A stretch of DNA of 64,000 nucleotides. Origin: Candidatus Saccharimonadales bacterium. GTDB taxonomy: Bacteria > Patescibacteriota > Saccharimonadia > Saccharimonadales > UBA10212. A program made the translations under genes and the position numbers. Where the stretch lies: contig JBBDZU010000002.1 in assembly GCA_040900055.1 (NCBI GenBank), positions 127,725-191,724 on the forward strand. The letters run 5' to 3'. Below, in pieces: positions 1 to 64,000 of this stretch (positions within the stretch are counted from its first letter, which is position 1; every line of letters begins with the position of its first letter). Below the pieces are notes generated by a model. The model was not told where the DNA came from. It ran no database searches and worked only from the letters and a program-made list of their open reading frames with translations.

Positions 1-47
1 CCAAATTTATCGCCGTACCGTTTTCTTAATTTTTTAAGCAAAGAGTA

Positions 48-76
48 TTGCAATAAATTTGGCACTCGGCTATTAT
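48..76 (+). promoter_or_regulatory. sigma-70-type promoter of groES-groEL
   Basis: TTGCAA (48-53), 17-nt spacer, TATTAT (71-76). It lies 36 nt upstream of the groES ATG and overlaps the CIRCE repeat. Confidence 0.55.
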
Positions 77-85
77 GAGTGCCAG
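59..85. promoter_or_regulatory. CIRCE-like HrcA operator (inverted repeat)
   Basis: TTGGCACTC-N9-GAGTGCCAG, compared with the CIRCE consensus TTAGCACTC-N9-GAGTGCTAA. It lies directly upstream of groES. Confidence 0.75.
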
Positions 86-111
86 TAAACGCAATTTAAC
101 GGAGGAGAGCA

Positions 112-402
112 ATGGCATCCACACCACTGCAACCTTTGGCTGACTGGGTAGTCGCCGAACAAGAAGAAGCCGCTACCAAAACTGCCTCGGGACTTTATCT
201 ACCGGACAAGGCTGCCGAGAAACCCAAAGTAGCCAAGGTCCTAAAAGTTGGCTCAAAAGTTAAAGAAATTAAAGCCGGCGACCGAATTGTTTATAAAAGC
301 TATAGCACCACTGACGTGAAAATAGCTGACACCGAATATATTTTAGTAAAAGAAGAAGACATTCTGGCAACCGTCCTGCCTGCCGGCAGGCAAGGTAAAT
401 AG
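112..402 (+). CDS. groES: co-chaperonin GroES (10 kDa), with an unusual C-terminal LPAGRQGK tail
   Basis: 96 aa. Mobile-loop region and ...EYILVKEEDILATV match Cpn10. GGAGGAG SD. Immediately upstream of groEL. Confidence 0.95.
   Translation: MASTPLQPLADWVVAEQEEAATKTASGLYLPDKAAEKPKVAKVLKVGSKVKEIKAGDRIVYKSYSTTDVKIADTEYILVKEEDILATVLPAGRQGK
375..394. repeat. GC palindrome family copy 1 (CCTGCCTGCCGGCAGGCAaG)
   Basis: Matches the 20-mer found at 7806, 50662 and 50908 at 19/20 positions. The perfect 16-bp palindrome spans 377-392. Confidence 0.9.
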
Positions 403-415
403 GAGGAATAGATAG

Positions 416-2068
416 ATGGCTAAAAAAGTTTTTTATGATGATGAAGCCCGCAGGCGGGTTCTAGCTGGCGCCCAAATTTTACACGACGCCGTTAAAAGCA
501 CTATGGGCCCCAAAGGTCGAAATGCCGTAATTTCCAAAAGCTACGGCAACCCCACTGTGAGCCATGACGGCGTAACCGTGGCCAAAGGCGTGGAGATTGA
601 AGATGTTTTGACCGATAAAGAAGACACTTTAGGTTATAAAGTTGGCGCCGAGCTGATTAAACAAGCCGCCAGCAAAATGAACGATGTGGCCGGGGATGGT
701 ACGACAACCGTCACCATTCTGACATACCATATTTTAAAAGAAGCCAACAAGTTAATTACAGCAGATCACAGCCCAATGGACCTTCGCAAGGGCCTGGAGA
801 AAGCCTCCGCTGACGTGATTGCCAAACTAGGCACTTTAAGCGAAAATATTGGCTCCAAAAAGGCCCGAGTAGCCGAAGTAGCTACCATATCGGCCGGTGA
901 TGATCAAATCGGCCAACTAATTGCTGATGTTATGGAAAAAGTTGGCAAAGACGGCGTGGTGACTGTCGAAGAAGGGCAGGGCCTGGCCATGGAGAGCGAA
1001 GTTGTGGAGGGCTTTACCATGGACCGCGGCTACGTTAGCCCTTACATGGTGACCGACGCTGCCCGCATGGAAGCCGTTTACGAAAAGCCAGCCATTTTAA
1101 TTACCGACCAAAAAATCAGCTCGGTGCAGGAATTCTTGCCTATGCTAGAAAAACTAGCCCAGGCCGGCAAGAAAGATCTGATCATCGTGGCCGAGGATGT
1201 AGAAGGCGAAGCGCTAGGCACGTTGGTACTCAACAAACTTAAAGGCGTCTTTAATACTGTGGCCATCAAGGCTCCGGCTTTTGGCGACCGACGCAAAGAA
1301 ATCCTAGAAGACATTGCCATTTTAACCGGCGGCGATGTAATTACCGAGGACCGCGGCTTTACTTTCGAAAACGCCGAGGTAGCTATGGTTGGTTCGGCCC
1401 GCAAAGTTATTGTGACCAAAGACGAGACAACTATTATCGAAGGTGCAGGCAGCGCTTCGGCAGTCAAGGCCCGCATTGCCCAAATTAACAAACAAATCGA
1501 CCAAGCCAGTTCCGAATACGACAAAGAAAACCTAGAAAAACGCCGAGCAGCTTTATCTGGCAAAGTGGCTGTAATTAAAGTTGGCGGCGCCACCGAAACC
1601 GAAATTGAAGAAAAGAAATTCCGGGTCGATGATGCCGTGGCATCGGTAAAATCAGCCCTAGACGAAGGCGTGGTGCCAGGCGGCGGCATAACCTTAATCG
1701 ATTTGGCGCGAACCATAAAAGCCGAAGGTGCCGATTCGGAAACTGCCGGCGCCGGAATGCTAAAAAAAGCCCTACACGAACCGTTTAAGCAACTGATGGC
1801 CAACGCCGGTCTAAACGCCGATGAAAAACTGGCCAAGGTAACCGAGGATGCTTCCAGCGGCGTTGGCTTCGACGTTAACCAGCCCGACAAACTGGTTACC
1901 ATGAAAGAGAAAGGCATTGTTGACCCTACTCGGGTAGCCCGCGAAGCCATTCAAAATGCTGTTTCGATTGCCGGTACAGCCATGACTATGGGCGCCCTAG
2001 TCACCGACATCCCCGAAAAAGCACCAGCCGCGCCTGCCGCTCCTGCTGGCATGGGCATGGACTACTAA
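416..2068 (+). CDS. groEL: chaperonin GroEL (60 kDa)
   Basis: 550 aa. Contains AGDGTTT, the VVPGGG motif and a C-terminal GMGMDY-type tail. AGGAGG SD. Confidence 0.98.
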   Translation: MAKKVFYDDEARRRVLAGAQILHDAVKSTMGPKGRNAVISKSYGNPTVSHDGVTVAKGVEIEDVLTDKEDTLGYKVGAELIKQAASKMNDVAGDGTTTVTILTYHILKEANKLITADHSPMDLRKGLEKASADVIAKLGTLSENIGSKKARVAEVATISAGDDQIGQLIADVMEKVGKDGVVTVEEGQGLAMESEVVEGFTMDRGYVSPYMVTDAARMEAVYEKPAILITDQKISSVQEFLPMLEKLAQAGKKDLIIVAEDVEGEALGTLVLNKLKGVFNTVAIKAPAFGDRRKEILEDIAILTGGDVITEDRGFTFENAEVAMVGSARKVIVTKDETTIIEGAGSASAVKARIAQINKQIDQASSEYDKENLEKRRAALSGKVAVIKVGGATETEIEEKKFRVDDAVASVKSALDEGVVPGGGITLIDLARTIKAEGADSETAGAGMLKKALHEPFKQLMANAGLNADEKLAKVTEDASSGVGFDVNQPDKLVTMKEKGIVDPTRVAREAIQNAVSIAGTAMTMGALVTDIPEKAPAAPAAPAGMGMDY

Positions 2069-2152
2069 ACCGACCAGAAGCATAAGCTATATCAGTAGTT
2101 TGCGCAAATTTCGACTTTATATTAAAGTTAAAGTGAATTTGAGAGGCAAACT

Positions 2153-2569
2153 ATGGCTAACTTTAATCGCCCCAAAAACCCTTTCCCGCGACGCGTAGAG
2201 TCAGTGGATAGAACAACTACGACAGCTGGCCGGCCTAAGCCTCCTGCCTGGCTAGTAACGGTTGTTCGTCTGGTAATTATCTTGTTACTTGCCGCACTGA
2301 TTTTACTGGTTGGCCGTTGGCTTTATGATAAAGCTTTTCGAGAAGCGGATACGCCAGCGCCACAGCCTGCACCTACTACCCAGCCAACAACGCCACCTGC
2401 CGAACAAACTCCCCCTAACCAGCAGCCGTCAGCTGGGAATGGCACTCGTACTCCAACTACTGGAGAATTGCCAGACAGTGGCCCTGGTGAGGTCTTAGCC
2501 ATCTTTGTAGTCGCAAGCCTTACGGCTGCTTTATTGCACTATCGTCGCCATCGTCGTCGAGCCACATAA
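2153..2569 (+). CDS. small Pro/Thr-rich surface protein with LPXTG-like sorting signal
   Basis: 138 aa. N-terminal TM segment and a PT-rich spacer. The C-terminus has LPDSG, then a hydrophobic stretch, then an RRHRRR tail. Confidence 0.6.
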   Translation: MANFNRPKNPFPRRVESVDRTTTTAGRPKPPAWLVTVVRLVIILLLAALILLVGRWLYDKAFREADTPAPQPAPTTQPTTPPAEQTPPNQQPSAGNGTRTPTTGELPDSGPGEVLAIFVVASLTAALLHYRRHRRRAT

Positions 2570-2577
2570 GCGTATTA

Positions 2578-2610
2578 CTAGAAACTACAAACTAAAAACT
2601 ATAAACTAAC
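2578..2610 (+). repeat. CTANAAA heptad array (CTAGAAA CTACAAA CTAAAAA CTATAAA CTAAC)
   Basis: Read directly. The array is nearly G-free (one G, in the first unit CTAGAAA) and ends 4 nt before the pgi GTG start. No SD is present. Confidence 0.85.
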
Positions 2611-2614
2611 GTCA

Positions 2615-3652
2615 GTGTTAGACGACCTTAAATATATTCATCATCGCGACAGCTTGGACGCGTTAGGCGTGGCCGAGCGGCAGTGGCAGCAACTTCTGCT
2701 TGAGTTCGATACTACAAACTACAAACTAAAAACTACAAACATCCAGAATGTGGTTTATGCCGGCATGGGCGGCTCGGCCTTAGCGGCGGAGCTAAGCAAG
2801 ATCTGGCCAGGCTGCAATGTGCCATTTGAAATTTGGCGACAGTATCAGTTGCCGGGGTATGTTTCCAAAAACACTTTGGTTATCTGCGCTAGCTATTCGG
2901 GCAATACCGAGGAGGCTTTATCAGCATTAGCCGAAGCTCAGGAACGGGGAGCCCAAATAGCAATTATTTGCGGCGGTGGCCAGCTGCAAAAAATTGCCGA
3001 GGAACAATCACTGCCGATGCTACTTTTGCCAAAAATCGCCCAGCCGCGCTGGGGAGTTTTAGCCAACTTTAAGGCTTTACTGGCCATATTAGTCGCCGCC
3101 GGGTTGATTGATAAAGAGGCCCAGAATCAGGTCCAGCTAGCCGCTGATTTTTTAAAAAAAGAAGTTGGCGCTTGGTTGCCAACTGTCGCTACCAAAGAAA
3201 ATCCGGCCAAGAGCTTAGCCCACGAGCTAGCCGGTAAATCACCGGTTATTTACAGCGGCCCGCTTCTATTTCCGGCAGCATATAAATGGAAGATTAATTT
3301 CAACGAAAACGCCAAAAACATAGCTTGGTGCGGCCAATTACCAGAGTTTAACCACAACGAATTTATTGGCTGGTCATCTCATCCCATTCAAAAACCCTAC
3401 GAGGTGATTGATCTACGCTCCAGCTTTGAGGACCAGCAGATATCCAAACGCTTAGTTTTAAGCGACCGGTTGCTCTCGGGCAAGCGTCCAGCCGCTCATG
3501 TAGTTGAAGCAAAAGGCGACAGCTTGTTAGAACAGTTAGTTTGGGCGGTGGCTTACGGCGATTTTGTTTCAATTTATTTAGCCTTGCTAAATGGCGTAGA
3601 TCCAGGGCCAGTAGCTTTGGTCGAAAAATTTAAAACCGAGCTGACTAAGTAA
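2615..3652 (+). CDS. bifunctional phosphoglucose/phosphomannose isomerase (SIS domain)
   Basis: 345 aa. GMGGS SIS motif and architecture typical of archaeal/CPR-type PGI/PMI. GTG start. Confidence 0.8.
   Translation: MLDDLKYIHHRDSLDALGVAERQWQQLLLEFDTTNYKLKTTNIQNVVYAGMGGSALAAELSKIWPGCNVPFEIWRQYQLPGYVSKNTLVICASYSGNTEEALSALAEAQERGAQIAIICGGGQLQKIAEEQSLPMLLLPKIAQPRWGVLANFKALLAILVAAGLIDKEAQNQVQLAADFLKKEVGAWLPTVATKENPAKSLAHELAGKSPVIYSGPLLFPAAYKWKINFNENAKNIAWCGQLPEFNHNEFIGWSSHPIQKPYEVIDLRSSFEDQQISKRLVLSDRLLSGKRPAAHVVEAKGDSLLEQLVWAVAYGDFVSIYLALLNGVDPGPVALVEKFKTELTK
2712..2739 (+). repeat. CTAYAAA heptad array inside pgi coding sequence
   Basis: CTACAAA CTACAAA CTAAAAA CTACAAA, translated in frame as TTNYKLKTTN. 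Same motif as 2578-2610. Confidence 0.85.
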
Positions 3653-3683
3653 GGATTATCATCTGTTAAAATAGCTTCTTGTT

Positions 3684-3775
<92 letters not shown>

Positions 3776-3898
3776 GACATTAACGCTTATGTTAAAATTA
3801 AAGTAGCCGGTGCAGTAAGATTTCTTACCGCTAAGCTTGTTTGCACTGCGGTAAAATTCCATCCGGTGGATCTGTTAAATACAAAAAAAGGAGCACCA

Positions 3899-4339
3899 AT
3901 GACCGATAAAGACCAGATTAAAGAGATAGTCCAAAATGTTGCCCAACTCCAAGACCTAAAGCAGTGGGAAAAGCTGGAGCATTATTTTGTTAAGAAACCT
4001 TATATAGACAGCAGGGCCCTAAATGGCGAAGCTCCAGCAGCTATCTCTAAGCGGCGGCTAATTGATGGCTGGCGCAGAGAAATAGGCTCCTATTTTTATG
4101 CCACTAGACATTTTATAAAACGCTTGGCGGTTAGAATGCTTAATTCGCGGCGAGCCAAAGTCACCACGGCAGTAGAACATGTTCACTACGTGGCCGATAG
4201 AGGTGAAAGGTATGTTTGGACGGTTCGTGGTACCATTGACTACATTTTCATTAAGACCACAGGTGGCACTTGGAAAATTAGCCAAATGATATTTCGCTTA
4301 CAGGATCAAGCTGTCCGTCCACTAGGCGCTGCCGCTTAA
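3899..4339 (+). CDS. SnoaL-like / NTF2-fold protein
   Basis: 146 aa from the ATG after an AAAGGAG SD. The longer ORF from 3707 overlaps tRNA-Ser and is rejected. The sequence pattern resembles DUF4440/SnoaL. Confidence 0.5.
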   Translation: MTDKDQIKEIVQNVAQLQDLKQWEKLEHYFVKKPYIDSRALNGEAPAAISKRRLIDGWRREIGSYFYATRHFIKRLAVRMLNSRRAKVTTAVEHVHYVADRGERYVWTVRGTIDYIFIKTTGGTWKISQMIFRLQDQAVRPLGAAA

Positions 4340-4402
4340 GCTTTCGGAACTTCTTTTGCTTGCGCTACAATAAGCGTAAGTCATAAATTAGGTGGGCTAA
4401 AT

Positions 4403-5074
4403 TTGAACATCCTTATTGTTTACGCGCATCACGAGCCAAGCTCCTTTACGGCGGCTATGAAAAATGCAGCGGTTGAAACTTTAACTCGCCAGGGGCACCT
4501 GGTAACGGTTTCTGATTTATATGGGCAGGGTTTTAGCTCGGTGGCTCAAAAATGGGATTTTGTAACAACTAGCGGCAATCATTTTAACTATATGCTGGAA
4601 CAACGACACGCCGCGCGTTTAAACATGGCTTTCTCGCCGGATATTGTGGCCGAGATTCAAAAGGTCCAAGCCACCGACTTGTTGCTGCTTATAACTCCGA
4701 TTTGGTGGTTTAGCGTACCGGCCATTTTAAAAGGCTGGTTTGACAGGGTGCTAGCCATGGGTGTGGCCTGGGATGGCGGTAAAATTTATGAGAACGGCTT
4801 GCTCCGCGGAAAACAAGCTATGGTTATTGCATCGGCTGGGGGACCGGCCGAATATTACCGTGAGAGTGGCCGCCACAAGGCAAACGTCGCTCAGATACTT
4901 CACCCAATTAATCATGGGACCTTGGCCTTTTGCGGTTTAAATGTCCACGAGCCATTTGTGGGGCTAAATATTTTAGGACGCGACCAAGCTAGTCGTGAGC
5001 AACTGCTTAAAGATCTGCAGTTTCGCCTGGAGCACTTTGTGGATAGCCCCCAGTGGCTTATCCACTTTAGCTAG
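4403..5074 (+). CDS. flavodoxin-like NAD(P)H:quinone oxidoreductase (NQO1/Flavodoxin_2 family)
   Basis: 223 aa. MNILIVYAHHEPSSF N-terminus and PIWWFSVPAILKGWFDRV motif. TTG start. Confidence 0.75.
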   Translation: MNILIVYAHHEPSSFTAAMKNAAVETLTRQGHLVTVSDLYGQGFSSVAQKWDFVTTSGNHFNYMLEQRHAARLNMAFSPDIVAEIQKVQATDLLLLITPIWWFSVPAILKGWFDRVLAMGVAWDGGKIYENGLLRGKQAMVIASAGGPAEYYRESGRHKANVAQILHPINHGTLAFCGLNVHEPFVGLNILGRDQASREQLLKDLQFRLEHFVDSPQWLIHFS

Positions 5075-5120
5075 GCGCCTAGACAAGCCTATTGGCAGGA
5101 GTTGGGCTATAATTGAGGCC

Positions 5121-5798
5121 ATGATATTTCGGAGTGAGGCCGAGCGACGCTACGTGCGGGCAGCGGGGATCTTGAGTGGCCTTTGTTTAGTTTTTTTTGG
5201 GCTACAGCCACTAGCCGCCGACTCGCTGCGTTATTGGTTTATCCCCCAAAATCTAGGATTAGCTTGGCTGAGTTTGCTGTTTGCCTGGCTGTTAGTCGGC
5301 CAGCTTAAAATTCGCAGTTGGCTAAGCTGGCAGAATTTAAGCCTAACATTGCTCTGGCTAATATTTTTGCCTAATGCTTGGTATGTTCTGACTGATTTTA
5401 TCCATATCTTTCCGGCCGATGACGTTATCCATCTTTACGACATTGTGCTAATGAGTACCCTAGTGGTGAGCGGCTTTATTGTCGGCTTTACCAGCCTTTA
5501 TTTGGTGCATTTAGAGCTAATTAAAAGACTGGGGACCCGAGCCGGACATTGGCTGATTGGCCTAGTTATTCTGCTGAGTAGTTTTGGGATATACATGGGC
5601 CGGATCCTGCGCTGGAATACATGGGACGTGGCGGCTAATCCCAGCGGGATTATTCTAAATGTATCTGATAGGTTAGCTAGCCCCTTGGAATATCCGCGCT
5701 TTTTAAGCCTAACCGCCCTATTTTTTGTGTTTATTAGCATGATTTATTTGGCGCTTTGGCTATTTTTAAAACCGCCTAAACCATCGAGGCCAGCTTAA
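5121..5798 (+). CDS. DUF1361-like integral membrane protein
   Basis: Multi-TM protein with NAWYVLTDFIH and RWNTWD motifs. The start is set at an internal ATG to avoid overlap with the upstream gene. Confidence 0.55.
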   Translation: MIFRSEAERRYVRAAGILSGLCLVFFGLQPLAADSLRYWFIPQNLGLAWLSLLFAWLLVGQLKIRSWLSWQNLSLTLLWLIFLPNAWYVLTDFIHIFPADDVIHLYDIVLMSTLVVSGFIVGFTSLYLVHLELIKRLGTRAGHWLIGLVILLSSFGIYMGRILRWNTWDVAANPSGIILNVSDRLASPLEYPRFLSLTALFFVFISMIYLALWLFLKPPKPSRPA

Positions 5799-7466
5799 AT
5801 GGTGCAGGAGCTAAAAAAACTCTTGGCGGCGGAGTGTCAACGTCAATTTGATATTGATATTGAACCGCAGCTAGAAATCCCCGACAGAAAATTTGGCGAT
5901 TACGCTACAAACTTGCCGCTGCAAGTTGCCGCTAAAACCGGCAAAGATCCTAAGGCCATCGCGGAATCGCTGGCTAAGGTCTTAAAAAAATTGCCGCAAA
6001 TATCCGAAGTAAAAGTAGCGGGGCCAGGCTTTATTAACTTTTTTTTGTCTGACAAAGCGATTTTGGACAGCTTGGAACAGGGCCCACTTTTGCACTATAA
6101 GGGCCAAACTGTAGTTGTAGAGTATTCTGATCCGAATCCTTTTAAAGTGCTTCATGTCGGCCATCTATACACTTCCGTAGTGGGTGATGCGATTGCCAAA
6201 ATATTGGAGGCCGCCGGCGCTAAAGTAGCCAGAGTTAATTTTGGCGGTGATGTTGGACTACATGTGGCCAAAACTATGTGGGCTGTACGACAGCGACTAG
6301 GAGGTGAATACCCCGAAAAATTAACCAAAATGGCAGAGAAAACTGGACCCGATTGGTTAGCTGAGGCTTATGCAGAGGGCAACAGGGCTTATGAAGAAGA
6401 CACTAAAGCTAAAGAACAAATTAGGGAGCTAAATGAGCGAATCTATACGTTGCATGACGAAAAAGATGAGGACTCTAATCTAGCTAAAATCTATTGGTTA
6501 ACCCGGAAGTGGAGCTATAAATGTTTTGAGACCTTCTATGGCATGATTGGCACACATTTTGACCGGTTCTACCCAGAAAGTGAGACCGCCGGGCTCGGGC
6601 TTAAAGTAGTCCGCGAAAATATCGGCAAGGTTTTTGAGGAATCTGAAGGCGCCATTATTTTTAAGGGCGAAGTTCATAATATGCATACCCGGGTTTTCAT
6701 AAACAGCCAAAATTTGCCAACTTACGAGACTAAAGATATAGGTTTGGCTCTAAAAAAATGGCAGGACTACCATTACGATCGCTCAATCATCATTACTGGC
6801 AACGATATTTATGAATACATGCAGGTTGTTTTAAAGGCTTTAGAACAAATTGAGCCTGAACTTGCTAAAAAGACCGTTCATATAACGCATGGTCTAGTGA
6901 AGGCAACCGGCGGTATTAAGATGAGCAGCCGTTTAGGCAATATTATCAGGGCAGAAGATGTGCTATCAGCGGCTGATAAAGCTAACACAAAAGCCAACAA
7001 GCAGCAAAATTCTGATGTAGCGTTGGGTGCAGTAAAATATGCCTTCTTAAAGCAGCGAATCGGTGCTGATATAATTTTTAATCCAGACGAGTCTGTAAGC
7101 CTACAAGGAAACAGCGGGCCTTATCTACAGTATGCGTATGTGCGAGCGCACAGTATTTTAAAGAAATCAAACAATACTACCAAACCACACCCACTAGCCG
7201 CTAGCCTTGAGAATGAGGAGCGCAGCCTGGCCCGTAAAATTAGCGAATATCAGGAGGTTGTGACCAAAGCCACCGATGAGTTAATGCCGCACCACATTTG
7301 CACCTATCTTTATGAGCTGGCCCAGACGTTTAACCGCTTTTACGAGACTAATCGGATTATTGATGATCCCCGCCAGCCCATCCGTTTAAAGCTGGTAGGA
7401 GCCTACAGTAAAGTTCTAAAAAACGGCTTGGAGCTATTAAATATTCCGGTGCTAGAAAGGATGTAA
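5799..7466 (+). CDS. argS: arginine--tRNA ligase
   Basis: 555 aa. HVGH (HIGH) motif, MSSR (KMSK-like) motif and the typical C-terminal ...LERM. Confidence 0.95.
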
Positions 7467-7467
7467 C

Positions 7468-7902
7468 ATGGCTAAAGTTCAGCTGTCTGACGAGGAACTG
7501 AAAAAGAAACTTACGCCTGAACAATACCGCATTCTTCGGCAAAAAGGCACGGAAGCGCCTTTCTCCGGTAAGTACCTAGACCACAAAGAAAAGGGCATGT
7601 ATACCTGCGCAGCCTGTGGCGTCCGACTTTTTAGCAGTGACACCAAATTTGACTCCGGTACCGGCTGGCCAAGCTTTTATGACGTTACGTCAAGTGACGC
7701 CGTTAAATTAGCAGAAGATAGCAGCCATGGTATGAACCGCGTAGAAGTTACCTGCGCCAACTGCGGCAGTCACTTAGGGCATGTTTTTAACGATGGACTT
7801 ACGACCCTGCCTGCCGGCAGGCAGGCTACCGGCCAGAGATTTTGCATTAACTCGGCTTGCCTCGGTTTTATGCCAGAAGGCAGCTCTAAGGCCAAAGGCT
7901 AG
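7468..7902 (+). CDS. msrB: peptide-methionine (R)-S-oxide reductase MsrB, with in-frame palindrome insertion
   Basis: 144 aa. Two CxxC pairs and GHVFNDG...RFCINS. An extra [10 protein letters not shown] sits where homologs have about 3 residues. Confidence 0.93.
7806..7825. repeat. GC palindrome family copy 2 (CCTGCCTGCCGGCAGGCAGG)
   Basis: Perfect 20-bp palindrome inside msrB. Confidence 0.95.
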
Positions 7903-7904
7903 CC

Positions 7905-8735
7905 TTACCTAACGCGCTCAGATAGGCTGCGACCTAAGTCGGCGACATTACTGCTGCCAACACTGCGGGTCAAGACGCTAACAGCGTAGCTTCGACCATT
8001 TGAGTAACTAATAATTGCTACGTCGTGCCATTCTAAAAGTTCGTTCCAGCCAACCTTGTTATGAACGATAGCTTGGCTTATGCCGCTAGGCAGGCCGCGT
8101 CTATAAATGGCCGGCTGGTCTTTGAGCGAATCTAAAAATGCTTCGGTGTGAGCTTTGGTTAAATCACGCCGCTCAAACAATCTTTGTAAAATTTTGGAGC
8201 TGTCGGCTGCCGAAGTTTCCAGGCCGGTCATTGAGGTGTTTGTTAAGCCGTAAGTCTTTAACTTGGCCGTTGAGGCTTCTTTGCCTAGCTCTGCCCACAT
8301 TTTCTCGCCGCAGGGGCTATAGGAGTTTCTGATCATTTCATCTAGGCATTTGCCGCGGCTATAGCCAGTCAGATAGGCATCGTCCATTTGATAAGTGCCG
8401 TCGGCAGCAACCTTCTGGTAGCCTAAATAGGCCACATAGAGCTTATATAAGCTGGCGGCAAAATAAGGTTTATCGGCGTTTAAGCTAGCCACAGTTTTTT
8501 TGTTGTTAAGGTCAATAATCGCGACACTTGCTGTACCATTTTGTTTGGCCGCCCAAGCGTCAACTTCCGGCTGAAGGTCGATTACTGGATATTTGCTGTT
8601 GGGCTCGGCAGAGGACTGGTCAGCAGACTCGGTGCTATTTTTTGAGCCCTGATCAGGCCAAAAAATAAAAGCCACAATGACAGCTAATGCTATAAGGATT
8701 AGATACTTTTTTAGCTTTCTTTGGCGACGTGCCAT
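7905..8735 (-). CDS. membrane-anchored serine hydrolase, class A beta-lactamase-like
   Basis: 276 aa. N-terminal TM segment, SLYK (SxxK) motif and KVG (KTG-like) motif. Confidence 0.55.
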   Translation of the reverse strand: MARRQRKLKKYLILIALAVIVAFIFWPDQGSKNSTESADQSSAEPNSKYPVIDLQPEVDAWAAKQNGTASVAIIDLNNKKTVASLNADKPYFAASLYKLYVAYLGYQKVAADGTYQMDDAYLTGYSRGKCLDEMIRNSYSPCGEKMWAELGKEASTAKLKTYGLTNTSMTGLETSAADSSKILQRLFERRDLTKAHTEAFLDSLKDQPAIYRRGLPSGISQAIVHNKVGWNELLEWHDVAIISYSNGRSYAVSVLTRSVGSSNVADLGRSLSERVR

Positions 8736-8782
8736 AAAGACCAGTATAATCTTAAATTAGCTTTAAAGAGAGGAAACTTCAC

Positions 8783-9997
8783 TTGCAATATAGGCCCTAT
8801 AATTACCGGCCGCAAGCTCTGCGGCCACCGCCTAAAAAACGCCGGCGAACACGCAAATGGCTTTTGGTTTTACTTTTAGCCGCAAGCGTATTTGGATTAT
8901 ATAAGCTCGTTAGCGGTAGTGCCCTATTGCCCTCGAGCCTAGTAAATATAGCCGACAGCTCTCCCAAGCCGACATCTATAGAAGGCCGCTATTTGTTTAG
9001 CGGTACTATAGTGCTCGATAGGGTAGTGGCTTCTGAAGCTGGCAGTGATTACAGCCAACCTTTTAGCGGTATGGCCAGTTTTGGTGACTTTGATACTGGC
9101 ATAGCCGATTTAGAGTGTCCAGTGACAGACAGTAGCTATCGTTCCGTAAAAGGCCAAGAGCAGCCGCGTTTTAATTGCCAGCCAGACTGGCTGGCAGAAC
9201 TTAAAAAGTATATTGGGGTTATTAAGCTAGCCGGCAACCATACTTACGACATGGGAGCCGATGGCTTTACCGAAACAGTGGAGAGGCTGCAAGCAGCCGG
9301 CATCCAAACCGTTGGGCATCATAACCCCCATATAGAAAAAGATAATTGCAGGGTCGTGGCCATGCCGGTTAGGGTCCAAAAATCGGATAACCAGCAAGAA
9401 AAAGGCACACTGCCTATCGCAATTTGCGCCTTTAACTACAAGATTATCTTTTCACCAGAGCCAGGCGAGGTAGAAGTTATAAAAAGATATGCCAAAATTA
9501 TGCCCGTGATTGGCATGCTGCAGGCAGGCGCCGAATACATAACCACTGCCGGTGCCCAACAGCAAGCCTACGCACGCAAAATTATCGATAACGGCGCGGA
9601 CTTAGTAGTTGCTAATGGTACGCACTATGTCCAAAATAGCGAAGTTTATAAAAATAAATTAATTGTTTACTCTCTAGGTAACTTTATTTTTGACCAAACC
9701 GATTATGAGACTATGCGGTCTGTTGCCATCTCAGTTGATATGGCGGCTAGCTATAACGAAAATGTTAGCAAATGGCTGGCATTAAGTGCCAAATGTAACG
9801 CGCCGGCGAGAGAAGATAATTGCCTAGCAGAGGCCGAAAAACAAGGGCTGACTAAGATTAATTCAAAATTTAAATTTGAGCCAATTGGCAGTAGCGGCGG
9901 TGTGCGCAAAATTACCAAAAAAGCCGATGCTACTTTGCAAAAAGCTATTGAAGAGCGTCTCAACTGGGCGCAAGTAGCCAAGGAACTTGGCCAATAA
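8783..9997 (+). CDS. CapA-family (PGA_cap) metallophosphatase-like protein
   Basis: 404 aa. LAGNHTYDMG...AGIQTVG pattern typical of CapA. N-terminal TM segment. TTG start. Confidence 0.7.
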   Translation: MQYRPYNYRPQALRPPPKKRRRTRKWLLVLLLAASVFGLYKLVSGSALLPSSLVNIADSSPKPTSIEGRYLFSGTIVLDRVVASEAGSDYSQPFSGMASFGDFDTGIADLECPVTDSSYRSVKGQEQPRFNCQPDWLAELKKYIGVIKLAGNHTYDMGADGFTETVERLQAAGIQTVGHHNPHIEKDNCRVVAMPVRVQKSDNQQEKGTLPIAICAFNYKIIFSPEPGEVEVIKRYAKIMPVIGMLQAGAEYITTAGAQQQAYARKIIDNGADLVVANGTHYVQNSEVYKNKLIVYSLGNFIFDQTDYETMRSVAISVDMAASYNENVSKWLALSAKCNAPAREDNCLAEAEKQGLTKINSKFKFEPIGSSGGVRKITKKADATLQKAIEERLNWAQVAKELGQ

Positions 9998-10004
9998 CAC
10001 CGTG

Positions 10005-10355
10005 ATGGACCATAAAACCGTTGAGGAACATATCTTAAGCATGCCAAATGCGCGGCTAGACTATCCTTTTGGACCCAATACGGCAGTTTATAAAGTCGGG
10101 CCGCTGGCCGCTGGGAAAATGTTCGCTATTATCCAAGAAAAAAGTGATCCGGTAAGGCTTAGCTTAAAGTGTGACCCTATGTTGGCCGAAACTTTGCGGG
10201 TCAAGTATGAAACAGTGGTGCCTGGCTACCATCTTAATAAAAAACACTGGAACACCGTTTTATTAACCGGCCAGCTATCTTTCGAAGAGGTTAAAGATTT
10301 GATTCGCCATAGTTACGAACTCGTTACAGCTAGAACTGAGGAGCCGAAAGTATAG
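10005..10355 (+). CDS. MmcQ/YjbR-family protein
   Basis: LDYPFGPNTAVYKV...HLNKKHWNTVLL pattern. The ATG at 10005 is preferred over the TTG at 9987. Confidence 0.65.
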   Translation: MDHKTVEEHILSMPNARLDYPFGPNTAVYKVGPLAAGKMFAIIQEKSDPVRLSLKCDPMLAETLRVKYETVVPGYHLNKKHWNTVLLTGQLSFEEVKDLIRHSYELVTARTEEPKV

Positions 10356-10923
10356 TTTGTATACTACGGCGGGCTTCATCCAGTAGCGGCCGAACATCTT
10401 CTGAGGCATTTTGGCTGGCTGCCGCTAGGGCGGAGTCATAGGCCGTTAGATTTTCGACTAAGTAGGCAATATAGGTGCTATCTAACTGGTTGTTGCTAGC
10501 AGCGCTAGCTAGTTGAGCGTCAATGCTGTTATCTAGGTAACTAGTGGCCTCACCGCTCGCGTATTTGGTTAGCTGGGAGTTATTTGAGGATAAAACACTT
10601 TGAGTAGTTGCGGCTAGGGCTAGGTTAGTGTCACTAAGATCGGCTTTGGCAATTTCGGTCACCCTAACTATTTCGGTAGAGCGTCCTATAGCATCAGCCA
10701 GCGGCTGGCGATTGCCGCCGCTGCCGAAGAAAATTGAATAAATAATGATGAAAGCAAATAAGCCTAAAACTGCACCTAGAATTATTTTGGCGGGCTTTGG
10801 CAGGTTAGGCACTGGCAGTCTAAAACGACCAGGTGGTTTCGATTGGTTATTTAAAATAAAGTTGTATTGGTCGGACGGCAACGGGCCGGGCGATTGGGGA
10901 TTTGTGGTTTGCTGAGGAGGCAT
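10330..10923 (-). CDS. hypothetical membrane-anchored protein
   Basis: 197 aa. Pro-rich N-terminus, one TM segment and an Ala/Ser-rich ectodomain. No family recognised. Confidence 0.45.
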   Translation of the reverse strand: MPPQQTTNPQSPGPLPSDQYNFILNNQSKPPGRFRLPVPNLPKPAKIILGAVLGLFAFIIIYSIFFGSGGNRQPLADAIGRSTEIVRVTEIAKADLSDTNLALAATTQSVLSSNNSQLTKYASGEATSYLDNSIDAQLASAASNNQLDSTYIAYLVENLTAYDSALAAASQNASEDVRPLLDEARRSIQTILSAPQF

Positions 10924-10988
10924 AAAAACTATTATAGCGCTTAGCGCTAATGCTGTAACCGGTTACCCCTAACCTATATACTTACGTT

Positions 10989-12743
10989 ATGGATGCGGTT
11001 AGTGAGGTAAAAAGCCGGCTTAATATTGAGGATGTTGTTGGCCAATATGTCCAACTAAAAAGATCCGGCCGTAACTTTAAGGGCTTAAGCCCCTGGACTA
11101 ACGAAAAAACGCCCAGCTTCATGGTTAGTCCCGAAAAACAAATATGGCACGACTTTAGCAGTGGCAAGGGCGGCGATATGTTTAGCTTTGTGATGGAAGT
11201 GGAAGGCCTGGATTTCAAGGCCGCCTTAGAAATGTTGGCCCGACAAGCCGGCGTAGACATGGACCAATATAAAAGCGCGTCGGCTAAAGTTAGCGGCCAG
11301 TTTAAAGCTAGGGCACAAAGCGCTCTGGAATTGGCCGCCAAGTTTTATCAAAAACAACTAACTGCCAACCAAACAGCCCTAAAGTATCTATTAAAAGACC
11401 GGGGCTTCAGCAAACAAACTTTAATTACTTGGCAGCTAGGCTATTCGCCAAATACGGGGCATGCCGTAAGCGATTTTTTAACCAAAAAAGGCTTTAGTGC
11501 AGATGAAATTAAACGAGCCGGCTTAAGTTTTATGCGCAGCGCCCAGCCCGCCGACATGTTCCGGGGCCGTATTATGATCCCGCTTTGTGACGAGAATTCC
11601 CAAGTTGTGGGCTTTACGGCTAGATTATTAGCCGACGAGCCGGACGCGCCCAAGTACATAAATACCCCTCAAACTGTTACCTACGACAAAGGTCGCCAGG
11701 TTTTTGGCCTGCATTTGGCAAAAGAGGCAATACGAAAAGAAGGCTGCGTGGTGGTGGCTGAAGGTAATTTAGATGTTATTGCCTCTCACCAGGCTGGTGT
11801 AGCTAATGTAGTAGCCAGTGCTGGTACGGCCATGACCGAAATGCACCTAAAGCAGCTTAAACGCTTTACTTCCGACATTCGCCTAAGCTTTGACGCCGAT
11901 AGTGCCGGTATAGCAGCTACCGAGAGGGTTATCCCCCTGGCCCAAAAAGCCGAAGTTAACTTGCGGATAATTGCTATCAAGGGCGCCAAGGACCCCGACG
12001 AGTTAATTAAAAAAGACGTAAAGCTTTGGAAGTCAGCTATTGATAGCGCGGTTTATGCCCCCGACTGGTTAATCGACCGCTATAAATCGGAGTTCGATTT
12101 AAAATCTGCCATGGGTAAGCGAGGCTTTACCGACGCTTTGCTTAACATTATTCGCCGGTTGCGCGACCCGGTAGAGCAAGAGCACTACTTGAAAATTATT
12201 GCCAAACTTACCGACACTACTTTGACGTCAGTCCAGGCTAAATTTGCGCCAACCGAAGCGAGCGAGGCCACTAGGCTTCGAAAAATTAAAATTGATCCAG
12301 CTCTGCCGGATCGGGCAGCTTTGGAATACCAAAGGCTTCAAGATCATTTTTTAGCCATGATGTTGTCTCAGCCAAAATTACGACCTTTACTTGCCGGCCT
12401 TCGAAAAGACTTTTTTAACGAGGGGCCACCTCGCCAATTATTCGAATTAATCAAAAAAGCCCCGCCCCAGCCTGAAAGTCCAAGCAAAGCAGCCGCCAAA
12501 TTAGACAACCTCGGTGATTATGTTAAAATTATCAAGTTACAGTTTGAGGAACTATACCAGGACTTGCCTTTCGGAGATTTAAAGGACCAAGCCACTCGCC
12601 TCAAAACACGTCTATTAGACGCTTACGTTAAAATTCAAAAACGCTCATTGGCCCAAACTATGAAGGTGGCCAAAAATGAAACCCACTTAAAAGAACTAAT
12701 CCATAAAGTTAATAAGTTAAACGAGTTGATATCTAAGCAGTAG
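10989..12743 (+). CDS. dnaG: DNA primase DnaG (zinc-ligand-less zinc-ribbon region)
   Basis: 584 aa. NEKTPSF motif and TOPRIM EGNLDV...DADSAG. The canonical C/H/C/C ligands are replaced by S/T/D/S. Confidence 0.93.
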   Translation: MDAVSEVKSRLNIEDVVGQYVQLKRSGRNFKGLSPWTNEKTPSFMVSPEKQIWHDFSSGKGGDMFSFVMEVEGLDFKAALEMLARQAGVDMDQYKSASAKVSGQFKARAQSALELAAKFYQKQLTANQTALKYLLKDRGFSKQTLITWQLGYSPNTGHAVSDFLTKKGFSADEIKRAGLSFMRSAQPADMFRGRIMIPLCDENSQVVGFTARLLADEPDAPKYINTPQTVTYDKGRQVFGLHLAKEAIRKEGCVVVAEGNLDVIASHQAGVANVVASAGTAMTEMHLKQLKRFTSDIRLSFDADSAGIAATERVIPLAQKAEVNLRIIAIKGAKDPDELIKKDVKLWKSAIDSAVYAPDWLIDRYKSEFDLKSAMGKRGFTDALLNIIRRLRDPVEQEHYLKIIAKLTDTTLTSVQAKFAPTEASEATRLRKIKIDPALPDRAALEYQRLQDHFLAMMLSQPKLRPLLAGLRKDFFNEGPPRQLFELIKKAPPQPESPSKAAAKLDNLGDYVKIIKLQFEELYQDLPFGDLKDQATRLKTRLLDAYVKIQKRSLAQTMKVAKNETHLKELIHKVNKLNELISKQ

Positions 12744-12752
12744 GAAGGTTAA

Positions 12753-13883
12753 ATGGCCAAAAAAGCGACTACAACCAAATCCCCCAGAAGAACTACTCGG
12801 TCGTTTGAAAAAGAAATTGCCTCCCTCGTTGAGCAGGGTAAAAAAGATGGCAAAATCGACCAAAAAGACATCTTTGCTGCTATCCCAGATACTCCGGCCA
12901 ACATCGATGTACTAGACCAGCTTTATGCCGAACTGGCCGAAGGCGAAGTCGAGATAATTGCAGCGGCGGAGCCGCCACCGGAGGGCCTAAGCGATGAGTG
13001 GGCTGTCGATGGCGAAGAGCTAATCACCGACGACAACGCCTATATGGACGATATTGCCGATGATTCGGTGCGACTTTACTTGCGCGAAATAGGTAAGATT
13101 CCACTTTTAACTGCCGAGGAAGAACTAGCCCTAGCCCGGAAAGTAAAATCCGGCGACAAACGCGCCAAAGATGCTATGGCCGAGGCCAATATGCGCCTAG
13201 TTGTTTCAATTGCCAAACGCTACGTGGGCCGCGGGCTAGATTTGCTGGACCTTATCCAAGAAGGTAACACCGGCCTGCTTCGTGCGGTCGAGAAATTTGA
13301 CCCGGACCGAGGTTTTAAATTTAGTACCTACGCCACTTGGTGGATTAGGCAGGCTATAACTCGGGCAATTGCCGACCAAGCCCGGACAATTCGTATTCCG
13401 GTTCACATGGTGGAAACAATCAATAAGCTGCTTAGGACCCAGCGGCGCCTAACTCAAGAACTCAACCGTGAGCCAACTAACGACGAAATTGCTGTAGCCA
13501 TGGAAATGGACGTTGATAAAGTAGAGCACATCATGAAAATTAAGCAGGACATTAGCTCACTTGATGCTAGCGTTCGCGACGACGAAGAAGATTCAGTCTT
13601 GGGTGATTTTATTGAGGATGAAGACGCTAAAACACCAACCGAATCGGCCTCCGAGCAGCTTCTTAAAGAACAAGTTAAACAAATTCTAGGTACTTTAACC
13701 GAGCGGGAACAAAAAATCTTAAAACTGCGCTTTGGCCTAGAAGACGGCAAAAGTCACACCCTAGAAGAAGTTGGTCAGGAATTTAGTGTTACCCGCGAAC
13801 GGATTCGCCAAATTGAAGCCAAAGCTTTAGCTAAATTACGTAAGCACAAAGAAACCCGCCGTCTGCACGAGTACCTGCAGTAA
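12753..13883 (+). CDS. rpoD: RNA polymerase sigma factor RpoD (primary sigma-70)
   Basis: 376 aa. Regions 1.2 to 4 are present ([30 protein letters not shown]). Confidence 0.95.
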
Positions 13884-13930
13884 AAACTACCATAGCCACC
13901 TTGCTGCCTGGCTTCTATACTCCATAAGTA

Positions 13931-15322
13931 ATGACAGAGTTGATTCTGCCAGGAAAACTAGACTCAGAATATGAGGGGGCCGAAAGGCCCTTTTTAGATT
14001 CAGAAGAGCTAGCATCCAATGAAGAACTAAGGCAGCTACTTGAAGCCGGCAAAAGCCCGGAGACTGTAGCAGTAGTCCTCAAAGAGCTAGGGATTGATGA
14101 TGACAAAATTGCCGAGGTTTATAGCTATCTGGAAGAGGAACAGCAGCCCACTGAAGTTAGAGCTGAAACCGAAGTAAAATATGACCCTCAAACTACAGAC
14201 TCGCTGAAAATTTATTTAAATGAAATAAAAAAACATCCTCTTCTGACCGCGTCCCAAGAAGTTGAGCTCGCCAAACGCATCGAGCGGGGCGACCCCGAAG
14301 CAAAACAAAAGATGATTGAATCTAACCTGCGATTGGTAGTTTCAATTGCTAATAAATACCCAGGGCATATGTCTTTACTTGATCGCATACAAGAGGGCAA
14401 CAAAGGGCTTATACGGGCAGTCGAGAAGTTTGATCACCGTAGAGGCTTTAAATTTAGTACTTATGCGACCTGGTGGATCCGTCAGGCTGTACAAAGAGGA
14501 ATAGCCGATAAAGCAAGGACTATTCGGTTCCCAGTACACATAACAGAACGCCAACAAAAGATAATTAATTCAAGGAGGCGTTTAACCGGGGAGCTTGGCC
14601 GAGAGCCTTCGGTTGAAGAAATAGCCGAAGATATAGGTATGTCGCTAAGAATGGTGACGGCAGTCCTAGAGGCGCCTGAGGCGTCGGTTTCACTGCAAAA
14701 GCCTGTGGGCGAAGAAGGTGAGGCCCAATTTGGTGATTTATTACCCGGGGACGGAGAGGAAGAAATCTTGGAGGCCGTGGAGCAGAAATTACTAGAGCAA
14801 ATAATCGCAGATCACCTAGGTAGTCTGCCGGAAAAATGGCGTGAAGTGATAGAACTCAGGTATGGTCTAAAGGATGGGGAAGAAAGAACTTTAGAAGATA
14901 TCGGGCGGGGGATGGGTTTAACAAAGGAACGAGTCCGGCAAATCGAAACTGAAGCGTTAAAACACTTGGCTAGCTCTGAGCTTAGGGAAAAGATCGAGCC
15001 AAAGGAGGCGGTAGAATTGAAAAAAAGGTTGACTAGTAAAAAAACTGCTATTTTATATCTTAGAGACGGAACAACAATCCAAATGCCCGAACTCTATTAC
15101 GAAATTCTAAGGCGATTATCTACAGGGATGTCTCACTTAAAGGCTGCGCAGGATCTTGGTATGCCACATAGTACTGTTAAAGCACTTGGCCCTAATGGCG
15201 GCAAGGGGTACTACGCTAAGCTTGGTGTTCAGAACGTGGCTGAAGCTAGACAAAAATTTCAACAAGAATTTGTACGGGTCGAATTTAAAGAGGTGGAAGA
15301 AACCGACCAAAAAGAAGCATGA
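13931..15322 (+). CDS. second group-1/2-like sigma-70 factor fused to a C-terminal LuxR/GerE-type HTH
   Basis: 463 aa. Complete regions 1.2-4 ([30 protein letters not shown]). A further ~110 aa contains [27 protein letters not shown]...[12 protein letters not shown]. Confidence 0.85.
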
Positions 15323-15894
15323 GGCTTATAGGAATAGCGGGGACCGACGGGTCTGGCAAGGATAGCCTTGGCGACATGCTGGTAAAAGGTCACGGCTGGT
15401 TGTTTGTTTCAGTAACCGATATCTTGCGCAGTGAACTTCAAAAGCAAAATATACCGCTCAAACGAGAAAATCTTAGAGCATTAAGTATGCAATTGCGGCG
15501 CGAGCAGGGCCTCGGCGTCTTAATTAATAAAGCCGTTAAAAAATTTGAAAAGCTGAACCAAAGGGAGCAATTTAAGGGTTTAGCTATCGCTAGTCTTCGT
15601 AATCCTGGCGAGGCCGATATGGTGCATGAACTGGGAGGCCAAGTGGTTTGGTTAGATGCTGATCCAAAAGTTAGGTACTTACGTATTGCCCAGCGCCAGC
15701 GGGGCACCGAGGACCAAGTATCTTTCAAAGAATTTCTTGCCGAAGAAAAAATTCAAATGCAAGCCAGTGACGACGAGACGGCCTTAGATTTAGCGGCTGT
15801 AAAAGCTAAAGCAGACATTTTTATAGAAAATAGCGGCGACAATCTGGAGGCATTTATAAAAAAAGCCGAAAAAGCCCTTCAGCCTTACCTCTAA
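15319..15894 (+). CDS. P-loop nucleoside/nucleotide kinase-like protein (CoaE/dNMP-kinase-like)
   Basis: 191 aa. [12 protein letters not shown] Walker A motif. ATGA start/stop overlap with the sigma gene. Confidence 0.5.
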
Positions 15895-15929
15895 TAGAAA
15901 AACGGGTCTGCAGGTATACTTAAAGTCAA

Positions 15930-16040
15930 ATGGCGGAGCGAAAAAAGCTAGCAATTATTGACCCCAGCACCACAAACTTGAAGCTACATAATCTGATTGC
16001 AGACTACTCCGCTCAGGTTTTGGTGCGGGGCAAGTGGTAA
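15930..16040 (+). pseudogene. duplicated polA 5' fragment / 36-codon upstream ORF
   Basis: Encodes MAERKKLAIID, identical to PolA residues 1-11, but 9 of the 11 codons carry synonymous differences. The two sequences diverge completely after codon 11. Confidence 0.5.
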
Positions 16041-16046
16041 ATCGAT

Positions 16047-18680
16047 ATGGCAGAACGTAAGAAATTAGCGATAATAGACGGAAAGTCTGTATTCTACAGG
16101 GGATATTATGCTTTGCCCAATCTTTCCACTAAAGAGGGAATACCCACTGGCGGGGTTTATGGTTTTGCCACCATGGCGCTGGAACTTCTTAAAAAACTCA
16201 AACCAGATTATGTTTGTGTAGCTTGGGATAAGCCCAAAACCAACATTCGCGCGCGCTTAAAAATGTACCCGGACTACAAAGCCGGCCGTAAACCAGCACC
16301 ACCAGATTTTTACACACAGATACCTATCCTTCACGACTTATTGGCAGCTTTTAACTGGCCGCTTTATGAACTCGACGATTACGAGGCCGATGACATTATG
16401 GGCACGCTAGCCGTCCAGGCTAGAGCTAAAAACATCGAAACCATGCTAATCACCTCGGATTTAGATGCCCTACAGCTTATTAACGGCCACGTTAAGGTTT
16501 ATGCCCTAAAACGGGGCTTTTCGAACATTGAAGAGTTTCATACCAAAAGTTTTGAGGCCAAGTACGGCCTTAAGGCCAGCCAGTTTTTAGACCTTAAAGC
16601 CTTAAAGGGCGACAGCTCCGACAACATCCCCGGTGTACCAGGCATTGGAGAGAAAACGGCTACCGAACTGCTAAAAACCTACGGCAGCTTGGACGAAATT
16701 TATAAACATTTATCAGAAATTAAACCCACACTTGCTGCCAAGTTAACGGCTGGCAAGGACATGGCCTATTTAAGCAAAGAACTGGGCCGGCTTTGGACAA
16801 ATGCCCCAGTCAAACTAGATTTTGCGGCGATGGATGGCAGCAAAATAGATGTTAAGCATTTGCGGACTTTGTTAGAAGAACTAGAGTTTAGAAGTTTGCT
16901 AAGGGCATTGCCCGAAGGCATGCGTCAAACTGAGCCAGAAGTTAGCCAACTTGGAGGTACAAAATTAAATATTCCCAAAAATACGCTGATTGATTCCGAC
17001 CAAAAATTATCGCAAATAAAATTAAGCAAAGCTGAGATTTTTATTCATTCCCGGGCGGCTGGGCGACACGGCGCTGAGCCCGAGGTTTTACTTTTAGGTT
17101 CAGATGACCGTTGCTATACCCTCGATTTGACTAAGCTCGACCGTTCAAAAGCCGCCGCCATCCTGAGCTCGCCGCTTTCTGCTGCTAGCCTAATCGGCTA
17201 CGATGTTAAATCGGACATTAAAGTTTTAAAGATTCTGGGCATAGAACCAGTAAAAGTTGGCCACGACGTTTTAGTTGGTGCTTTTTTAATAAATCCACTT
17301 TTACGCGCCCAGACTTTAACCGAAATGGCTTCGTCCGCTATAGCCTACGACGGTTTATCGCTGGAAGACTTACCTACAGAAGATTTATTAACTCGCGGAG
17401 CCGAAATTATTGCGGTTATCCGGGAGCTTTACAAAGGCCAGTACTACGCCCTGGGCGAAGCGCCGAAAATTGCCGATTTAGCTAAAAATGTTGAATGGCC
17501 GCTAACCCCGGTACTAGCAGATATGGAGCTAGCTGGTATTAAGTTAGACACCAAATACCTAAAGAAGATTGCGGCTCAGTTAAACGATTCTATATCTGAT
17601 CTTGAGCAAAAGATTTACGGCCACGCCGGTAGTGAGTTTAATATCAGTTCGCCAGTGCAACTGGCCGAAGTACTCTACGTTAAGCTTAATTTGCCTAAAG
17701 CCGGTATTAAAAAAGGCAAAACCGGTTTTTCGACAGCAGCCAGCGAACTAGAAAAATTACGCAATTCCCATCCCATTATCGATTTAATTAGCCAATATCG
17801 CGAGGCTATGAAATTAAAAACCACTTATGTGGATACACTACCGAAGCTAGTTGATGAAAAGTCTAGAGTGCACACTACCTTCAATTTAACGGTCGCTCAA
17901 ACCGGCCGTTTGTCTAGCACTGATCCAAACTTGCAAAATATCCCAGTTCGCACAGAACTTGGCAAAAAAATACGCACTGCCTTTGTAGCAGAGCCGGGCA
18001 ATGTGTTAATCAGTGCCGATTATAGTCAGTTTGAACTTAGGCTAGCTGCAGCTTTATCTGGTGATGAAGATATGACGGCTGCTTTTAACCGCGACGCCGA
18101 TATTCATACTGAAACAGCAGCATTGGTATATGGCATTCCAGCCGCCAAAGTAACTACCGAGCAGCGCTATGCTGCTAAAGCCGTTAACTTTGGCATTATG
18201 TATGGCCAAGGACCGCACGGGCTTTCGGCCGGCACAGGTATGGCCTACGGCGAAGCTCGAGAGTTCATCCGCCGCTATTTTGAAGTTAGACCAAAGCTAA
18301 AACAGTATATAGAAACCCTTCGACAGCAAGCCGAAGAACAGGGTTATGTGGAGAATTTGCTGGGTCGACGCCGGCCGACACCAGATGTGCAGTCATCGAA
18401 CTTTGTGGTTCGTGAAGCAGCTTATCGAGCGGCCATCAATATGCCTTTGCAGGGCAGTGCGGCCGACTTGATGAAAATGGCTATGATCAAAGTTGCCAAG
18501 CAGCTGCCAAAGGGAGCTCAAATGCTGTTGCAAATCCACGACTCGCTAATTGTAGAATGCAAGAAATCCGAGGCTAAAAAAGTAAGCCAGATACTCAAAG
18601 AAACTATGGAAAACGTCTATAAATTGCCGGTTAAACTCACGGCCGATATTCATGTGGGTCAAAATTGGGGCGAACTATGA
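16047..18680 (+). CDS. polA: DNA polymerase I
   Basis: 877 aa. 5'-nuclease domain, 3'-5' exo-like domain, and pol motifs DYSQFELR and QIHDSL. Confidence 0.97.
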   Translation: MAERKKLAIIDGKSVFYRGYYALPNLSTKEGIPTGGVYGFATMALELLKKLKPDYVCVAWDKPKTNIRARLKMYPDYKAGRKPAPPDFYTQIPILHDLLAAFNWPLYELDDYEADDIMGTLAVQARAKNIETMLITSDLDALQLINGHVKVYALKRGFSNIEEFHTKSFEAKYGLKASQFLDLKALKGDSSDNIPGVPGIGEKTATELLKTYGSLDEIYKHLSEIKPTLAAKLTAGKDMAYLSKELGRLWTNAPVKLDFAAMDGSKIDVKHLRTLLEELEFRSLLRALPEGMRQTEPEVSQLGGTKLNIPKNTLIDSDQKLSQIKLSKAEIFIHSRAAGRHGAEPEVLLLGSDDRCYTLDLTKLDRSKAAAILSSPLSAASLIGYDVKSDIKVLKILGIEPVKVGHDVLVGAFLINPLLRAQTLTEMASSAIAYDGLSLEDLPTEDLLTRGAEIIAVIRELYKGQYYALGEAPKIADLAKNVEWPLTPVLADMELAGIKLDTKYLKKIAAQLNDSISDLEQKIYGHAGSEFNISSPVQLAEVLYVKLNLPKAGIKKGKTGFSTAASELEKLRNSHPIIDLISQYREAMKLKTTYVDTLPKLVDEKSRVHTTFNLTVAQTGRLSSTDPNLQNIPVRTELGKKIRTAFVAEPGNVLISADYSQFELRLAAALSGDEDMTAAFNRDADIHTETAALVYGIPAAKVTTEQRYAAKAVNFGIMYGQGPHGLSAGTGMAYGEAREFIRRYFEVRPKLKQYIETLRQQAEEQGYVENLLGRRRPTPDVQSSNFVVREAAYRAAINMPLQGSAADLMKMAMIKVAKQLPKGAQMLLQIHDSLIVECKKSEAKKVSQILKETMENVYKLPVKLTADIHVGQNWGEL

Positions 18681-19237
18681 GCGAGTTCATAGACGTATTA
18701 GACGAGCGAGGACTCAAAACCGGCGAGGTTTTACCTATAGATGAGGTTCATAGGAAAGGACTTTGGCACGGTGTAGCCCATTTATGTGTTTACAACACAG
18801 ATGGTCAAGTACTCCTGCAACTTAGGCACCAGAGCAGATCTTGGGGCGCAAACCAATGGGACTTGGCAGGAGCAGGTCATATTTCTGCAATGGAGACTCC
18901 CGTGGATGGAGCTATCAGAGAAACGCAAGAAGAAATTGGTTTGAGTATCAGAGCGGACAATTTAACTTTGATTGGCGTGACCAAGGCTGTAGATACCATA
19001 CCTGCGAACGGTTTAACGCATAAGGTCCATGAATGGAACTACATTACTGAAAAGGACGTGGAGCCATCTAAATTGGAATTGCAAGACGGGGAAACAATGG
19101 AAGTTAAATGGTTCTCGATTGATAAAGTTCGACAAGACTTAAATGATCCAGAAGCGCTCAAAAAGTATGCTCCTAGGAGTAAGTACTTATATATGCTTTT
19201 TATTGATGCCCTCCATGAAAGACTAAAGCATGGCTAA
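18677..19237 (+). CDS. NUDIX hydrolase (IDI-like subfamily)
   Basis: Nudix box GAGHISAMETPVDGAIRETQEEIGL. ATGA overlap with the polA stop. Confidence 0.85.
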   Translation: MSEFIDVLDERGLKTGEVLPIDEVHRKGLWHGVAHLCVYNTDGQVLLQLRHQSRSWGANQWDLAGAGHISAMETPVDGAIRETQEEIGLSIRADNLTLIGVTKAVDTIPANGLTHKVHEWNYITEKDVEPSKLELQDGETMEVKWFSIDKVRQDLNDPEALKKYAPRSKYLYMLFIDALHERLKHG

Positions 19238-19655
19238 AATCTATATTGCAGCTCGAGCCAAATATAGGGCCAATGAAATAGCCAAAATCCAAAAACAACT
19301 CCAGAACATGGACCACGAAATTACCTATGATTGGCCTGCCGGCAATATTGAAGTTAAAAAACCTTATAGGGATTCCGAAAGCAGGAAACATAATCTCTCA
19401 CACATGCAAGAGTGTTTAGAGGCGGCCAAAAGAGCAGACATCTTTATTTTAATAGATGATGAAGGGTTGCGCGGAGCCTATGTCGAATACGGTGCTTTCT
19501 TGGCAGATTGTCTGAAGCGGCCCAATGGCCGACGAGCGTATATTGTAGGCAAAGATTCGCACCAAAGGGAATCGATATTCGAAAGCCCCCAGTTTGTAAA
19601 GTTTGTAGATACAATAGAAGAGGTCTACGAAGACTTAAGGATCACAAATGCGTGA
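19230..19655 (+). CDS. nucleoside 2-deoxyribosyltransferase-like protein
   Basis: 141 aa. KIYIAA N-terminus and ADIFILIDDEGLRGAYVEYGAFLA, which resembles the NDT/Rcl catalytic-Glu region. 8-nt overlaps with both neighbours. Confidence 0.5.
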   Translation: MAKIYIAARAKYRANEIAKIQKQLQNMDHEITYDWPAGNIEVKKPYRDSESRKHNLSHMQECLEAAKRADIFILIDDEGLRGAYVEYGAFLADCLKRPNGRRAYIVGKDSHQRESIFESPQFVKFVDTIEEVYEDLRITNA

Positions 19656-20202
19656 GATACTTCTTCCTCCTGAAGATATTAATGCTGATGTTAGTGACTA
19701 TGGTCAAAACCTAAGGTCCTTTGCAGAAACTTATGATATTCCCAGAGGCCTTTTGGCTGAACCCGATCATATGGTTATAAAGTCTGCGGATCCAGTAGAT
19801 TTCGCCGATAAAGCCCGGGCTATCCGACCATGGACTGAAGAAGAGAGGATAGTGTTTATGGAAGTTAACTCTCGTTTCTTGGTAGCCGCGGAGGTTATAA
19901 CGCCATGGGCGGTAGGTCACAATTGGGTTAATTGGCTGGAAATTATGGAGCCCCGGCAGGAGGTTGGTCGTGACTTTATAGGTTTAGAGTATGCCCAATT
20001 TTATTATTCGGATATAGATTACGCTGGGATACTACTTAACTCTAGAAATTTAGAGGTCGAATTCTATACTGACGAAGGCCGCAATTGGCGGTGGCTCAAT
20101 GTCAAAATTAACCAAGTGGGTCAGGAATTTAGACTGTCCGATACAAAATTGGTCGAAATAATTGGAGTAGAGCTAGAAGACGGCACAGCAAGACTTATAT
20201 AG
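19648..20202 (+). CDS. hypothetical protein (possibly YecM/VOC-like)
   Basis: 184 aa. Weak pattern similarity only (DHMVIKS..., WLEIMEP, GLEYAQF). Translationally coupled within the polA operon. Confidence 0.4.
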   Translation: MREILLPPEDINADVSDYGQNLRSFAETYDIPRGLLAEPDHMVIKSADPVDFADKARAIRPWTEEERIVFMEVNSRFLVAAEVITPWAVGHNWVNWLEIMEPRQEVGRDFIGLEYAQFYYSDIDYAGILLNSRNLEVEFYTDEGRNWRWLNVKINQVGQEFRLSDTKLVEIIGVELEDGTARLI

Positions 20203-20619
20203 ATGATAAAGGCTATAATCTTTGATTTTTACGGTGTTTTGAATGAAGAAATGAATCCGAACCAGCGGCTGCTAGCCTATATCAAGACCGCACTAAAGCC
20301 GAAATACAAATTAGGAATCATCTCGAACGCAGTTGATGATTTTATGTACCAAATAGTTGAGGAGGCGATGCTTAGGGAGATCTTTGACGGTATTGTTGTA
20401 TCCCATCAGGTGGGTGTAGCTAAACCAGAAGCTGCAGTTTACCAAAAATCACTGCAAAATTTGGGAGTTAGAGCCGAAGAGGCGGTATTTATTGATGATA
20501 CTGAAGTTTTCTGCCAGGCTGCTCGCGCTGTGGGTATGAAGGCGATTTATTATCAAAATTTTGAGCAGATGAAAAAAGAACTCGAGAACCTACTAAATGG
20601 TGCCGGTTCTAATAATTAG
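20203..20619 (+). CDS. HAD-superfamily hydrolase (subfamily IA-like, short)
   Basis: 138 aa. IIFDFYGVL motif I, ISNA motif II and FIDD motif IV. Confidence 0.7.
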   Translation: MIKAIIFDFYGVLNEEMNPNQRLLAYIKTALKPKYKLGIISNAVDDFMYQIVEEAMLREIFDGIVVSHQVGVAKPEAAVYQKSLQNLGVRAEEAVFIDDTEVFCQAARAVGMKAIYYQNFEQMKKELENLLNGAGSNN

Positions 20620-20835
20620 GCGCTTTTTAATGCCGCAAGTGGCAATTAATTGGCCCTGTTCCAAGTGTAGAGTGGCGGCTAAGGCTGAATTAGACACGGC
20701 GATAATTAGAACGTCACCCTGAATTTTGACATAGCAGTTGCTTTGGTAGCGCCGTTTGATATATTCCCGGACGGCTTTAAATTCATCTGGCGGTGTAAAT
20801 TTTTTCTGGCCTAAAATTTCGCCCAAACTATCCAT
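20593..20835 (-). CDS. DUF721/DciA-like small protein
   Basis: Start set at MDSLGEIL, 6 nt downstream of a TATACT box. LIIAVSNSALAATLHLE resembles DUF721. Confidence 0.4.
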   Translation of the reverse strand: MDSLGEILGQKKFTPPDEFKAVREYIKRRYQSNCYVKIQGDVLIIAVSNSALAATLHLEQGQLIATCGIKKRLIIRTGTI

Positions 20836-20889
20836 ACGCCTAGTATACAACTTGCACTATAGGCAGAACTGTGCTATAATATACGTGTT

Positions 20890-21897
20890 ATGGCAGAAAA
20901 AGCCTATTCGATCGAAAATCAAAAAAACCAAGAACAGCAAAAAGAAACGTCGTTCGACAGTGGCAGTGTTGAATACTCAGTGATTACTTCGAGTGATTCG
21001 GGATTCAATCCTGTCTTAATTGTGCCGGGCTTTACTATTGGGCGTTCTGTCCAGCGAGATTTTGCCACCGAGCTTAGCAGAACCGGCCACCGTAAAGTAG
21101 TCTTTACTGAGCAGCCGTATTTGCGAAAGCTTCAAAGTAGAAAGCCTGTTATTGATAGGCATGCTGAAGCAATTTTAGCGATTATTGAGCAAGAAGGGTG
21201 GGCCGAGCGTCCGGTGGATTTCATAGCTCACTCTATGGGAGCAATTATTTTTACTCGAGCAGCTGAATTAGCACACGAGAGAGGCTATAATTCTTTTGAC
21301 TCCGAACAAGGATCGAATGTAGTTTTCGTGTCGCCTGCTGGTAGTAACGAAAAAGAGAGCCTACTTTTTTTAACGCGCCGATTTGGAAGATTTACATTGG
21401 GGGAGCGATTGGTAGCGTCTGAACTAGACCCCACAGGGGAATGGATGAGGGCAGGCGCCAGAAATTTTATTAAAAAGCCAGGTAAGACCCTTAGGGAGAT
21501 AAATACTTTAAGACACCCGGAAAGAATGTATAGGCGTCTGGGGGAATTAGGGATTCATCCATTAGCCCTAGGCTATAATAACGACTCTTTAATGCCATTT
21601 AGTGCGGCTGAAACTACTTTTATGAACGAAGAGCTTTCTCTCCGAGGGTATGCTGTGCCGGTGGACTCTTCGCCAGTTCCGAAAGGAGCAACTCGAGGCA
21701 TAAGCTTCTCGAGCTTTCGCAAATTAACTGGCTTAAGTAAAAAAGCGGCCAAGAAGGCTTGGGCTCATAGCTTGTTAAATGCTGGCCACAACGACCTATT
21801 ATTTCATCCAAAAAGAACGGCAAATGCAGCTTTGCAGATTCTAGATCGAAAAATTGTTGGACCAGACATTAATTTACCCCTGGGCAAGCGCGGTTAA
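20890..21897 (+). CDS. alpha/beta-fold hydrolase
   Basis: 335 aa. Nucleophile elbow AHSMG and LIVPGFT near the N-terminus. TGCTATAAT box 9 nt upstream of the ATG. Confidence 0.65.
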   Translation: MAEKAYSIENQKNQEQQKETSFDSGSVEYSVITSSDSGFNPVLIVPGFTIGRSVQRDFATELSRTGHRKVVFTEQPYLRKLQSRKPVIDRHAEAILAIIEQEGWAERPVDFIAHSMGAIIFTRAAELAHERGYNSFDSEQGSNVVFVSPAGSNEKESLLFLTRRFGRFTLGERLVASELDPTGEWMRAGARNFIKKPGKTLREINTLRHPERMYRRLGELGIHPLALGYNNDSLMPFSAAETTFMNEELSLRGYAVPVDSSPVPKGATRGISFSSFRKLTGLSKKAAKKAWAHSLLNAGHNDLLFHPKRTANAALQILDRKIVGPDINLPLGKRG

Positions 21898-21941
21898 AGC
21901 TACAATCGACAGGCTTTAGCCACTCTGCCATACTTTAGCCT

Positions 21942-22817
21942 ATGCCGGAGTTACCAGAGGTAGAGACAATTCGAATTGGTCTGTCCAAACTTTTGCCCAG
22001 GAAAGTTATTGCCGACGTTTGGCACGATTGGCATAAATCTTTTCCCAATGCCCCCTCTGATGTAGCCCGTTTTATGATAAACGCCGAAGTTACCAGTGTT
22101 CGTAGACGTGCTAAGGTATTAATAATTGAATTTTCAAGCGATTATTCACTAGTAATTCACCTTAAAATGACCGGGCAAATGGTATTTGACGGCAAAAAAC
22201 GCTTTGGAGCAGGCCATCCAACTAAAAGCTTACTGGCCAAATTGCCAGACAAAAGTACGCGGGTGATTATTGATTTTACAGATGGCTCTAAACTTTTTTT
22301 CAATGATCAGCGGAAGTTTGGTTGGATGCGCTTAATTCCGACCATCCAAGTTCCAGAAATTGATTTTTTTATGAAGGTAGGGCCAGAACCGCTAGATGAT
22401 GATTTTACTATTGATAGGTTTATCGAACGTTTAATGACCCGCCCAAACAGTAATATTAAAGCGGTTTTACTTGATCAATCAGTGCTGGCGGGTGTTGGCA
22501 ACATCTACGCTGACGAGGCCCTGCATGTCGCCAAAATACACCCGGCTACTTTGGTATCAGCTATCCCCAAAATGAAGCTGGTAACCCTATATAATGGCTT
22601 GCGCGATGTTTTGAATATGAGCATAAAACAAGGGGGTAGTACCGATAGGAATTTTGTTGATGTCAAAGGGCAAGCCGGCAGTTATTTAGCATTTGCGCAG
22701 GTATTTAGAAAGCAGGGGCAGCCGTGCCCCCGCTGTGGCAGTGATATAGTTAAAATTCGGGTGGCCGGTAGAGGGACGCATCTTTGTCCGAACTGCCAGA
22801 AGGCACCAAGGAAGTGA
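21942..22817 (+). CDS. mutM: formamidopyrimidine-DNA glycosylase
   Basis: 291 aa. MPELPEVE N-terminus, H2TH region and C-terminal CPRCG...CPNCQ zinc finger. Confidence 0.93.
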   Translation: MPELPEVETIRIGLSKLLPRKVIADVWHDWHKSFPNAPSDVARFMINAEVTSVRRRAKVLIIEFSSDYSLVIHLKMTGQMVFDGKKRFGAGHPTKSLLAKLPDKSTRVIIDFTDGSKLFFNDQRKFGWMRLIPTIQVPEIDFFMKVGPEPLDDDFTIDRFIERLMTRPNSNIKAVLLDQSVLAGVGNIYADEALHVAKIHPATLVSAIPKMKLVTLYNGLRDVLNMSIKQGGSTDRNFVDVKGQAGSYLAFAQVFRKQGQPCPRCGSDIVKIRVAGRGTHLCPNCQKAPRK

Positions 22818-23728
22818 TAATCAGTCTAAGCGGTACCAATTCGTTTGCTGTTAAGCATCGTTTGGACGAACTGACTTCTAAATTTAAGGCCTCACATGGT
22901 GACTTCGGCCTTGAGCGAATTGATGGGGAAGAAGTCGAACTACCAGCCGTTTTAGAAGCTGTTTCTAATCTACCGCTGCTATCTAAACGCAAGATGGTGG
23001 TACTTAGAAGCTTGGGTGCTAACAAAGCCGCTGCCGACCATATTGAACAAATAATTAGTTCAACCAGTGAAAGTTGTGACTTGATTTTTTATGAGCCGAC
23101 GGTGGATAAGCGCACAACCTATTTTAAGGTGTTAAAAGACCGCACTCAACTAGAAGAACATAGCGAAATTACCGGAGCCGAATTAGCAAAATGGCTAGTG
23201 GATACAGCAAAAAATGCTGGTGCCGAGCTGTCTTTTGCAGACGCCAATTACCTAATTGAGCGGGTAGGACCAAACCAAGCATTACTCGCCAAAGAATTGG
23301 AAAAGCTACTTACTTACCAACTCAAAATCTCTAAGGATCAAATTGATCTGTTAACAAACCCAAACCCAGGATCCCGCATATTTGACTTACTTGATGCCGC
23401 TTTTAGTCGTCAAAAACAAAAAGCCCTAAAGCTATATGACGAACAACGGGCCCAAAAGGTAGAACCGCAGGCGATACTTGCTCTAATTGCTTGGCAGCTA
23501 TCTCTGCTAGCTTACGTAAAGTATGGCGAGGGACGGACGGCTTCGGAAATTGCCCAAAACAGTGGCGGCAGCCCATACCCCATTACCAAGGCGCAAAGAT
23601 TGGCCGCCAAAATAACTGTTCCCCAGCTAAAGAATATTGTGTCTGAAGCCCTAGAGATTGATAAACAAGCCAAAACCAGCCCAATTGACCTGGATGAAGC
23701 TCTAAAAAATTATATTACTGCGCTTTAG
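22784..23728 (+). CDS. holA: DNA polymerase III delta subunit
   Basis: 314 aa with a HolA-like pattern. The start is uncertain; a GTG at 22814 overlapping the mutM stop is an alternative. Confidence 0.75.
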   Translation: MSELPEGTKEVIISLSGTNSFAVKHRLDELTSKFKASHGDFGLERIDGEEVELPAVLEAVSNLPLLSKRKMVVLRSLGANKAAADHIEQIISSTSESCDLIFYEPTVDKRTTYFKVLKDRTQLEEHSEITGAELAKWLVDTAKNAGAELSFADANYLIERVGPNQALLAKELEKLLTYQLKISKDQIDLLTNPNPGSRIFDLLDAAFSRQKQKALKLYDEQRAQKVEPQAILALIAWQLSLLAYVKYGEGRTASEIAQNSGGSPYPITKAQRLAAKITVPQLKNIVSEALEIDKQAKTSPIDLDEALKNYITAL

Positions 23729-24083
23729 CAGGCTTTTTCTTAGTAGCAGTCCTAGGTGCCGATTTAGTAGCGGCAGCTTTTTTGGGAGCGGGCTTTTTGA
23801 TAGCAGCTTTAGTCGGCTTAAAACCGGCAGATTTAGCCAAAGATGCGAGTTTGGCTTTTTGGCGAGCAGCTTTATTCTTGTGAATTATTGATTTTTTGAC
23901 AGCCATATCTAAAGCACTTACGGCATTTGCTTGGGCTTTACCAATATCTGCCGATTTACCAGATGAAACAGCCTCGGAAAATGCTCTAACCGCCGAACGA
24001 AGGGTCCGCTTGGTTTTTAGGTTGCGGCTTCTGGCCTTAGCGGCAATTTTAACGCGCTTTTTGGCCGATTTTATAATTGGCAT
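23715..24083 (-). CDS. rpsT: 30S ribosomal protein S20 with Lys/Ala-rich C-terminal extension
   Basis: 122 aa. MPIIKSAKKR N-terminus. The C-terminal ~35 aa are KKPAPKKAAATK-like. Confidence 0.9.
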   Translation of the reverse strand: MPIIKSAKKRVKIAAKARSRNLKTKRTLRSAVRAFSEAVSSGKSADIGKAQANAVSALDMAVKKSIIHKNKAARQKAKLASLAKSAGFKPTKAAIKKPAPKKAAATKSAPRTATKKKPAKAQ

Positions 24084-24091
24084 GGAGCTTC

Positions 24092-24120
24092 ACTATATAG
24101 ACGGTCAAACATTTTGTCAA
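24092..24120 (-). promoter_or_regulatory. rpsT promoter, apparently leaderless
   Basis: On the minus strand: TTGACA, 17-nt spacer, TATAGT. The -10 box ends 8 nt before the ATG and there is no SD. Confidence 0.5.
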
Positions 24121-24238
24121 AGGTGTAGAGGGGGCTTCTGTAAGGAGATAGCGCTATTGCTTAAGGTTTAAGCTTATGCTAATCTGACCCTAAGAGACGC
24201 CAAGTATCAAAATTAAAACTTTTTAAGCTTAAGCCAGT

Positions 24239-25693
24239 ATGGAAAATCCCGCTAAACAACAGACAATTGATCGGGTAAAACAAGCCAATAATATTTTAGT
24301 GACGGTTAGCACAAACCCATCGGTAGACCAGCTGTCGGCTTGCATTGGCCTGACCTTGCTACTTAATCGATTAGGTAAACATGCTACGGCGGTCTTTTCT
24401 GGCAATGTACCCTCGACTTTGGAATTTTTACAACCGGAAAAAACTATAGAAACAACCACTGATAGTCTGCGTGATTTTATAATTTCACTAGATAAAGCCA
24501 AGGCCGATAAACTGCGCTACAAAGTCGAAGATCAGGTCGTTAAAATCTTTATTACTCCTTATAAAACCAGTTTAAGCGAAAAAGATTTAGTCTTTAGCCA
24601 GGGTGAATACAATGTCGAGGCCGTACTGGCGCTGGGAATTAAGAACCGCACCGAAATTGACGCTGCCATAACTGCCCACGGCCGTATACTGCACGACGCT
24701 ACCGTAATTTCGCTTAACGCTGGTGCGGGCAAGGCTCCAGACTTGGGTCAAATAAACTGGCAAGACAGCGCCGCTAGCAGTTTATGCGAGATGATTGTCA
24801 GTTTAAGCGAAGCCTTTGGCTCTGGCTTAATTGATAATCAAATGGCTACGGCCTTTTTGACCGGCATTGTGGCCGAAACCAAGCGCTTTTCTAACAATAA
24901 GACTTCCTCAAAAGTTATGACAATTTCAGCCCAGTTAATGGCGGCTGGAGCCAATCAGCAATTGATAGTCTCTAAGCTGGAGCCGCCCGTACAAGTCTAT
25001 GGGGGCTCGGCAAAAGCTGTGCCCAAACCCAGGCAACCGGCTGCTACTCCAGCCGGCACTTTGAGCATTTCGCATGACGAAAAAAAAGCGGACGAAGATC
25101 AAGAAGTTCAAATCGATTCGACCGAGATTCACATTGATGAACAGGGGAATCTAAAGACAGCTGGAGACTTAATGACTAAAGCGCCTGTCCCAAAGCCACC
25201 TTTGCCGCCGCCTCCACCGCCACCACCGCAGCCTACAAAACCACCCACCCCACCCTCCGATATGCCCGGCCAGCACACTTTGCTGGATCCCGAAAACCGC
25301 CCGCCAACCATGGGAACGCCATTTAGCGCTAACACTGAGCCAGCCTGGTATGACCCCTATGACACCGTCCCCAGCGACCCGTTGAGTGAGACAACGCGCC
25401 CCGGAGGGGGAATTGTTGGTCAAGATACCCCGCCTGCAGTTAGCGATGCACGCAGCGCCGTAGAAAATGCCATAGCTAAAGGCTCGTCGGCGCCGGTTTT
25501 TCCAGATTTGGCCGATACCCCGGCTATTGACGACGACCCGCCAACCCCGAAACCGGCCATTCCAAACGGTACGCCAAGCCTTAGCCTGCCCACCAATGGG
25601 CAACTACCTACCGAGCAAAAAGCCGATATAGCGCCGCCGGCTCCACCACCACTGCCTCCACCTTTGATGACGCAGCCCCCAGACCCAAAGTAG
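24239..25693 (+). CDS. DHH/NrnA-like protein with degenerate catalytic motifs and a Pro-rich C-terminal half
   Basis: 484 aa. The N-terminal layout resembles DHH subfamily 1, but STNPSVD replaces HxxPDGD. The C-terminal half contains poly-Pro tracts. Confidence 0.45.
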   Translation: MENPAKQQTIDRVKQANNILVTVSTNPSVDQLSACIGLTLLLNRLGKHATAVFSGNVPSTLEFLQPEKTIETTTDSLRDFIISLDKAKADKLRYKVEDQVVKIFITPYKTSLSEKDLVFSQGEYNVEAVLALGIKNRTEIDAAITAHGRILHDATVISLNAGAGKAPDLGQINWQDSAASSLCEMIVSLSEAFGSGLIDNQMATAFLTGIVAETKRFSNNKTSSKVMTISAQLMAAGANQQLIVSKLEPPVQVYGGSAKAVPKPRQPAATPAGTLSISHDEKKADEDQEVQIDSTEIHIDEQGNLKTAGDLMTKAPVPKPPLPPPPPPPPQPTKPPTPPSDMPGQHTLLDPENRPPTMGTPFSANTEPAWYDPYDTVPSDPLSETTRPGGGIVGQDTPPAVSDARSAVENAIAKGSSAPVFPDLADTPAIDDDPPTPKPAIPNGTPSLSLPTNGQLPTEQKADIAPPAPPPLPPPLMTQPPDPK

Positions 25694-25708
25694 CTATACT
25701 TATCGCTA

Positions 25709-26458
25709 GTGGATGGCATTTTACTGCTTGATAAACCAGTCGGCTGGACTTCTCACGACGTAGTTGCCATGGTGCGCAAAACACTGCGCACAGCTCTTAG
25801 CGATAAGCAGTTAGCCGTTAGCCAAAAGCAAAGTGCCAACAGCCAGCAGCTAACAGCTCCTTCAGCTAAGCTGAAGGTAGGCCACACCGGTACGTTGGAT
25901 CCGATGGCCAGCGGCTTATTGGTGTTAGTTTTAGGTAGTTATACTAAGCGTGCTAGTGAGTTTTCCAAATTAGATAAAACTTATGAGGCTGAGCTAACTT
26001 TGGGAGCGGTCAGTACCACTGGCGACTCTGAAGGGGAAATCCGCCCTAAGTCAGGCCGTGAGCCGACACTGGCAGACATCACGAGAGCCCTCTCTGAATT
26101 AACGGGGCAGATTCAACAAACGCCGCATATCTATAGCGCGGTTAAAGTTGGCGGGCAAAGGTCGTATAAACTGGCGCGACAAGGCAAAGCAGTAAAGCTG
26201 GAGCCGCGCAAGGTTAAAGTGCATAGCTTAGCCGTTACAGGCTATAGGTATCCAAAACTCCAGATTTTAACAGAGGTAAGCAGTGGCACTTACATTCGTT
26301 CCTTGGCCGAAGATATTGGGCAAAAAGTAGGCTCCGGTGCCTACTTAACAGCCCTCCGACGCACGAAAATCGGTAATTTTGACGTTAATGATAGCTTATT
26401 TACAGAGAAGATAAACCAGAAAGATATAGAAAAAGCTATTGCTTTAACTATAGTTTAG
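25709..26458 (+). CDS. truB: tRNA pseudouridine(55) synthase
   Basis: 249 aa. GILLLDKP and GHTGTLDPMASG motifs. GTG start. Carries an insertion of about 25 aa before the GHTG motif. Confidence 0.9.
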   Translation: MDGILLLDKPVGWTSHDVVAMVRKTLRTALSDKQLAVSQKQSANSQQLTAPSAKLKVGHTGTLDPMASGLLVLVLGSYTKRASEFSKLDKTYEAELTLGAVSTTGDSEGEIRPKSGREPTLADITRALSELTGQIQQTPHIYSAVKVGGQRSYKLARQGKAVKLEPRKVKVHSLAVTGYRYPKLQILTEVSSGTYIRSLAEDIGQKVGSGAYLTALRRTKIGNFDVNDSLFTEKINQKDIEKAIALTIV

Positions 26459-26467
26459 TGATATAAT
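26459..26467 (+). promoter_or_regulatory. extended -10 promoter (TGATATAAT)
   Basis: Lies directly after the truB stop. It now drives the GC-rich inserted gene and probably rpsO as well. Confidence 0.5.
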
Positions 26468-26535
26468 AGTGTTAATCTGTTGAGCTAAAGCTCCAGAGGT
26501 GGCTCTTTGACATGTGTTACAACAAAAGGAGAGAG

Positions 26536-27273
26536 ATGACGAGAGTATTGCTCATCGTCTGCTTGCTCGGTGTGCTGGCTCTGCCGGCTACCGCATTGGC
26601 GGATGACGGCGAGATGCCGCCGCCGTGCGACAACACCATCCCCGGCAACGTTTGCCCGCAGGGGCCGCCGCCGGAGATCATCGTCAAGCTGTCTGGACGA
26701 CTGCCTGTGGGCGGCTGGAAGATCCGGCAGACGCGGATCGACCCCCTCTACAGCCAGGTCGCCTCGACCATCTCCGGGGTGAGTAACGCTCAGGTGCGTT
26801 GCTGGAGCGAGGCCGACTGGGCCTTTCTGGGTCCGTACTTCGGCTCCCCCTACGCCTTCGTGCTAACCGTGGCAGTAAGCCAGTTCTGGAACGGGGACAT
26901 CACGGGGATTCCGGACGACAAGGCACACTTCTCGCCCGAGATCTGTGCCCAGCTTGATCTGATGACCTACGGTCATAAGCGGCCGCGGGTCCTCAACACC
27001 AAGGTGCTAATGGCCAATGCGCTGAACGCTCTGGCGCACGAGCCGTGGCACATCGCGGGTGTGATGGACGAAATGGTGGCGCAGTGCTATGCGCTGCAGT
27101 CCATCGAGCAGGTCGGCATCATGATTGGTCTTCCACGCGTGTACGCGCACGAAATGGGACAAGTCGCGTGGAAGTACATCCAAACGACTGCTCCGCTCTT
27201 CTACCAGAACCCCCGTGCCTGCCGAGATGGTGGCCCTCTGGACCGCAACACCGGTCTAGGTTGGCCGTCGTAA
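26536..27273 (+). CDS. secreted HExxH-motif protein (putative metallopeptidase), GC-rich foreign gene
   Basis: Signal peptide MTRVLLIVCLLGVLALPATALA and HEPWH motif. About 60% GC against about 48% background. AAAGGAGAGAG SD. Confidence 0.6.
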   Translation: MTRVLLIVCLLGVLALPATALADDGEMPPPCDNTIPGNVCPQGPPPEIIVKLSGRLPVGGWKIRQTRIDPLYSQVASTISGVSNAQVRCWSEADWAFLGPYFGSPYAFVLTVAVSQFWNGDITGIPDDKAHFSPEICAQLDLMTYGHKRPRVLNTKVLMANALNALAHEPWHIAGVMDEMVAQCYALQSIEQVGIMIGLPRVYAHEMGQVAWKYIQTTAPLFYQNPRACRDGGPLDRNTGLGWPS

Positions 27274-27294
27274 ACCCCCAACGTCAAAGAGCTC

Positions 27295-27315
27295 GGGGAG
27301 ACCGCAAGTCTCCCC
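27295..27315 (+). terminator. GC hairpin without U-tract after the HExxH gene
   Basis: GGGGAGAC-CGCAA-GTCTCCCC, an 8-bp stem 22 nt after the stop. Confidence 0.4.
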
Positions 27316-27402
27316 GCAGTTCCCAAGTCAATTAAATCTAGTTGATTTAGGAATTGAATCGATTGCCAAAACCCCTCTAATCTGTTAAGCTGTTAGCCAA
27401 GA

Positions 27403-27669
27403 ATGGTAACAGGTGAGAAGAAGGCCAAGGTCGCCTTAGAGCTTGGCGCGCATAAGAAAGACAGCGGTTCTTCGGCTGTCCAGGTTGGCATTTTGACGGC
27501 CCGCATCGCCGAACTTACTGTTCACATGAAGACCCATAAGCATGACTTTGCGGCTCGCCGAAACTTACTGCAATTAGTTGGCAAGCGAAAGCGCCTATTA
27601 AAGTACATAGCCGAACATGACGGCGAAGCATACCTAACCCTTATTAAAAAGCTGGGCATCAGGCGTTAG
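27403..27669 (+). CDS. rpsO: 30S ribosomal protein S15
   Basis: 88 aa. Typical S15 sequence (HDFAARRNLLQLVGKRKRLLKY). Confidence 0.95.
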   Translation: MVTGEKKAKVALELGAHKKDSGSSAVQVGILTARIAELTVHMKTHKHDFAARRNLLQLVGKRKRLLKYIAEHDGEAYLTLIKKLGIRR

Positions 27670-27681
27670 AGTCTGGACCAT

Positions 27682-27808
27682 GGACGCAAAGATTATTTGT
27701 GTCCAAGATCTAGAATCTAAATTCTAGGATTAATAAATAACGGATATTGTACGTGGCAGAGCACAGCTATCTCAAATTTTAGAAGAGATATCTGAACCCT
27801 GCGACGTA
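27682..27808 (+). promoter_or_regulatory. structured rpsO-pnp intergenic leader
   Basis: Hairpin GGACGCAAA/TTTGTGTCC (27682-27704). Long bipartite hairpin TACGTGGCAG...CTGCGACGTA with inner TATCTC/GAGATA (27750-27808). The position is analogous to the RNase III-processed pnp leader. Confidence 0.4.
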
Positions 27809-27829
27809 TAAAAGTCGAGGAGACATTTT

Positions 27830-29962
27830 ATGGGCGAAACTATAAACCCATTTGGTAAGAAAATCGTATCAGTTAGCGGTGATTTTTGTGGCCGTAAATT
27901 AACTTTGGAAACTGGTCGGCTGGCCTTCCAGGCTGGCGCTTCGGTAACCGCTAGCTACGGTGATACGCTTGTCCAGGCGGTGGTTAGTGCATCTGACAAG
28001 CCCGTAGAGGGCTTGGATTTTTTCCCGTTATCGGTAGATTATGAAGAACGTTTCTATGCGGCCGGTAAAATAAGCGGTAGTCGGTTTATTAAACGAGAGG
28101 GCCGCCCTAGCGAGGAAGCTATTTTAGCCGGTCGCTTAATTGACCGACCAATTAGACCTTTGTTCCCCAAGGGTTATCACAATGAAGTTCAAGCCGTGGC
28201 CTTAGTACTTAGTTTAGATCCGGAACTTAGGCCCGATATTGTGGCAATGATAGCCGTAAGCTGCGCCATGGTATTAACTGGCGTACCTTTCGAAGGCCCG
28301 GTGGCCGGTGCCCGAATAGGTTTAATCGACGGAAAGCTAAAAGCCTATCCGACCACCGGCGAGTTAAAAGAAGGCCAACTTGATTTAACGGTAGCCGGCA
28401 CAAAATCGGCCGTTATGATGGTCGAGGCCGGATCTAGCGAAGTCAGCGAAGACGTAATGATATCGGCCATTGAACTAGCCCATAAGTCACTGCAGCCAGC
28501 CATTGATTTACAAAACGACCTAATTAAAAAAGTCGGAGTTACCAAGCAGGGATATGAGCTAGTATTGCCAGATGAGACGGTCCAAAAAGCCGTTGATGAC
28601 TATTTAGGCAGTAAGTTAAGTGATACCCGCGGCAATGTAGCCCAGCGCCACCAAAAGCTTAAAGGCCTTAAAGACGAAATGGTCGAGCATTTTAGGAGTC
28701 AACTTGGCGAAGACGCAGACCTTAAGCCATATAAAGAAGCCTTTGAAACGGCGGTCAAGACCGAAGTTCGAAGGGCAATTTTAAAAGACGGCAAACGTCC
28801 GGACAACCGCAAACCAGATGAAATAAGAGCGCTATCAAGCGAAGTTGGCGTACTGCCCAGAGCCCACGGCAGCAGTATTTTTACTCGCGGATCCACCCAA
28901 GCCTTAAACGCCACTACATTGGCACCCTTAAGCTATGTTCAGCTAATTGACACTATGGAAGAAAGTGCCGAAAGACGTTTCTTCCACCATTACAATATGC
29001 CCGGCTACGCCAGCGGCGAGATTAAGCGCTTGGGCAGCCCAGGCCGCCGAGAAATTGGGCATTCGGCTTTAGCTCAACGGGCCTTAGAAGCGGTCTTACC
29101 AAATGAAAAGGACTTTCCTTATACCATTCGCAGCGTTACGGAAATTATGAGCAGCAACGGTAGCACTTCTATGGCAGCGGTATGCAGCGGTATTTTAAGC
29201 CTAATGGATGCCGGAGTGCCCATTAAATCGCCCGTAAGCGGTATTGCCATGGGGCTCGTTAGTGATTCTGACACCGGCAAATACGTAATTTTAAGTGATA
29301 TTGCCGGGGCGGAAGATTTTGCCGGTGATATGGACTTTAAAGTGGCAGGTACTAAAGAGGGAATTACAGCTCTTCAAATGGACATTAAAGTTTCGGGCTT
29401 AACCACCGACACCTTGCGAGAAGCCCTAGCTAAGGCAAAGACCGGTCGGGCCGCAATCCTTTCGCATTTGCTGTCGGTTTTGCCGGCGCCCAGAGACTCA
29501 CTTAGCCCGTATGCGCCTAGGGTCGAAGCCATTACCATCAACCCCGAAAAAATCCGCGAAGTTATCGGTAAAGGCGGCGAAACAATCAACAAAATTATTG
29601 CTGAAACAGGAGCCGAAATTGACGTTAAAGACGATGGTACCATTATGATTGCTAGCCCGGATAAAAAAAGCATCGATGCGGCGATTCAGTTTATTAGGAC
29701 ATTAACGGCCGAGCCCGAAGTCGGCAAAATATACGAGAACGTTCCGGTGGTCAGCGTCCTGGATTTTGGCGCTTTTGTGCAGGTTATGCCGGGCAAAGAC
29801 GGCCTGGTGCACGTTTCCGAAATGTCCGAGGAGCGAGTGGATAAACCCAGCGACGTTGTCAAAGAAGGCGACAAAGTGACAGTTAAATTAGTGTCCATTG
29901 ACGACCGCGGCCGTTTGCAGCTGAGCATGCGAGCAGCAGAACGAGAAGGGAAAAGAAAATAA
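27830..29962 (+). CDS. pnp: polyribonucleotide nucleotidyltransferase (PNPase)
   Basis: 710 aa. Two RNase PH domains followed by KH and S1 domains. Confidence 0.97.
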   Translation: MGETINPFGKKIVSVSGDFCGRKLTLETGRLAFQAGASVTASYGDTLVQAVVSASDKPVEGLDFFPLSVDYEERFYAAGKISGSRFIKREGRPSEEAILAGRLIDRPIRPLFPKGYHNEVQAVALVLSLDPELRPDIVAMIAVSCAMVLTGVPFEGPVAGARIGLIDGKLKAYPTTGELKEGQLDLTVAGTKSAVMMVEAGSSEVSEDVMISAIELAHKSLQPAIDLQNDLIKKVGVTKQGYELVLPDETVQKAVDDYLGSKLSDTRGNVAQRHQKLKGLKDEMVEHFRSQLGEDADLKPYKEAFETAVKTEVRRAILKDGKRPDNRKPDEIRALSSEVGVLPRAHGSSIFTRGSTQALNATTLAPLSYVQLIDTMEESAERRFFHHYNMPGYASGEIKRLGSPGRREIGHSALAQRALEAVLPNEKDFPYTIRSVTEIMSSNGSTSMAAVCSGILSLMDAGVPIKSPVSGIAMGLVSDSDTGKYVILSDIAGAEDFAGDMDFKVAGTKEGITALQMDIKVSGLTTDTLREALAKAKTGRAAILSHLLSVLPAPRDSLSPYAPRVEAITINPEKIREVIGKGGETINKIIAETGAEIDVKDDGTIMIASPDKKSIDAAIQFIRTLTAEPEVGKIYENVPVVSVLDFGAFVQVMPGKDGLVHVSEMSEERVDKPSDVVKEGDKVTVKLVSIDDRGRLQLSMRAAEREGKRK

Positions 29963-30079
29963 TGCGCTTACCACTCCAAAGGGAAAAGACAGCACCGGTT
30001 CGCTTTAGCGAATTTGGATTTACTCCAAAAGGTGCAATAGGAAAAACCGTAGGTTTGTCCTATAGGCCGGAGGCCCAAT

Positions 30080-30298
30080 ATGGCTAGGCGGATTTTAAGA
30101 AAGTCCCAAGAACAAAAACTAATGCACAGATGGTGGGTAGCTGGCTTGCTCGCCTTGGTTTTTTTAGCGGTAGCTTATGGTTTTATTAGCCTAGCGCTCG
30201 ATTCTGGCAGTTGGCTAGAATACGCCACCGGCTTATTCTTTTTTGGCTGGGCCATTAATCGGGCAGTAAATTCATTTCGTTATGCTTTTGACAGGTAG
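30080..30298 (+). CDS. small two-TM membrane protein, hypothetical
   Basis: 72 aa with two hydrophobic segments. No family recognised. Confidence 0.4.
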   Translation: MARRILRKSQEQKLMHRWWVAGLLALVFLAVAYGFISLALDSGSWLEYATGLFFFGWAINRAVNSFRYAFDR

Positions 30299-30302
30299 TT
30301 AA

Positions 30303-31100
30303 GTGAAACAAGCTTTGACAAAACAAGCCAAGCTAGACCAAATTAGAGCCGACATTTTGGACCTAAATATCTGCGAAGGCTTAAGGCAAAACGCCACACA
30401 GCTAGTTTTTGGCGATGGCAGTGCTGATAGCGAGATTGTTTTTATTGGCGAGGCGCCTGGCAAAAGTGAAGATGAGCAAGGATTGCCTTTTGTGGGCGCG
30501 GCCGGCAAATTTTTAAACGAGATGCTGGCCAGTATTGGCCTTGAGCGCTCGGAGGTTTATATCACCAATATTGTTAAATACCGGCCGCCGGCTAACCGGG
30601 ACCCACTACCAGAAGAAAAGGCAGCCTTTTTGCCATATCTTCGCCAACAGATAATGGTCATACAGCCCAAGCTAATTGTTACTTTAGGCAGACACAGCCT
30701 AGAAACACTAATTCCTGGACTGCGAATTAGCGAATGTCATGGCCGGCCAAAACGAGTGAAGATCCCAGTAGGTCGCCAAGGTGCGAGTACGATGCAAGGC
30801 GCAGGCGAGCAGAGGACTGAGCTGTACAAAAATGTTACTGCGAAGGAGCAGACGCAGCCTGCAACGCCGCAGCGTGCCGCGAATGATGGCGGAGTCGGCG
30901 GCTCTGCCGACGAGCAGGCCATCATGTCCTTGGTGATCCTACCGCTGTTTCATCCGGCGGCAGCCCTATACAACGGCTCCATGCGCCAAACCTTAATTAA
31001 CGATTTTGCCAAAATCCCTAAAGTACTTGAGCAAATAAACAACCCAAAACCAGCTATATCTAAAAGCAAGGAGTCCAAATATGTCGCCAGCAACAGGTAA
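30303..31100 (+). CDS. uracil-DNA glycosylase, family 4, interrupted in frame by a GC-rich insert
   Basis: GEAPG motif A and HPAAAL motif B. About 55 extra residues lie between HGRPKRV and VILPLFHPAAAL. GTG start. Confidence 0.85.
   Translation: MKQALTKQAKLDQIRADILDLNICEGLRQNATQLVFGDGSADSEIVFIGEAPGKSEDEQGLPFVGAAGKFLNEMLASIGLERSEVYITNIVKYRPPANRDPLPEEKAAFLPYLRQQIMVIQPKLIVTLGRHSLETLIPGLRISECHGRPKRVKIPVGRQGASTMQGAGEQRTELYKNVTAKEQTQPATPQRAANDGGVGGSADEQAIMSLVILPLFHPAAALYNGSMRQTLINDFAKIPKVLEQINNPKPAISKSKESKYVASNR
30761..30943. mobile_element. MITE-like GC-rich in-frame insert with imperfect terminal inverted repeats
   Basis: The left end AGTAGGTCGCCAAGG matches the reverse complement of the right end, GGTAGGATCACCAAGG. 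GATCC occurs at both ends. GC is clearly above the flanks. Confidence 0.5.
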
Positions 31101-33099
31101 AAATAATCCCGGCAACCGGAAAATATCTCGTGGAGCGGCCATTAGGGCTCAAAAACGTTCGGTGGCCGATGCCAACCGCAAAGCCAGCCAATATCTAGAC
31201 GCTTCGGCTAAAAAGCCCGCCGACCCAGGCAAGGCCCCGATCCGCAGAGTCAACCTAATTGACGATAGCCCTCGTCTGAAAATTATCGGCTTGGGGGGCA
31301 TGGACGGTGGTGGCTCTAAAAACATATTGGTTATTGAGTATCAAAATGATGCCCTAGTCTTAGACTGCGGCAATGACTTGGGTGTTGATTTACCCGGCAT
31401 TAACTATGGCATAGCCGACACCACATATCTTGATCAGATTAAGCCAAAGCTTAAAGGTTTTGTTATTACCCATGGTCACTTAGACCACATGGGGGCTTTG
31501 CCGCATATTTTGCCAAAATATAATGTGCCAGTTTATGGTAGTCGTTTTACCATTGGCCGGGTTGAAGAAATTTTTGAAAATTTTGGCCTGCCAATGCCAG
31601 CCGGCTTTGAGCTTAAGACTATCATTATGAACGAGGACAATCACGAACGACTCAAAGTCGGCTCCTTTTTTGTTGAGCTTATCCGGGTGACCCACTCCAT
31701 ACCCGGCAGTAATGCCATTGTGGTTGACACACCTGCAGGTCGCGTAATTAACACTGGTGATTTTAGGCTAGACCCTAACCCGCTAGACCACGAACGTACC
31801 GACATGGCCAGGTTTGAAGAGCTAGCTCGTCAAGGCGTATTGGTTTTGATGAGCGAATCTACTACAGCCGAGCGACCGGGCCGCACCCCCTCCGAGAGCA
31901 CTATCGAGCAAAGCTTCGTAGACATTATGGAAAAAGCCCCAGGTAGGATTTTTATCGCTATTTTCTCGACTAACGTTAACCGTATTCAAATGATTGTGAA
32001 TGCCGCTGTTAAGCATAATCGCAAAATTGCGCTAGACGGCCGCAGTATGGTTAGCACTTTGGAAATGGCTGTGCGTAACGGTTTTATGAAGATTCCCAAG
32101 GGCACTTTTGTGCCCATCGCTTCGGTTCCTAATCTTAAAGACGATCAAGTTGTAGTGGTTTGTACTGGTGGGCAAGGCGAACCTAATTCGGCGCTAGTTA
32201 GAATGAGCATGGGCGACCACGCTGTCATTAGCCTAAAAGAGCAAGATAGCGTGGTTTTATCTTCAACACCTATCCCAGAGACTGGCAACGATGCTCTTAT
32301 TGGCGACATGGTTGATGATTTGATGCGGAAGGGCGTGCACGTTTACCGGCACGAAACCTATGAGCTAGACGGCTGTGGGCCACTGCATGTATCCGGTCAC
32401 GCCTCCATCGAGGAATACCGCGACATGATTAACTTGATAAAACCCAAGTTCTTTATCCCGGTATATGGCAATTATCGATCTAAGAAACGCCACATAACCA
32501 TTGCTGTTGAAGAAGGCATCCCCCGGGGCAACTGTGTTAACGCTGAAAACGGCGATATTATAGCCATTACTCCAAATAAAATCGAAGTTACTGGTCAGGT
32601 ACCGCACGGCACTGTCTTAGTAGATCAAACCGGCGCAATTGTTAGCAGCGTGGTGGTTAAAGACAGAGTTTTGTTGGCCGAAGAGGGACTAGTAGCGGTT
32701 GTTTTAACAATCGATAAAAAAAGTGGCACTTTGCTTACCAGCCCCGATATTATCAGCCGCGGCTTTATCTACATGAAGGATAACGAGGAGTTGATGAATG
32801 CCTTCCGGGAAGAACTGCGCCGGGCAGTCACCCAGCGCTTTAAACGGGTTGATTTGGATCGATTTAAAGCCGAACTTAAAGATTATGTTACTCATTTTTT
32901 GTTCGAACAAACTCAGCGAAGCCCAATCGTTATCCCAGTAGTCAATGTTATTGGTGGGCGGTCGGAAAAACAGTCTAAACCACTGCAAAATGGACAAACC
33001 GAAGGTCAAAAAAGTCCCCAGGAGCTTGCCTTAGAACAACAAAGACGCTTTGCCCAAATGCGCCAGCAGCTACTTAACCAAGACGCCCGCACTGACTAA
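31081..33099 (+). CDS. rnj: ribonuclease J
   Basis: 672 aa. HGHLDHMG metallo-beta-lactamase motif and beta-CASP layout. Basic N-terminal extension. Confidence 0.9.
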   Translation: MSPATGKNNPGNRKISRGAAIRAQKRSVADANRKASQYLDASAKKPADPGKAPIRRVNLIDDSPRLKIIGLGGMDGGGSKNILVIEYQNDALVLDCGNDLGVDLPGINYGIADTTYLDQIKPKLKGFVITHGHLDHMGALPHILPKYNVPVYGSRFTIGRVEEIFENFGLPMPAGFELKTIIMNEDNHERLKVGSFFVELIRVTHSIPGSNAIVVDTPAGRVINTGDFRLDPNPLDHERTDMARFEELARQGVLVLMSESTTAERPGRTPSESTIEQSFVDIMEKAPGRIFIAIFSTNVNRIQMIVNAAVKHNRKIALDGRSMVSTLEMAVRNGFMKIPKGTFVPIASVPNLKDDQVVVVCTGGQGEPNSALVRMSMGDHAVISLKEQDSVVLSSTPIPETGNDALIGDMVDDLMRKGVHVYRHETYELDGCGPLHVSGHASIEEYRDMINLIKPKFFIPVYGNYRSKKRHITIAVEEGIPRGNCVNAENGDIIAITPNKIEVTGQVPHGTVLVDQTGAIVSSVVVKDRVLLAEEGLVAVVLTIDKKSGTLLTSPDIISRGFIYMKDNEELMNAFREELRRAVTQRFKRVDLDRFKAELKDYVTHFLFEQTQRSPIVIPVVNVIGGRSEKQSKPLQNGQTEGQKSPQELALEQQRRFAQMRQQLLNQDARTD

Positions 33100-33117
33100 A
33101 ACCCACCTCTATTTAAT

Positions 33118-33145
33118 TTGACAAAAATAAACATAAGCGTATAAC
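33118..33145 (+). promoter_or_regulatory. putative promoter of the 33170 gene
   Basis: TTGACA, 16-nt spacer, TATAAC. Confidence 0.45.
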
Positions 33146-33169
33146 GGACTTTAGGGCTACGAAATAAAA

Positions 33170-33763
33170 ATGGCTGCAATTGAACAAGCACGCAACCAAG
33201 ACAGTGATTTAGATAACCCTTATATTGATGTCTTGCCTCCCAGAACATCTATCGACATAGGGCATTTTTTCGATATAGCTGAGAGTGAGGAGAAATTTCA
33301 AGGATATTATCTATGCGCAGAAGAGGTTCTCATACAGCTGGATGAAGTTACTCGTGAGAGTGATTACGACTGGCATGAGAGTCTCCGGTTGCCTCTGGGG
33401 CTTGAGAATGGTTACGCCTTCACAAAGTTAAGCGGTGAGATGCCCGATGGCACCAGAGCTCTAATTGAGCTAACCTATGCTCTGACTAAGTCGGAAATAG
33501 TAGGAGAGACTTCTAAAAAAGACCAGGACATTATTTATCTGCACGGTTTATATCGCGATAGGCCTATTGAATTTATAGAAACATACACCCGCCAGAGCGA
33601 AGATTTGATCATGGAGTGGTCGGTCAGACTCGATGAGCCGATAGCAGAATTAGAGGATCCTGCCTATGATAGGCGCCCGGCTACTGAAGGCGAAAAAAGA
33701 GAGCTAATCGATACGGCTATCGAATACTGGCTAGACCAGCCAGGGTATCTGCAAGCTGCATGA
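33170..33763 (+). CDS. acidic hypothetical protein
   Basis: 197-aa ORF with coding-like composition. No family recognised. Confidence 0.45.
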   Translation: MAAIEQARNQDSDLDNPYIDVLPPRTSIDIGHFFDIAESEEKFQGYYLCAEEVLIQLDEVTRESDYDWHESLRLPLGLENGYAFTKLSGEMPDGTRALIELTYALTKSEIVGETSKKDQDIIYLHGLYRDRPIEFIETYTRQSEDLIMEWSVRLDEPIAELEDPAYDRRPATEGEKRELIDTAIEYWLDQPGYLQAA

Positions 33764-33852
33764 CTTGACAGCATACCCATAACGATGTTGTAATTATAAC
33801 GTTTAAGCTTAAGCGACAGGTTTTAAGCTTAAACAGGCTATAATTACTAGAT

Positions 33853-36078
33853 ATGGCTAAAAAAAGAAAAAGAGCTACTAAAACTACTGCTAAACCAATC
33901 CGCAAAGCGCGCCGCAACCGCCAGGTTTCGGCCAATTTTTGGCGGGGAGTTGGCGCGGTTATTTTAATTATTGCCGGCATCGTCTTACTTTTTGGCGCCT
34001 TTATCAACGCACCCATCCCTAGGGGTTTTTGGGATGGCACTTGGTGGGCTTTAGGGGCGGCAGCGCCAATAACTCCCTTAGCCTTGTTATATTTAGGCTC
34101 ATTAAAATTTATTAGCGAAGATCACCTAATACCTTTGCCCAAAATGGTGGGGGTCTTGGGCCTTTTAACTTTTTTTGCCAGCTGGCTACATACCGCCTTT
34201 TTGCATGAAGAAAACGGCATTTTAGTAGGCGGTTATGGCGGGGAAGTTGGTGGTGCGATAGGTAATGTTTTGGTAACGGCGCTTGGCGAGTTTTTGGCAT
34301 CGTTAGTCTTTTTTGTACTTACCTTATTTGCCGTCTTTTTTACTTTTGGCATTGAACCCAGGTCGCTTCTTAAGCTAGCCGAACTTTTTAAACGTGAACC
34401 ATCCGAAGAAGACCCAGAAGATCTCGGTGCTCTTAAAAAGAAGATGGGTGCAGGTTTTCAATTACACGAAGGCGTGCCAGTAGAACACCATCCTAGCCAA
34501 CCAGTTATGGGCTCGCTGCGCAACACAGCCCAAAGACTGGCACCCAGTGAAGATCACGCCGCCCTGACACTGGCCAGCGATCCAGACTGGCAATTCCCGT
34601 CGCTAGACTTGCTAGACGAAAAACAAGACAAAGCCGATGCTGGTGACGTTAAAGCCAACGCCGAAATTATTAAAGAAACTTTCACCAACTTTAATATTGA
34701 TGTAGACGTAGAGGGCGCTAATGTTGGCCCCAGGGTCACTCAATTTACCCTAAAACCGCCTACAGGGGTTAAATTAGCGCGCTTAACAGCATTAGAAAAT
34801 AACTTGGCGCTGGATTTAGCTGCTGAGAGCATCCGTATGGAAGCTCCCATCCCCGGAAAACGAGCTGTCGGTATAGAAGTGCCTAATGTTAAGGCCGCTA
34901 CAGTGACCATCCATAGTCTCCTAACCAGCCCAGAATGGCGCGAGACTAAGAGCCAGCTAAGTTTTGTGATTGGAAAAGATATTGCCGGCTCACCAATAGT
35001 TGGCGACCTGGAAAAAATGCCACACATTCTAATCGCTGGCCAAACCGGCTCTGGTAAATCTGTAATGATTAATACGCTTTTAACCAGCTTGCTTTATCGC
35101 AACAGCCCATCGGACTTAAAGCTGATTTTGGTTGATCCAAAACAAGTCGAAATGGGTCTTTATCATGACATTCCCCATCTGCTTAGTCCGGTAATTCACG
35201 AGCCAGAAAAATGCATCAGCGCCTTAAAGTGGGCAGTGGCCGAAATGGAACGGCGCCTAAGGGCCTTTGCAGAAGTTGGCAAACGCAATATCAAAGAATA
35301 TAACACCGTTAAAAAAGAAGAAGAGGGCATGCCTTACGTTGTTATTGTTATCGATGAGCTGGCCGACCTTATGATGATGGCTGCTCGTGATGTAGAAGCA
35401 CTGGTAGTTAGGTTAGCCCAAAAAGCCCGAGCCGCGGGCATTCACTTAGTAATTGCCACCCAGAGACCGAGTGTAGATGTTATTACCGGCTTGATTAAAG
35501 CTAACGTGCCAGCGCGTATTGCCTTTACGGTAGTTAGCCAAGTAGACTCTCGTACAATTATTGACCAAATTGGTGCCGAGAAACTGCTAGGCCGCGGTGA
35601 CTTACTATTTAGCATACCCGAATATTCCAAGCCAAAAAGGGTGCAAGGCTCGCTAATTACCGACGGCGAAACTTCTAAAGTTTGTGATTTCTTGCGGGCT
35701 CAGCGGCCGCCGCAATACGACGATGAAGTAGTTAGCCAACCAGTTCAGTTAACTGGTCGTGGCGGCATGGTTTCGCAAATTGGCGAAGAGGATGATCATG
35801 TGCTAAAAGACGCTGTCGGCGTAGTTGTGGCCAGCGGCAAAGCCAGTACCAGTCTTCTGCAACGAAAACTAAGGATTGGTTACGGACGAGCCTCACGCTT
35901 AATGGATATTATGGAAGAACGGGGCATCATCGCCAGGAGTGACGGTACCAATCGTCCTCGAGAAGTGTTAATCCGCGATGTTGATGAAATATTTGGTGCT
36001 CCCGCACCCGCTAGCGTTGAAAGTAGCGAAGGCGATGTTTACGACGATATGCCCGACGAACAATTTGAGAAACAATAG
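33853..36078 (+). CDS. ftsK: DNA translocase FtsK/SpoIIIE
   Basis: 741 aa. N-terminal TM segments, Walker A GQTGSGKS and a C-terminal gamma wHTH (LLQRKLRIGYGRASRLMD). Confidence 0.95.
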   Translation: MAKKRKRATKTTAKPIRKARRNRQVSANFWRGVGAVILIIAGIVLLFGAFINAPIPRGFWDGTWWALGAAAPITPLALLYLGSLKFISEDHLIPLPKMVGVLGLLTFFASWLHTAFLHEENGILVGGYGGEVGGAIGNVLVTALGEFLASLVFFVLTLFAVFFTFGIEPRSLLKLAELFKREPSEEDPEDLGALKKKMGAGFQLHEGVPVEHHPSQPVMGSLRNTAQRLAPSEDHAALTLASDPDWQFPSLDLLDEKQDKADAGDVKANAEIIKETFTNFNIDVDVEGANVGPRVTQFTLKPPTGVKLARLTALENNLALDLAAESIRMEAPIPGKRAVGIEVPNVKAATVTIHSLLTSPEWRETKSQLSFVIGKDIAGSPIVGDLEKMPHILIAGQTGSGKSVMINTLLTSLLYRNSPSDLKLILVDPKQVEMGLYHDIPHLLSPVIHEPEKCISALKWAVAEMERRLRAFAEVGKRNIKEYNTVKKEEEGMPYVVIVIDELADLMMMAARDVEALVVRLAQKARAAGIHLVIATQRPSVDVITGLIKANVPARIAFTVVSQVDSRTIIDQIGAEKLLGRGDLLFSIPEYSKPKRVQGSLITDGETSKVCDFLRAQRPPQYDDEVVSQPVQLTGRGGMVSQIGEEDDHVLKDAVGVVVASGKASTSLLQRKLRIGYGRASRLMDIMEERGIIARSDGTNRPREVLIRDVDEIFGAPAPASVESSEGDVYDDMPDEQFEKQ

Positions 36079-36088
36079 AATGTAGGCG

Positions 36089-36124
36089 GATCCCTCCCAA
36101 TTTCTGTAGAAATTGGGAGGGATC
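36089..36124. terminator. bidirectional 16-bp perfect hairpin between convergent genes
   Basis: GATCCCTCCCAATTTC-TGTA-GAAATTGGGAGGGATC, between the ftsK stop and the stop of the minus-strand gene. Confidence 0.6.
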
Positions 36125-36566
36125 ACGCCATGACGGCCTTCGGCATCAGCGACCAGTTGTGGCAAAGAACGTAGTTGGCAGGTAGAGCGATGCCCAGCCC
36201 CCAGACTAGGGCAATGCCAACCTGGGCCTCCAGGTACGAGAACCCGAAGGCTCCAACCATCGCCAAGTAGGCCAGATGTGGTACTGAGGTCATCACTAGC
36301 CTCTGACATGACCACCTAGCAGCACTGTTGACGAGAGCGACTCGTCTGTCGCGCCAAACGAACAGCAGGGCGCAGAAGACAAAGGGGCCCATAGTCGCTG
36401 AGGTGGTTGCTTTGGCTAGTCGTTCGTCCAAACCGAGTTGTGATACATACAGATGAATCACCCCAAGGCCTGCTACGAACGAAAGGGCAGAGACGGCCAG
36501 ATACTCGGTAATGCGACGTTTATGGCTACGGAGAAGGCTCCGCAGCTGCTCAACTTTGTGGCGCAT
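36123..36566 (-). CDS. GC-rich small integral membrane protein (possibly GtrA-like)
   Basis: 147 aa, about 4 TM segments. GC is well above the flanks. Family assignment is weak. Confidence 0.5.
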   Translation of the reverse strand: MRHKVEQLRSLLRSHKRRITEYLAVSALSFVAGLGVIHLYVSQLGLDERLAKATTSATMGPFVFCALLFVWRDRRVALVNSAARWSCQRLVMTSVPHLAYLAMVGAFGFSYLEAQVGIALVWGLGIALPANYVLCHNWSLMPKAVMA

Positions 36567-36651
36567 GCGGGACTCCTCCTTCCTGATTCTCGAAGACCTA
36601 CTCTCATGTTTTCCCGAGAGTCTAAGCTAACTATAGAACAAAGAATCAAAC

Positions 36652-36803
36652 TTGCATATTAAGCACAAGCGTCTTAGTATAACGTTGTATAGGCAAACAA
36701 ACATGAATAAAGAGAGCATATGCCTAACAGAGTAAGGATTACTCTAAGGTTTAATCGAGAGATAGCCGTAATGTCCGCGCTTAAAAGCGCGGATTTTTAT
36801 TTT
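36652..36803 (+). promoter_or_regulatory. promoter, ~120-nt structured leader and intrinsic terminator (riboswitch/attenuator-like or sRNA)
   Basis: TTGCAT-N17-TAGTAT (36652-36680). Hairpins TAGGCA...TGCCTA and AGAGTAA-GGA-TTACTCT. Terminator TCCGCGC-TTAAAA-GCGCGGA followed by TTTTTATTTT (36774-36803), ending at the SD of the next gene. Confidence 0.5.
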
Positions 36804-36814
36804 AGGAGCAAAAA

Positions 36815-37396
36815 GTGACTTCTGTCGAAGTAGGCAGAAACTCAGAGTCGATCTGGCCAGTACAAGGGGTGGATTTTTTTGAAGAACGTGGAGCTTTGTT
36901 AGTAAATGTTGGCGGACATGAGTTAATTGACAGCTTGATTGAAAAACCTGAGGTAGAAGAGCTTTTAGCCCATGGTTTTAACCGAAAAGAAGAGCTACAC
37001 ATAACAGTTCTGGGTTACGAGAACGGGAAACGCATAATCGATGCTACAAAGCATTATCCTGATAGCGAAAGGCAGGCACTGCTTTATCAGTTTGGCTCGA
37101 TGGCAAACAGCTTAAGGTGGTCATGGCAGCCAACTGGTGAGATTCATGTCTTACATAGGCGCGAGCGGGGTGGGCTTAAGGTTTTCTCAATGGTGGAATG
37201 TTCTGATGCAGAATTCTTCTATCAGTACGTGGAAATAACTCTCCCAGGAACGTATCTCAGGCGCCAACCTTTACACGTCACATTGTTAAAAAAAGCCTTT
37301 GAAAAAAATAGAACTAATGCCAGGGTGGGGGGTTTAGCTATAGGCAGGCCGTTGATTTCTTTAAGTCATTTACTACATGCGCCGACAGAAGGGTAA
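36815..37396 (+). CDS. 2H phosphoesterase superfamily protein (LigT/CPDase-like)
   Basis: 193 aa with two HxT motifs (LHITVLG, LHVTLLK) about 100 aa apart. GTG start after an AGGAGC SD. Confidence 0.55.
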   Translation: MTSVEVGRNSESIWPVQGVDFFEERGALLVNVGGHELIDSLIEKPEVEELLAHGFNRKEELHITVLGYENGKRIIDATKHYPDSERQALLYQFGSMANSLRWSWQPTGEIHVLHRRERGGLKVFSMVECSDAEFFYQYVEITLPGTYLRRQPLHVTLLKKAFEKNRTNARVGGLAIGRPLISLSHLLHAPTEG

Positions 37397-37440
37397 TAGT
37401 AAACAATTTAATTTATAAGAAACAAAAAGTAAAAACAAAA

Positions 37441-38184
37441 ATGTCAGTCGAAGCATTAGCACCAATAAGAAATTCCCAACTGGAAGAGTACTTTAGATTT
37501 GATAACGAAAATGATGCCGCGTTAAGTGGCCTCAAATCATTCGTTAGGAGTATTAACAGACGGCCAAACTTAACTAACGAGTATTCTATTGCCTTACCCC
37601 CACCACCTACTGGGTGTATGGAGAGTTGTCCATTTAAAAAGGGTAAGCATCGGTGTGAACTTACTGAACATCACTTGCATAGCACAGTCCCCGATTACGA
37701 AGCTGCTGGCGACTTAGCCATTGATTTTAGAGAACTCTCAGTTTTAACTGTTTGGCTGCCAGAATGCGTACACCATCGACATCATATGACGTTCGATATA
37801 CATGTACATATTCCAAGCGAAAAAGTTATGAAATGGTGTATACACGAACAGAAAATAATTCGAAATGTTGTTGACATCTCAAGGAGGCTTAGGAATACGG
37901 AGAAAGGCTTGGCGGAAGCTGCTGAAGCTGGGAAAGAGAGTTTTGGGCTTGATCAAGCTAAGGAAAGATTTATCGAAGAGCTAGACGACGCCCTTGTCGG
38001 AATTCAGAGCATTGAAGTCATACCCGAAGAGCTGGTAACAGGAGCATTGTTAGTTGCAGCCCCTGAACATGCCCAAGCTAGGATAGCCCGCGGGTCAGGG
38101 GTAGCCTTAACACGAACAATGACTATAAAAGAAGTGCCACTTGCCTTGTCGAATTTAGAAGCTGCAATGGCAGAAGCGGCCTAA
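37441..38184 (+). CDS. hypothetical protein with HNH-like Cys/His cluster
   Basis: 247 aa. CMESC...EHHLHSTVP...LPECVHHRHH resembles the HNH pattern CxxC...HH...CxxH. Helical C-terminal half. Confidence 0.4.
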   Translation: MSVEALAPIRNSQLEEYFRFDNENDAALSGLKSFVRSINRRPNLTNEYSIALPPPPTGCMESCPFKKGKHRCELTEHHLHSTVPDYEAAGDLAIDFRELSVLTVWLPECVHHRHHMTFDIHVHIPSEKVMKWCIHEQKIIRNVVDISRRLRNTEKGLAEAAEAGKESFGLDQAKERFIEELDDALVGIQSIEVIPEELVTGALLVAAPEHAQARIARGSGVALTRTMTIKEVPLALSNLEAAMAEAA

Positions 38185-38187
38185 ATC

Positions 38188-38216
38188 TTGACTAACAGGG
38201 GTGGCTAAGCTACACT
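38188..38216 (+). promoter_or_regulatory. putative rpsF operon promoter
   Basis: TTGACT, 17-nt spacer, TACACT. The ~67-nt leader contains hairpin TGGG-CTTAA-CCCA. Confidence 0.5.
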
Positions 38217-38289
38217 ATAGCGGTTAATAGAACTTCGGCCTGAGGCACTTATTTAGGTACTTGGGCTTAACCCAGAGGAAGAGGATGTT

Positions 38290-38703
38290 TTGAACCAGTA
38301 TGAAATTGCGGTGCTTTATCACCCAGATCTAGAAATTGATTTGGAAAAAGCCACCAGCAAAGTAGAGAAAATTATTGCTGGCAGTGACGGCAAAATCACC
38401 AAAACCGACAATTGGGGCAAGCGTAAATTGGCCTATCCTATTAACAAACAAGAGTTTGCTATTTACGTTTTTTATACGGTAGAGATGCCACCTCAAAACG
38501 TGGCAAATGTGGAACGAACCTTTAATATTACAGATGAGATTATCCGATTTTTAATAACCAAGCTAGATCTTAAAGCTATGGCCAAGGCCGAAGCTCTTAA
38601 GGCCGAAAAAACCAAAAGACAAGCCGAAAGAAGCAAGAGCTCAGAAGATGCCGAAGAAGAGGATGCCCCAAAAACTAAGCGCAGTAGTAAAATAGAGGAA
38701 TAA
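38290..38703 (+). CDS. rpsF: 30S ribosomal protein S6
   Basis: 137 aa. YEIAVLYHPDLE and NWGKRKLAYPI motifs. Acidic tail. TTG start. Confidence 0.93.
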   Translation: MNQYEIAVLYHPDLEIDLEKATSKVEKIIAGSDGKITKTDNWGKRKLAYPINKQEFAIYVFYTVEMPPQNVANVERTFNITDEIIRFLITKLDLKAMAKAEALKAEKTKRQAERSKSSEDAEEEDAPKTKRSSKIEE

Positions 38704-38715
38704 GAGGATTTAGAT

Positions 38716-39207
38716 ATGGCTCGCAGTTTTAATCAAGTAGTTCTGATGGGCAATTTAACTAGGGATCCGGAACTTCGCACAACTCCCAATGGCCAAAGTG
38801 TATGTAGTTTTAGCTTGGCTCTAAACCGTAACTATAAAAATGCCGAAGGCGAATGGACCGAGGCCACTGATTTTGTCGATATTGTAGCCTGGGCTGGCTT
38901 AGGTGAGCGTGTGGCCCAGTATTTAACCAAAGGCCGGCCAGCTTTGGTTAGTGGACGCTTACAAAGCCGCAGCTGGGAGCAAGACGGGCAAAAACGCACC
39001 AAATTAGAAGTTATCGCCCAAGATGTTACTTTCTTAGGTTCTCCAGGCGGAGCTGCTGCCGGTCCTAGCGAGCCGGCAGTTGCCCAACCGGCAAGTGACG
39101 GCAAAAAACCGGCCAAAAAAGCTGATAGCAAGAAGCAAAAGGAAGAAGATGTGGTCATCGAGGACATTGGCGATGAGCCAATTAACTTAGATGACATCCC
39201 ATTTTAA
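38716..39207 (+). CDS. ssb: single-stranded DNA-binding protein
   Basis: 163 aa. OB fold and a C-terminal DDIPF tip. Confidence 0.95.
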   Translation: MARSFNQVVLMGNLTRDPELRTTPNGQSVCSFSLALNRNYKNAEGEWTEATDFVDIVAWAGLGERVAQYLTKGRPALVSGRLQSRSWEQDGQKRTKLEVIAQDVTFLGSPGGAAAGPSEPAVAQPASDGKKPAKKADSKKQKEEDVVIEDIGDEPINLDDIPF

Positions 39208-39216
39208 GGAGAATAG

Positions 39217-39420
39217 ATGGCAAAAATATTCAAATACGGAAGCGACATAGCTTATTTTGACTATAAAGACTTTAAAACACTCCAGCGTTACATTAACCAG
39301 TACGGTCAGATTGAAACCCGCAAAAAAACGGGGTTAACCGAGTCTAAACAGCGCCAATTGGCACGGGCCATCAAACGCGCTCGGCATATTGCACTCCTAC
39401 CATTTGTTTCTAACGGCTAA
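39217..39420 (+). CDS. rpsR: 30S ribosomal protein S18
   Basis: 67 aa. QRQLARAIKRARHIALLP motif. Confidence 0.93.
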   Translation: MAKIFKYGSDIAYFDYKDFKTLQRYINQYGQIETRKKTGLTESKQRQLARAIKRARHIALLPFVSNG

Positions 39421-39426
39421 AACTGT

Positions 39427-39993
39427 ATGGCTTTTGCGATAACCGACCTTAAAAAGGGTACGGTTTTTGCGCTAGATGGGGTGCCTTATAAAGTTATGGA
39501 GTACAGCCATAAGGTGATGGGGCGGGGCAGCTCGACGGTCGATGTAAAGATTCGTAGCCTTATAGACGGCAAAGTTTTGGATAAAACTTTTAGGGGTAAT
39601 GAGCAAATAGAGGCTGCTAATCTTAGTAGTCGACCGTTGCAATATCTTTATCAGGATAACGAGCAGTTTCACTTTATGGACAGCCAAAATTATGAGCAAT
39701 TTAACCTAGTAGCTGCCGACGTGGAAGGCAAAGGCGATTACTTAAAAGAGGGGGACGAAGTTCAAGCCCAGTTTTTTAACGGACGTATAATTAACATTGA
39801 GCTGCCCAAGAACCTGCCGCTTAAAGTCACCTACACCGAAGACGCGGTTCGCGGCGATACTTCTACGGCTGTCACTAAAAATGTCACCCTAGAAACCGGC
39901 CTGACTATTAAAGTCCCAGGCTTTATCAAGCAGGGCGATATGATATCTGTAGACACAACCACCGGAGCTTATCGCGAAAGGATTAAAAATTAA
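39427..39993 (+). CDS. efp: elongation factor P
   Basis: 188 aa. Typical EF-P three-domain sequence. Confidence 0.95.
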   Translation: MAFAITDLKKGTVFALDGVPYKVMEYSHKVMGRGSSTVDVKIRSLIDGKVLDKTFRGNEQIEAANLSSRPLQYLYQDNEQFHFMDSQNYEQFNLVAADVEGKGDYLKEGDEVQAQFFNGRIINIELPKNLPLKVTYTEDAVRGDTSTAVTKNVTLETGLTIKVPGFIKQGDMISVDTTTGAYRERIKN

Positions 39994-40039
39994 CCCATCA
40001 GATAACGCGGGCAAGTTTCGGTACTGGCTGGCCTTTTTC

Positions 40040-40480
40040 TTGGCAGATTTAGCTGAAGGGGAGGTTTTTAAGACCGGGCTAGCTCATATAACTGTCATCC
40101 CCTGGTTTGTTGTAGAGGATGACCAACAATTAACTAAGGTTTTTCACCAACAGTTTGAACAGACAAAATCATTTAACGTTCATTTAGGCAGTAAGGTAAT
40201 GTTTGGGCCTAAAAAAGACGTGCCGGCCATTTTAGTAACTGCCACACCGGAAATCTTGAGAATTCACCATCTAGCTCTTGATTTAATGGATAAAGTTGGC
40301 GCTCGCTGGGCGGTAAAACATCCGCATGCCAGCAAAGACTATGTTCCGCACATTAGGTTACGAGAAGGCTTTAAATTCAGGGAAGGGAAAGAGATTGAAT
40401 TAACCTCGTTAATATTAGTTAGAGCGGCTCGTAAAGAAGATAATATTCGCCATGTTATGGCTGAGGTAGTCTTTAAGTGA
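40040..40480 (+). CDS. hypothetical protein, possibly a degenerate 2H phosphoesterase
   Basis: 146 aa with AHITV (HxT) and PHIRL. The second motif is non-canonical. TTG start. Confidence 0.35.
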   Translation: MADLAEGEVFKTGLAHITVIPWFVVEDDQQLTKVFHQQFEQTKSFNVHLGSKVMFGPKKDVPAILVTATPEILRIHHLALDLMDKVGARWAVKHPHASKDYVPHIRLREGFKFREGKEIELTSLILVRAARKEDNIRHVMAEVVFK

Positions 40481-41193
40481 GCAAAAAACGGTTAGATAGA
40501 GCTTTGGTAGAACGGGGGCTAGTATCTAGCCGTTCTCAAGCCGAGCACTATATTAAACTTGGCTATGTAGAAGTTAATGGACAGCCTGTTTTAAAACCGT
40601 CTTTTGAAGTTGCAGGATCTGCTAAAATACGGATAAATTCTGCTCAATACGTCTCTAGAGCAGCCCTTAAGTTGGCATCTGTGGCAGAGACACTAGGGCT
40701 AGATTTTAGAGGTAAATTGGTCATAGATGTAGGCAGTAGTACCGGTGGCTTCACTGATTATGCCCTTAAGCATGGCGCCAAAAGGGTAATAGCAGTCGAT
40801 ATTGGCAGTGGCCAACTGCACCCTGATTTGAGAGCCGATAGTCGCGTGGAACCTTATGAAAAAACTGACATTAGAAGCTTTAAAACAAAGTTAAAACCGG
40901 AGATTATCTTAATTGACGTGAGCTTTATTAGTCTTCGCTTAATACTGCCAGCAGTTGCCGCATTGAGTAAAAAAAGTACTCAAATTGTGGCCATGGTTAA
41001 ACCGCAGTTTGAGGCCGGGGTCGAAGAGGCCCACAAAGGAGTTATTAAGAACGATACAGTTAGGCGTCGAATACTAAAAAATTTTGAAAACTGGGCTAAA
41101 AAACACTTCGTTTTGTCGGCCAAAGCTGACTCCAAAGTTGCCGGCAGCCACGGTAACTTGGAGAGATTTTACCTACTTAAGCCCATGTTATAA
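40477..41193 (+). CDS. tlyA: TlyA-family rRNA 2'-O-methyltransferase
   Basis: 238 aa. S4 domain plus FtsJ-like methyltransferase (DVGSSTGGFTD). Confidence 0.88.
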   Translation: MSKKRLDRALVERGLVSSRSQAEHYIKLGYVEVNGQPVLKPSFEVAGSAKIRINSAQYVSRAALKLASVAETLGLDFRGKLVIDVGSSTGGFTDYALKHGAKRVIAVDIGSGQLHPDLRADSRVEPYEKTDIRSFKTKLKPEIILIDVSFISLRLILPAVAALSKKSTQIVAMVKPQFEAGVEEAHKGVIKNDTVRRRILKNFENWAKKHFVLSAKADSKVAGSHGNLERFYLLKPML

Positions 41194-41194
41194 T
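41186..41194 (+). promoter_or_regulatory. extended -10 promoter (TGTTATAAT) for the Rpf-like gene leader
   Basis: Overlaps the tlyA stop. It predicts a leader of about 180 nt containing hairpins GTCTAT/ATAGAC, GCTCTA-GCAA-TAGAGC and ATAGGTG/CGCCTAT. Confidence 0.45.
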
Positions 41195-41380
41195 GTGGGG
41201 GACGGTTGTCAGACCGGTCCGAAAATATGTGTCGCAAAGAGTCTATAAAATAGACGCCAATTTGCGGGACTCGGACTTTAAGCCTAGTCGCTCTAGCAAT
41301 AGAGCAGCCTCGACGGCTTACAAACTGGCAATCAGATAGATAGGTGTGAAGACGCCTATCGTACCTTAGGGAGACGACAT

Positions 41381-42016
41381 TTGCTTAAGCTCACGGCCAA
41401 GCAGTGTTTGGCGATGGCACTTTTTGCCGCTATCGCCACAGCCTGCGGCACCGACAGAGCAGCGGCTAACACGTCGGTAGGCAGCCAGTTCCAGATTGGC
41501 TGGATCCAGCAAGACATCCAATTAGCAGCACTCAAGCGCGCCATCAAAACCAAGCGTCGTGAGACTTGGCAGTGGCAGGACAGCTCGCTGACGCCACGAA
41601 CGCCAACCGACTACAAGGAGCGCACAACTAAGAGCCCGGCTTTTCTGGAGTGGATTCGCGACTACTGGGCGGAGAAGCTGAGGAAAGCCAAAAAAAAGGC
41701 TCTCAACCCGCCGCACAAGCCGGAGTGGGAATGCATACACGGTCACGAAGCTGCGTGGGACAACCCCGGCCTAACTTGGCAGGGCTATCCCTCTCGCTAC
41801 TATGGTGGCTTGCAGATGGATCGGCAGTTTATGGCCACCTACGGGGCTTTCTTCGTTCGCAAGTACGGAGGTCGGGTTGTAGACGGCAGGGCTTACGGTG
41901 GCGAAGCCCATCTTTGGACACCGCACGAGCAGATGTGGGTGGCCGAGATGGCTCATCGTGTCCGTGGCTTCAATCCTTGGCCTAACACGGCCCCTAAGTG
42001 CGGACTTCCCACTTAG
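41381..42016 (+). CDS. lipoprotein with Rpf-like/transglycosylase-like domain, GC-rich foreign gene
   Basis: Lipobox AIATAC|G. The sequence W-ECIHGHEAAWDNPG...YYGGLQMDRQF resembles the Rpf-type transglycosylase-like domain. About 58% GC. TTG start after an AGGGAG SD. Confidence 0.65.
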   Translation: MLKLTAKQCLAMALFAAIATACGTDRAAANTSVGSQFQIGWIQQDIQLAALKRAIKTKRRETWQWQDSSLTPRTPTDYKERTTKSPAFLEWIRDYWAEKLRKAKKKALNPPHKPEWECIHGHEAAWDNPGLTWQGYPSRYYGGLQMDRQFMATYGAFFVRKYGGRVVDGRAYGGEAHLWTPHEQMWVAEMAHRVRGFNPWPNTAPKCGLPT

Positions 42017-42026
42017 CCCACAAACA

Positions 42027-42053
42027 GGCCGGGCACCCAAAAGGTGCCCGGCC
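42027..42053 (+). terminator. 11-bp GC hairpin without U-tract
   Basis: GGCCGGGCACC-CAAAA-GGTGCCCGGCC, 10 nt after the stop. Confidence 0.45.
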
Positions 42054-42085
42054 ATCTGGCAACCGTCAATAAAACTAGACCTATT

Positions 42086-42094
42086 TGTTATACT
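42086..42094 (+). promoter_or_regulatory. extended -10 promoter (TGTTATACT), leaderless configuration
   Basis: The box ends 8 nt before the ATG at 42103. Confidence 0.45.
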
Positions 42095-42102
42095 GCTTAT
42101 GT

Positions 42103-43221
42103 ATGAACCTAGCCAGAAAAAACCGCCTGGCCTTAGTCAGTTTTTGCTTGCTACTTACTTTAGCGCCTGTCAGCGTTGTTTACGGGGCTAAACCTTACTT
42201 GAAAGTCTTTGGTGGTGATGTAATGAGTGGCGGCTGGTTTAACGCAGGCTCTTCATGTAATACTGCGGCTGGTTCTAGCTACCAGGACCCCAATTATCAA
42301 CTGGTTGGTGATGTTCGTAACGGCGGCATTTTGGCATTTTCCAAAGAGGGCCCAAATGGTGTGTCAGCTGGCGGAGCTTCCAGCCAGTATGGAGCTTTTT
42401 CGCTGGGTCAAATAGAGGGTAATAGTGGGCCGCAATATGGTTTTTATAGTGGTAGCGCCCAAAGTGCCAACGGCCCAACGTCTAAAAAATACTTAAGTTT
42501 TGCTAACGATGATGAAGCCAAAGCCCCGTGGGGTGGTTTTTACGAAGGCGATGTTCGCCAGTCGGCTTGCTTGCCGGACTACTGGACAAAACTAGCTAAC
42601 GCTAACGCTTCTGGTCTGTCGGTTTTAGGGTCCTTGACGCCTAGCGGGGCTTATTCGGCTTCGGCTAGTGGTTCTAATCCATTTGTAGTCAACAATTCGC
42701 CCGTGAACCTTTCGGCCGGTAAAAAAATTACACTATTTGTCAATGGCAATGCCTATATTGGCAATAATATTACCTATGGACCATCCAACGCTAACAATCT
42801 GCCTAAATTTGCACTAGTGGTGAAAGGCAGCCTTTATATAGATCCGGCAGTTACCCAGCTCGACGGAGTATATATAGCCCAACCAGCTGGCAATATTGTC
42901 ACTGCCGACGACGGCAATATTTGGACTTGCCACCCTAACAATTCTTTGCCAGTTTATGACGACTACCCAGCTACTTGCACCAACCAGCTGGTGGTAAACG
43001 GCGCGCTATTGGCCAAACAAATTAACTTTTTACGGGCTAAAGGCGACGTAGCAACAGCTACGACCGCCGAGGATGACTTAAGCCCTGCGATGGCCTCGGA
43101 TAACATCGCCGAGATTATTAATTACACACCAGCCATGGTCATTGGTGGGCCATTTTTTAATCAAGCCACGGCACCAACATTAAAGGTCCAAAGCCTGCAA
43201 AGCTTGCCCCCGGTTTTTTAG
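42103..43221 (+). CDS. secreted hypothetical protein upstream of the T4P operon
   Basis: Signal peptide MNLARKNRLALVSFCLLLTLAPVSVVYG. Gly/Asn/Ser-rich. No family recognised. Confidence 0.5.
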   Translation: MNLARKNRLALVSFCLLLTLAPVSVVYGAKPYLKVFGGDVMSGGWFNAGSSCNTAAGSSYQDPNYQLVGDVRNGGILAFSKEGPNGVSAGGASSQYGAFSLGQIEGNSGPQYGFYSGSAQSANGPTSKKYLSFANDDEAKAPWGGFYEGDVRQSACLPDYWTKLANANASGLSVLGSLTPSGAYSASASGSNPFVVNNSPVNLSAGKKITLFVNGNAYIGNNITYGPSNANNLPKFALVVKGSLYIDPAVTQLDGVYIAQPAGNIVTADDGNIWTCHPNNSLPVYDDYPATCTNQLVVNGALLAKQINFLRAKGDVATATTAEDDLSPAMASDNIAEIINYTPAMVIGGPFFNQATAPTLKVQSLQSLPPVF

Positions 43222-43281
43222 CCAAAAAGCTTTCAGATAGCCAAGCAGCTTTTAACAGCTTACGAAAAACCAATGTGCTCA

Positions 43282-43290
43282 TGTTATAAT
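43282..43290 (+). promoter_or_regulatory. extended -10 promoter (TGTTATAAT) of the pilM operon
   Basis: Lies 61 nt upstream of the pilM ATG. Confidence 0.45.
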
Positions 43291-43350
43291 TCCAGCCAGA
43301 ATATGGAGAGATCTACTAACATAAAAATAGTGGCGGAGCGTTAGCTCGAC

Positions 43351-44394
43351 ATGAACTTACTAAGCGGTGGGGATGGCAATTTCTTTGGCCTTGATATTGG
43401 CAGCTCAGCAATTAGGGTAGTTCAGCTTAAAGGTACTCAAAATCCCAAGGAACTAGACAAATACGGGCAACTGGCGGCTACCGGCAACATGACTTTGAGT
43501 GACTCTAAAGAAGACCAAGCTAGGGTGACCCAAACCGTCCGCGAAGTTGTTAAAAAAAGCGGCATCGCAAGCAAAAACGTAGTGGCAAACCTACCAAGCA
43601 ACCGCGTTTTTACAACTGTTATTGATATGGATCGGATGGCGCCAGAGCAACTGGCCCAAACCATTAATTATCAAGCTGACTCTATCATTCCAACGCCGCT
43701 TGAACAGTCTAAAATTGACTGGGCAATCATTGGCAACTCTCCCAAAGACCCTAAGAAAGTTGAAGTGCTGCTATCTTCGGTCGCCAATAGCTTTATCGAA
43801 GCTAGGTTAGACATGCTAGAAGCTGCCGGGCTTAACGTTATTGCTTTTGAGCCGGACTCTTTGGCCTTAATGCGGGCAGTTATCCCACCAGACACCCACA
43901 CACCCCAGCTAATACTAGACGTTGGCTCGGTCGCGACTGATTTAGTTGTGGCTATGGGCGGAGCGCCACGGCTAACGCGGGCTATCCCAATTGGCGCCAG
44001 TACCCTAATTAGGGCGGCTTCTCAAAATCTAAATATCGAACCGGCCCAAGCTCAGCAGTTTGTGGCTAAATTCGGCGTCAGTCGCGATAAACTGGAAGGT
44101 AAGATTTATAATGCCATAATAGCCACGGTGGATAATCTAATGGCCGAAATAGAAAAATCGATAAAATTTTTCCAAAGTAGATACCCTAATACCAAGCTGG
44201 AGCGGATTATTGTGACGGGCGGAGCCTCGTCTTTACCAGAGTTTCCGCTTTATATAGCCAACCGCTTTGGCATAAACGTCGAGATTGGCAATGCCTGGCG
44301 TAACGTTAGTTTTTCCGGCAGCCGCCAAAATGAACTGCTGTCAGTTTCTAATCATTTTGCCGTAGCAGCAGGGCTTGCGGAGAGGACAACGTGA
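43351..44394 (+). CDS. pilM: type IV pilus assembly protein PilM
   Basis: 347 aa. Actin-like ATPase fold pattern (GLDIGSSAIRVV). First gene of the pil operon. Confidence 0.85.
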   Translation: MNLLSGGDGNFFGLDIGSSAIRVVQLKGTQNPKELDKYGQLAATGNMTLSDSKEDQARVTQTVREVVKKSGIASKNVVANLPSNRVFTTVIDMDRMAPEQLAQTINYQADSIIPTPLEQSKIDWAIIGNSPKDPKKVEVLLSSVANSFIEARLDMLEAAGLNVIAFEPDSLALMRAVIPPDTHTPQLILDVGSVATDLVVAMGGAPRLTRAIPIGASTLIRAASQNLNIEPAQAQQFVAKFGVSRDKLEGKIYNAIIATVDNLMAEIEKSIKFFQSRYPNTKLERIIVTGGASSLPEFPLYIANRFGINVEIGNAWRNVSFSGSRQNELLSVSNHFAVAAGLAERTT

Positions 44395-45059
44395 GCGCTG
44401 TTCAATTTAATTTGCTGCCGGACATAAAACTAAAGTATGTTCAGGCCCAGCGTACTAAAAATAAAGTAGTTAGCTTATCGATTTTAATTTCGGCGGTGGC
44501 TTTGGGCATCTTTTTGTTGCTGCTGGCCTACACCGGAGCCGTCCAACGAAAACAACTATCCGACGCCGACAAAAATATTGCAGCCAAAACCACCGAGCTA
44601 AAAGCTATCCCCGAAATTGAAAAAGTCTTAACCGTCCAAAACCAATTGCAAACACTATCAACCTTGCATGCCGACAAGCACGTTACATCGCGAGTTTTTG
44701 ACTATTTGTCGCAAGTTACGCCGGCGCAGGTCTCTTTGAGTCGCTTGAGTCTCGATTTTGCTACTAACGTTATGATGGTAGAGGGCAGCGCCAATTCCCA
44801 AGCCAGCGTTAACCAATTTATTGATACTCTCAAGTTTACTAAATATAAAGTAGGCGAGGCCGGGCAAGAGGGCACAGCTTTCCCGTCGGTAATAGAGAGC
44901 AGTTTTTCAATTGTGCCGCCAAATGTTAGTTATTCACTGACCGTTAGCTTTGATCCAGAGCTTTTTATAGGCAGCCAAGGCGCTCCGACTTTGCAGGTAC
45001 CCAGCCGCATTACCACCCATTCATCGCTGGATGCTTTATTTGAGGGGGCTCCCAGATGA
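44391..45059 (+). CDS. pilN: PilN-like T4P inner-membrane component
   Basis: 222 aa. FNLLP N-terminal motif and a single TM segment. GTGA overlap with pilM. Confidence 0.7.
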   Translation: MSAVQFNLLPDIKLKYVQAQRTKNKVVSLSILISAVALGIFLLLLAYTGAVQRKQLSDADKNIAAKTTELKAIPEIEKVLTVQNQLQTLSTLHADKHVTSRVFDYLSQVTPAQVSLSRLSLDFATNVMMVEGSANSQASVNQFIDTLKFTKYKVGEAGQEGTAFPSVIESSFSIVPPNVSYSLTVSFDPELFIGSQGAPTLQVPSRITTHSSLDALFEGAPR

Positions 45060-45739
45060 AATTGCCAGTATCAATTAAACACTTGCAGACTTCTCAGACT
45101 AACTCGGTTATTTTAAGCGTGGTAGCTATTGCCACCGTTGTGACGGTTTTTTGTCTAGTTAGCGCTAAAACTTTGGTTAGCCAGGCGGCTTACCAAAACC
45201 GACTGCTGTCAGCCAAGAACCAAACAGTCAAACAATTAGAGACAGACAAAACCTCAGCCCAAACCTTAACTAGCAGCTACAAGGCAGTTTTTGCGTCCAA
45301 CGAGCCCTTAAATGTGCTGGGTGCTAAAAACGACTTTGGGGCAAATGCCATTCCGCCGGATATTGATAATACCCGCCTAACCCTAAATGCTTTGCCGGTG
45401 ACCTATGACTTTCCGGCTTTAATTTCATCGTTATCTAAAATCTTAAATGCCAGCGGCATATCTAGCCCTAGTATTTCGGCCACTGACGAATCCGAAACTG
45501 CCAGCAACCAACCGGCAGCCGATCCCAAGCCCATTGAAATTAAATTCTCAATAAGCGGTAACGGTAATTACGACAGTATTAAACGTCTGATAAGGGATTT
45601 TGAACGGTCTATTAGGCCATTCGATATCGTAAGCCTGCAATTATCCGGCAGTGACTCATTTATGACCGTTGGCTTAAACGCCGTAACTTACTACCAGCCG
45701 GCTAAAACGCTGGATAGCGGCAAAAAGGAGATTCGCTAA
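45056..45739 (+). CDS. pilO: PilO-like T4P inner-membrane component
   Basis: 227 aa. Single TM segment plus coiled coil. Assigned by position after pilN. Confidence 0.55.
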   Translation: MKLPVSIKHLQTSQTNSVILSVVAIATVVTVFCLVSAKTLVSQAAYQNRLLSAKNQTVKQLETDKTSAQTLTSSYKAVFASNEPLNVLGAKNDFGANAIPPDIDNTRLTLNALPVTYDFPALISSLSKILNASGISSPSISATDESETASNQPAADPKPIEIKFSISGNGNYDSIKRLIRDFERSIRPFDIVSLQLSGSDSFMTVGLNAVTYYQPAKTLDSGKKEIR

Positions 45740-46000
45740 ATGAAGCGAAAAGATATCTTTTCGCTGGTTGTTACGGCCGTCGTTACCGGCCTAATCTCGT
45801 TATTTATCACCAATGCCTTATTTAAGACCCCGCAAAGCCGGGCTGGCCAAGTACCGCAGGCGCCGGTTATTACTACGATTTTCCCAGACGTTAAGAACGA
45901 CCCAGCCTATAAAGCTTTTCTTAACGAGCAGGCCCTTGACCCAACTCAGCCCATCCAAATCGGCAACACTAATAACACCTCGCCGTTTCTTAATAGATAG
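45740..46000 (+). CDS. small membrane-anchored protein in the T4P operon
   Basis: 86 aa. One TM segment. No family recognised. Confidence 0.45.
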   Translation: MKRKDIFSLVVTAVVTGLISLFITNALFKTPQSRAGQVPQAPVITTIFPDVKNDPAYKAFLNEQALDPTQPIQIGNTNNTSPFLNR

Positions 46001-46006
46001 GCTCTT

Positions 46007-47794
46007 ATGAACGTCTTAACAGCTTCTACCGCCCAACACGTTGAAGAGATGCTGCTGGCTGACGGCGTCGTATCTAAAGCTGAGCTGGGCCAGCTAAAGC
46101 GACAGGCCGACACCAACGGTAAACCGCTTTTATCGACGCTTTTAGAAAAGGGCGCTATCACAGACGAGCAACTGACTAAAACCTTAGCTAAGGCTAGTAA
46201 GATTCCCTACGTTAACCTTAGTAATGTTCGTATTGACCCTAAAATCCTGCAGTTACTGCCACAAGATTTGGCCGAGCACTACATGGCCGTACCGCTTGGC
46301 GAGATGGCCGATCGTTTAGTGGTTGCTATGCTCGATGCCGGCAATGTTCAGGCCGTCGATTTTTTAAGCAACCGGATCGGCCGGCCCTTAAAAGTCTATG
46401 CCGCCAGCGAAAAAGGTATCAGACGAGTTCTACCGCAATACAGCCGGGGTGATTTAGTGCCTGGCATGGCCTCATTTTTAGACGAACAACTAAAAACTGC
46501 CGATGCCGAAGCCGGCCAAACCGTCCAAGCGGAAGAAAAAGTCCAAACCATCACCCCCGATTCGCCAATATCCAAAGCGCTGGCCGCTATCATGGACTAC
46601 GCTGCTAAAAACCTAGCCAGTGATATTCACATCGAGCCGCTAGAAAATCAAATTAAAATCCGCTGTCGGGTAGATGGGGTGCTACGCGAAGTCATGAAGC
46701 TGCCAAAAAGCTTAGAGGCCCCTTTAATTAGTCGAGTAAAAATTTTAGCCAACCTAAAAATAGATGAACACCGCATTCCTCAGGACGGCCAGTTTTCCAT
46801 TAAAGTCGACGGTCGGCCAATTGACCTTCGTATAGCCATTAGCCCAACGGTTTGGGGAGAACAAGTCACGCTCAGGCTGCTAGATAAAACGGCCACCAGC
46901 TTAAAACTAGAAGACTTAGGCTATACCGGTCGGACGCTTAGGCTTTTGGAAAAAGGCTTAACTAGGCCTTATGGCATGATACTAACTTCGGGGCCGACTG
47001 GCTCTGGAAAATCGACCTCTATGTACGCCATGATTCAAAAAATAAAGACTGATTCTATAAACATCGTTACGTTAGAAGATCCAGTGGAATATAAAATTGA
47101 AGGAGTTAATCAAATACAGGTTAACCCCGATATTGGCCTAACCTTTGCCACCGGCTTGCGGTCAGTCTTGCGCCAAGACCCCGATGTGGTAATGGTCGGC
47201 GAAATCCGGGATAAAGAAACCGCCAATTTAGCTGTCCAGGTAGCCCTAACCGGACATTTGGTTTTCTCAACTCTTCACACCAATAACGCCGCAGGCATTT
47301 TGCCAAGGCTACTTGACATGGGCATTGAGCCGTTTTTAATAGCCTCGACAGTTCATACGGTAATTGGCCAGCGCCTGGTAAGAAAAGTAGTGCCTGGCGG
47401 CGAGACTTATCAGTCCACTAAAGCCGAAACCTTAGCTATTTCGCAGGCGTTGGGAAACATCTTGCCGAAAACCTCCCAAGAGGTGGCAAAAGTTGCCGCG
47501 GACCTGGGCTATCAGAGCTTGCCTCTGGCAGGACAAAGCGCTTATACTCTAGTTAAAGGTGCCGTCTCGAACGATAATCCAACGGGTTATCAAGGACGCC
47601 TGGGGTTGTTCGAAGTCTTTGAGGTTACTGAGCAAATCCAAGACCAAATTCTACGTCATGCTACTAGCTCGATGATCCAAAAGGCGGCTCAAGCTCAAGG
47701 AATGCTAACTATGCGACAAGACGGCTACCTAAAGGCCTTGGCCGGCCTAACCACTCTTTTAGAAGTTGATAGAGTGGCGGCCGAGGAGGGCTAA
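46007..47794 (+). CDS. pilB: T4P extension ATPase PilB (GspE family)
   Basis: 595 aa. Walker A GPTGSGKST, Asp box and His box. Confidence 0.93.
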   Translation: MNVLTASTAQHVEEMLLADGVVSKAELGQLKRQADTNGKPLLSTLLEKGAITDEQLTKTLAKASKIPYVNLSNVRIDPKILQLLPQDLAEHYMAVPLGEMADRLVVAMLDAGNVQAVDFLSNRIGRPLKVYAASEKGIRRVLPQYSRGDLVPGMASFLDEQLKTADAEAGQTVQAEEKVQTITPDSPISKALAAIMDYAAKNLASDIHIEPLENQIKIRCRVDGVLREVMKLPKSLEAPLISRVKILANLKIDEHRIPQDGQFSIKVDGRPIDLRIAISPTVWGEQVTLRLLDKTATSLKLEDLGYTGRTLRLLEKGLTRPYGMILTSGPTGSGKSTSMYAMIQKIKTDSINIVTLEDPVEYKIEGVNQIQVNPDIGLTFATGLRSVLRQDPDVVMVGEIRDKETANLAVQVALTGHLVFSTLHTNNAAGILPRLLDMGIEPFLIASTVHTVIGQRLVRKVVPGGETYQSTKAETLAISQALGNILPKTSQEVAKVAADLGYQSLPLAGQSAYTLVKGAVSNDNPTGYQGRLGLFEVFEVTEQIQDQILRHATSSMIQKAAQAQGMLTMRQDGYLKALAGLTTLLEVDRVAAEEG

Positions 47795-47807
47795 TCACCG
47801 CGAAATT

Positions 47808-48887
47808 ATGGGGGTAAAAGTGCAAAATCAGCCAAAAATCGAAGCGCTGCTCGAAGAAGTAATTAAGCGTAAAGCCTCTGATTTGCACTTGCAAGTAGGC
47901 TTGGCGCCTACGCTTCGAATTGACGGTGCCTTAACGCCACTGCGTGACGGGACGCCACTTACCGAAACTACGCTGGAAGCTTTGTTATTCTCGCTGCTTG
48001 AAGAAGACCAAAAACAAATATTGCTACGTGACAAAGAGTTTGATTTTAGCTTCGCCTTTGGTGATTTAGGCAGATTCCGAGTTAATGCTTTTCATGAACG
48101 CGGCAACTTGGCAGCCGCTATGCGCCTTATTCCCAATAAAATTAGAACTATAGAAGAGCTTGGCCTGCCATCGGCTGTTAATAAATTTTGCGAATATCCA
48201 AGGGGTCTGGTACTAATTACCGGCCCGACTGGTTCTGGTAAATCGACTACGCTAGCTGCTTTAATCGACAAAATTAACGAAGAGCAGGCTCGTCATATTA
48301 TTACCGTGGAAGACCCCATTGAATACACCCATAAATCGAAGCGTTCGGTAATTGTCCAGCGCGAAGTCCACTATGATACTTATAGTTTTTCCTCGGCTCT
48401 ACGCTCTTCGCTTCGCCAAGACCCGGATATAGTTTTAATTGGCGAGATGCGTGACTTAGAAACTATTGCCGCGGCCATAACTATTGCCGAAACTGGCCAT
48501 TTGGTCTTTGCTACGCTGCACACCAATAGCTCCTCCCAAAGCATAGACCGCATGATAGACGTCTTTCCGCCTCACCAACAGCCCCAAGTGCGGTCCCAGC
48601 TTGGCAATATCTTAAATGCCATTTGTTCGCAGCGGCTGGTTCCAACGCTGGCCGGTGGCCGCGTGCCAGCTGCCGAAATTATGATTGCTAGTCCAGCCGT
48701 TAGAAACATTATCCGAGAGGGCAAAACTTATCAACTTGATGCAGTCATCCAAACTGGATCCGAGGTCGGTATGCAAAGTATGGATAGAACCTTAGTTAAC
48801 CTTATTCATGCTGGGACCATCAGCTATGACGAGGCTAGGAATTTTGCGGTTGATTTAGAAGAACTCGATAGACTAATGCGGGGCTAA
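47808..48887 (+). CDS. pilT: T4P retraction ATPase PilT
   Basis: Walker A GPTGSGKSTT and the AIRNIIREGK PilT signature. Start set at the internal ATG. Confidence 0.92.
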   Translation: MGVKVQNQPKIEALLEEVIKRKASDLHLQVGLAPTLRIDGALTPLRDGTPLTETTLEALLFSLLEEDQKQILLRDKEFDFSFAFGDLGRFRVNAFHERGNLAAAMRLIPNKIRTIEELGLPSAVNKFCEYPRGLVLITGPTGSGKSTTLAALIDKINEEQARHIITVEDPIEYTHKSKRSVIVQREVHYDTYSFSSALRSSLRQDPDIVLIGEMRDLETIAAAITIAETGHLVFATLHTNSSSQSIDRMIDVFPPHQQPQVRSQLGNILNAICSQRLVPTLAGGRVPAAEIMIASPAVRNIIREGKTYQLDAVIQTGSEVGMQSMDRTLVNLIHAGTISYDEARNFAVDLEELDRLMRG

Positions 48888-48894
48888 TCTTTAT

Positions 48895-50007
48895 ATGCCA
48901 AGCTTTAGCCATAGCGCTGTTGAAGCCAAAACCGAACTCTTCGGCGGTTTGGCAACCTTTCGTAATCGGATTGGGTCTAAACAAAAAGTTATTTTATCGC
49001 GTCAGCTGGCTACTTTAATTAATGCCGGTCTGCCGCTGATCCAAAGCTTAAATACAGTTAAGGGCCAAACATCTAACCCGGCCCTTAAAGAAATTATTGG
49101 TGTGATTATAAGCGATGTGGAGGGCGGGGCAACTTTATCAAAGGCCCTAGCCAAGCATCCCAAAGTTTTTAACGATGTTTATATTAGCTTAATTGCTGCC
49201 GGTGAAGCCTCGGGCAATCTAGACAAAAGCCTAGAGCGGCTGGCTAACCAGCAAGAAAAAGATGCCGAAATAGTCTCAAAAGTCCGGGGAGCCTTAATCT
49301 ATCCATTGATTGTCCTAGCTGTCTTAGGTGCAGTTTTGGTATTTATGTTGATTGCTGTTTTGCCGCAGGTCCAAAGCCTTTATGAGCAACTGCCCGGAGC
49401 AGAGTTACCTTTAATTACTAGGGCGCTACTGGCTTTAGCGAATCTAATCATAAATATTTGGTGGATTGTGCTGATAGTTTTAATCATCGGCAGTATTTTA
49501 GGCGTGCGCTGGGCCCGGAGTCCGGCCGGTCAAGAAGTAATAGATAGGCTCAAACTTAAGCTTTGGCCCATAGCACCGCTGTTTGCCAAACTTTATATGG
49601 CCCGGTTTTCCCGAACGGCTGCCACCTTAGTGGCTAGTGGGGTGCCCATGATAAAAATGCTAGAAACTACCGCCCAGGCGGTTGATAATCTGCAGGTTTC
49701 CAGGTCGATCCTACAAGCCTCCGAAAAGGTTAAAGGCGGTAAAAGCCTATCAGAAAGCTTAAGCGGCGATCCTAACTTCTTAGAACTGGTGCCTAATATG
49801 ATTAATATCGGTGAACAATCGGGTGCTTTGGACAATATGCTGGCCAAAACGGCCGAGTATTACGAGAAAGAGGTAGATAACCAAATTAAAGCTGTCTCAA
49901 CAGTAATTGAGCCGGTTATGATGATTATTGTCGGCGTTTTGGCTTTAATAATGGTAGCGGCCGTACTACTGCCCATATATAACCTGGCTGGCCAGCGCTT
50001 TATTTAG
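48895..50007 (+). CDS. pilC: T4P platform protein PilC (GspF family)
   Basis: 370 aa with two GspF repeats. Confidence 0.9.
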   Translation: MPSFSHSAVEAKTELFGGLATFRNRIGSKQKVILSRQLATLINAGLPLIQSLNTVKGQTSNPALKEIIGVIISDVEGGATLSKALAKHPKVFNDVYISLIAAGEASGNLDKSLERLANQQEKDAEIVSKVRGALIYPLIVLAVLGAVLVFMLIAVLPQVQSLYEQLPGAELPLITRALLALANLIINIWWIVLIVLIIGSILGVRWARSPAGQEVIDRLKLKLWPIAPLFAKLYMARFSRTAATLVASGVPMIKMLETTAQAVDNLQVSRSILQASEKVKGGKSLSESLSGDPNFLELVPNMINIGEQSGALDNMLAKTAEYYEKEVDNQIKAVSTVIEPVMMIIVGVLALIMVAAVLLPIYNLAGQRFI

Positions 50008-50009
50008 GC

Positions 50010-50037
50010 TTGCGTAAGTAATCAGATGCGGTAGTAT
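50010..50037 (+). promoter_or_regulatory. putative major pilin promoter
   Basis: TTGCGT, 16-nt spacer, TAGTAT. GGGAGGG SD ahead of the ATG. Confidence 0.4.
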
Positions 50038-50086
50038 TAAAACATAACCACTTCACTCATGAGCAGGGAGGGCATTAGGTAGCTTC

Positions 50087-50587
50087 ATGAAATACCGGCT
50101 TAACAAACAAAAAGAACCAAGAGTCCCCAAAAACTTGGGCGGTTTTACAATTATCGAGGTTGTTATTGTGCTGGCTATCGCTGGTCTAATTATGGCCATA
50201 GTTTTTATAGCCGTACCTCAACTTAACCGCAACGCTCGAGATAATGCCCGGCAAAACGTTGCCAATCGTTTGCACTCAGAACTTGGGACCTACGCTGCCA
50301 ATAATAGCGGAACCTATCCATTTACCACTTCGGCGCTAGCTGATTTCTCTAGCCGCTATGCCTCGACCATTAAGATGACTAATCCATCAACTGGCAGTAC
50401 GTACTCGCTAGACTTCGCTAGCAGTGATGGAGCAAATCCCAGTGCCGATCAAATCCTTATTCATCGCGGCGCTAGGTGTACCGGCGAACAAGCCTCTGGC
50501 ACCAGCTCCTCAGCCACTACCAGATCTTATGCGCTGCGGGTAGCGCTGGATAGATCAAACATTTTCTACTGCATCGACAACGGATAG
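50087..50587 (+). CDS. pilA: type IV major pilin
   Basis: 166 aa. Leader ...KNLGG|FTIIEVVIVLAIAGL with G at -1, F at +1 and E at +5. Confidence 0.85.
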   Translation: MKYRLNKQKEPRVPKNLGGFTIIEVVIVLAIAGLIMAIVFIAVPQLNRNARDNARQNVANRLHSELGTYAANNSGTYPFTTSALADFSSRYASTIKMTNPSTGSTYSLDFASSDGANPSADQILIHRGARCTGEQASGTSSSATTRSYALRVALDRSNIFYCIDNG

Positions 50588-50661
50588 ACCTACTTTGGAC
50601 AGCCAAAGTAGCAAAACCGCCGGGCGCGTCGCCAAGCTTGAGTAGCGGTTGTTTAAAACAG

Positions 50662-50681
50662 CCTGCCTGCCGGCAGGCAGG
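50662..50681. repeat. GC palindrome family copy 3
   Basis: Perfect CCTGCCTGCCGGCAGGCAGG. Confidence 0.95.
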
Positions 50682-50906
50682 GCTCGCTGTGGATCTCACC
50701 CTCACCATTTTCACTGGAAATGGTGAGGGGCTCAAACAGTCCTCGCGACCAAGTACGCCTCTTTAATAAACAACAGACTACTCAGGTTAACTCCTTATGC
50801 CCGGACCCATAAATTGGGCATGTAGGCGAGCCTGAGCTAAGCACGTCAAAAGCATCAACTTAATAATGCCGAGGACTGTCCGATCCGCCAGCTGGCGGAG
50901 AGGGCC

Positions 50907-50928
50907 GCCTGCCTGCCGGCAGGCAGGC
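50907..50928. repeat. GC palindrome family copy 4 (22 bp)
   Basis: GCCTGCCTGCCGGCAGGCAGGC. A CCGCCAGCTGGCGG palindrome lies adjacent at 50885-50898. Confidence 0.95.
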
Positions 50929-51066
50929 TTGTCGTCCCGCAGGCTTGTTTGTGCGCTTTGACAGGGGTTGGCGTCAGCCGAGCCTACGCCCAGAGCTTTT
51001 TTTGCTACTTTTGTCGGCACAAAAGTAGCGAATACTTTGCTTCTTTAGAAAGAAGCAGTTAGCATT

Positions 51067-51876
51067 ATGGTAATGCTTGTTACGGCTATTGCCTTAGCTA
51101 TTTTAGGCTTATGCTTGGGGAGCTTTGTAAACGCCCTGGTTTGGCGCATACATGTCAATAAAAATTGGGTGAAGGCTAGAAGCCAGTGCCCAACCTGCGG
51201 CCATATTCTATCGGCACGCGATCTAATTCCGGTTATATCTTGGTTATCATTACGCGGTCGTTGCCGTTACTGCGGCAATAAAATCTCTTGGCAGTATCCT
51301 ATTTCCGAACTTGGCCTATCAGCTGTTTTTATGACTTCTTATTATTTTTGGCCTGGCGGGTTAACTAGCACCGGTCCTAAAATTTTATTCATTAGCTGGC
51401 TTATTTCGGCTGTAGGTCTTTTGGCCTTATTTATTTATGACCTTCGTTGGATGTTGCTGCCCAGTAAAATCCTGGCTGCTACAGCTTTGGTGGCCATAAC
51501 CGGACGGCTGATTTACTTAATCGGCTTTGAACCGTCAAAAACTGAAGGCCTTGCCAATTGGCTACTTAGCATCACAGTAGCCAGTGGTCTATTTGGGTTA
51601 TTTTATATAATTTCACGCGGTCGCTGGATAGGCGACGGGGACATTAGCCTTGGTCTAATTACCGGCACCTTGCTGGCCGATCCATTGCGAAGTTTTTTAA
51701 TGATTTTTTTGGCGTCGCTAATTGGCACTTTAGTGGTGTTGCCGGCCATTATCAGCGGTCGGCGGGCGCTTGGTACTAGGGTGGCCTATGGCCCGTTTTT
51801 GATTTTAGCGGCATTTATTGTCCTTTTGTTTGGCGATCCATTTATCGATTGGTATAAGGCGCTGATTTTAGTTTAG
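51067..51876 (+). CDS. pilD: prepilin peptidase / N-methyltransferase
   Basis: 269 aa. CPTCGH...CRYCG zinc motif. Multi-TM protein with GDGD-type aspartate motifs. Confidence 0.9.
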   Translation: MVMLVTAIALAILGLCLGSFVNALVWRIHVNKNWVKARSQCPTCGHILSARDLIPVISWLSLRGRCRYCGNKISWQYPISELGLSAVFMTSYYFWPGGLTSTGPKILFISWLISAVGLLALFIYDLRWMLLPSKILAATALVAITGRLIYLIGFEPSKTEGLANWLLSITVASGLFGLFYIISRGRWIGDGDISLGLITGTLLADPLRSFLMIFLASLIGTLVVLPAIISGRRALGTRVAYGPFLILAAFIVLLFGDPFIDWYKALILV

Positions 51877-51922
51877 CTAAGGTGATTTACCCCTTAGCGC
51901 TTATGTTATACTAACCTATATA

Positions 51923-52813
51923 ATGAGGGGCTTTAAAAAGGCTTTGGACTGGGCCCGCCCAGCTCTAAATCCTGAAGTGACAAGAGAGGGAATACCTCTA
52001 TTTGAAGCATCAAGATTTAGGGCAGGGTATACCTTTATTGAGGCCCTAATCGTGCTGGCCATTTCTACATCTTTTTTCCTGGGCGCCATGGTCTTAGTAA
52101 ACGGCCAGCAATCTAAAACGGGCTTCTCCGGAGCCATGCGTGACCTGGAATCTAGGGTTAGAAACTACGTATCACAAGTTACCAGCGGGACTTTTCCAGA
52201 CAGCGCAGGCTATAGCTGCGAGGTTAACGCCACCGGTCATCCGGTTTTAAGCCCGGCAGCCGGAGGCATTGGCGAAAGTTCAGAATGTCTATTTTTAGGC
52301 AGAGCTATCCAAGCGGTGCCTAGTCACGATCATTTGTATATTTATCCGGTTATCGGCACTAAAAACGCTTATAACGGTGCCAACAACTTAGGTACGGCCG
52401 CCACGGGTTTTAATCAAATCAACACTAGCCCTGCCGTAAGCTCTGGCGGCCAGTTTCTGTTAGTAGACGAATATAAGCTCCTAGATGGCGCCAGCGTCCT
52501 CAAAACTTCTGTTGCGGGCTCTAGCGGCGATTTTAGCCTGGCGGGTTTTTATACGGCTTTATCAAGTGACGGTGGTTCGGCCAGTAATAGCTTACTAGCC
52601 AAGGCCTACCCACTAATTAGCACGACCGACACCATTAAATCGGCAGCCTTAAAAAGCTGCTTAGAAAAAAACCCACCGTGTGCCGAACTTTCCGATTTTA
52701 GCCGTTGGGACTTATGTGTCCAAAGCGGCGACGGTAATCAAACTGCTATTTTAAGCATTAACAACACCGCCGCGGGAATTACCACCAAATTAAGTTTCGA
52801 GGTCTGCTCATGA
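51923..52813 (+). CDS. minor (pseudo)pilin with hairpin element in the leader
   Basis: 296 aa. ...RFRAG|YTFIEALIVLAIS. The N-terminal MRGF followed by a 32-aa insert suggests an interrupted short leader. Confidence 0.75.
   Translation: MRGFKKALDWARPALNPEVTREGIPLFEASRFRAGYTFIEALIVLAISTSFFLGAMVLVNGQQSKTGFSGAMRDLESRVRNYVSQVTSGTFPDSAGYSCEVNATGHPVLSPAAGGIGESSECLFLGRAIQAVPSHDHLYIYPVIGTKNAYNGANNLGTAATGFNQINTSPAVSSGGQFLLVDEYKLLDGASVLKTSVAGSSGDFSLAGFYTALSSDGGSASNSLLAKAYPLISTTDTIKSAALKSCLEKNPPCAELSDFSRWDLCVQSGDGNQTAILSINNTAAGITTKLSFEVCS
51955..52027. repeat. prepilin-leader hairpin element, copy 1
   Basis: Outer arms CCCAGCTCTAAATCCTGA / TCAAGATTTAGGGCAGGG. Inner hairpin AGAGG-GAATA-CCTCT. About 85% identical to copy 2 by eye. 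Confidence 0.75.
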
Positions 52814-53358
52814 ATTTAATTACTAAAGACTCAACTTTTAGCTTGATTCACTTAATAAAGCGGGGGTCTCGCCCAGCCTTAAATCCTGAAGGCAGAAGAG
52901 AGGGAATACCTCTATTTCGATTATCAAGATTTAGGGCTGGGGACACCATCGTGGAAGTTCTAGTCAGCGTCACTGTTTTAGCACTAGTGCTAGCCGGCGC
53001 TTATGTTTCTTCTTCTAACAGCTTGCGTCAGGGTACTGCCGCTGGCAACCGTAATCAAGCTTTGGGCCACGCCCAAGCTCAAATTGGTCTTATAAAAAGC
53101 GCTGCCGGCACTAATGCGGCTACCTTGAACTCTTACAAAATTAACCAACCATTTTGCATAGCTTCAGACGGCACGGTCGATACCAGCAGTATCAACCAAG
53201 CAGAAGGTGTTTGCTATCTTAGCTCCTGGACGCCGTATGGAGTGGGCGTAAAATACAGCTCGTCTAATCAGGTATTTACGGTCACCGCCAAATGGCCAGG
53301 CGGAGGGGCCACCGCCCAGGACCAACTGGTGCTTTATTATAAAGCGGGGAGCAATTAG
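52810..53358 (+). CDS. minor (pseudo)pilin with hairpin element in the leader
   Basis: 182 aa. ...RFRAG|DTIVEVLVSVTVLALVLAG. ATGA overlap with the upstream gene. Confidence 0.7.
   Translation: MNLITKDSTFSLIHLIKRGSRPALNPEGRREGIPLFRLSRFRAGDTIVEVLVSVTVLALVLAGAYVSSSNSLRQGTAAGNRNQALGHAQAQIGLIKSAAGTNAATLNSYKINQPFCIASDGTVDTSSINQAEGVCYLSSWTPYGVGVKYSSSNQVFTVTAKWPGGGATAQDQLVLYYKAGSN
52869..52942. repeat. prepilin-leader hairpin element, copy 2
   Basis: CGCCCAGCCTTAAATCCTGAAG...AGAGGGAATACCTCT...ATCAAGATTTAGGGCTGGGG. Confidence 0.75.
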
Positions 53359-53360
53359 CT

Positions 53361-54026
53361 ATGACGCGGGCATATTCGCCTAAGGGCTTTACCATAACCG
53401 AGCTGCTAATCGCCACCGCAGTCTTCTCACTCATCTTAACAGGGGCCATAGCCGGTTTTTTGCAAATTGGTAGGATGTTTTATAAAGGGGTTTCTGTCAC
53501 CCAAACTCAGGAAAATGCCCAGACTTTGCTAAATAGTCTGCGTGACGGAATTGCCCAGTCTGCTAATGTCTCGTCAGCCCAGTCTGGCGGGGGCTATACG
53601 TACTACTGCATTGGCAACGTTCGCTATACTTATAACATCAACAAAATGGTGGACCAATCGGCCGATTCTAATTACTCGTCCGGCGGCAATTTTGGGCTTT
53701 TGCGTGATGTGATGCCAGGCTCTACGGCCTGCGCGACACCTTGTGTTAGCGCTTGCCCGGCGGGCGGCGTAGCCTTAAATAAACCACAGGAGCTGCTTGG
53801 CCACAAAAACCGTTTGGGTAATTTTAGTATTGTCCAGCCAGACCCAGCTGCTGCCCCTAACTTATATAAGTTGGACCTAACGGTTGTTTATGGCGACGAC
53901 GAGGTTTTGGACTTTCGTGAAGAGGGCAACCCGGCCACACTTTTTTGTACCGGTAATCTATCTACCCAGCAGTTTTGCGCCGTAAGCTCGCTGTCGACCA
54001 GCGTTTATCGAGGTTTAAGCCTATGA
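53361..54026 (+). CDS. minor pilin
   Basis: 221 aa. Leader MTRAYSPKG|FTITELLIATAVF. Confidence 0.8.
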   Translation: MTRAYSPKGFTITELLIATAVFSLILTGAIAGFLQIGRMFYKGVSVTQTQENAQTLLNSLRDGIAQSANVSSAQSGGGYTYYCIGNVRYTYNINKMVDQSADSNYSSGGNFGLLRDVMPGSTACATPCVSACPAGGVALNKPQELLGHKNRLGNFSIVQPDPAAAPNLYKLDLTVVYGDDEVLDFREEGNPATLFCTGNLSTQQFCAVSSLSTSVYRGLSL

Positions 54027-56275
54027 TGCGCAAGCGACAGCAGGGAATGGCATCGATAGTCATTATTACGGTACTAATTTTAATTATTAGCCTTATTACT
54101 ATAGGTTTTGCTAGGATTGTTAGCCGTTCGACCCAAAATGCCGTCAATAACCAGCTGGCTACGGCGGCCGATTACGCTGCCCAATCCGGCGTTAATGATG
54201 CCATTTCTTATCTTAAAGCCAATCCTACGGCGGATGCCGAGGATTGCAAAGATTTAATAGGCACATCAGGAAGTCCTGGTCCGCTTTTTGACTCTTCTAA
54301 CCTTTCCGGCGACAGTACCCGCACCGCCGAATACACCTGTCTTTTAATAAACCAGCGTCCCGCCGACCTTATTTACCAGCAGTTGCCACCGGCTAAATCC
54401 CAAGTTATTAAAATGACCACCTCGGCCCCACCAGCCGACATGATGGTCTCTTGGCAAAGCACCGATAGAACCAAAAGGGCATTGCCGCCGCCTTCGGCTA
54501 ACCCGCCGCTAGGTAATGTTACCCAGTGGAACTCGTCTGGTTATGTCCCTATGATGCGCCTAACGTTTTATCCTATCGGACCCGGTGGCTCTATGCCCGG
54601 CGGCGGGGAAGATTCCAAAACCTTCTTTTTATACCCAACCTCGGCTGGCGGCACCGTAACCGCTGTACCTTACTCCACGGCGGATGGTTCTCTTAAAACT
54701 GTTAACTGCGGCGCTAAAATTAGCCCAGCTTTTAGCGGGTCAGCCGATTATGACTGCAACGTTATAATTTCTAACCTTTCGGCGGCGGGTCCAACGGACC
54801 ATTTTTATGTTCGTATAACGCCAATTTACGGGCAGTCCGACGTTAAGTTAAAGGCCCAAGCCGCTAGCGGCCAAGCCGTACAATTTGTGGGTGTCCAGGC
54901 GGTCGTGGATGTTACTGCCAGGGCTAACGCTACCGCCAAGCGTTTGCAAGCGCGAGTTGACACTAACCCAGCCTTTAACATTAGCCCCACAGACGATGCT
55001 TTTCCAGAATATGCTTTGCGGTCGGCGACATCTATCTGTAAACGGTTAGTTGTAACTGGTTCTAAAGCTTCAATTGACGGCGCTTATTGTAACCTTACTT
55101 TATCGCCGCCACCTCCGCCGACGGTCACAACCGGCAATGCTACCAACATAGGCGATAGCTCGGCTACGCTAAATGGCACTGTTAACCCTAATCGCTATAA
55201 CGTTACAGCTTGTTACTTTCAATACGGTACTACTACCAATTATGGTTCGCAAACAAACTGCTCACCCTCGCCGGGAGCAGGGAACACGGCGCGGGCTGTT
55301 AGTGCTGGCGTTGGCAGCCTTACTTCTGGCACCACTCATCATTTCCGCCTCTGCGCCACCAACGTGAATGGGACGTCCTGCGGCGATAACGTTTCCTTTA
55401 AAACCACCGGCACGCCACCACCTCCGCCAGCACCTAGTTTTACCTTCAGAGCCGATTCTACGACAGTAGCTTCTGGCAGCTCGACTACTTTACGTTGGAC
55501 TACCAGCAATGTTACCTGGTGCTGGGCTACCGGTGATTGGGGCGCCGACTGGAAGAATCCAGGGGGGGGTAGCGAATCCACAGGTAACCTAAAAGCATCC
55601 AAAACCTATACGCTCAAGTGTGGTAGGGATGGAGTAGAAGCACCTGCTCAAACTGTTACTGTGTCAGTCTCTAAGCCAACTATTGTAGTCGATATATTTA
55701 AATACTCTCCGAAGTGGTATGGAGTTAACGATCCTAATATCTCGCAAAAGTGTCGCCAAGATGATGTAGAGAATGGAGTTCAGCAGCACCAGTACCTTAT
55801 ATGTGTTAGTTTCCGTGCCACTCAGACGGATGGCGGTACTATAGTTGGTCCGGAGGGGCAACGCAGTAGACCATGTAGAATGACATGGCGAGGTGATGAT
55901 GGATATCAGGGTACAAAATCAAATTATCTTACAGTTTTTGAAACAGAGCGATCATTCGGCGTGCCTTCTAACCGTCATGTTGGCGGCTCCGTAACTGTTC
56001 AATGCACCAACTACGAACTCAATATTACAGGTCTCGATAGCAAGTACATTAAACCCTATAATTGCAATCTTCAGCCTGATGGGTCTTGCTACGACCCACC
56101 ACCACCAAGTTGCCCATATGGGGGGAATTACCCTAATTGTAATGCGCCACCTCCTCCACGTCGCACATACACTCTTCACTGTCATCGTGAAGGCAGGTCA
56201 GGGATATACTACAGACATTGGAGTGATGGAAGTCCGGAGACAAGGGATGGCAGTTTTTGCTTTTATGCGGAGTAA
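54023..56275 (+). CDS. large PilX-like minor pilin / putative tip adhesin
   Basis: Start MMRKRQQG|MASIVIITVLIL, with an ATGA overlap. FN3/Ig-like segments are separated by poly-Pro linkers. Cys-rich C-terminal module. Confidence 0.7.
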   Translation: MMRKRQQGMASIVIITVLILIISLITIGFARIVSRSTQNAVNNQLATAADYAAQSGVNDAISYLKANPTADAEDCKDLIGTSGSPGPLFDSSNLSGDSTRTAEYTCLLINQRPADLIYQQLPPAKSQVIKMTTSAPPADMMVSWQSTDRTKRALPPPSANPPLGNVTQWNSSGYVPMMRLTFYPIGPGGSMPGGGEDSKTFFLYPTSAGGTVTAVPYSTADGSLKTVNCGAKISPAFSGSADYDCNVIISNLSAAGPTDHFYVRITPIYGQSDVKLKAQAASGQAVQFVGVQAVVDVTARANATAKRLQARVDTNPAFNISPTDDAFPEYALRSATSICKRLVVTGSKASIDGAYCNLTLSPPPPPTVTTGNATNIGDSSATLNGTVNPNRYNVTACYFQYGTTTNYGSQTNCSPSPGAGNTARAVSAGVGSLTSGTTHHFRLCATNVNGTSCGDNVSFKTTGTPPPPPAPSFTFRADSTTVASGSSTTLRWTTSNVTWCWATGDWGADWKNPGGGSESTGNLKASKTYTLKCGRDGVEAPAQTVTVSVSKPTIVVDIFKYSPKWYGVNDPNISQKCRQDDVENGVQQHQYLICVSFRATQTDGGTIVGPEGQRSRPCRMTWRGDDGYQGTKSNYLTVFETERSFGVPSNRHVGGSVTVQCTNYELNITGLDSKYIKPYNCNLQPDGSCYDPPPPSCPYGGNYPNCNAPPPPRRTYTLHCHREGRSGIYYRHWSDGSPETRDGSFCFYAE

Positions 56276-56279
56276 GTTC

Positions 56280-56981
56280 ATGAAAAGAATTGCATTAAAG
56301 TTACCTAAAAGCAGTCAAGTGAAAAAGCATATCGCCATTATTCTCGTGATCTTTTTAATAGGCGCATCTATAACAGTTGGTATTTTTAGGAGTAACAGTA
56401 AGACCCCTACTGAGCAAACGACGGAGGCCTTCCTACAACTTTATCGCCTTACAGGATCAGGGGTAGGCAATGGGGCAACCTTTAAACGGCCAGATGGTTT
56501 TAGCGAACTTAAAGAGTGGAAAGGCCCCGATCAAGTACTTTTATATCAAACTGAGAATAATGAATCGCAACGTCTTCTAGGCTTTATAGCTCTCTCTATA
56601 TCTAATTTTACCGAGCCGATACCCGCCGATGGGTTAAAAGAACTCAATGATATTATGACCAATTCTGAAAATTCATTTCATGAAGACCATATAATGCAGC
56701 TAGAAGAATTAATTACTAGAAATCTTGGCTCTACCTTCGATACAACTATCGATATCCCTAAAAAAGTCACACTAACAAATATTAAAAATCATGTTTGGGG
56801 GTCAGAATTTAGTGCAAATTATATAGCTACGAAGACCTATGCTCCAATTAAAGGAAAAGTTATCTTAGCGGTCGGGGAAAAAACATACTATTACTTTATG
56901 GTAGGCGCAGTTGATTATAATTGGCATGCTAACCAAGAAGTGTGGTCACGGGTGATAAATAGCCTAAAAATAGATCAATAG
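56280..56981 (+). CDS. membrane-anchored hypothetical protein
   Basis: MKRIALKLPK... followed by one TM segment. AT-rich. No family recognised. Confidence 0.45.
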   Translation: MKRIALKLPKSSQVKKHIAIILVIFLIGASITVGIFRSNSKTPTEQTTEAFLQLYRLTGSGVGNGATFKRPDGFSELKEWKGPDQVLLYQTENNESQRLLGFIALSISNFTEPIPADGLKELNDIMTNSENSFHEDHIMQLEELITRNLGSTFDTTIDIPKKVTLTNIKNHVWGSEFSANYIATKTYAPIKGKVILAVGEKTYYYFMVGAVDYNWHANQEVWSRVINSLKIDQ

Positions 56982-57097
56982 ATAAGGCATACAATCCATT
57001 GATGGTTTAGTCAATATATGTTATTATATTAGCAGTCCTGCTCTTTAATTTTCCTTCAAATAGTCGCTGGACTGGCGACATTACAAAGGAGCCTCAA

Positions 57098-58045
57098 ATG
57101 CGATTGGTGCTGTTTGCTGTCCTCGCAGCTTTGGTCACAGCCCTCGGCGGTGGCACTAGCGCGTACGGGCAGCTTACGGTTGCCTCTACGCATGGTGCTG
57201 TCGTTACCACGAACTGCACGGTGAACACAGTCAAGTTGTCCGGCGCGCGAATTACCTCAACGGGTCGTTGCGTGCGTCTAGGCCGGACCGTGCCTTCCAA
57301 GATCACGTACAGCTTCGTTCAGACCGACTCGGACGGCTATGGTTGCCCGGCGGTGAAGGGAACGGCTCTTCGGAGCCGCTTTTCTCTTACTCCGGCAATC
57401 GGATCTTCGGTGACGATCAAGGTTCGCTACCTGCCCTCCGGCAAGTACGGTCGGCTCGTGAGCCGCACCAAAACCTTCCGGTTCAATCCGGAGAGGTCGA
57501 ACCTGCAGTGCGGCAGACTGGGATCCTTGGGTCTGCCTGATCCAGCCAGTCTCTGCGACCCCAGCATGTGGCCCAGTGCTAGCTGGAACTCGCCCCTCGT
57601 TCACTGCGGCCGACCGGTACCCGGAGGCTTGGGTTTTGCCCAGATGCCACGCTTGGTAGAGGGTCGGTTGGATCTAGGGCCTATAGCGAGCGCTTCTGGC
57701 GCTTGCGTATGGCGGCTGGACGACTTCCCTGGACCGTATGTCGATGACGAGGGAGTGTTCTCCTGGAACGCGCAGTACCTCTACTGCCCTAAGGATGGAG
57801 TAGGGGGTACCATCTTCCTCTGGGGCTATGAGATCTACAGCGCTACCGGCCGCCTATGCACATTCGGCTACACGAATCCGGCGAGAATGTTCGTGCTAAC
57901 AGATCGGGCAACTCGTTGGCGTGGACGTCTGAACGTTCTAATTAGCCTCGGCTCCTACAAGTCCTATTTCTTTGAGAGGAAGTTCATGGGTGCGGAGTAT
58001 GTAACCGCGAGCTTCCACCTCGATGGGACGGAGGAGCCCTGCTAA
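57098..58045 (+). CDS. secreted Cys-containing hypothetical protein, GC-rich foreign gene
   Basis: 315 aa. Signal peptide MRLVLFAVLAALVTALGGGTSAYG. AAAGGAG SD. About 58-60% GC. Confidence 0.6.
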   Translation: MRLVLFAVLAALVTALGGGTSAYGQLTVASTHGAVVTTNCTVNTVKLSGARITSTGRCVRLGRTVPSKITYSFVQTDSDGYGCPAVKGTALRSRFSLTPAIGSSVTIKVRYLPSGKYGRLVSRTKTFRFNPERSNLQCGRLGSLGLPDPASLCDPSMWPSASWNSPLVHCGRPVPGGLGFAQMPRLVEGRLDLGPIASASGACVWRLDDFPGPYVDDEGVFSWNAQYLYCPKDGVGGTIFLWGYEIYSATGRLCTFGYTNPARMFVLTDRATRWRGRLNVLISLGSYKSYFFERKFMGAEYVTASFHLDGTEEPC

Positions 58046-58067
58046 AGGGCAAAGAACTGGGACGAGT

Positions 58068-58105
58068 CCCGATGGGCGTCCGCCAGCTGGCGGACGCCCA
58101 TCGGG
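58068..58105. repeat. perfect 38-bp palindrome
   Basis: CCCGATGGGCGTCCGCCAGCTGGCGGACGCCCATCGGG. Its core CCGCCAGCTGGCGG also occurs at 50885-50898. Confidence 0.95.
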
Positions 58106-58130
58106 CACAAACAACTTAAAGTTTTTCGAT

Positions 58131-58151
58131 ACACCCATACTGGGTGTTTTT
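58131..58151 (+). terminator. rho-independent terminator
   Basis: ACACCCA-TAC-TGGGTGT followed by TTTT. Confidence 0.6.
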
Positions 58152-58239
58152 AAATACCTAAAACCCTTCACATCCTTTTGTCCATCCCCCCACTTCATGT
58201 CCGATCGGACGCAAAGCGGGATTATTAGGCATTCAGAAC

Positions 58240-58743
58240 CTAAGCCGGAGGATATAGCCTAACTGACTCGTGAACTTCAACACAGTCTCTTAGGTTCAGC
58301 TCATCAATAATATCAATAAGCTCGCTCCTCAAATCATAACCGCTAATCCAAACACTTTTTTGTACTTGCCTAAACCCCCATTGGCGCAACAACGTTCTAA
58401 AACTTCTCCTCGCCGCAGCTCTTGTTTCCGGTACATCAAAAATGACCATCAGGGAGGCTCTGTTGCCCAAGGTGCTGGCCGTAAAAGGTACAATCTTGCG
58501 TTGACCCGACTTTGATAACCTTGGCTTATCCAGCTGTTCAATAAGTCCGCTTTTTACGCCTCTATAATAAGCTTTCTTGAGTGTTGATTGTTTATATTTA
58601 GAAATTTTCTCTAGCTCCTGATAAAACATTCGTGGTTTAAAACTGAGCAGCATGTTTGGTTTAGAGTAGGGAATTAAGGCAATCAATACATAAACCAAGG
58701 GCGAGCGCTCTCTTAACAATCTTTTGTTTGCCATTATTCTCAA
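58240..58743 (-). CDS. PaaX-family / Cas2-like-fold domain protein (orphan)
   Basis: 167 aa. LMVIFDVPETRAAARRSFRTLLRQWGFRQVQKSVWIS matches the ferredoxin-like motif shared by the PaaX C-terminal region and Cas2. No CRISPR array or other cas genes are present. Confidence 0.5.
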   Translation of the reverse strand: MRIMANKRLLRERSPLVYVLIALIPYSKPNMLLSFKPRMFYQELEKISKYKQSTLKKAYYRGVKSGLIEQLDKPRLSKSGQRKIVPFTASTLGNRASLMVIFDVPETRAAARRSFRTLLRQWGFRQVQKSVWISGYDLRSELIDIIDELNLRDCVEVHESVRLYPPA

Positions 58744-58804
58744 TTATCCCAAAAGTTGCTCGATCGGACAATATGTGGGAATTGTTGAGCTGTTTTGGGA
58801 AATT

Positions 58805-58828
58805 GAAAAAGCCCCCAAAAAGGGGGCT
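58805..58828 (-). terminator. rho-independent terminator of the SGNH hydrolase gene
   Basis: On the minus strand: AGCCCCC-TTTTT-GGGGGCT followed by TTTTT. A second GC hairpin lies at 58851-58875. Confidence 0.65.
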
Positions 58829-58884
58829 AGATTCTTCTTCTGATAGACTCAGGCGGGCTTTTTAGGGCCCGCCCGAGATTCTTG

Positions 58885-60114
58885 TTAGCCGATGATGGCC
58901 TTGGTTACAGCCTTGGCGATAGCGACTTCGCCCTTTACCAGCGGGTGGCCGCAACGAACATCGCGGATGCAGAACGGATTTACCTGGAACATCCATGAGT
59001 CGGCACTACATAGCTCATGGCCGTCCAGATCGTCCAACACCGAGACGTAGTTCACGCCTGCAGCCTTGGCTGCTCTACGTTCAACTGCGTCAAGCCAGGC
59101 AGCTAGGCCATTTAGGCCGATCCGCTCGTTGTTGTCCAGCCAGCTGCAATTAACGGCCAGCTCCCGGCTGGAGGGGAAGATCCGCGGGTAGCCCACCACG
59201 TAGACCTGGGCCCGCGGCGCGGCCTTCTTCAGGTCCAGGAAGGCCCTCTTCAGCCGTGGCTGAAGCTTTCGGATGGTGGTCTCAGCCTCTTCCAGACGGC
59301 TGAAGCGCTTACCCGCCGGGGCGGCTGCACAACTGCGAAGCAAGCAGGTCCTAAGCACGGCACTAAAGCCGGCATCGTTGCCGCCAATGGTGACGGTAAC
59401 AATGGTCGGGTTGGCCGCCCGCACGCTTTCCAGCTGAGGCGGTTCCCCCTGAAAGGAACCGTAAAGAGCCTGGATCTTGGCTCCCGCGCAAGCGGCCGAA
59501 GATTCGATGAGCGGTTGCTCCTGCGAGCCTTGGAAGAGGAAGTGAGGCCAGGCAGCGGGACTGCGCCGGCACAGGCCCCCCCTCAACTCGTCGTAGTACG
59601 GCGGGTTAGCGGCAGCGGTGGAGTAGGAGTCGCCAATGGGCATGACGACTTCTGTGGAATCGGTGTCAATGCCGCTATAGTCTGGCTCAAACTCGAACCA
59701 GTAATCCACCACAGCTTGCCCGCAGTCAGTTTGGACGATGGCCCAAACACGGCGATCGCCCCATGAGGCCAGCTGACCATTTTGAGCACCTAGCAAGGTG
59801 AATTCTTCCGGCGAAGACTCGTCGAAGTAATACGAGCCGGCGTTGTTCTCGTCATACAGCGAGGCGTAGCCCGTACCGCCTTTACGGTAAACCGTAAAGG
59901 TGAACGGCTGGAGCCAGAGCGGGAACTGGTCGCGGTAGTAGTTGTCGTAACCGAAGTCCCAGACTTCCGGCGGCTCCGAGCAATGACTGCTCGATTGCGC
60001 CGAAATGGCCACCATGGCCTCGGCCGGAGCAGGTGCCCCCGCCGTAGGTGCGACAACGGCCGCCGCAACTATGCCGACGGCCCATATCCGCTTGATCCCA
60101 AACAACGGGATCAC
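58885..60114 (-). CDS. secreted SGNH/GDSL hydrolase with N-terminal unknown domain, GC-rich foreign gene
   Basis: 409 aa. GDSYS (block I), GGND (block III) and D..GHP (block V). Signal peptide. About 60% GC. The start is GTG at 60114, or possibly TTG at 60105. Confidence 0.7.
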   Translation of the reverse strand: MIPLFGIKRIWAVGIVAAAVVAPTAGAPAPAEAMVAISAQSSSHCSEPPEVWDFGYDNYYRDQFPLWLQPFTFTVYRKGGTGYASLYDENNAGSYYFDESSPEEFTLLGAQNGQLASWGDRRVWAIVQTDCGQAVVDYWFEFEPDYSGIDTDSTEVVMPIGDSYSTAAANPPYYDELRGGLCRRSPAAWPHFLFQGSQEQPLIESSAACAGAKIQALYGSFQGEPPQLESVRAANPTIVTVTIGGNDAGFSAVLRTCLLRSCAAAPAGKRFSRLEEAETTIRKLQPRLKRAFLDLKKAAPRAQVYVVGYPRIFPSSRELAVNCSWLDNNERIGLNGLAAWLDAVERRAAKAAGVNYVSVLDDLDGHELCSADSWMFQVNPFCIRDVRCGHPLVKGEVAIAKAVTKAIIG

Positions 60115-60226
60115 CTCCTCTTTAAGTTGTCGAAGGGCTAATCTAGAAGAAGATCTTAAGGCAAGCCTACATCAACAGCTTGGAATTCTCAAGCAATAGC
60201 GGCTTTGGGCTTTTTAAGCTTAAGTT

Positions 60227-61138
60227 TTACGGTTTTCGGTGAAACTTCTCGTGAACGGCCTTTAGGTGCGGGTCGGTAACATGAGTATAAATTTGGGTAG
60301 TAGCAATGTTGCTATGGCCTAACATAGCTTGCACACTGCGCAAATCCGCGCCATTCATTAATAGATCGGTAGCAAAGGAGTGCCGCAATGTATGGGGACT
60401 AACGTGTTTAGTAATTCCAGCAAGTTTGGCATAGCGGGCGACCATCCTCTGGACACTGCGGGCAGTTAACCGGGCAAAATTACCAGATTGATCGACTTTT
60501 TTCGAGCCGCTATAGCGGATAAATAGAGGTTTGGAGTTATCTTGACGCTTGGCCAGATATGCTGAAATCCATTCAGCCGCCTCGGGACTAATAAAAATCG
60601 GTCGATCTTTTTGGCCTTTGCCGCGGACCATAAACTCCCGCCGCCCTAAGTTGATATGGTCGCTATCTAGGCCAACTAGCTCGCTAACCCGTAGGCCGCT
60701 GGAAAACAGCAGCTCAATGATAGATCGATCACGCAAACCAGCCAGGGTAGAGGTATCGGGCTGGGAAGCTAGCCGCTCTAACTCATCTGGTGTTAAAAAG
60801 GTAACTTGAGGCCGCTGAATACGGGCTAACTCTATCTTATCGGGTGCCAAAGCCGCCATTTCTCGCTTGGCGCAAAAGCGCAAAAAACTACGAAGGGCAA
60901 TAAGATGGTAGTTCTGGGTGGTTTTAGATAGTTCGTCAGAGGTATTAGTGCCCAAACGGTTAAGCCAAAGCCGCCATTTACGGATAAGCTCTACATCTAT
61001 ATCGGCTAACTTTATATCGCCGGCAAAGTCGGACAGCCTGGTTAAATAATGGCTGTAGTTGGCAATAGTTTTAGAGGAGCGGTTTTGCTCTAGCTCCAAG
61101 TACTCTAAAAACTGCTCAACAGCCTGCTCATAAGGCAT
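60227..61138 (-). CDS. tyrosine recombinase XerC/XerD family
   Basis: 303 aa. The R..HxxR..Y catalytic set is present (RHSFATDLL, GHSNIATTQIYTHV). Confidence 0.88.
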   Translation of the reverse strand: MPYEQAVEQFLEYLELEQNRSSKTIANYSHYLTRLSDFAGDIKLADIDVELIRKWRLWLNRLGTNTSDELSKTTQNYHLIALRSFLRFCAKREMAALAPDKIELARIQRPQVTFLTPDELERLASQPDTSTLAGLRDRSIIELLFSSGLRVSELVGLDSDHINLGRREFMVRGKGQKDRPIFISPEAAEWISAYLAKRQDNSKPLFIRYSGSKKVDQSGNFARLTARSVQRMVARYAKLAGITKHVSPHTLRHSFATDLLMNGADLRSVQAMLGHSNIATTQIYTHVTDPHLKAVHEKFHRKP

Positions 61139-61226
61139 GAATATAGTTTACAGCCTATGGTTAGCAGTGAATAGGCATAAGCAGTTTGAGTAATAGAATT
61201 GTTCATTTTGCCTGGCTCTCGCTATC

Positions 61227-61235
61227 TGTTAGAAT
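61227..61235 (+). promoter_or_regulatory. extended -10 promoter (TGTTAGAAT)
   Basis: Lies 27 nt upstream of the GIY-YIG gene ATG. Confidence 0.4.
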
Positions 61236-61261
61236 AGCTTCGTCCGCCGAAACTTTTCATT

Positions 61262-61525
61262 ATGCGTTATGTCTACGTCTTACACAGCAAGAAAGATAAT
61301 CAATTCTATATTGGTTCTTCTCATAATGTCAGGAAGCGTCTTAAGGAGCATAATGATGGGAGAGTACCGGCGACGCGTGACAGAATCCCGCTAGAAATCA
61401 TCCACTACGAAGCTTTTGCTAATAAATACGATGCTTTCTTTCGCGAGAGATGGTTAGAAACTGGCTGGGGCCGTAGATACTTAAGGAAATCGCTACATAA
61501 TAAAATGAAAAGTTTAGGCGGATAA
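61262..61525 (+). CDS. GIY-YIG nuclease superfamily protein (UPF0213-like)
   Basis: 87 aa. YVYVLHSKKDNQFYIGSSHNVRKRLKEHN motif. Confidence 0.85.
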   Translation: MRYVYVLHSKKDNQFYIGSSHNVRKRLKEHNDGRVPATRDRIPLEIIHYEAFANKYDAFFRERWLETGWGRRYLRKSLHNKMKSLGG

Positions 61526-61526
61526 A

Positions 61527-62078
61527 ATGGAAAGAACCTTGGTTTTACTTAAGCCTGATGCCTTACAAAACGGCTTAGTAGGCGAAATTATCACCCGCTT
61601 TGAAAAAGCTGGTCTTAAACTAGTTGCTACCAAAATGGTCTGGCCCAGTGAGGACTTAGCTAACCAGCACTACCCTAAGCATAGACAAGAATTTATTAAA
61701 GGTATGGGCCATAAAACCCTAGAAAGCTACCAAGAAGCCGACCATAACCCGCAAGATAACTTCGGTACGGACAATCCTCATGAGATTGGCCTCCAACTTC
61801 AAAAGTGGTTAGTGCATTTCTTGGTATCTGGCCCGGTAATCGCTCTAGTACTGACCGGCCCCAAGGTAATCTCTGCAGTTCGTGACATTGCCGGCCATAC
61901 TATTCCGGCTAAGGCCGAAAAGGGCACAATTAGAGGTGATTATTCTGATGACTCAGCTATAGCTGCCAACAAGGAAAGCCGCTCCATTAAAAACCTTGTG
62001 CACGCCTCTGGGGACAAAGAAGAAGCCGAGTTTGAAATAAAACTTTGGTTTTCCGAAGACGAACTCCACTCGTATTAG
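61527..62078 (+). CDS. ndk: nucleoside-diphosphate kinase (long form)
   Basis: 183 aa. ERTLVLLKPD motif and the NLVHASG active-site His region. Confidence 0.88.
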   Translation: MERTLVLLKPDALQNGLVGEIITRFEKAGLKLVATKMVWPSEDLANQHYPKHRQEFIKGMGHKTLESYQEADHNPQDNFGTDNPHEIGLQLQKWLVHFLVSGPVIALVLTGPKVISAVRDIAGHTIPAKAEKGTIRGDYSDDSAIAANKESRSIKNLVHASGDKEEAEFEIKLWFSEDELHSY

Positions 62079-62112
62079 GTTATAGTTTGTAGGTTGTAGG
62101 TTACAGTTTTAG
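62079..62112. repeat. heptad array, complement orientation (GTTATAG TTTGTAG GTTGTAG GTTACAG TTTTAG)
   Basis: Reverse complement of the CTAYAAM motif. It starts at the base after the ndk stop, 11 nt before tRNA-Arg. Confidence 0.8.
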
Positions 62113-62123
62113 AATAGATTAGC

Positions 62124-62198
62124 GCCCCTGTAGTTCAATGGATAAAACGGCTCCGTCCTAAGGAGAAGCTAGAGGTTCGAATCCTCTCGGGGGCACCA
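62124..62198 (+). tRNA. tRNA-Arg (anticodon CCT)
   Basis: Acceptor stem GCCCCTG/CGGGGGC. Anticodon loop GTCCTAA. T-arm AGAGG-TTCGAAT-CCTCT. Encoded CCA. Confidence 0.85.
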
Positions 62199-62209
62199 TA
62201 GCCTTTACC

Positions 62210-62238
62210 CTAAACCATAAACTCTATAACCTATAAAC
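62210..62238 (+). repeat. degenerate heptad array (CTAAAC CATAAA CTC TATAAC CTATAAA C)
   Basis: G-free tract running from 12 nt after tRNA-Arg up to the ATG at 62239. Confidence 0.7.
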
Positions 62239-62814
62239 ATGAGCACTGCAGAAGAAACAGACAAGGCCAAACCCCAAAAACCAAAGCATAAATACTTCAA
62301 AGAACAGTTCGATGACGAAGAGGTACTTTTAGTCTTTCGCAAACACCCGATTGTTATGCGAAAAGGGCTGTTGTTAGCCTCTTTAGCCTTACTAGCCGGC
62401 GCTGTGCCAGCCTTTATCAAACCGGAGCCTAGTTTTTTCTTTGGAGGGCTTGCCGCCGGGCTGATAGTCGCGGCAGTTGTTATGTTTCCTTTTTGGGTGC
62501 GTTGGTATTTTAGCGTCTATATTTTGACCAATCAGCGCTTTATCCAGCAAACCCGCAGCCTGCTTCAAGTTAATGTAGTAGACATTGGGTTGGACCAAAT
62601 ACAGATGATAAACTACCAGATCGCCGGCTTAGAACAGACCATGCTGGGCTTTGGTACAATAGTTGTGCAAACTTACGTGGGGGATTTGGTTATACATAAT
62701 GTGCACCGTCCGGCGCGCATCCAGAAGAAAATGGTACACATTTTGCGTGATCTAGGCATAAATCCCAGCCAGCGTCCCAGCGCCGGCCAGGAGCCTAAAA
62801 TTATCGAATCATGA
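62239..62814 (+). CDS. bacterial PH-domain (YdbS/YdbT-like) membrane protein
   Basis: 191 aa. EEVLLVFRKHPIV, then two TM segments, then a bPH-like segment. Confidence 0.6.
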   Translation: MSTAEETDKAKPQKPKHKYFKEQFDDEEVLLVFRKHPIVMRKGLLLASLALLAGAVPAFIKPEPSFFFGGLAAGLIVAAVVMFPFWVRWYFSVYILTNQRFIQQTRSLLQVNVVDIGLDQIQMINYQIAGLEQTMLGFGTIVVQTYVGDLVIHNVHRPARIQKKMVHILRDLGINPSQRPSAGQEPKIIES

Positions 62815-63929
62815 TTAAAAACCGGTTTAAAAAAGCTAAAAAAGTTAAAGACTTGGTACCCGAGGCTGTAGCCGAGAAGGCCGCAGCTCTTAACCCACTA
62901 GCATCTAAAGTAGATAAAACTCCCTCTTTAGAAAATGTTCCCCGCATTACTAACGAGACCATTACCGACCACCGGGAAGAAGTCCTAAAAGGCGCGCGCA
63001 AGTATATTTACCCTCTGCAGCACTCTAAACGCCGCATCGTGACTATAACTTTAGGTATTGCCATTGTTGCCACTATTTCTTTTTTGATTTATTGCATGCT
63101 AGGACTTTATAAGTACTACCAATACAACACCTTTTTGTACCGCGTTACCCAAGTTGTGCCGTTTCCCATCGCCAAGGCTGGGGACGATTATGTGGCTTAC
63201 GAGAATTACCTGTTTGAAATTCGCCGCTACGTGCACTATTACCAGACCCAGCAGCAAGAGTTATTTGGAGGCGACAGCCAAGTAACTTCCTACCGAGGCC
63301 AAGCCTTAACCGACATCATTAACGATGCCTACATTAAGATCCTGGCCAGCCAAAACGGTGTGAAAGTATCTAGCAAAGAAGTTAATGACAGGGTAAACGA
63401 AGTTCGCAACCAAAACCGCCTGGGCAGTAATGACAAAGTATTTGCCGATGTGCTAAGAAGCTATTGGGGATGGTCCGTAAACGACTTTAAGCGCAGTCTA
63501 AAAAATGAAATCGTATCGCACAAAGTAACTGCAAAGTTAGATACCGAAGCGACAAAACGTGCCGAGGATACTCATAAGCAGCTTATAGCCGGCGCCGACT
63601 TTAGCCAGCTGGCCAAGCAAGTTTCTGACGACTCTAGCGCCAAGCAAAATGAGGGCAACTTCGGCTTTAGTATTACCAAAACTAACCCTAACGTACCGCC
63701 CGAAGTTATCACCGCTATTTTTAACCTAAAAAACGGTGAAACTTCCGGTATAGTTCTGGCAAGTCCGGTGCTGGCAGGAGCTGGTCCAACGCTGGAAATA
63801 GTCAAAGTCTTGCAAAATAATGGCAACACAGCTACCGCCCAGCACATCAGCTTTAAGCTTAAAGACGTTAATACCTATATAGAACAGTTAAAGAAAAAAG
63901 AACAGCTCACCAAATACGTGAAGTTCTAG
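62811..63929 (+). CDS. membrane-anchored peptidyl-prolyl isomerase (SurA-N plus parvulin)
   Basis: 372 aa. ADFSQLAKQVSDDSSAKQNEGNFGF parvulin motif. ATGA overlap with the upstream gene. Confidence 0.8.
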   Translation: MIKNRFKKAKKVKDLVPEAVAEKAAALNPLASKVDKTPSLENVPRITNETITDHREEVLKGARKYIYPLQHSKRRIVTITLGIAIVATISFLIYCMLGLYKYYQYNTFLYRVTQVVPFPIAKAGDDYVAYENYLFEIRRYVHYYQTQQQELFGGDSQVTSYRGQALTDIINDAYIKILASQNGVKVSSKEVNDRVNEVRNQNRLGSNDKVFADVLRSYWGWSVNDFKRSLKNEIVSHKVTAKLDTEATKRAEDTHKQLIAGADFSQLAKQVSDDSSAKQNEGNFGFSITKTNPNVPPEVITAIFNLKNGETSGIVLASPVLAGAGPTLEIVKVLQNNGNTATAQHISFKLKDVNTYIEQLKKKEQLTKYVKF

Positions 63930-64000
63930 GCAGCTGCGGGAAAGGGATAGTCAGTAGCTGATTCGGATTCTACAAATGCATGGGGACCCTCTGACGAACG

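Follow-up and report, generated by a model that had tools for sequence, protein, structure and literature searches.

The window analyzed here, a stretch of 64,000 nucleotides from a Candidatus Saccharimonadales bacterium, opens with a groES (Cpn10) gene on the forward strand (positions 112 to 402), followed on the same strand by groEL (416 to 2068). The 3' end of groES contains a 21-nt in-frame insertion (375 to 395) composed of a 20-nt GC palindrome plus one extra A, which encodes (V)LPAGRQG ahead of the original lysine codon and stop codon. Translation of the open reading frame (ORF) spanning 112 to 402 gives a protein that terminates in ...EDILATVLPAGRQGK, i.e., EDILATV-LPAGRQG-K followed by the stop. 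The Pfam domain covers residues 6 to 88, and the inserted residues (89 to 95) lie outside it. The palindrome ends 6 nt before the sequence AGGAGG, which overlaps the groES stop codon, and 21 nt before the ATG of groEL, in keeping with the distance of about 20 nt given by an earlier note on this DNA.

The insertion is absent from a syntenic relative (locus L122), whose DNA reads ACG GTT AAA TAG GAGGAG at the position where the window reads ACC GT[C CTG CCT GCC GGC AGG CAA GG]T AAA TAG GAGGAA. The bracketed block is the perfect 20-mer in which one added A converts CAGG into CAAGG, and the 19/20 mismatch at 375 to 394 is described equally well as the addition of 1 nt, with preservation of the frame. 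The same extra A is found in a decayed copy located inside an RmlB gene (L021), and a 21-nt variant of the palindrome occurs three times in one viral contig. Among the 120 closest GroES proteins, that of the window is the only one with the LPAGRQG tail: all 119 relatives lack it. The proteins of this clade end in ...AT(V/L)K (103 of the 120, including 81 that end exactly in EDILATVK). Thus, according to this alignment, the groES event is an in-frame insertion of 7 codons between the valine and the original terminal lysine rather than an 8-codon extension or a read-through. The proposal of the earlier note that the tail was built from a dispersed repeat is therefore borne out by the relatives and by L122. 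Its premise that GroES homologs end at the valine is wrong for this clade, and its count of 8 palindrome-derived codons is to be corrected to 7, the final lysine and the stop codon being original.

The earlier note also suggested that the hairpin might act on groES/groEL coupling or on mRNA processing. A selected cis-regulatory element, whether an mRNA stabilizer, a site for RNase III or other processing, or a modulator of coupling, with similar tasks at its other locations, would be consistent with the stability predicted for the RNA hairpin (perfect copy, -13.9 kcal/mol; groES copy, -10.4 kcal/mol), with its position 6 nt upstream from the groEL Shine-Dalgarno sequence, and with the presence of the element 4 to 70 nt upstream from a start codon at several other loci. 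However, the hairpin is absent from all 119 related GroES genes, it is not followed by a U-tract, and the fold of the groES/groEL junction is not unusual (z = -1.3). An intrinsic (Rho-independent) terminator was rejected on the same ground of the missing U-tract: positions 1 to 600 contain no terminator-like site, and GTAAATAGGAGG comes after the hairpin. The 20-mer is also found in an MsrB loop, in GatB, RmlB, FtsK-like, and ScpB-like ORFs, in dead tRNA remnants, and within its own copies, and verbatim identity across at least 8 phyla with unrelated flanks is not expected of a regulatory site. Selection for a regulatory function at the end of groES is thus very improbable. The role proposed for the hairpin at this junction is unsupported, the relatives managing without it, even if the hairpin might still exert a side effect on the groESL mRNA.

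A search of the 64 kb for CCTGCCTGCCGGCAGGCAGG returned perfect copies at 7806 to 7825, 50662 to 50681, and 50908 to 50927 and a copy with one mismatch at 375 to 394 (CCTGCCTGCCGGCAGGCAAG), as the earlier note had reported; there were no further matches with up to 3 mismatches. Shuffling of the window led to an expectation of 0.01 matches, and 0 of 100 shuffles reached 4. Together with the recurrence of the 20-mer far outside the window, this agrees with the view that the copies are kin and not the result of coincidence. The copy at 50662 lies in a 480-bp spacer between a pilin-like gene and a prepilin peptidase gene. The copy at 50908, located 246 bp downstream, directly follows a copy (50884 to 50899) of a second GC palindrome, TCCGCCAGCTGGCGGA. 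In other phyla, too, there are loci that contain both TCCGCCAGCTGGCGGA and the 20-mer. TCCGCCAGCTGGCGGA also forms the center of a 38-nt perfect palindrome (58068 to 58105) located between convergent ORFs. In viral contigs, TCCGCCAGCTGGCGGA was detected in 55 stretches, only a few-fold above a rough chance estimate for a 16-mer, and its putative status as a second element derives from its co-occurrence with the 20-mer. At the gathering score, Rfam recognized only two tRNAs in the window and nothing credible in the region from 50400 to 51200; the 20-mer did not match any known RNA family at this score. The window additionally contains a gene for a small GIY-YIG nuclease of 87 residues related to UPF0213 and Slx1 (61259 to 61522, forward strand), which is the sole candidate trans-acting factor seen in the window. 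This gene adjoins no copy of the 20-mer and is not in the tRNA-associated arrangement described below, and none of the four copies of the window is located within 10 kb of it or inside a tRNA gene.

The perfect copy at 7806 to 7825 lies within msrB (ORF 7468 to 7902), in the same LPAGRQ frame as the groES copy, in the loop immediately preceding the catalytic RFCINS motif. The closest homologs have NDAPDQPTGM at this site, in comparison to which the MsrB of the window is longer by 6 residues (18 nt). In comparison to human MsrB3, there are 7 additional residues directly before the catalytic RYCINS motif. In an AlphaFold model of moderate quality (mean pLDDT of 65), the residues of the inserted region (110 to 122) are unstructured, with pLDDT values below 50. 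Excision of the 20 nt would disrupt the msrB frame, which argues against splicing of this copy, and the idea of an intron was rejected. Eighty MsrB loci were fetched without regard to the repeat, and in one of them (L167) the same loop holds a perfect 20-mer, with a different junction (GPVDRR-LPAGRQ-GK). Decayed versions in this loop were found in L159 (MPDGRPA) and in protein P0008 (LPDGRQA), and 221 kb of metagenome DNA selected for MsrB contained one copy of the 20-mer. As judged from these junctions, this tolerant loop has been struck more than once.

In a collection comprising one genome per species (596 Gb), the exact 20-mer was detected in at least 120 genome loci, for approximately 0.5 expected by chance, which corresponds to an excess of roughly 200-fold or greater. 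Tallies by taxon are approximate and are based on the record titles of the matches listed: Patescibacteria (about 45 loci), Bacteroidota and Ignavibacteria (about 40), loci labeled as Gammaproteobacteria (13), Omnitrophota (11), Planctomycetota, the PVC group, and Verrucomicrobia (about 10), "Delta," Bdellovibrionales, and Thermodesulfobacteriota (about 7), Thermodesulfovibrionales (3), Chloroflexi (1), and Elusimicrobia (1). The 20-mer is present verbatim in at least 8 phyla; no cyanobacterium appears among the titles of the matches listed for these loci. Seven of the loci belong to cultured isolates, all of them Bacteroidota (Winogradskyella echinorum KCTC 22026, Flagellimonas yonaguniensis 334s03, Longitalea luteola, Flavivirga sp., Aquiflexum lacus, Agriterribacter humi, and Aestuariivivens sediminis), and several loci come from long-read assemblies generated by unrelated projects, indicating that the 20-mer is not an artifact. 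In IMG/VR, 35 stretches of viral contigs contain the 20-mer, and one contig of 29.5 kb has six copies. All-against-all comparison of the 250-nt flanks revealed only tRNAs, overlaps, and repeats within contigs, with no common flank or master copy. Most loci have a single copy; secondary copies are perfect or differ by 1 or 2 bases, few of them being older, and the age profile of the copies appears to be young. In the collections searched, which contain no close relative of the source genome, we found no near-identical strains that differ in the presence of the 20-mer, and we infer recent movement of the 20-mer only from the perfection of the copies and from the independent hits.

The boundaries of the insertion could be defined at five loci in which a tRNA fragment interrupted by the element lies beside an intact copy of the same tRNA, thereby providing a built-in empty site. 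The gap was exactly 20 nt in all five cases, with no target duplication and no loss of bases. The insertion points in the tRNA copies are located in the D-, anticodon-, variable, and T-loops, and the tRNA duplications begin at, or within 3 nt of, position +1 of the mature tRNA. The flanks of the 20-mer display a base bias at the 5' neighbor (A in 41% and T in 9%) that does not amount to a motif. Copies are also nested: in L018 and L042, a 20-mer is inserted between CCTGCCTGCCG and GCAGGCAGG, and in L021 a fresh copy lies inside a decayed one. A minority of copies are embedded in tandem heptamer repeats, as 7 of 167 sites had at least 18 of 21 self-matches at a lag of 7, versus 0.8 in controls, and this signal was specific to that lag (examples are found in L101, L050, L058, L123, and L146). 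Of 127 sites, only 4 had direct repeats of 7 nt; each of these lies in a heptamer array, and the repeats do not represent a general target duplication. The copies of L143 lie inside larger local repeats. Targeting of hairpin loops was weakly enriched (22 of 125 sites versus 9 to 17 of 125), and we make no claim based on this difference.

Genic and intergenic copies were tallied for loci with a GC content of up to 52%. Most copies (88 of 108) lie outside long ORFs, ten fall within the last 25 codons of an ORF, and ten are internal, of which 6 are in the LPAGRQ frame. For coding copies, the net change in length is a multiple of three (20 + 1 nt in groES, 20 - 2 nt in msrB, and about +7 residues in GatB, RmlB, and another MsrB, the GatB and RmlB examples being measured against solved homologs). 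FtsK-like and ScpB-like ORFs also contain the 20-mer. The genic sites correspond to protein ends or to a loop modeled as disordered, and the frame used is mostly the Cys-free LPAGRQ frame.

These features bear on the idea that copies arise independently, by CCTG slippage and quasi-palindrome correction, or that they are artifacts of assembly or library construction. The unit, (CCTG)2CC joined to GG(CAGG)2, does resemble a palindrome made of simple repeats, and many loci come from metagenome-assembled genomes. However, neither process accounts for the excess over chance, the exact boundaries of the insertions, the occurrence in cultured isolates and in long-read assemblies, or the compensation of copies that keeps conserved genes in frame. 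A nonpalindromic variant with one mismatch and the 21-nt variant each recur, which also speaks against this idea. This explanation is effectively refuted, and we give it almost no credence.

A single gene family, encoding a small GIY-YIG nuclease, recurred in the loci chosen for the presence of the 20-mer (8 kb each, about 1.3 Mb in total), and 7 of the 11 GIY-YIG ORFs found there lie within 150 nt of a copy. The recurring order, seen in L037, L106, L118, and L154, consists of the 5' part of a tRNA gene containing the 20-mer at the boundary of the D-loop or anticodon loop, the GIY-YIG ORF, and an intact tRNA gene. Among other recurrent genes, ORFs resembling the PF05635 four-helix bundle were present in 6 loci and adjacent to the element in only one. 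Since these loci had been selected for the 20-mer, bias was controlled by a protein search with the L106 query, which provided eight families by exact protein look-up; one locus from the viral scan brought the sample to nine. Eight of these nine small Slx1-like GIY-YIG families, sampled without regard to the 20-mer, displayed the remnant-ORF-tRNA arrangement, in tRNA genes for Asn, Lys (twice), Gln, Arg, Thr, Leu, and one other. The D-arm of the remnant contained a GC hairpin in all eight. This hairpin was the perfect 20-mer in L299 and L303, lay within 2 to 4 edits of it in L300, L304, L307, and L293, and was of another kind in L295 to L298 and L301. Within L295 to L298, the hairpin was polymorphic, being present in one or two copies. 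For the six related families, the edit distances to the 20-mer were 0, 0, 2, 3, 3, and 4, in comparison to a median of 9 in control windows of 150 nt. The GIY-YIG locus L074 lacked a hairpin. At the loci with perfect 20-mers, the GIY-YIG proteins share about 42 to 58% identity with the L106 query, indicating that the hairpin is more conserved than the adjoining gene. These proteins of about 80 residues match the UPF0213 structures 1ywl and 1zg2 and, weakly, SLX1. SLX1 is a structure-specific endonuclease, and a survey published in 2006 assigned prokaryotic proteins of this kind to the Slx1 cluster and reported the fusion of one of them to a tRNA D-loop methyltransferase (PMC1564403). Since two of the eight families carry other hairpins and L074 carries none, the hairpin could be commonly carried along in dead tRNA remnants without belonging to the element itself.

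Mobilization of the REP/REPIN type offers another account of the spread. REPs are the classical hairpin repeats of bacteria (PMC3116915), and the 20-mer would be moved as a single-stranded hairpin by a RAYT (an HUH Y1 transposase of the IS200/IS605 kind), the association with GIY-YIG genes being incidental. Like REPs, the 20-mer is a short, GC-rich, hairpin-forming palindrome that is mostly intergenic and is inserted without target duplication. In contrast, REP palindromes are imperfect and carry a conserved tetranucleotide on their 5' side; they are species specific and typically occur as inverted pairs, whereas the 20-mer is a perfect palindrome with no conserved flank, is mostly solitary, is identical across phyla, and is also found in coding sequences. 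In addition, no RAYT or other transposase-like family was seen repeatedly in the loci (about 1.3 Mb), in which GIY-YIG was the only recurrent family. Movement by a RAYT is distinctly unlikely.

Movement through an RNA intermediate, as envisaged for the small dispersed repeats (SDRs) of cyanobacteria, would involve the joining of a hairpin RNA into the loops of structured RNAs, such as tRNAs, and copying back into DNA. The insertion points in the D-, anticodon-, variable, and T-loops, the start of the tRNA duplications at or close to mature position +1, and the nesting and heptamer contexts, which mirror those of SDRs, are all compatible with this scheme. However, no reverse transcriptase family recurred in the loci, a perfect palindrome carries no strand information, and copies are found in regions of either transcriptional orientation and in intergenic DNA. 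DNA-level homing of a GIY-YIG unit would explain the tRNA duplications equally well. We regard the RNA route as unlikely.

Comparison of the loci establishes, at the level of DNA sequence, precise insertion of 20 nt, verbatim spread across phyla, nesting, independent hits in one loop, and in-frame survival in genes, as well as the co-location of the hairpin or of close variants with Slx1-like GIY-YIG genes lodged in tRNA genes. The 20-mer seems to rank among the smallest mobile elements of DNA known to date. We consider it probable that the groES tail is the by-product of a selfish noncoding hairpin that is mobilized in trans and is tied to GIY-YIG elements homing into tRNA genes.

In the mechanism that we propose, GIY-YIG units would home into conserved tRNA genes, and the hairpin would form the left edge of the copied unit. 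Cleavage in the D-loop would be followed by copying of the DNA located between the homology arms, in the order hairpin, rest of the remnant, ORF, and 5' part of the tRNA. The homing unit would thereby serve as the vehicle of the palindrome between phyla, and its conserved tRNA targets and unusually wide host range would account for the occurrence of one and the same hairpin in distant phyla and viral contigs. Where the ORF is lost because the short tRNA repeats recombine with each other, the tRNA would be left with a solo hairpin. Solo copies in groES, msrB, and spacers may result from the action in trans of a structure-specific nuclease at ectopic breaks or at single-stranded sites. The candidate trans factor, speculatively, would be a nuclease recognizing the extruded hairpin or a cruciform; the self-complementary 20-mer may also pair with itself as a blunt duplex, a form that would lend itself to insertion at breaks. 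Within coding DNA, survival would be limited to events at tolerated sites whose net length is a multiple of three. The groES copy would have landed one codon before the stop codon, one extra A keeping the frame, and it presumably persists because a floppy tail of 7 residues is harmless, so that no function at the junction is required. The more specific proposal that the Slx1-like GIY-YIG nuclease of about 80 residues both homes at the tRNA D-loop and mobilizes the bare 20-nt hairpin in trans, which would define an undescribed class of selfish elements spanning phyla, is a tentative one, and we hold it possible rather than probable.

Searches of the literature, which were incomplete, returned no match to the exact 20-mer, to its 14-nt core, or to the three encoded peptides. 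Equally incomplete searches on mobile palindromic elements of Patescibacteria, Bacteroidota, and Omnitrophota, on GIY-YIG homing endonucleases and palindromes associated with tRNA genes of the Candidate Phyla Radiation, and on GIY-YIG genes in combination with tRNA remnants, hairpins, and homing returned nothing relevant. What appears to be new, as judged from these searches, is the verbatim range across phyla, the evidence from exact empty sites, the recurrent insertions in loops, and the reproducible link to a small nuclease. Since 2008, very small mobile repeats have been reported from one cyanobacterial family only, without a mechanism. The 20-mer and its link to a nuclease turn the question of what moves tiny noncoding elements into a testable one, with named proteins, strains, and a substrate. 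Mobilization in trans, if true, would make the 20-mer the smallest nuclease-mobilized transposable unit known and would explain by what mechanism very small repeats in general are moved, including SDRs, arrays of heptamer repeats, and GC hairpins. In-frame landing in conserved proteins would then be a natural and recurrent source of loop insertions of 6 to 7 residues. In practical terms, the 20-mer adds LPAGRQ, PACRQAG, or CLPAGR peptides to annotated proteins, generates tRNA pseudogenes, and probably breaks assemblies at tRNA genes. It may also serve as a marker of horizontal exchange among Patescibacteria, their neighbors, and their viruses.

Among known classes of small elements, MITEs (about 50 to 500 bp, with terminal inverted repeats and target site duplication) were rejected on the basis of the 20-nt gap without duplication at the five empty sites. 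SDRs, reportedly described by Elhai in 2008, are said to be noncoding, dispersed, hairpin-forming repeats of approximately 20 to 27 nt that are nested and occur in tandem heptamer repeats. They are too small to encode anything, and we know of no enzyme that mobilizes them. By this description, the 20-mer is similar to SDRs in its size (approximately 20 nt), its dispersal, its nesting, and its location within heptamer repeats. Unlike SDRs, it is a perfect palindrome, spans at least 8 phyla and viral contigs, is found in frame in conserved proteins, and is tied to GIY-YIG and tRNA genes; the report on SDRs (2008, Genome Res 18:1484), as cited in PMC3116915, PMC5861425, and PMC2884548, described the latter as confined to Nostocaceae. 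The tRNA-lodged GIY-YIG genes themselves resemble segB of phage T4, also lodged among tRNA genes, whose product is a GIY-YIG homing enzyme recognizing the T-psi-C motif conserved in tRNAs, enabling its spread together with neighboring tRNA genes (PMC2330249). They differ from Seg genes in encoding UPF0213/Slx1-like proteins of approximately 80 residues with no separate DNA-binding domain, in being chromosomal in many phyla, and in being accompanied by a remnant with a hairpin. To our knowledge, no such hairpin or solo derivative has been described for Seg genes.

Fungal mitochondria harbor mobile GC clusters, PstI palindromes, and double-hairpin elements, which are short GC-rich palindromes that reside in AT-richer genomes, insert between genes and occasionally in frame within them, and coexist with homing endonucleases. 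These fungal palindromes are organellar, longer than the 20-mer (about 30 to 50 bp or more), lineage specific, and often flanked by short target duplications, in all of which they differ from the 20-mer. The Rickettsia palindromic elements (RPEs) are palindromic selfish DNA found in frame in unrelated housekeeping genes, at positions compatible with protein folding (PMC10969869). Unlike the 20-mer, which is found in other phyla, RPEs are about 100 to 150 bp long, encode a conserved peptide, and are restricted to Rickettsia; the length of the 20-mer is not a multiple of three, and its coding copies need an adjustment of +1 or -2. Like RPEs, the 20-mer resides in frame at tolerated sites, namely, the C terminus of GroES, the MsrB loop, GatB, and RmlB.

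In the window, a 480-bp stack of hairpins (50587-51067) forms the spacer between the genes for a pilin-like protein and the prepilin peptidase. This spacer contains two copies of the 20-mer spaced by 246 bp, a second GC palindrome, TCCGCCAGCTGGCGGA (50884-50899), a 15-bp hairpin (50699-50729), and two similar CTACTTT...AAAGTAG hairpins, one at each end of the spacer (50590-50611 and 51001-51032). Comparison of the spacer to Rfam did not reveal any match. The spacer possibly represents a mobile insert, either composite or decayed. The palindrome TCCGCCAGCTGGCGGA is also the center of a 38-nt perfect palindrome located between convergent ORFs of the window (58068-58105), and it was found together with the 20-mer in loci from different phyla (e.g., L011 and L016). 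Its 12-nt core occurred 10 times in 8 sources. In viral contigs, TCCGCCAGCTGGCGGA was detected 55 times, a count only a few-fold above a rough chance estimate.

Two viral contigs, L124 (position 8616) and L147 (position 2284), share 76% identity across 530 nt. Each has a tRNA-Met-like gene with a perfect 20-mer in its variable loop, at the same position in both contigs. Apart from the 20-mer, this gene is complete in L147, and the hairpin would therefore imitate a long variable arm. At locus L015 (4000-4225), a tRNA-Met gene appears to be enclosed by the 5' and 3' parts of another tRNA-like sequence, the 20-mer being located in the D-loop of the 5' part. Locus L039 (860-1300) is a tRNA-Val locus with a decayed GIY-YIG ORF, in which a different 34-nt palindrome occupies the D-loop spot of the 5' tRNA remnant and the T-loop of the downstream 3' tRNA remnant has a larger insert containing the 20-mer. 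A different hairpin, ACCCGCCGAAGGCGGGT, is present in the tRNA remnant located upstream of the gene encoding GIY-YIG protein P0242 at tRNA-Asn (contigs L295 to L298). The tandem copy number of ACCCGCCGAAGGCGGGT is 1 or 2 among these contigs, which encode an identical P0242 protein. The difference is a strain-level polymorphism of this sister hairpin.

Based on its motifs, the ORF at positions 2751 to 4892 of locus L060 is a putative type I restriction S-subunit-like gene, the two halves of which are separated by an in-frame GIY-YIG domain preceded by the 20-mer, here translated as PACRQAG. In a Saccharibacteria MAG, a small GIY-YIG ORF (L093, 4758-5042) is inserted in the gene for 23S rRNA. 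It belongs to the same protein family as the small GIY-YIG ORFs at tRNA genes, with rRNA instead of tRNA as the target.

A nonpalindromic variant of the 20-mer with one mismatch, CCTGCCTACCGGCAGGCAGG, occurred three times in two MAGs (L086, positions 4005 and 5137; L087, position 1062). This recurrence suggests that copying involves whole 20-mer units rather than single arms. A 21-nt unit related to one half of the palindrome, CAGGCCATGCCTACCGGCAGG, forms a perfect tandem array of 11 copies that reaches the contig end (L156, 3911-4142). The array represents a minisatellite or, alternatively, reflects an end effect of the assembly. In the syntenic relative L122, groEL (45-1688) was called as two ORFs of 164 and 377 amino acids, probably due to a frameshift of that assembly.

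Many copies of the 20-mer are bordered by tandem heptamer repeats, among them those in L050 (3330-3800), L101, L058, L123, L146, L144, and L131. In L131, a 14-nt direct repeat is present on either side of the 20-mer. In L050, the heptamer array and the 20-mer lie 7 nt upstream of an ORF for a PF05635-like (23S rRNA IVS/S23p) four-helix-bundle protein, and the (GACAGAT)3 repeat of the Coxiella IVS occupies the same position (PMC4990558).

Follow-up and report, generated by a model that had tools for sequence, protein, structure and literature searches.

How a perfect 20-bp palindrome came to lie in frame within an msrB gene is the question raised by this locus of a Candidatus Saccharimonadales bacterium, which was analysed within a stretch of 64,000 nucleotides (hereafter, the window). 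The first-pass annotation of this DNA had proposed an in-frame insertion close to the catalytic motif, by a mobile or recombinogenic palindrome. We consider it probable that the msrB palindrome is one copy of PAL, a 20-bp GC-rich mobile repeat that is copied by repair into nuclease-made breaks and is afterwards subject to selection. According to this reading, another PAL copy would serve as template when a break or a hairpin tip in the DNA is repaired, so that PAL would spread by gene conversion and not by cut-and-paste transposition; a small GIY-YIG nuclease consisting of the catalytic domain only would make the breaks, and selection would then purge those genic copies that break the frame or encode cysteine.

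The msrB gene itself encodes an intact member of the SelR family. In the MsrB alignment C47, C50, C96, C99, H102, H105, R124, C126 and N128 are invariant, and the protein encoded in the window retains the two Zn-binding CxxC pairs as well as the GHVF and RFCINS motifs, and matches a solved MsrB3 with E = 1e-48. The palindrome does lie in frame within this conserved core (Table 1), with its first C and last G belonging to the adjoining codons and the six codons in between (CTG CCT GCC GGC AGG CAG) read as LPAGRQ. The net gain, previously put at about seven residues, amounts to seven residues compared to the solved structures (DDGP-------RPTG) and to six (18 bp) compared to the closest Saccharibacteria orthologs (NDAPDQPTG). 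The long loop is absent from all solved MsrB structures compared, and is missing in 114 of the 120 closest MsrB homologs. The nearest relatives (83-86% identical) have a short loop devoid of PAL, and so does the syntenic relative L125, which is the nearest short-loop ortholog and was used as loop reference. Since the msrB copy is perfect, and neither the closest orthologs nor the syntenic relative has it, it appears to be young in the source genome. In the AF2 model residues 110-120 are predicted with low confidence (pLDDT <50) as a coil between the strands at 102-108 and 123-127, a position just before the catalytic RFCINS, and the catalytic and zinc-binding residues are kept.

Table 1. Position of msrB, of the palindromic repeats and of the GIY-YIG nuclease ORF within the window.
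Feature	Position	Strand	Description
PAL copy, one mismatch (…GGCAAG)	375..394	.	3' end of groES (112..402)
msrB	7468..7902	+	144 aa, PF01641 SelR; directly 3' of argS (5799..7466)
Enlarged MsrB loop, codons G110-A120	7795..7827	+	33 bp replacing 15 bp (APDQP) of L125
PAL in msrB	7806..7825	.	Perfect 20-bp palindrome CCTGCCTGCCGGCAGGCAGG, read as (T)LPAGRQ(A)
Intergenic perfect PAL	50662..50681	.	Between a pilin-like gene (50087..50587) and a prepilin peptidase gene (51067..51876)
PAL-B	50884..50899	.	TCCGCCAGCTGGCGGA, second micro-palindrome family; 8 bp upstream of the PAL at 50908
Intergenic perfect PAL	50908..50927	.	Extended by 1 bp per side to a 22-bp palindrome (50907..50928)
38-bp perfect intergenic palindrome	58068..58105	.	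PAL-B (58079-58094) at its exact centre
Left arm of inverted repeat bracketing the GIY-YIG ORF	61243..61260	+	TCCGCCGAAACTTTTCAT, read directly from the sequence
Stand-alone GIY-YIG nuclease ORF	61262..61525	+	87 aa, catalytic domain only; family found elsewhere just 3' of PAL
Right arm of inverted repeat bracketing the GIY-YIG ORF	61505..61522	+	ATGAAAAGTTTAGGCGGA, read directly from the sequence

Allowing up to three mismatches, PAL occurs four times in the window, compared to 0.01 copies expected from shuffled sequences, and none of 100 shuffles reached four. The copy in groES, which differs from the palindrome at one position, is read in the frame of the msrB copy, as had been claimed, and encodes a C-terminal extension (LPAGRQGK followed by the stop codon); GroES homologs stop at about the residue preceding the PAL peptide. 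The window also includes type IV pilus and competence-type genes.

Outside the window, the exact 20-mer was found in at least 120 stretches of species-representative genomes, compared to about 0.5 expected in the 596 Gb, and in 35 viral-contig stretches. Its carriers comprise Patescibacteria, Bacteroidota (including cultured isolates), Omnitrophota, Planctomycetota, Pseudomonadota, Bdellovibrionales, Thermodesulfovibrionales, Chloroflexi and others. PAL is a dispersed repeat, neither specific to Saccharibacteria nor a peculiarity of CPR bacteria, and the notion of the palindrome as a CPR trait has to be given up, the identical 20-mer being present in many phyla. About 90% of the copies are located outside long ORFs (about 10% of 170 unbiased copies are inside). 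A search of 8 million papers and preprints gave no match to the exact sequence, and the literature on in-frame palindromes in Patescibacteria, or on GIY-YIG genes together with tRNAs and palindromes, contained nothing on PAL.

A repeat seen mostly in MAGs may raise the suspicion of a sequencing, assembly or library artefact, such as an adapter-like palindrome, as chimeric reads can yield palindromes. The probability of this is close to nil, because PAL is in frame in intact genes, is present in cultured isolates too, and shows graded decay in msrB orthologs from other samples. The identical 144-aa MsrB is on record from two independent sources, an NCBI Saccharimonadales MAG and a Logan assembly, and the occurrence of homologous loops in unrelated samples makes an error at this site, which had been named as a possible objection, very unlikely.

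When transcribed, PAL is predicted to fold into an 8-bp stem with a 4-nt loop. The stability of this predicted hairpin would suit a cis-acting signal of the host (an RNA hairpin acting in attenuation or on mRNA stability, a site for protein binding or a DNA-uptake sequence), as opposed to a selfish mobile element, and so would the position of PAL at gene ends (the 3' end of groES; the intergenic region after the pilin gene) and in the 5' leader of GIY-YIG genes, together with the pilus and competence-type genes of the window. Nevertheless, we regard a host signal as very unlikely: an identical sequence in many phyla with unrelated regulators would not be expected of it, nor would self-nesting, and PAL sits in conserved enzyme loops and decays after insertion. 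Termination is not indicated either, as no T-tract accompanies the PAL copies of the window. A scan of the window against Rfam at gathering thresholds returned two tRNAs only, which leaves PAL and the palindrome-rich spacer at 50588-51066 without a known RNA family.

The same loop has received PAL in other msrB genes. PAL or its GAC variant (LPDGRQ) was found at the same codon in 12 further msrB genes, in which the flanking codons are synonymously randomised. The long loop was present in 39 of the 120 matches to a long-loop profile, including Woesebacteria, Giovannonibacteria and Yanofskybacteria, and among these matches it was restricted to Patescibacteria; a search with a 48-aa loop-centred profile returned short gene fragments only. 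The inserts in the patescibacterial loops are perfect, one-mismatch, decayed, tandem, apparently nested or second-site palindromic. Thus, one msrB carries a second 18-bp palindrome (L221/P0454), one carries tandem units (L260/P0405), one has a different GC hairpin (L262/P0458), and one loop, known from its protein sequence alone, is apparently nested (P0414). In three MsrBs (L002, L004 and L126) a loop of equal length is encoded without a perfect palindrome, and its DNA is decayed PAL; in L002, for instance, TTA CCA GAT GGC AAG CAG keeps the peptide as LPDGKQ by mostly synonymous change, which speaks for translation and against splicing of the insert. A loop without the palindrome in orthologs, which had been expected to speak against an insertion, therefore does exist, but as decayed PAL and in Patescibacteria only, and these loops are to be seen as older copies of the same type of event instead of independent protein loops. 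When MsrB sequences were clustered with the loop masked (average linkage, 277 sequences, about 120 aligned residues), at least 11 changes of loop state were required (bootstrap 11-17), compared to 23-25 for permuted labels. The long-loop MsrBs do not form one clade, which identifies the loop as a recurrent landing site.

Two readings would place the origin of this loop elsewhere. The first takes it as an ordinary protein feature of an MsrB subfamily, in which the choice of codons happened to produce a palindrome; translation of the reverse complement yields LPAGRQ again, and the LPDG[RK]Q peptide persists in loops whose palindrome has decayed. This is hardly credible, given that PAL is found three more times in the window in non-homologous contexts and in unrelated genome stretches, that these other copies are not msrB fragments, and that the 20-mer is fixed between its randomised flanking codons. 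Moreover, L002 and L004 encode the same peptide by DNA that is not palindromic, so that the protein has no need of the palindrome.

The second reading, which we judge unlikely, assumes one ancient insertion or old loop allele that was spread by descent and by recombination or horizontal transfer of msrB segments. The source genome would then have received its loop cassette in full from some other msrB of the long-loop type, and the perfect palindrome would be due to gene conversion or to selection at the DNA or RNA level, with no fresh insertion. The long-loop forms share NDG…A-TG, as opposed to NDA…P-TG in the short forms, which means that the differing block is 33 bp rather than 20 bp. In addition, the loop DNA of the window is identical to that of L193 at 33 of 39 positions, flanks included, and long-loop MsrBs group together more than expected by chance, as the above counts of changes indicate. 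The replacement of 15 bp by 33 bp, with flanks like those of other long-loop msrBs, may accordingly reflect import by recombination instead of de novo insertion. However, outside the loop the protein has at most 75% identity to long-loop proteins, well below its identity to short-loop ones, and its syntenic relative is of the short type. The tandem, apparently nested and second-site inserts argue that the loop was struck more than once, and elsewhere PAL inserts as a free 20-bp unit.

PAL has no stop codon in any frame, and a genic copy is therefore simply translated whenever it alters the net length of the gene by a multiple of three. Compared to homologs, the insertion adds seven residues to GatB and about seven to eight to RfbB, and an FtsK-like protein also bears one; in the PAL-bearing genes, which are intact, the same gene resumes on both sides of PAL. 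LPAGRQ is one of the three reading frames and the only one free of cysteine, and it was used in 10 of the 15 PAL-bearing ORFs of at least 300 codons (p=0.0085, on 15 ORFs only). This bias in real genes lends support to the earlier suggestion of selection against frame-breaking copies. The comparison with Rickettsia palindromic elements (RPEs), made in the first-pass annotation, is likewise borne out by these inserts. RPEs integrate in frame into unrelated housekeeping genes, where they are translated and tolerated in the protein fold; they measure about 150 bp, code for a conserved peptide specific to them and occur in Rickettsia only (PMC10969869). PAL resembles them in being in frame and translated in MsrB, GatB, RfbB, the FtsK-like protein and GroES, but it differs in its length of 20 bp, in adding only about 6-7 residues and in having an identical sequence across many phyla.

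The flanks of PAL are unrelated between copies, and most copies are solitary single perfect palindromes. Exact 20-bp insertions were recognised by comparison with an intact copy of the same tRNA in L127 (two), L256, L041 and L110, and those in L127, L256 and L041 had not duplicated their target. The lengths of putative target-site duplications (TSDs) at PAL sites matched the permuted expectation. Four 7-bp direct repeats (L049, L084, L086 and L105) were considered as TSDs and rejected, all of them lying inside local tandem repeats. In L022 and L046 one PAL lies nested within another, and PAL often occupies the apex of existing hairpins. Its junctions fell in hairpin loops at 10.8% of the sites, compared to 3.9% of the control positions, an enrichment that is confounded by PAL being mostly intergenic and the controls mostly coding. 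Several copies abut tRNA 5' sequence, with an intact tRNA placed downstream by ARAGORN. An intron-like interruption of tRNA genes was also considered: deletion of PAL in silico restored a complete tRNA at 0 of 128 sites, and the only ARAGORN call spanning a PAL junction (L034) was an 86-nt artefact. The tRNA pieces adjoining PAL are thus partial duplicated copies rather than interrupted genes, and the intron-like idea was dropped.

As for the enzyme, the features by which MITEs are recognised are lacking in PAL, for which neither a TSD of fixed length nor, among the loci compared, a parent IS with shared termini was found. An all-against-all BLAST of the ORFs of 120 loci revealed no transposase family recurring near PAL, the GIY-YIG family being the only relevant one. 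A mobiliser of the RAYT type (an IS200/IS605-like Y1 transposase), as for REP/REPIN elements, had been suggested earlier, and PAL does share several characters with these: REPs and REPINs are short, palindromic and mainly extragenic, produce no TSD, insert into or beside each other, and are accompanied by a single-copy enzyme gene flanked by its repeats (PMC3116915). PAL too is short, palindromic and mostly extragenic, lacks a TSD and can be nested in itself, and it may act through single-stranded DNA hairpins. Yet what moves in the case of REPINs is a pair of imperfect palindromes in inverted orientation, and REPs are lineage-specific and diverge together with their Y1 transposase (PMC3116915). 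PAL, on the contrary, is one perfect palindrome with the same sequence in many phyla, and its co-locating gene is of the GIY-YIG and not of the Y1 type. No Y1_Tnp or other transposase was detected among the window ORFs scanned, including 20 unassigned ORFs subjected to a Pfam scan, nor did a RAYT family recur near the 120 PAL loci, which makes movement of PAL by a RAYT highly improbable.

The small GIY-YIG nuclease may instead be the mobiliser of PAL, a candidacy based on position. In 9 of 12 GIY-YIG genes, all from loci ascertained through PAL, a PAL with 0-2 mismatches is located 14-57 bp upstream of the start codon. These pairs usually form part of a tRNA-gene cassette with the order partial tRNA copy, PAL, GIY-YIG and intact tRNA, in which a full PAL is found on one side of the gene only. 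The proteins are 79-88 aa long and match PF01541 only (E = 4e-11 to 2e-15, above the gathering score), so they consist of the catalytic domain alone, with no separate DNA-binding domain. More than 90% of PAL copies have no GIY-YIG gene nearby, and the GIY-YIG gene of the window is itself 10 kb away from the nearest PAL. Moreover, wherever PAL adjoins a GIY-YIG gene it is embedded in an incomplete, displaced copy of a tRNA, and the association could accordingly stem from a shared preference or tolerance for dead tRNA-like DNA.

A wider proposal is that PAL and the minimal GIY-YIG nuclease constitute a previously unrecognised mobile system with a cross-phylum host range and with sister elements like PAL-B (TCCGCCAGCTGGCGGA); we put it forward tentatively, as a possibility with considerable doubt attached. 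In such a system hairpins or cruciforms in the DNA (tRNA genes, terminators, palindromes) would be the substrate of a structure-specific nuclease, and PAL would be copied into the resulting break, leaving hundreds of solo palindromes and the tRNA-gene cassettes, with new surface loops in conserved proteins as a by-product. The PAL-B core was found 10 times in 8 retrieved loci, and lies beside PAL in L015 and L020. The arms of the inverted repeat around the GIY-YIG ORF of the window match at 17 of 18 positions, and their outer 6 nt are the ends of PAL-B. The idea of PAL-B as a collapsed GIY-YIG cassette was considered, but a 6-nt identity is too short to support any conclusion.

Among other small repeats, the SDRs of cyanobacteria, reportedly described by Elhai et al. 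in 2008 as apparently mobile, hairpin-forming repeats of about 21-27 nt in varied and nested contexts, come close to PAL, which is also very small, hairpin-forming, apparently mobile and nested. To our knowledge SDRs are restricted to cyanobacteria and have no known enzyme, whereas PAL occurs across phyla, lies in frame within genes for conserved proteins and can be assigned a candidate partner gene. The GC clusters of yeast and other fungal mitochondria are short GC-rich palindromes in AT-rich genomes, sometimes in frame in genes, and the mitochondrial genomes holding them also contain GIY-YIG homing endonuclease genes. PAL shares with them its GC-rich palindromic nature, its occasional in-frame position and the presence of GIY-YIG genes in the same genomes. 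GC clusters, however, are organellar, longer than PAL (30-50 bp) and divided into several divergent classes, and we know of no link between them and tRNA-targeting cassettes.

Free-standing GIY-YIG homing endonucleases (phage T4 Seg, I-TevI family) carry a long DNA-binding domain. The PAL-linked genes are like homing genes in forming a cassette in a conserved target (the tRNA), whose function is regenerated and whose interrupted copy lies beside it; they are unlike them in encoding the catalytic domain only, in the absence of a group I intron, and in having as constant neighbour a palindrome with hundreds of solo copies. In the rRNA genes of CPR bacteria, GIY-YIG ORFs have been reported in non-intron insertions, along with many short ORF-less insertions at the top or base of stem-loops (PMC11270868). 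The preference of PAL junctions for hairpins resembles this stem-loop placement, although that work dealt with rRNA genes only, and included neither PAL nor protein-coding targets or tRNA cassettes (PMC11270868).

If the proposed reading holds, a selfish DNA element of 20 bases has crossed phylum boundaries, and PAL would still be giving rise to new protein loops in bacteria with small genomes, repeatedly in the loop beside the active site of MsrB and also in GatB, RfbB, FtsK-like and GroES proteins. The minimal GIY-YIG nuclease would offer a testable candidate for the mobility of very short palindromic repeats that lack a transposase, a question of long standing, and strains of uncultured lineages could be tracked by PAL as a marker of recent insertions and deletions. 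PAL also accounts for odd LPAGRQ, PACRQAG or CLPAGR peptides in metagenomic proteins. Finally, it can mislead gene callers, as seen in spurious ORFs that run through it (e.g., 50787..51020).

Four matches to the 20-bp palindrome (PAL) were found in the window, compared with 0.01 expected from shuffles, and no further real copy appeared with up to six mismatches, the rest being register-shifted self-matches and chance-level matches. As the first-pass annotation had described, one copy lies within the msrB core and the groES copy is in the same frame, which in msrB reads C CTG CCT GCC GGC AGG CAG G and gives LPAGRQ. PAL holds no stop codon in any frame, and as RNA it would form an 8-bp stem with a 4-nt loop.

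Positions of PAL copies and associated features in the window, and loop DNA of long-loop msrB genes at other loci
Feature	Position	Description
PAL copy, groES	375-394	one mismatch; msrB frame; gives the last eight GroES residues (LPAGRQGK) and stop context
msrB ORF	7468..7902 (+)	144 codons
PAL copy, msrB	7806-7825	CCTGCCTGCCGGCAGGCAGG
beta-lactamase-family gene	7905..8735 (-)	
404-aa ORF	8783..9997	
Hairpin, 17-bp stem	36089-36124	GATCCCTCCCAATTTCTGTAGAAATTGGGAGGGATC; between convergent ftsK-like gene (33853..36078) and ORF 36123..36566; probably a bidirectional terminator
Spacer, pilin-like/prepilin peptidase genes	50588-51066	480 bp; seven or more distinct hairpins or palindromes
PAL copies, perfect	50662-50681 and 50908-50927	in the same spacer
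Hairpin, 12-bp stem	50699-50729	in the same spacer
Spurious 77-aa ORF	50787..51020 (-)	PAL read as PACRQAG
PAL-B	50884..50899	TCCGCCAGCTGGCGGA; also at centre of 58068-58105
Palindrome, 38 bp, perfect, zero-loop	58068-58105	CCCGATGGGCGTCCGCCAGCTGGCGGACGCCCATCGGG; between convergent genes
XerC/D-like recombinase gene	60227..61138 (-)	neighbour of GIY-YIG ORF
GIY-YIG ORF, 87 aa	61262..61525	10 kb from nearest PAL
Inverted repeat, 17/18	61243-61260 and 61505-61522	TCCGCCGAAACTTTTCAT / ATGAAAAGTTTAGGCGGA; brackets GIY-YIG ORF
L001 loop DNA		CCTGCCTGACGGCAGGCAGG; 19/20 vs PAL
L126 loop DNA		CTG TCT GAT GGC AGG GAG
L002 loop DNA		TTA CCA GAT GGC AAG CAG
L004 loop DNA		ACA CCG GAC GGG AAA CCT

The msrB ORF starts two bases beyond the argS stop codon. 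Its product matched PF01641 and a solved MsrB3 (E = 1e-48), and an identical protein has been annotated from a Candidatus Saccharimonadales MAG. In the alignment the window protein keeps the Zn-binding cysteines, the histidines of GHVF and the RFCINS motif. The enlarged (long) loop is present in none of the solved MsrBs; HMMER placed a 7-residue gap opposite LTTLPAG, in agreement with the gain of about seven residues noted earlier. A structure prediction had been proposed to see whether the insert forms a surface loop; in the AlphaFold2 model (mean pLDDT 69) residues 110-120 are coil between strands 102-108 and 123-127, at a pLDDT below 50.

Among the 120 most similar proteins from a collection of 5.8 billion, the segment has 12 residues (NDAPDQPTGxRF) in 114 and 18 residues in six, query included. 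The closest proteins (83-86% identity outside the loop) have the short form without exception. One of these, P0004, is encoded at L125, a 20-kb locus where msrB follows argS as it does in the window. At the loop, L125 reads GAT GCA CCC GAT CAG CCA ACT GGC and the window GAT GGA CTT ACG ACC CTG CCT GCC GGC AGG CAG GCT ACC GGC, so that 15 bp are replaced by 33 bp and the change is not a clean 20-bp addition. L125 has the short loop and no PAL-like sequence anywhere, and the nearest available relative thus has an empty site. The two loci also differ beyond msrB: L125 has the order argS-msrB-yjbR, and in the window two additional genes (7905-9997) separate msrB from yjbR. The groEL gene of L125 (45-1688) is split between two ORF calls (164 and 377 aa), suggesting a frameshift, insertion or assembly error.

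The other long-loop proteins among the 120 follow the pattern DGP-xx-LP[D/A]G[R/K]Q-A-TG, and the loop DNA of their genes forms a decay series of PAL (L001, L126, L002 and L004). Five of the six changes in L002 are synonymous and the remaining one is R to K, which shows that the inserted peptide is translated and under protein-level constraint, and that the protein can do without the palindrome.

A metagenome scan for PAL and the following ATG codons returned 98 loci, of which 12 were msrB with PAL or its GAC variant (encoding LPDGRQ) at the same codon. These proteins differ strongly (e.g., CRRCDAHLGHVFDDGP… vs CAKCGGHLGHVFPDGP…), and the synonymous positions of the neighbouring Gly, Pro, Ala and Thr codons have been randomised. 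The long loop was present in 39 of the best 120 matches to a full-length profile of these proteins, the named carriers being Woesebacteria, Giovannonibacteria and Yanofskybacteria. In a 50%-identity representative library it occurred in five of the best 150 matches, and the form is therefore rare overall; in the searches made here all its carriers were Patescibacteria. When the loop was masked, the nearest neighbours of long-loop proteins were not one another, and average-linkage clustering of 277 sequences required 11 state changes (bootstrap 11-17; shuffled labels 23-25). Further hits were seen in a Giovannonibacteria gene (L221, protein P0454), with a second perfect 18-bp palindrome (CCTGCCTGCGCAGGCAGG, LPAQAG) four codons upstream; in L260, with two PAL-derived units in tandem; in P0414, whose loop LPDA-RLPAGQ-GRQA looks, at the protein level, like PAL nested in PAL; and in L262, where the upstream site holds another kind of GC-rich hairpin. 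Taken together, these comparisons indicate that the MsrB loop is a recurrent landing site that has been struck repeatedly. The window copy may be a fresh insertion or may have been imported as a long-loop allele; its flanks resemble those of another long-loop msrB locus (L193) at 33 of 39 bases.

Outside msrB, the exact 20-mer was found in at least 120 stretches of species-representative genomes (about 0.5 expected in 596 Gb). Carriers among the matches listed include Patescibacteria (many classes), Bacteroidota, Omnitrophota, Planctomycetota, Gamma- and Deltaproteobacteria, Bdellovibrionales, Thermodesulfovibrionales, Thermodesulfobacteriota and Chloroflexi, with Winogradskyella, Flagellimonas, Longitalea and Flavivirga as cultured Bacteroidota. 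The first-pass annotation knew of no such in-frame palindrome in CPR bacteria; PAL proved not to be restricted to them, and no mention of its exact sequence was found in roughly 8 million searchable papers and preprints. The flanks of different copies are unrelated; target-site duplication does not exceed what chance predicts, and the preference for A(-1)/T(+1) is weak. PAL lies within PAL in L022 and L046 and centres larger hairpins in L083, L117, L023 and L071. Once PAL is removed, 10.8% of junctions fall in a hairpin loop compared with 3.9% of random positions, a contrast partly confounded by a mostly coding control. On these comparisons, PAL is a dispersed, exactly conserved 20-bp unit that is found across phyla and inserts without duplication.

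About one tenth of 170 unbiased copies lie in long ORFs. The survey of genic copies proposed earlier did reveal a frame bias, LPAGRQ being used in 10 of 15 PAL-bearing ORFs of at least 300 codons across genomes (p = 0.0085); each of the other two frames (PACRQAG, CLPAGR) contains a cysteine. In-frame copies occur in an FtsK-like protein (L017), GatB (L108), RfbB (L025) and several membrane proteins. Relative to solved structures, GatB gains seven residues and RfbB about 7-8, and in GroES the PAL peptide runs beyond the normal C-terminus. PAL is translated when in frame.

In some environmental genomes (metagenome loci L129-L224) PAL is embedded in longer repeats with conserved flanks, one frame giving three repeated peptides, which suggests composite elements around PAL. 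PAL was also found in 35 stretches of viral contigs. One 29.5-kb IMG/VR contig (L245/L252/L253) and L231 carry from three to six or more copies, together with an additional repeated palindrome (…CCCACCCTTGTCCGCCGCGGCGGACAAGGGTGGG…), which points either to phages as carriers or to cellular DNA wrongly classed as viral.

A search for a mobilising enzyme, such as one of the RAYT or IS200-IS605 type, had been proposed. Among 20 unassigned window ORFs, a Pfam scan detected neither this nor any other transposase, and no transposase recurred when all ORFs from 120 PAL loci were clustered. The family that did recur consists of proteins of 79-88 aa with a GIY-YIG catalytic domain as sole match; in these PAL-ascertained loci, nine of 12 family genes have PAL (0-2 mismatches) 14-57 bp upstream of the start codon. 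In seven loci (L041, L110, L122, L081, L127, L256 and L150) the order is a partial 5' tRNA copy with PAL, the GIY-YIG ORF and then that tRNA in an intact copy. Comparison of the tRNA copies identifies PAL as an exact 20-bp insertion, as in L127, where the upstream copy reads GGCTGCGTAGTT[PAL]CAACTGGATA[PAL]GAATATCAGATTTCGAC; junctions lie at the stem-loop boundaries of D or anticodon hairpins. In L081, 19 nt of the tRNA copy are replaced by a 19-nt GAC variant. PAL is co-located with GIY-YIG cassettes in tRNA genes.

These GIY-YIG insertions, found in several phyla and one viral contig, duplicate the tRNA 5' part and regenerate an intact tRNA downstream; the ORF stop codon lies within the regenerated tRNA in L110, and the 5' part is present in three successive copies in L150. 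PAL-bearing copies were rejected as interrupted genes, in-silico deletion yielding no complete tRNA and the intact gene lying downstream. In L064 (3780-4900) a GIY-YIG domain with PAL before it is fused into one long ORF. The sequence flanking the domain resembles, as we read it, the repeats found in type I restriction specificity (HsdS)-like proteins, as if a cassette had entered a gene. The window GIY-YIG ORF lies between the recombinase gene and ndk, and the right arm of its inverted repeat encodes the C-terminal MKSLGG.

We propose that templated repair would copy PAL into breaks or hairpin tips, that the small GIY-YIG protein may make those breaks, and that selection would then sift genic copies, keeping the frame and disfavouring cysteine. 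The positional link could also arise if PAL and GIY-YIG genes both pile up in dead tRNA-like DNA. The pairing of nuclease and palindrome has a real chance of being a new kind of system.

We rate PAL as belonging with the very short palindromic mobile repeats; in size and nesting it comes closest to cyanobacterial small dispersed repeats and mitochondrial GC clusters. Rickettsia palindromic elements are likewise tolerated as in-frame insertions, whereas PAL is seven times shorter and not lineage-bound (PMC10969869). PAL resembles REP/REPIN sequences in size, extragenic bias and absence of target-site duplication. Those sequences are defined by a RAYT partner, a sequence specific to the lineage and organisation in doublets (PMC3116915); no RAYT gene was detected among the window ORFs scanned or recurred at the 120 PAL loci, PAL is the same in many phyla, and its copies are mostly solitary, perfect palindromes. 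In CPR rRNA genes, GIY-YIG insertions that are not introns have been described, as have short insertions at stem-loops that lack an ORF; PAL is not among them (PMC11270868).

The second micro-palindrome family, PAL-B, has a core with 10 occurrences in eight fetched loci, frequently at hairpin centres; in two loci, one gammaproteobacterial and the other from another Saccharibacteria genome region, it neighbours PAL. Its ends match the outer six bases of the inverted repeat around the window GIY-YIG ORF. PAL-B lies exactly in the middle of the 38-bp palindrome, as though a micro-palindrome had inserted into the tip of an older hairpin. In the pilin-like/prepilin peptidase spacer, which holds PAL-B and two PAL copies, the hairpins at 50590 and 51004 have similar CTACTTT… arms.

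Follow-up and report, generated by a model that had tools for sequence, protein, structure and literature searches.

The window analysed here, a stretch of 64 000 nucleotides of Candidatus Saccharimonadales DNA, carries within the gene for a family-4 uracil-DNA glycosylase (UDG) an insert that is very probably a full-length copy (positions 30771–30942) of an old and dispersed GC-rich repeat family of Saccharimonadales, about 170 nt in length and translated in frame. In our best explanation, selection acts to keep the frame open and the sense strand paired and does not preserve the sequence of the peptide. A literature search on palindromic, in-frame or MITE repeats of Saccharibacteria and Patescibacteria returned no description of such an element, an absence that is no proof; as far as we could find, the family has not been described previously. 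The features of the gene and of the element are listed in Table 1.

The assignment of the host gene to family-4 UDGs, proposed in an earlier sequence-only reading of this DNA, was confirmed by matches above the respective cutoffs to Pfam PF03167 (E = 1.2e-33, 116.6 bits; cutoff 24.3) and TIGR00758 (179.8 bits; cutoff 125.3), the latter in two matched stretches with the insert between them. The best relatives in the PDB are family-4 UDGs (4zbx, which is the closest, and 1l9g, 1vk2 and 1ui0), and the alignment to 4zbx is likewise broken into two pieces, one on each side of the insert. An identical protein is present in NCBI from a Candidatus Saccharimonadales MAG. Motif A (G49-E-A-P-G53; GEAPG) and motif B (H217-P-A-A-A-L222; HPAAAL, with the pattern HPxxxL) are uninterrupted and are invariant among 111 homologs, in which C24 is the only cysteine listed as nearly invariant, whereas family-4 UDGs use four cysteines as ligands of a 4Fe-4S cluster; the element ends three codons before P214. 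The distance from HG to the HP of motif B is 73 residues in the window UDG, compared with the usual spacing of 22 residues (HGQPKRIxFGDxKxVIxPLFHP) that is found in most of 80 Saccharibacteria species representatives. The GC content is 0.612 over positions 30761–30943 versus 0.473 for the whole window, with a peak of 0.62–0.65 in 100-nt windows over the insert. The abnormal length before motif B and the GC-rich, frame-preserving nature of the insert had both been pointed out in the earlier reading and are borne out by these values.

The AlphaFold2 model of the UDG (111 homologs) has a mean pLDDT of 82.6, with 179 residues above 90. Residues 159–200, with a pLDDT below 50, lie between two lengthened β-strands (residues 150–156 and 206–215), and in the predicted structure the residues encoded by the element emerge as a disordered loop from the tip of the β-hairpin that precedes motif B. 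The suggestion that the enzyme tolerates the insert as a loop is in agreement with this prediction. The element would have been inserted at the turn of this hairpin and would be transcribed and translated with the UDG gene; it would thereby add about 57 residues, giving a longer hairpin and a disordered loop rich in Q, A, G, S, T and E, with the catalytic motifs left untouched.

Table 1. Host gene and parts of the repeat element in the window.
Feature	Position	Strand	Basis	Remarks
Host gene, family-4 uracil-DNA glycosylase (UDG)	30303–31100	+	ORF list, Pfam, TIGR00758	265 aa
Repeat element	30771–30942	+	Covariance model R1	172 nt, GC 0.62; codes UDG residues 157–213 in the usual frame of the family
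Helix 1, 5' arm	30771–30781	+	Consensus structure, MFE fold	GGTCGCCAAGG; codes G-R-Q-G; the left 'TIR' of the earlier reading
Arm A	30782–30881	+	RNAalifold, pair counts	Long irregular hairpin with internal loops
Internal direct repeat, left copy	30801–30812	+	Repeat search, deletion junctions	GCAGGCGAGCAG
Arm A, apical stem	30821–30827 / 30835–30841	+	Mapped consensus structure	Loop 30828–30834
Arm B	30883–30925	+	Inverted-repeat search, pair counts	Hairpin with internal loop; apical GGC-UCU-GCC
Internal direct repeat, right copy	30906–30917	+	Repeat search, deletion junctions	GCCGACGAGCAG
Helix 1, 3' arm	30928–30938	+	Consensus structure, MFE fold	CCTTGGTGATC; codes S-L-V-I; the right 'TIR' of the earlier reading

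Covariance model R1, which defines the limits of the element, matches the window copy with 160.9 bits (E = 5e-41) over model positions 1–169 of 169, and these limits lie within about 10 nt of the boundaries first proposed (30761–30943). The nhmmer profile match to the same copy has an E value of 5.5e-38, and 53 of the 56 consensus pairs are formed in it. The two ends of the insert pair with each other as helix 1 (Table 1), a closing stem that was missed by the automated repeat search because of an indel and that is extended outwards by GUAGG/CCUAC, with one bulge, in the single-sequence fold. Its 3' arm overlaps the conserved host codons for V-I. The sense strand folds with a minimum free energy (MFE) of −83.2 kcal/mol (z = −3.99; none of 200 shuffles is equally stable), compared with −73.7 kcal/mol (z = −1.98) for the antisense strand. 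Arm A contains the most conserved sequence of the element (ATGCAAGGCGCAGGCGAGCAG...GCGAAGGAGCAG...GCAACGC); the stem of arm B is highly variable in sequence among copies, with complementarity always kept.

The fold is shared by the family. RNAalifold analysis of 40 copies gives a closed Y of 56 pairs, 49 of them with compensatory double changes, that consists of an 11-bp closing helix and the two arms, with GGC-UCN-GCC at the apex of arm B. Paired cells amount to 92.3% of the total, compared with 29–45% when the partners are slid by 1–3 columns, and cells changed on both sides number 579 against at most 126 in the slid controls. The covariation score is 0.685 (0.08–0.14 when slid), and none of 500 shuffles attained these values. 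Helices 7–9, which form arm B, are 94–96% paired and have changes on both sides in 13 of 15 pairs. Several unpaired nucleotides are also conserved, for example UGCAAGG, GAAGGAG and AACGC. G·U pairs outnumber A·C oppositions across the copies (151 versus 33), and the folding strand is therefore the sense strand, which for genic copies is that of the mRNA; intergenic copies, including ones antisense to both of their neighbours, show this bias as well. The ends of the insert had been read as imperfect terminal inverted repeats. That they truly pair is upheld, but they are not conserved terminal inverted repeats (TIRs): every one of the 11 pairs in helix 1 shows covariation and none of its columns is conserved, so that a sequence which varies yet stays complementary forms the closing helix of a three-helix fold, not TIRs of the type recognized by a transposase.

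The element is not confined to UDG. A scan of metagenomes with a pattern drawn from the insert peptide alone identified 30 loci, five in UDG and 25 outside it, and the latter carry the same 45–50 residues in frame in unrelated proteins. According to Pfam, the other hosts of in-frame copies are MsrA, RecG, KhpB (KH and R3H domains), exonuclease I (SbcB), UvrC, UvrD, TruB, Dus, TsaE, MgsA/RarA, Fpg, a HAD hydrolase and a class-I aminoacyl-tRNA synthetase (two copies). With UDG included, the host families number 14; the search for other copies in metagenomes that the sequence-only reading had put forward as a check thus found them in at least 13 other gene families as well as in intergenic DNA. 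Half of the host families (seven of 14) are those of DNA-repair or recombination genes, a share that may reflect the tolerance of insertions in dispensable genes and not a function. Searches of 1.7 Mb of Saccharibacteria DNA with nhmmer and covariance model R1 gave 53 matches, many of them beyond the reach of the peptide scan. Complete matches are mostly 165–173 nt long, and copies align over about 170 nt with a mean column identity of 66–70%. Split or expanded copies were absent from the 1.7 Mb searched. Intergenic copies are present in both orientations, and the site at the extreme 3' end of the RNase J gene (rnj) is occupied in four species.

Copies at different sites have a best identity of about 80%. 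The family is therefore old, and no recent burst is seen. Size classes of 169 and 172 nt do not resolve into clean subfamilies, with TruB copies of both sizes clustering together. Intergenic copies are flanked by ordinary housekeeping genes, among which no transposase recurs, and the search for a mobilizing enzyme or a conserved terminal sequence of the element found neither. A large serine recombinase adjoins L108:12094, probably by coincidence. Within the 64-kb window, no second copy was detected by blastn, nhmmer or the unfiltered covariance model, the only other trace being a decayed remnant in TruB. The insert was also considered as the target of a diversity-generating retroelement, which was ruled out as blastn found no template copy in the window. 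Three exact 18-base core matches in high-GC phage contigs were examined as possible viral copies and were rejected, since they are not copies of the element. A phmmer search of 1.8 billion proteins with the 54-residue peptide, a query too short for this purpose, gave four weak matches. A peptide-profile search of a set of 5.8 billion proteins (180 candidates) returned 18 short hypothetical ORFs located on intergenic copies and thus provides no census of hosts; such 'hypothetical proteins', called on intergenic copies, should be annotated with caution.

Genic copies differ from intergenic copies in their reading frame. The frame usual for the family is free of stop codons in all copies within identified host genes except L028, a diverged Fpg copy that uses another frame. 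The model-aligned length of genic copies is 169 or 172 nt (±1), and indels have therefore been compensated in threes; nearly all intergenic copies (165–171 nt) contain 1–5 stops in the family frame. A frame that is open only where a copy sits in a gene argues that ribosomes read through it, and we infer from this pattern that genic copies are translated with the host gene. They would occupy exposed loops of unrelated housekeeping proteins, oriented in sense and with one frame used in nearly all cases. The peptide-pattern scan covers a single frame, which partly inflates the apparent preference for sense orientation and for frame 0; few copies come from unbiased searches.

Although the frame is maintained, the peptide is not what is conserved. 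Copies differ in the frame in which they read the conserved motif GCGAAGGAG (TAKEQ in one frame, GEGA in the other), and some variants of the UDG insert resemble the same nucleotides in another frame (TAKEQ versus GEGA and PYK versus TRTS), which suggests that it is the nucleic acid, and not the peptide, that is conserved. In 78 of 90 UDG homologs, the residue coded at the inner end of the 5' arm and the one immediately ahead of V-I-L-P have codons compatible with pairing as reverse complements (Q–L in 32, P–W in 24, S–W in eight, Y–V and D–I in three each, N–V and E–L in two each, and N–I, D–V, K–F and H–V in one each). A lineage-specific loop or domain that is kept in UDG for a role of its peptide would fit an insert that is in frame and stop-free and that has, in many UDG orthologs, a recognizable consensus (approximately GADAMQGAGEQRTEPYxxYGEGAxQPATQQRAASxSGVxGSAGxQAxTxW). 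This reading is nevertheless extremely unlikely. Genes of 13 other protein families, as well as stop-bearing intergenic DNA, contain the same nucleotides, compensated frameshifts change the peptide and keep the nucleotides, the covariation of residues follows codon complementarity, and the insert is predicted to be disordered and contains no Pfam domain.

The closing helix juxtaposes the two flanks of the insert, as would be expected of an intervening sequence that is removed or skipped, such as a small intron, a bulge-helix-bulge intron, a translational bypass element or a mini-intein, and Patescibacteria are rich in introns (PMC13011429). An open frame in genic copies, which intergenic copies do not have, would be needless if the sequence were removed, and the nucleotides at the boundaries are not conserved. 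A search of Rfam 15 (introns, ribozymes, sRNAs and riboswitches) with E values up to 10 gave three chance-level matches (E = 0.19–9.1) far below the gathering scores, none of them to an intron or ribozyme. With 57 residues, the insert is far too short for an intein (a Hint domain has at least about 130 residues), and Pfam detects no Hint domain in it. We consider removal of the insert by any of these means to be highly improbable and retain the reading of a repeat that is translated.

At the UDG locus, the insertion is neither recent nor private to the window, since 93 of the best 120 UDG homologs, all from Saccharibacteria and 54–73% identical, contain a homologous segment of at least 50 residues at the same place. 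Empty sites, on which the sequence-only reading had let its proposal of an insertion depend, are the majority state among the 80 species representatives. Fpg provides a further pair of alleles: the site is empty in the window (VIIDF-TDGS-KLFF, the insertion point being the hairpin turn) and filled in L109 and L001, which have about 57 extra residues. A target-site duplication is not visible at the filled and empty Fpg junctions or at the UDG junctions, although the sequences compared are about 70% identical at the protein level and a short duplication could escape detection. In a tree of the copies, those at the same site tend to cluster (TruB, Fpg and part of UDG), and the closest relative of the window copy is the UDG copy of L001 (81%). 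This pattern is more in line with vertical descent at each site than with continual overwriting from other copies.

Decay of the element is also evident. Two UDG lineages (L116 and L117) have independently lost 105 nt between the internal direct repeats (Table 1), and in a third (L114) little remains beyond the closing helix. In the TruB gene of the window, the 3' half is all that remains of a copy which L087 and L106 have intact and which L007, L002 and L042 lack. Insertion followed by in-frame deletion therefore accounts for the graded loop lengths among homologs.

These observations bear on whether the element is a classical MITE of recent origin, with conserved TIRs and a target-site duplication, that was moved by the transposase of an insertion sequence (IS). 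The inverted-repeat ends, the dispersal in genes and intergenic DNA and the existence of empty sites are all features of such an element. We regard it as very improbable, since the terminal helix is the variable part (all of its pairs covary) and the conserved sequence is internal, no duplication is seen within the limits given above, the UDG copy is common to most of the best homologs at their considerable divergence, and the best match between sites is only about 80% identical, with no partner IS seen. In the reading that we prefer, the copies would have arisen by transposition of a non-autonomous element that is recognized by its fold as a single strand.

Across species, pairing has been preserved among copies at one and the same site. 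An alignment of nine UDG-resident copies made with MAFFT only recovers the 56-pair fold, 35 of the pairs being compensatory, and the UDG-resident copies are 94% paired at a mean identity of 68%. Pairing also reaches 94%, at 47% identity, in the rnj 3'-end copies, which are intergenic and whose alignment was fitted to the model; part of the same-site statistics rests on such an alignment (A5). The fold may be retained for a role at the RNA level, as a cis-acting mRNA structure or as the binding site of a factor; the rival view is that it has simply been inherited from the source copies.

An extension of our best explanation is that the element has become a domesticated functional RNA module, a cis-acting RNA (for example one that binds a protein or RNase, or that sets the stability of the mRNA) which was spread by transposition and is now maintained by selection on the host, double-coded within ORFs. 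The compensatory changes by which same-site copies of different species (UDG and the 3' end of rnj) hold the fold, the conserved unpaired nucleotides and the strand-specific G·U bias are consistent with this proposal, as is the clustering of TruB and Fpg copies by site and not by genome, which argues against simple homogenization by gene conversion. On the other hand, the element lacks an Rfam match, some well folded copies run antisense to the genes on either side and have no evident transcript, a single intact copy is present in 64 kb of the window genome, where the TruB copy has been allowed to decay, and internal deletions are tolerated in several UDG lineages. We therefore put domestication forward tentatively, as a possibility with somewhat less than even support. 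Doubtful, and slightly more so, is the wider proposal of a new class of structured RNA that works inside coding sequence, double-coded as a protein loop and an RNA fold, and that spread by transposition into the mRNAs of DNA-repair, tRNA-modification and other housekeeping genes of Saccharibacteria and into UTRs, where host selection would keep it as a common handle of post-transcriptional control or processing or as the substrate of a structure-recognizing mobility machinery.

The closest known analogue is the Rickettsia palindromic elements (RPEs; Ogata et al. 2000, as summarized in PMC10969869), repeats of about 150 bp that code a conserved peptide and that occur in frame in unrelated genes unusually often, compatible with the fold of the host protein. 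The likeness is one of kind and no membership is claimed. RPEs and our element alike are short dispersed repeats with a closed hairpin-like fold, present in intergenic DNA and, with unusual frequency, in frame in unrelated housekeeping ORFs, to which they add a conserved peptide that suits the fold of the host protein; both occur in the small genomes of host-dependent bacteria, and the means of mobilization is not known for either. RPEs belong to Alphaproteobacteria whereas our element belongs to Patescibacteria (Saccharimonadales), the two being likened by their traits and not by a comparison of sequences. The fold of our element is a three-helix Y with conserved internal loops and not a simple palindrome. 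The element further differs in its strong strand-specific covariation, which persists at the same site across species; we know of no such demonstration for RPEs. Through these added features, the element is more than another example of this kind.

Other systems share some of these properties. MITEs that fuse in frame (ERIC, pneumococcal BOX, Coxiella QMITE1 and the Anabaena MITEs) are also non-autonomous, structured, dispersed and occasionally translated, and they have conserved TIRs and usually target-site duplications, with many tied to an IS family (PMC10969869, PMC5896051). The element, in contrast, has a variable terminal helix, no duplication that can be seen and no known parent IS. The 'byp' GC-clusters of Magnusiomyces mitochondria and the T4 gene 60 hop likewise are GC-rich structured mobile inserts that are tolerated in coding sequences; they are skipped by the ribosome and need not be open, whereas the open frame of the element would imply translation by read-through. 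REP/BIME sequences and the palindrome-associated elements of the IS200/IS605 type act as a folded single strand, are strand-specific and often lie just downstream of genes; REPs are 20–40 nt in length and extragenic. By analogy, the element would resemble them in depending on a folded single strand and not on a terminal sequence, but neither a partner of the RAYT, TnpA or TnpB type nor a conserved target tetranucleotide was detected for it.

In-frame 'selfish' palindromes have so far been discussed mostly for Rickettsia, and the present element is a second, independent family in a distant phylum. With hundreds of metagenomic variants sampled, it becomes testable by comparison how such palindromes enter genes without breaking them and whether they have any role, and covariance model R1 is ready for a census of Patescibacteria genomes. 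The element represents a case in which a nucleic acid fold is kept by selection on one strand within a translated sequence while the peptide drifts and even shifts frame. It also explains part of the variation in protein length among Saccharibacteria, as loops are lengthened where the element inserts and shortened by deletions within it.

The first residues of the insert, PVGRQG, had also been noted as either a coincidence or a possible hint of a shared origin or target preference with a 20-bp palindrome (CCTGCCTGCCGGCAGGCAGG; PAGRQG) that is present four times in the window. This link is not supported: the core of the palindrome is absent from all 110 other loci, 40 of which bear the element, and PVGRQG is instead what helix 1 encodes in this lineage through its 5' arm (GGTCGCCAAGG) and the bases upstream of that arm. 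Other UDG copies have GGPG, VGRPG or VGGQ at this position, and the resemblance of PVGRQG to PAGRQG is best taken as a coincidence of two GC-rich sequences.

The in-frame sites at which the element, the dispersed ~170-nt GC-rich repeat carried by the uracil-DNA glycosylase (UDG) gene, is present in some genomes and absent from others include two in the window (coordinates are listed in the table below). In the window Fpg-like protein the hairpin turn VIIDF-TDGS-KLFF is unbroken and represents the empty-site allele, whereas the element is present at this turn in three other Saccharibacteria contig loci (L109, L001 and L028). The window TruB gene contains ~60 additional nucleotides that can be aligned to the 3′ half of the element and are a decayed remnant of it. 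At this site L087 and L106 carry an intact element, and L007, L002 and L042 have none. A small hairpin, CCTTCAGCTAAGCTGAAGG, located just downstream of the remnant, covaries with its L001 counterpart, CCTTCGGCGAAGCCGAAGG.

Among the 14 families of host protein counted across L081–L110, L001 and L028, seven belong to DNA repair or recombination (UDG, Fpg, UvrC, UvrD, RecG, SbcB and MgsA) and a further four act on tRNA (TruB, Dus, TsaE and an aaRS). This weighting may simply reflect the tolerance of these genes to insertion. The UvrD/PcrA gene of L103 (8997–12395) contains an element copy near the N-terminus and an intein (Pfam Intein_splicing, residues 331–671), and thus combines two different kinds of in-frame insert in one gene. 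The UDG gene is preceded by a 72-residue ORF, which has no recorded Pfam match and is conserved in position (72–74 residues) in the contigs for the proteins P0078, P0045 and P0079.

In four species the RNase J gene has an antisense copy of the element at its extreme 3′ end. These copies share a mutual identity of only ~47%, yet are ~94% paired. The window RNase J gene, which ends at 33099, has no element copy beyond it. The tail-to-tail pair in L011 occupies a single intergenic region, with an FtsJ-like methyltransferase gene on one side and a phosphoribosyltransferase gene on the other. The large serine recombinase adjacent to the L108 copy contains Resolvase and Recombinase domains; this is the lone case and no recurring association was seen. 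Intergenic copies have been publicly annotated as short 'hypothetical proteins' of 53–83 residues (P0125–P0142), Candidatus Saccharimonadales MAGs being among the examples, and these are likely to be spurious genes.

A perfect palindrome of 16–22 bp with the core CCTGCCTGCCGGCAGGCAGG occurs four times in the window; the other 110 Saccharibacteria loci all lack this core. In one homolog of UDG, P0120, the sequence SLPAGRQGS immediately precedes the element copy. The palindrome is a repeat distinct from the element and restricted to the lineage. Palindromes of a second type, with the common core CCGCCAGCTGGCGG, may constitute a further short repeat family.

Locations of element copies, element sites, short palindromes and the ORF upstream of UDG
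Feature	Location	Context
RNase J-site copy	L003:12672-12839 (-)	
RNase J-site copy	L014:12768-12934 (-)	
RNase J-site copy	L053:12702-12873 (-)	
RNase J-site copy	L022:7627-7793 (-)	
TruB remnant	window about 25800-25870	TruB ORF 25694-26455
Fpg empty site	window 22254-22320	Fpg-like ORF 21939-22814
Tail-to-tail pair	L011:14383-14547 (-), 14615-14784 (+)	spacing 67 nt
Intergenic copy	L108:12094-12263	34 nt past 3′ end of large serine recombinase gene, 12297-14021 (-)
CCTGCCTGCCGGCAGGCAGG copy 1	window 377-396	final codons of ORF 112-402; reads LPAGRQ
CCTGCCTGCCGGCAGGCAGG copy 2	window 7806-7825	within ORF 7468-7902; reads LPAGRQ
CCTGCCTGCCGGCAGGCAGG copy 3	window 50662-50681	intergenic gap 50587-51067
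CCTGCCTGCCGGCAGGCAGG copy 4	window 50907-50928	intergenic gap 50587-51067
Second palindrome, GGCGTCCGCCAGCTGGCGGACGCC	window 58075-58098	
Second palindrome, TCCGCCAGCTGGCGGA	window 50884-50899	
72-aa ORF	window 30080-30298	between PNPase and UDG genes
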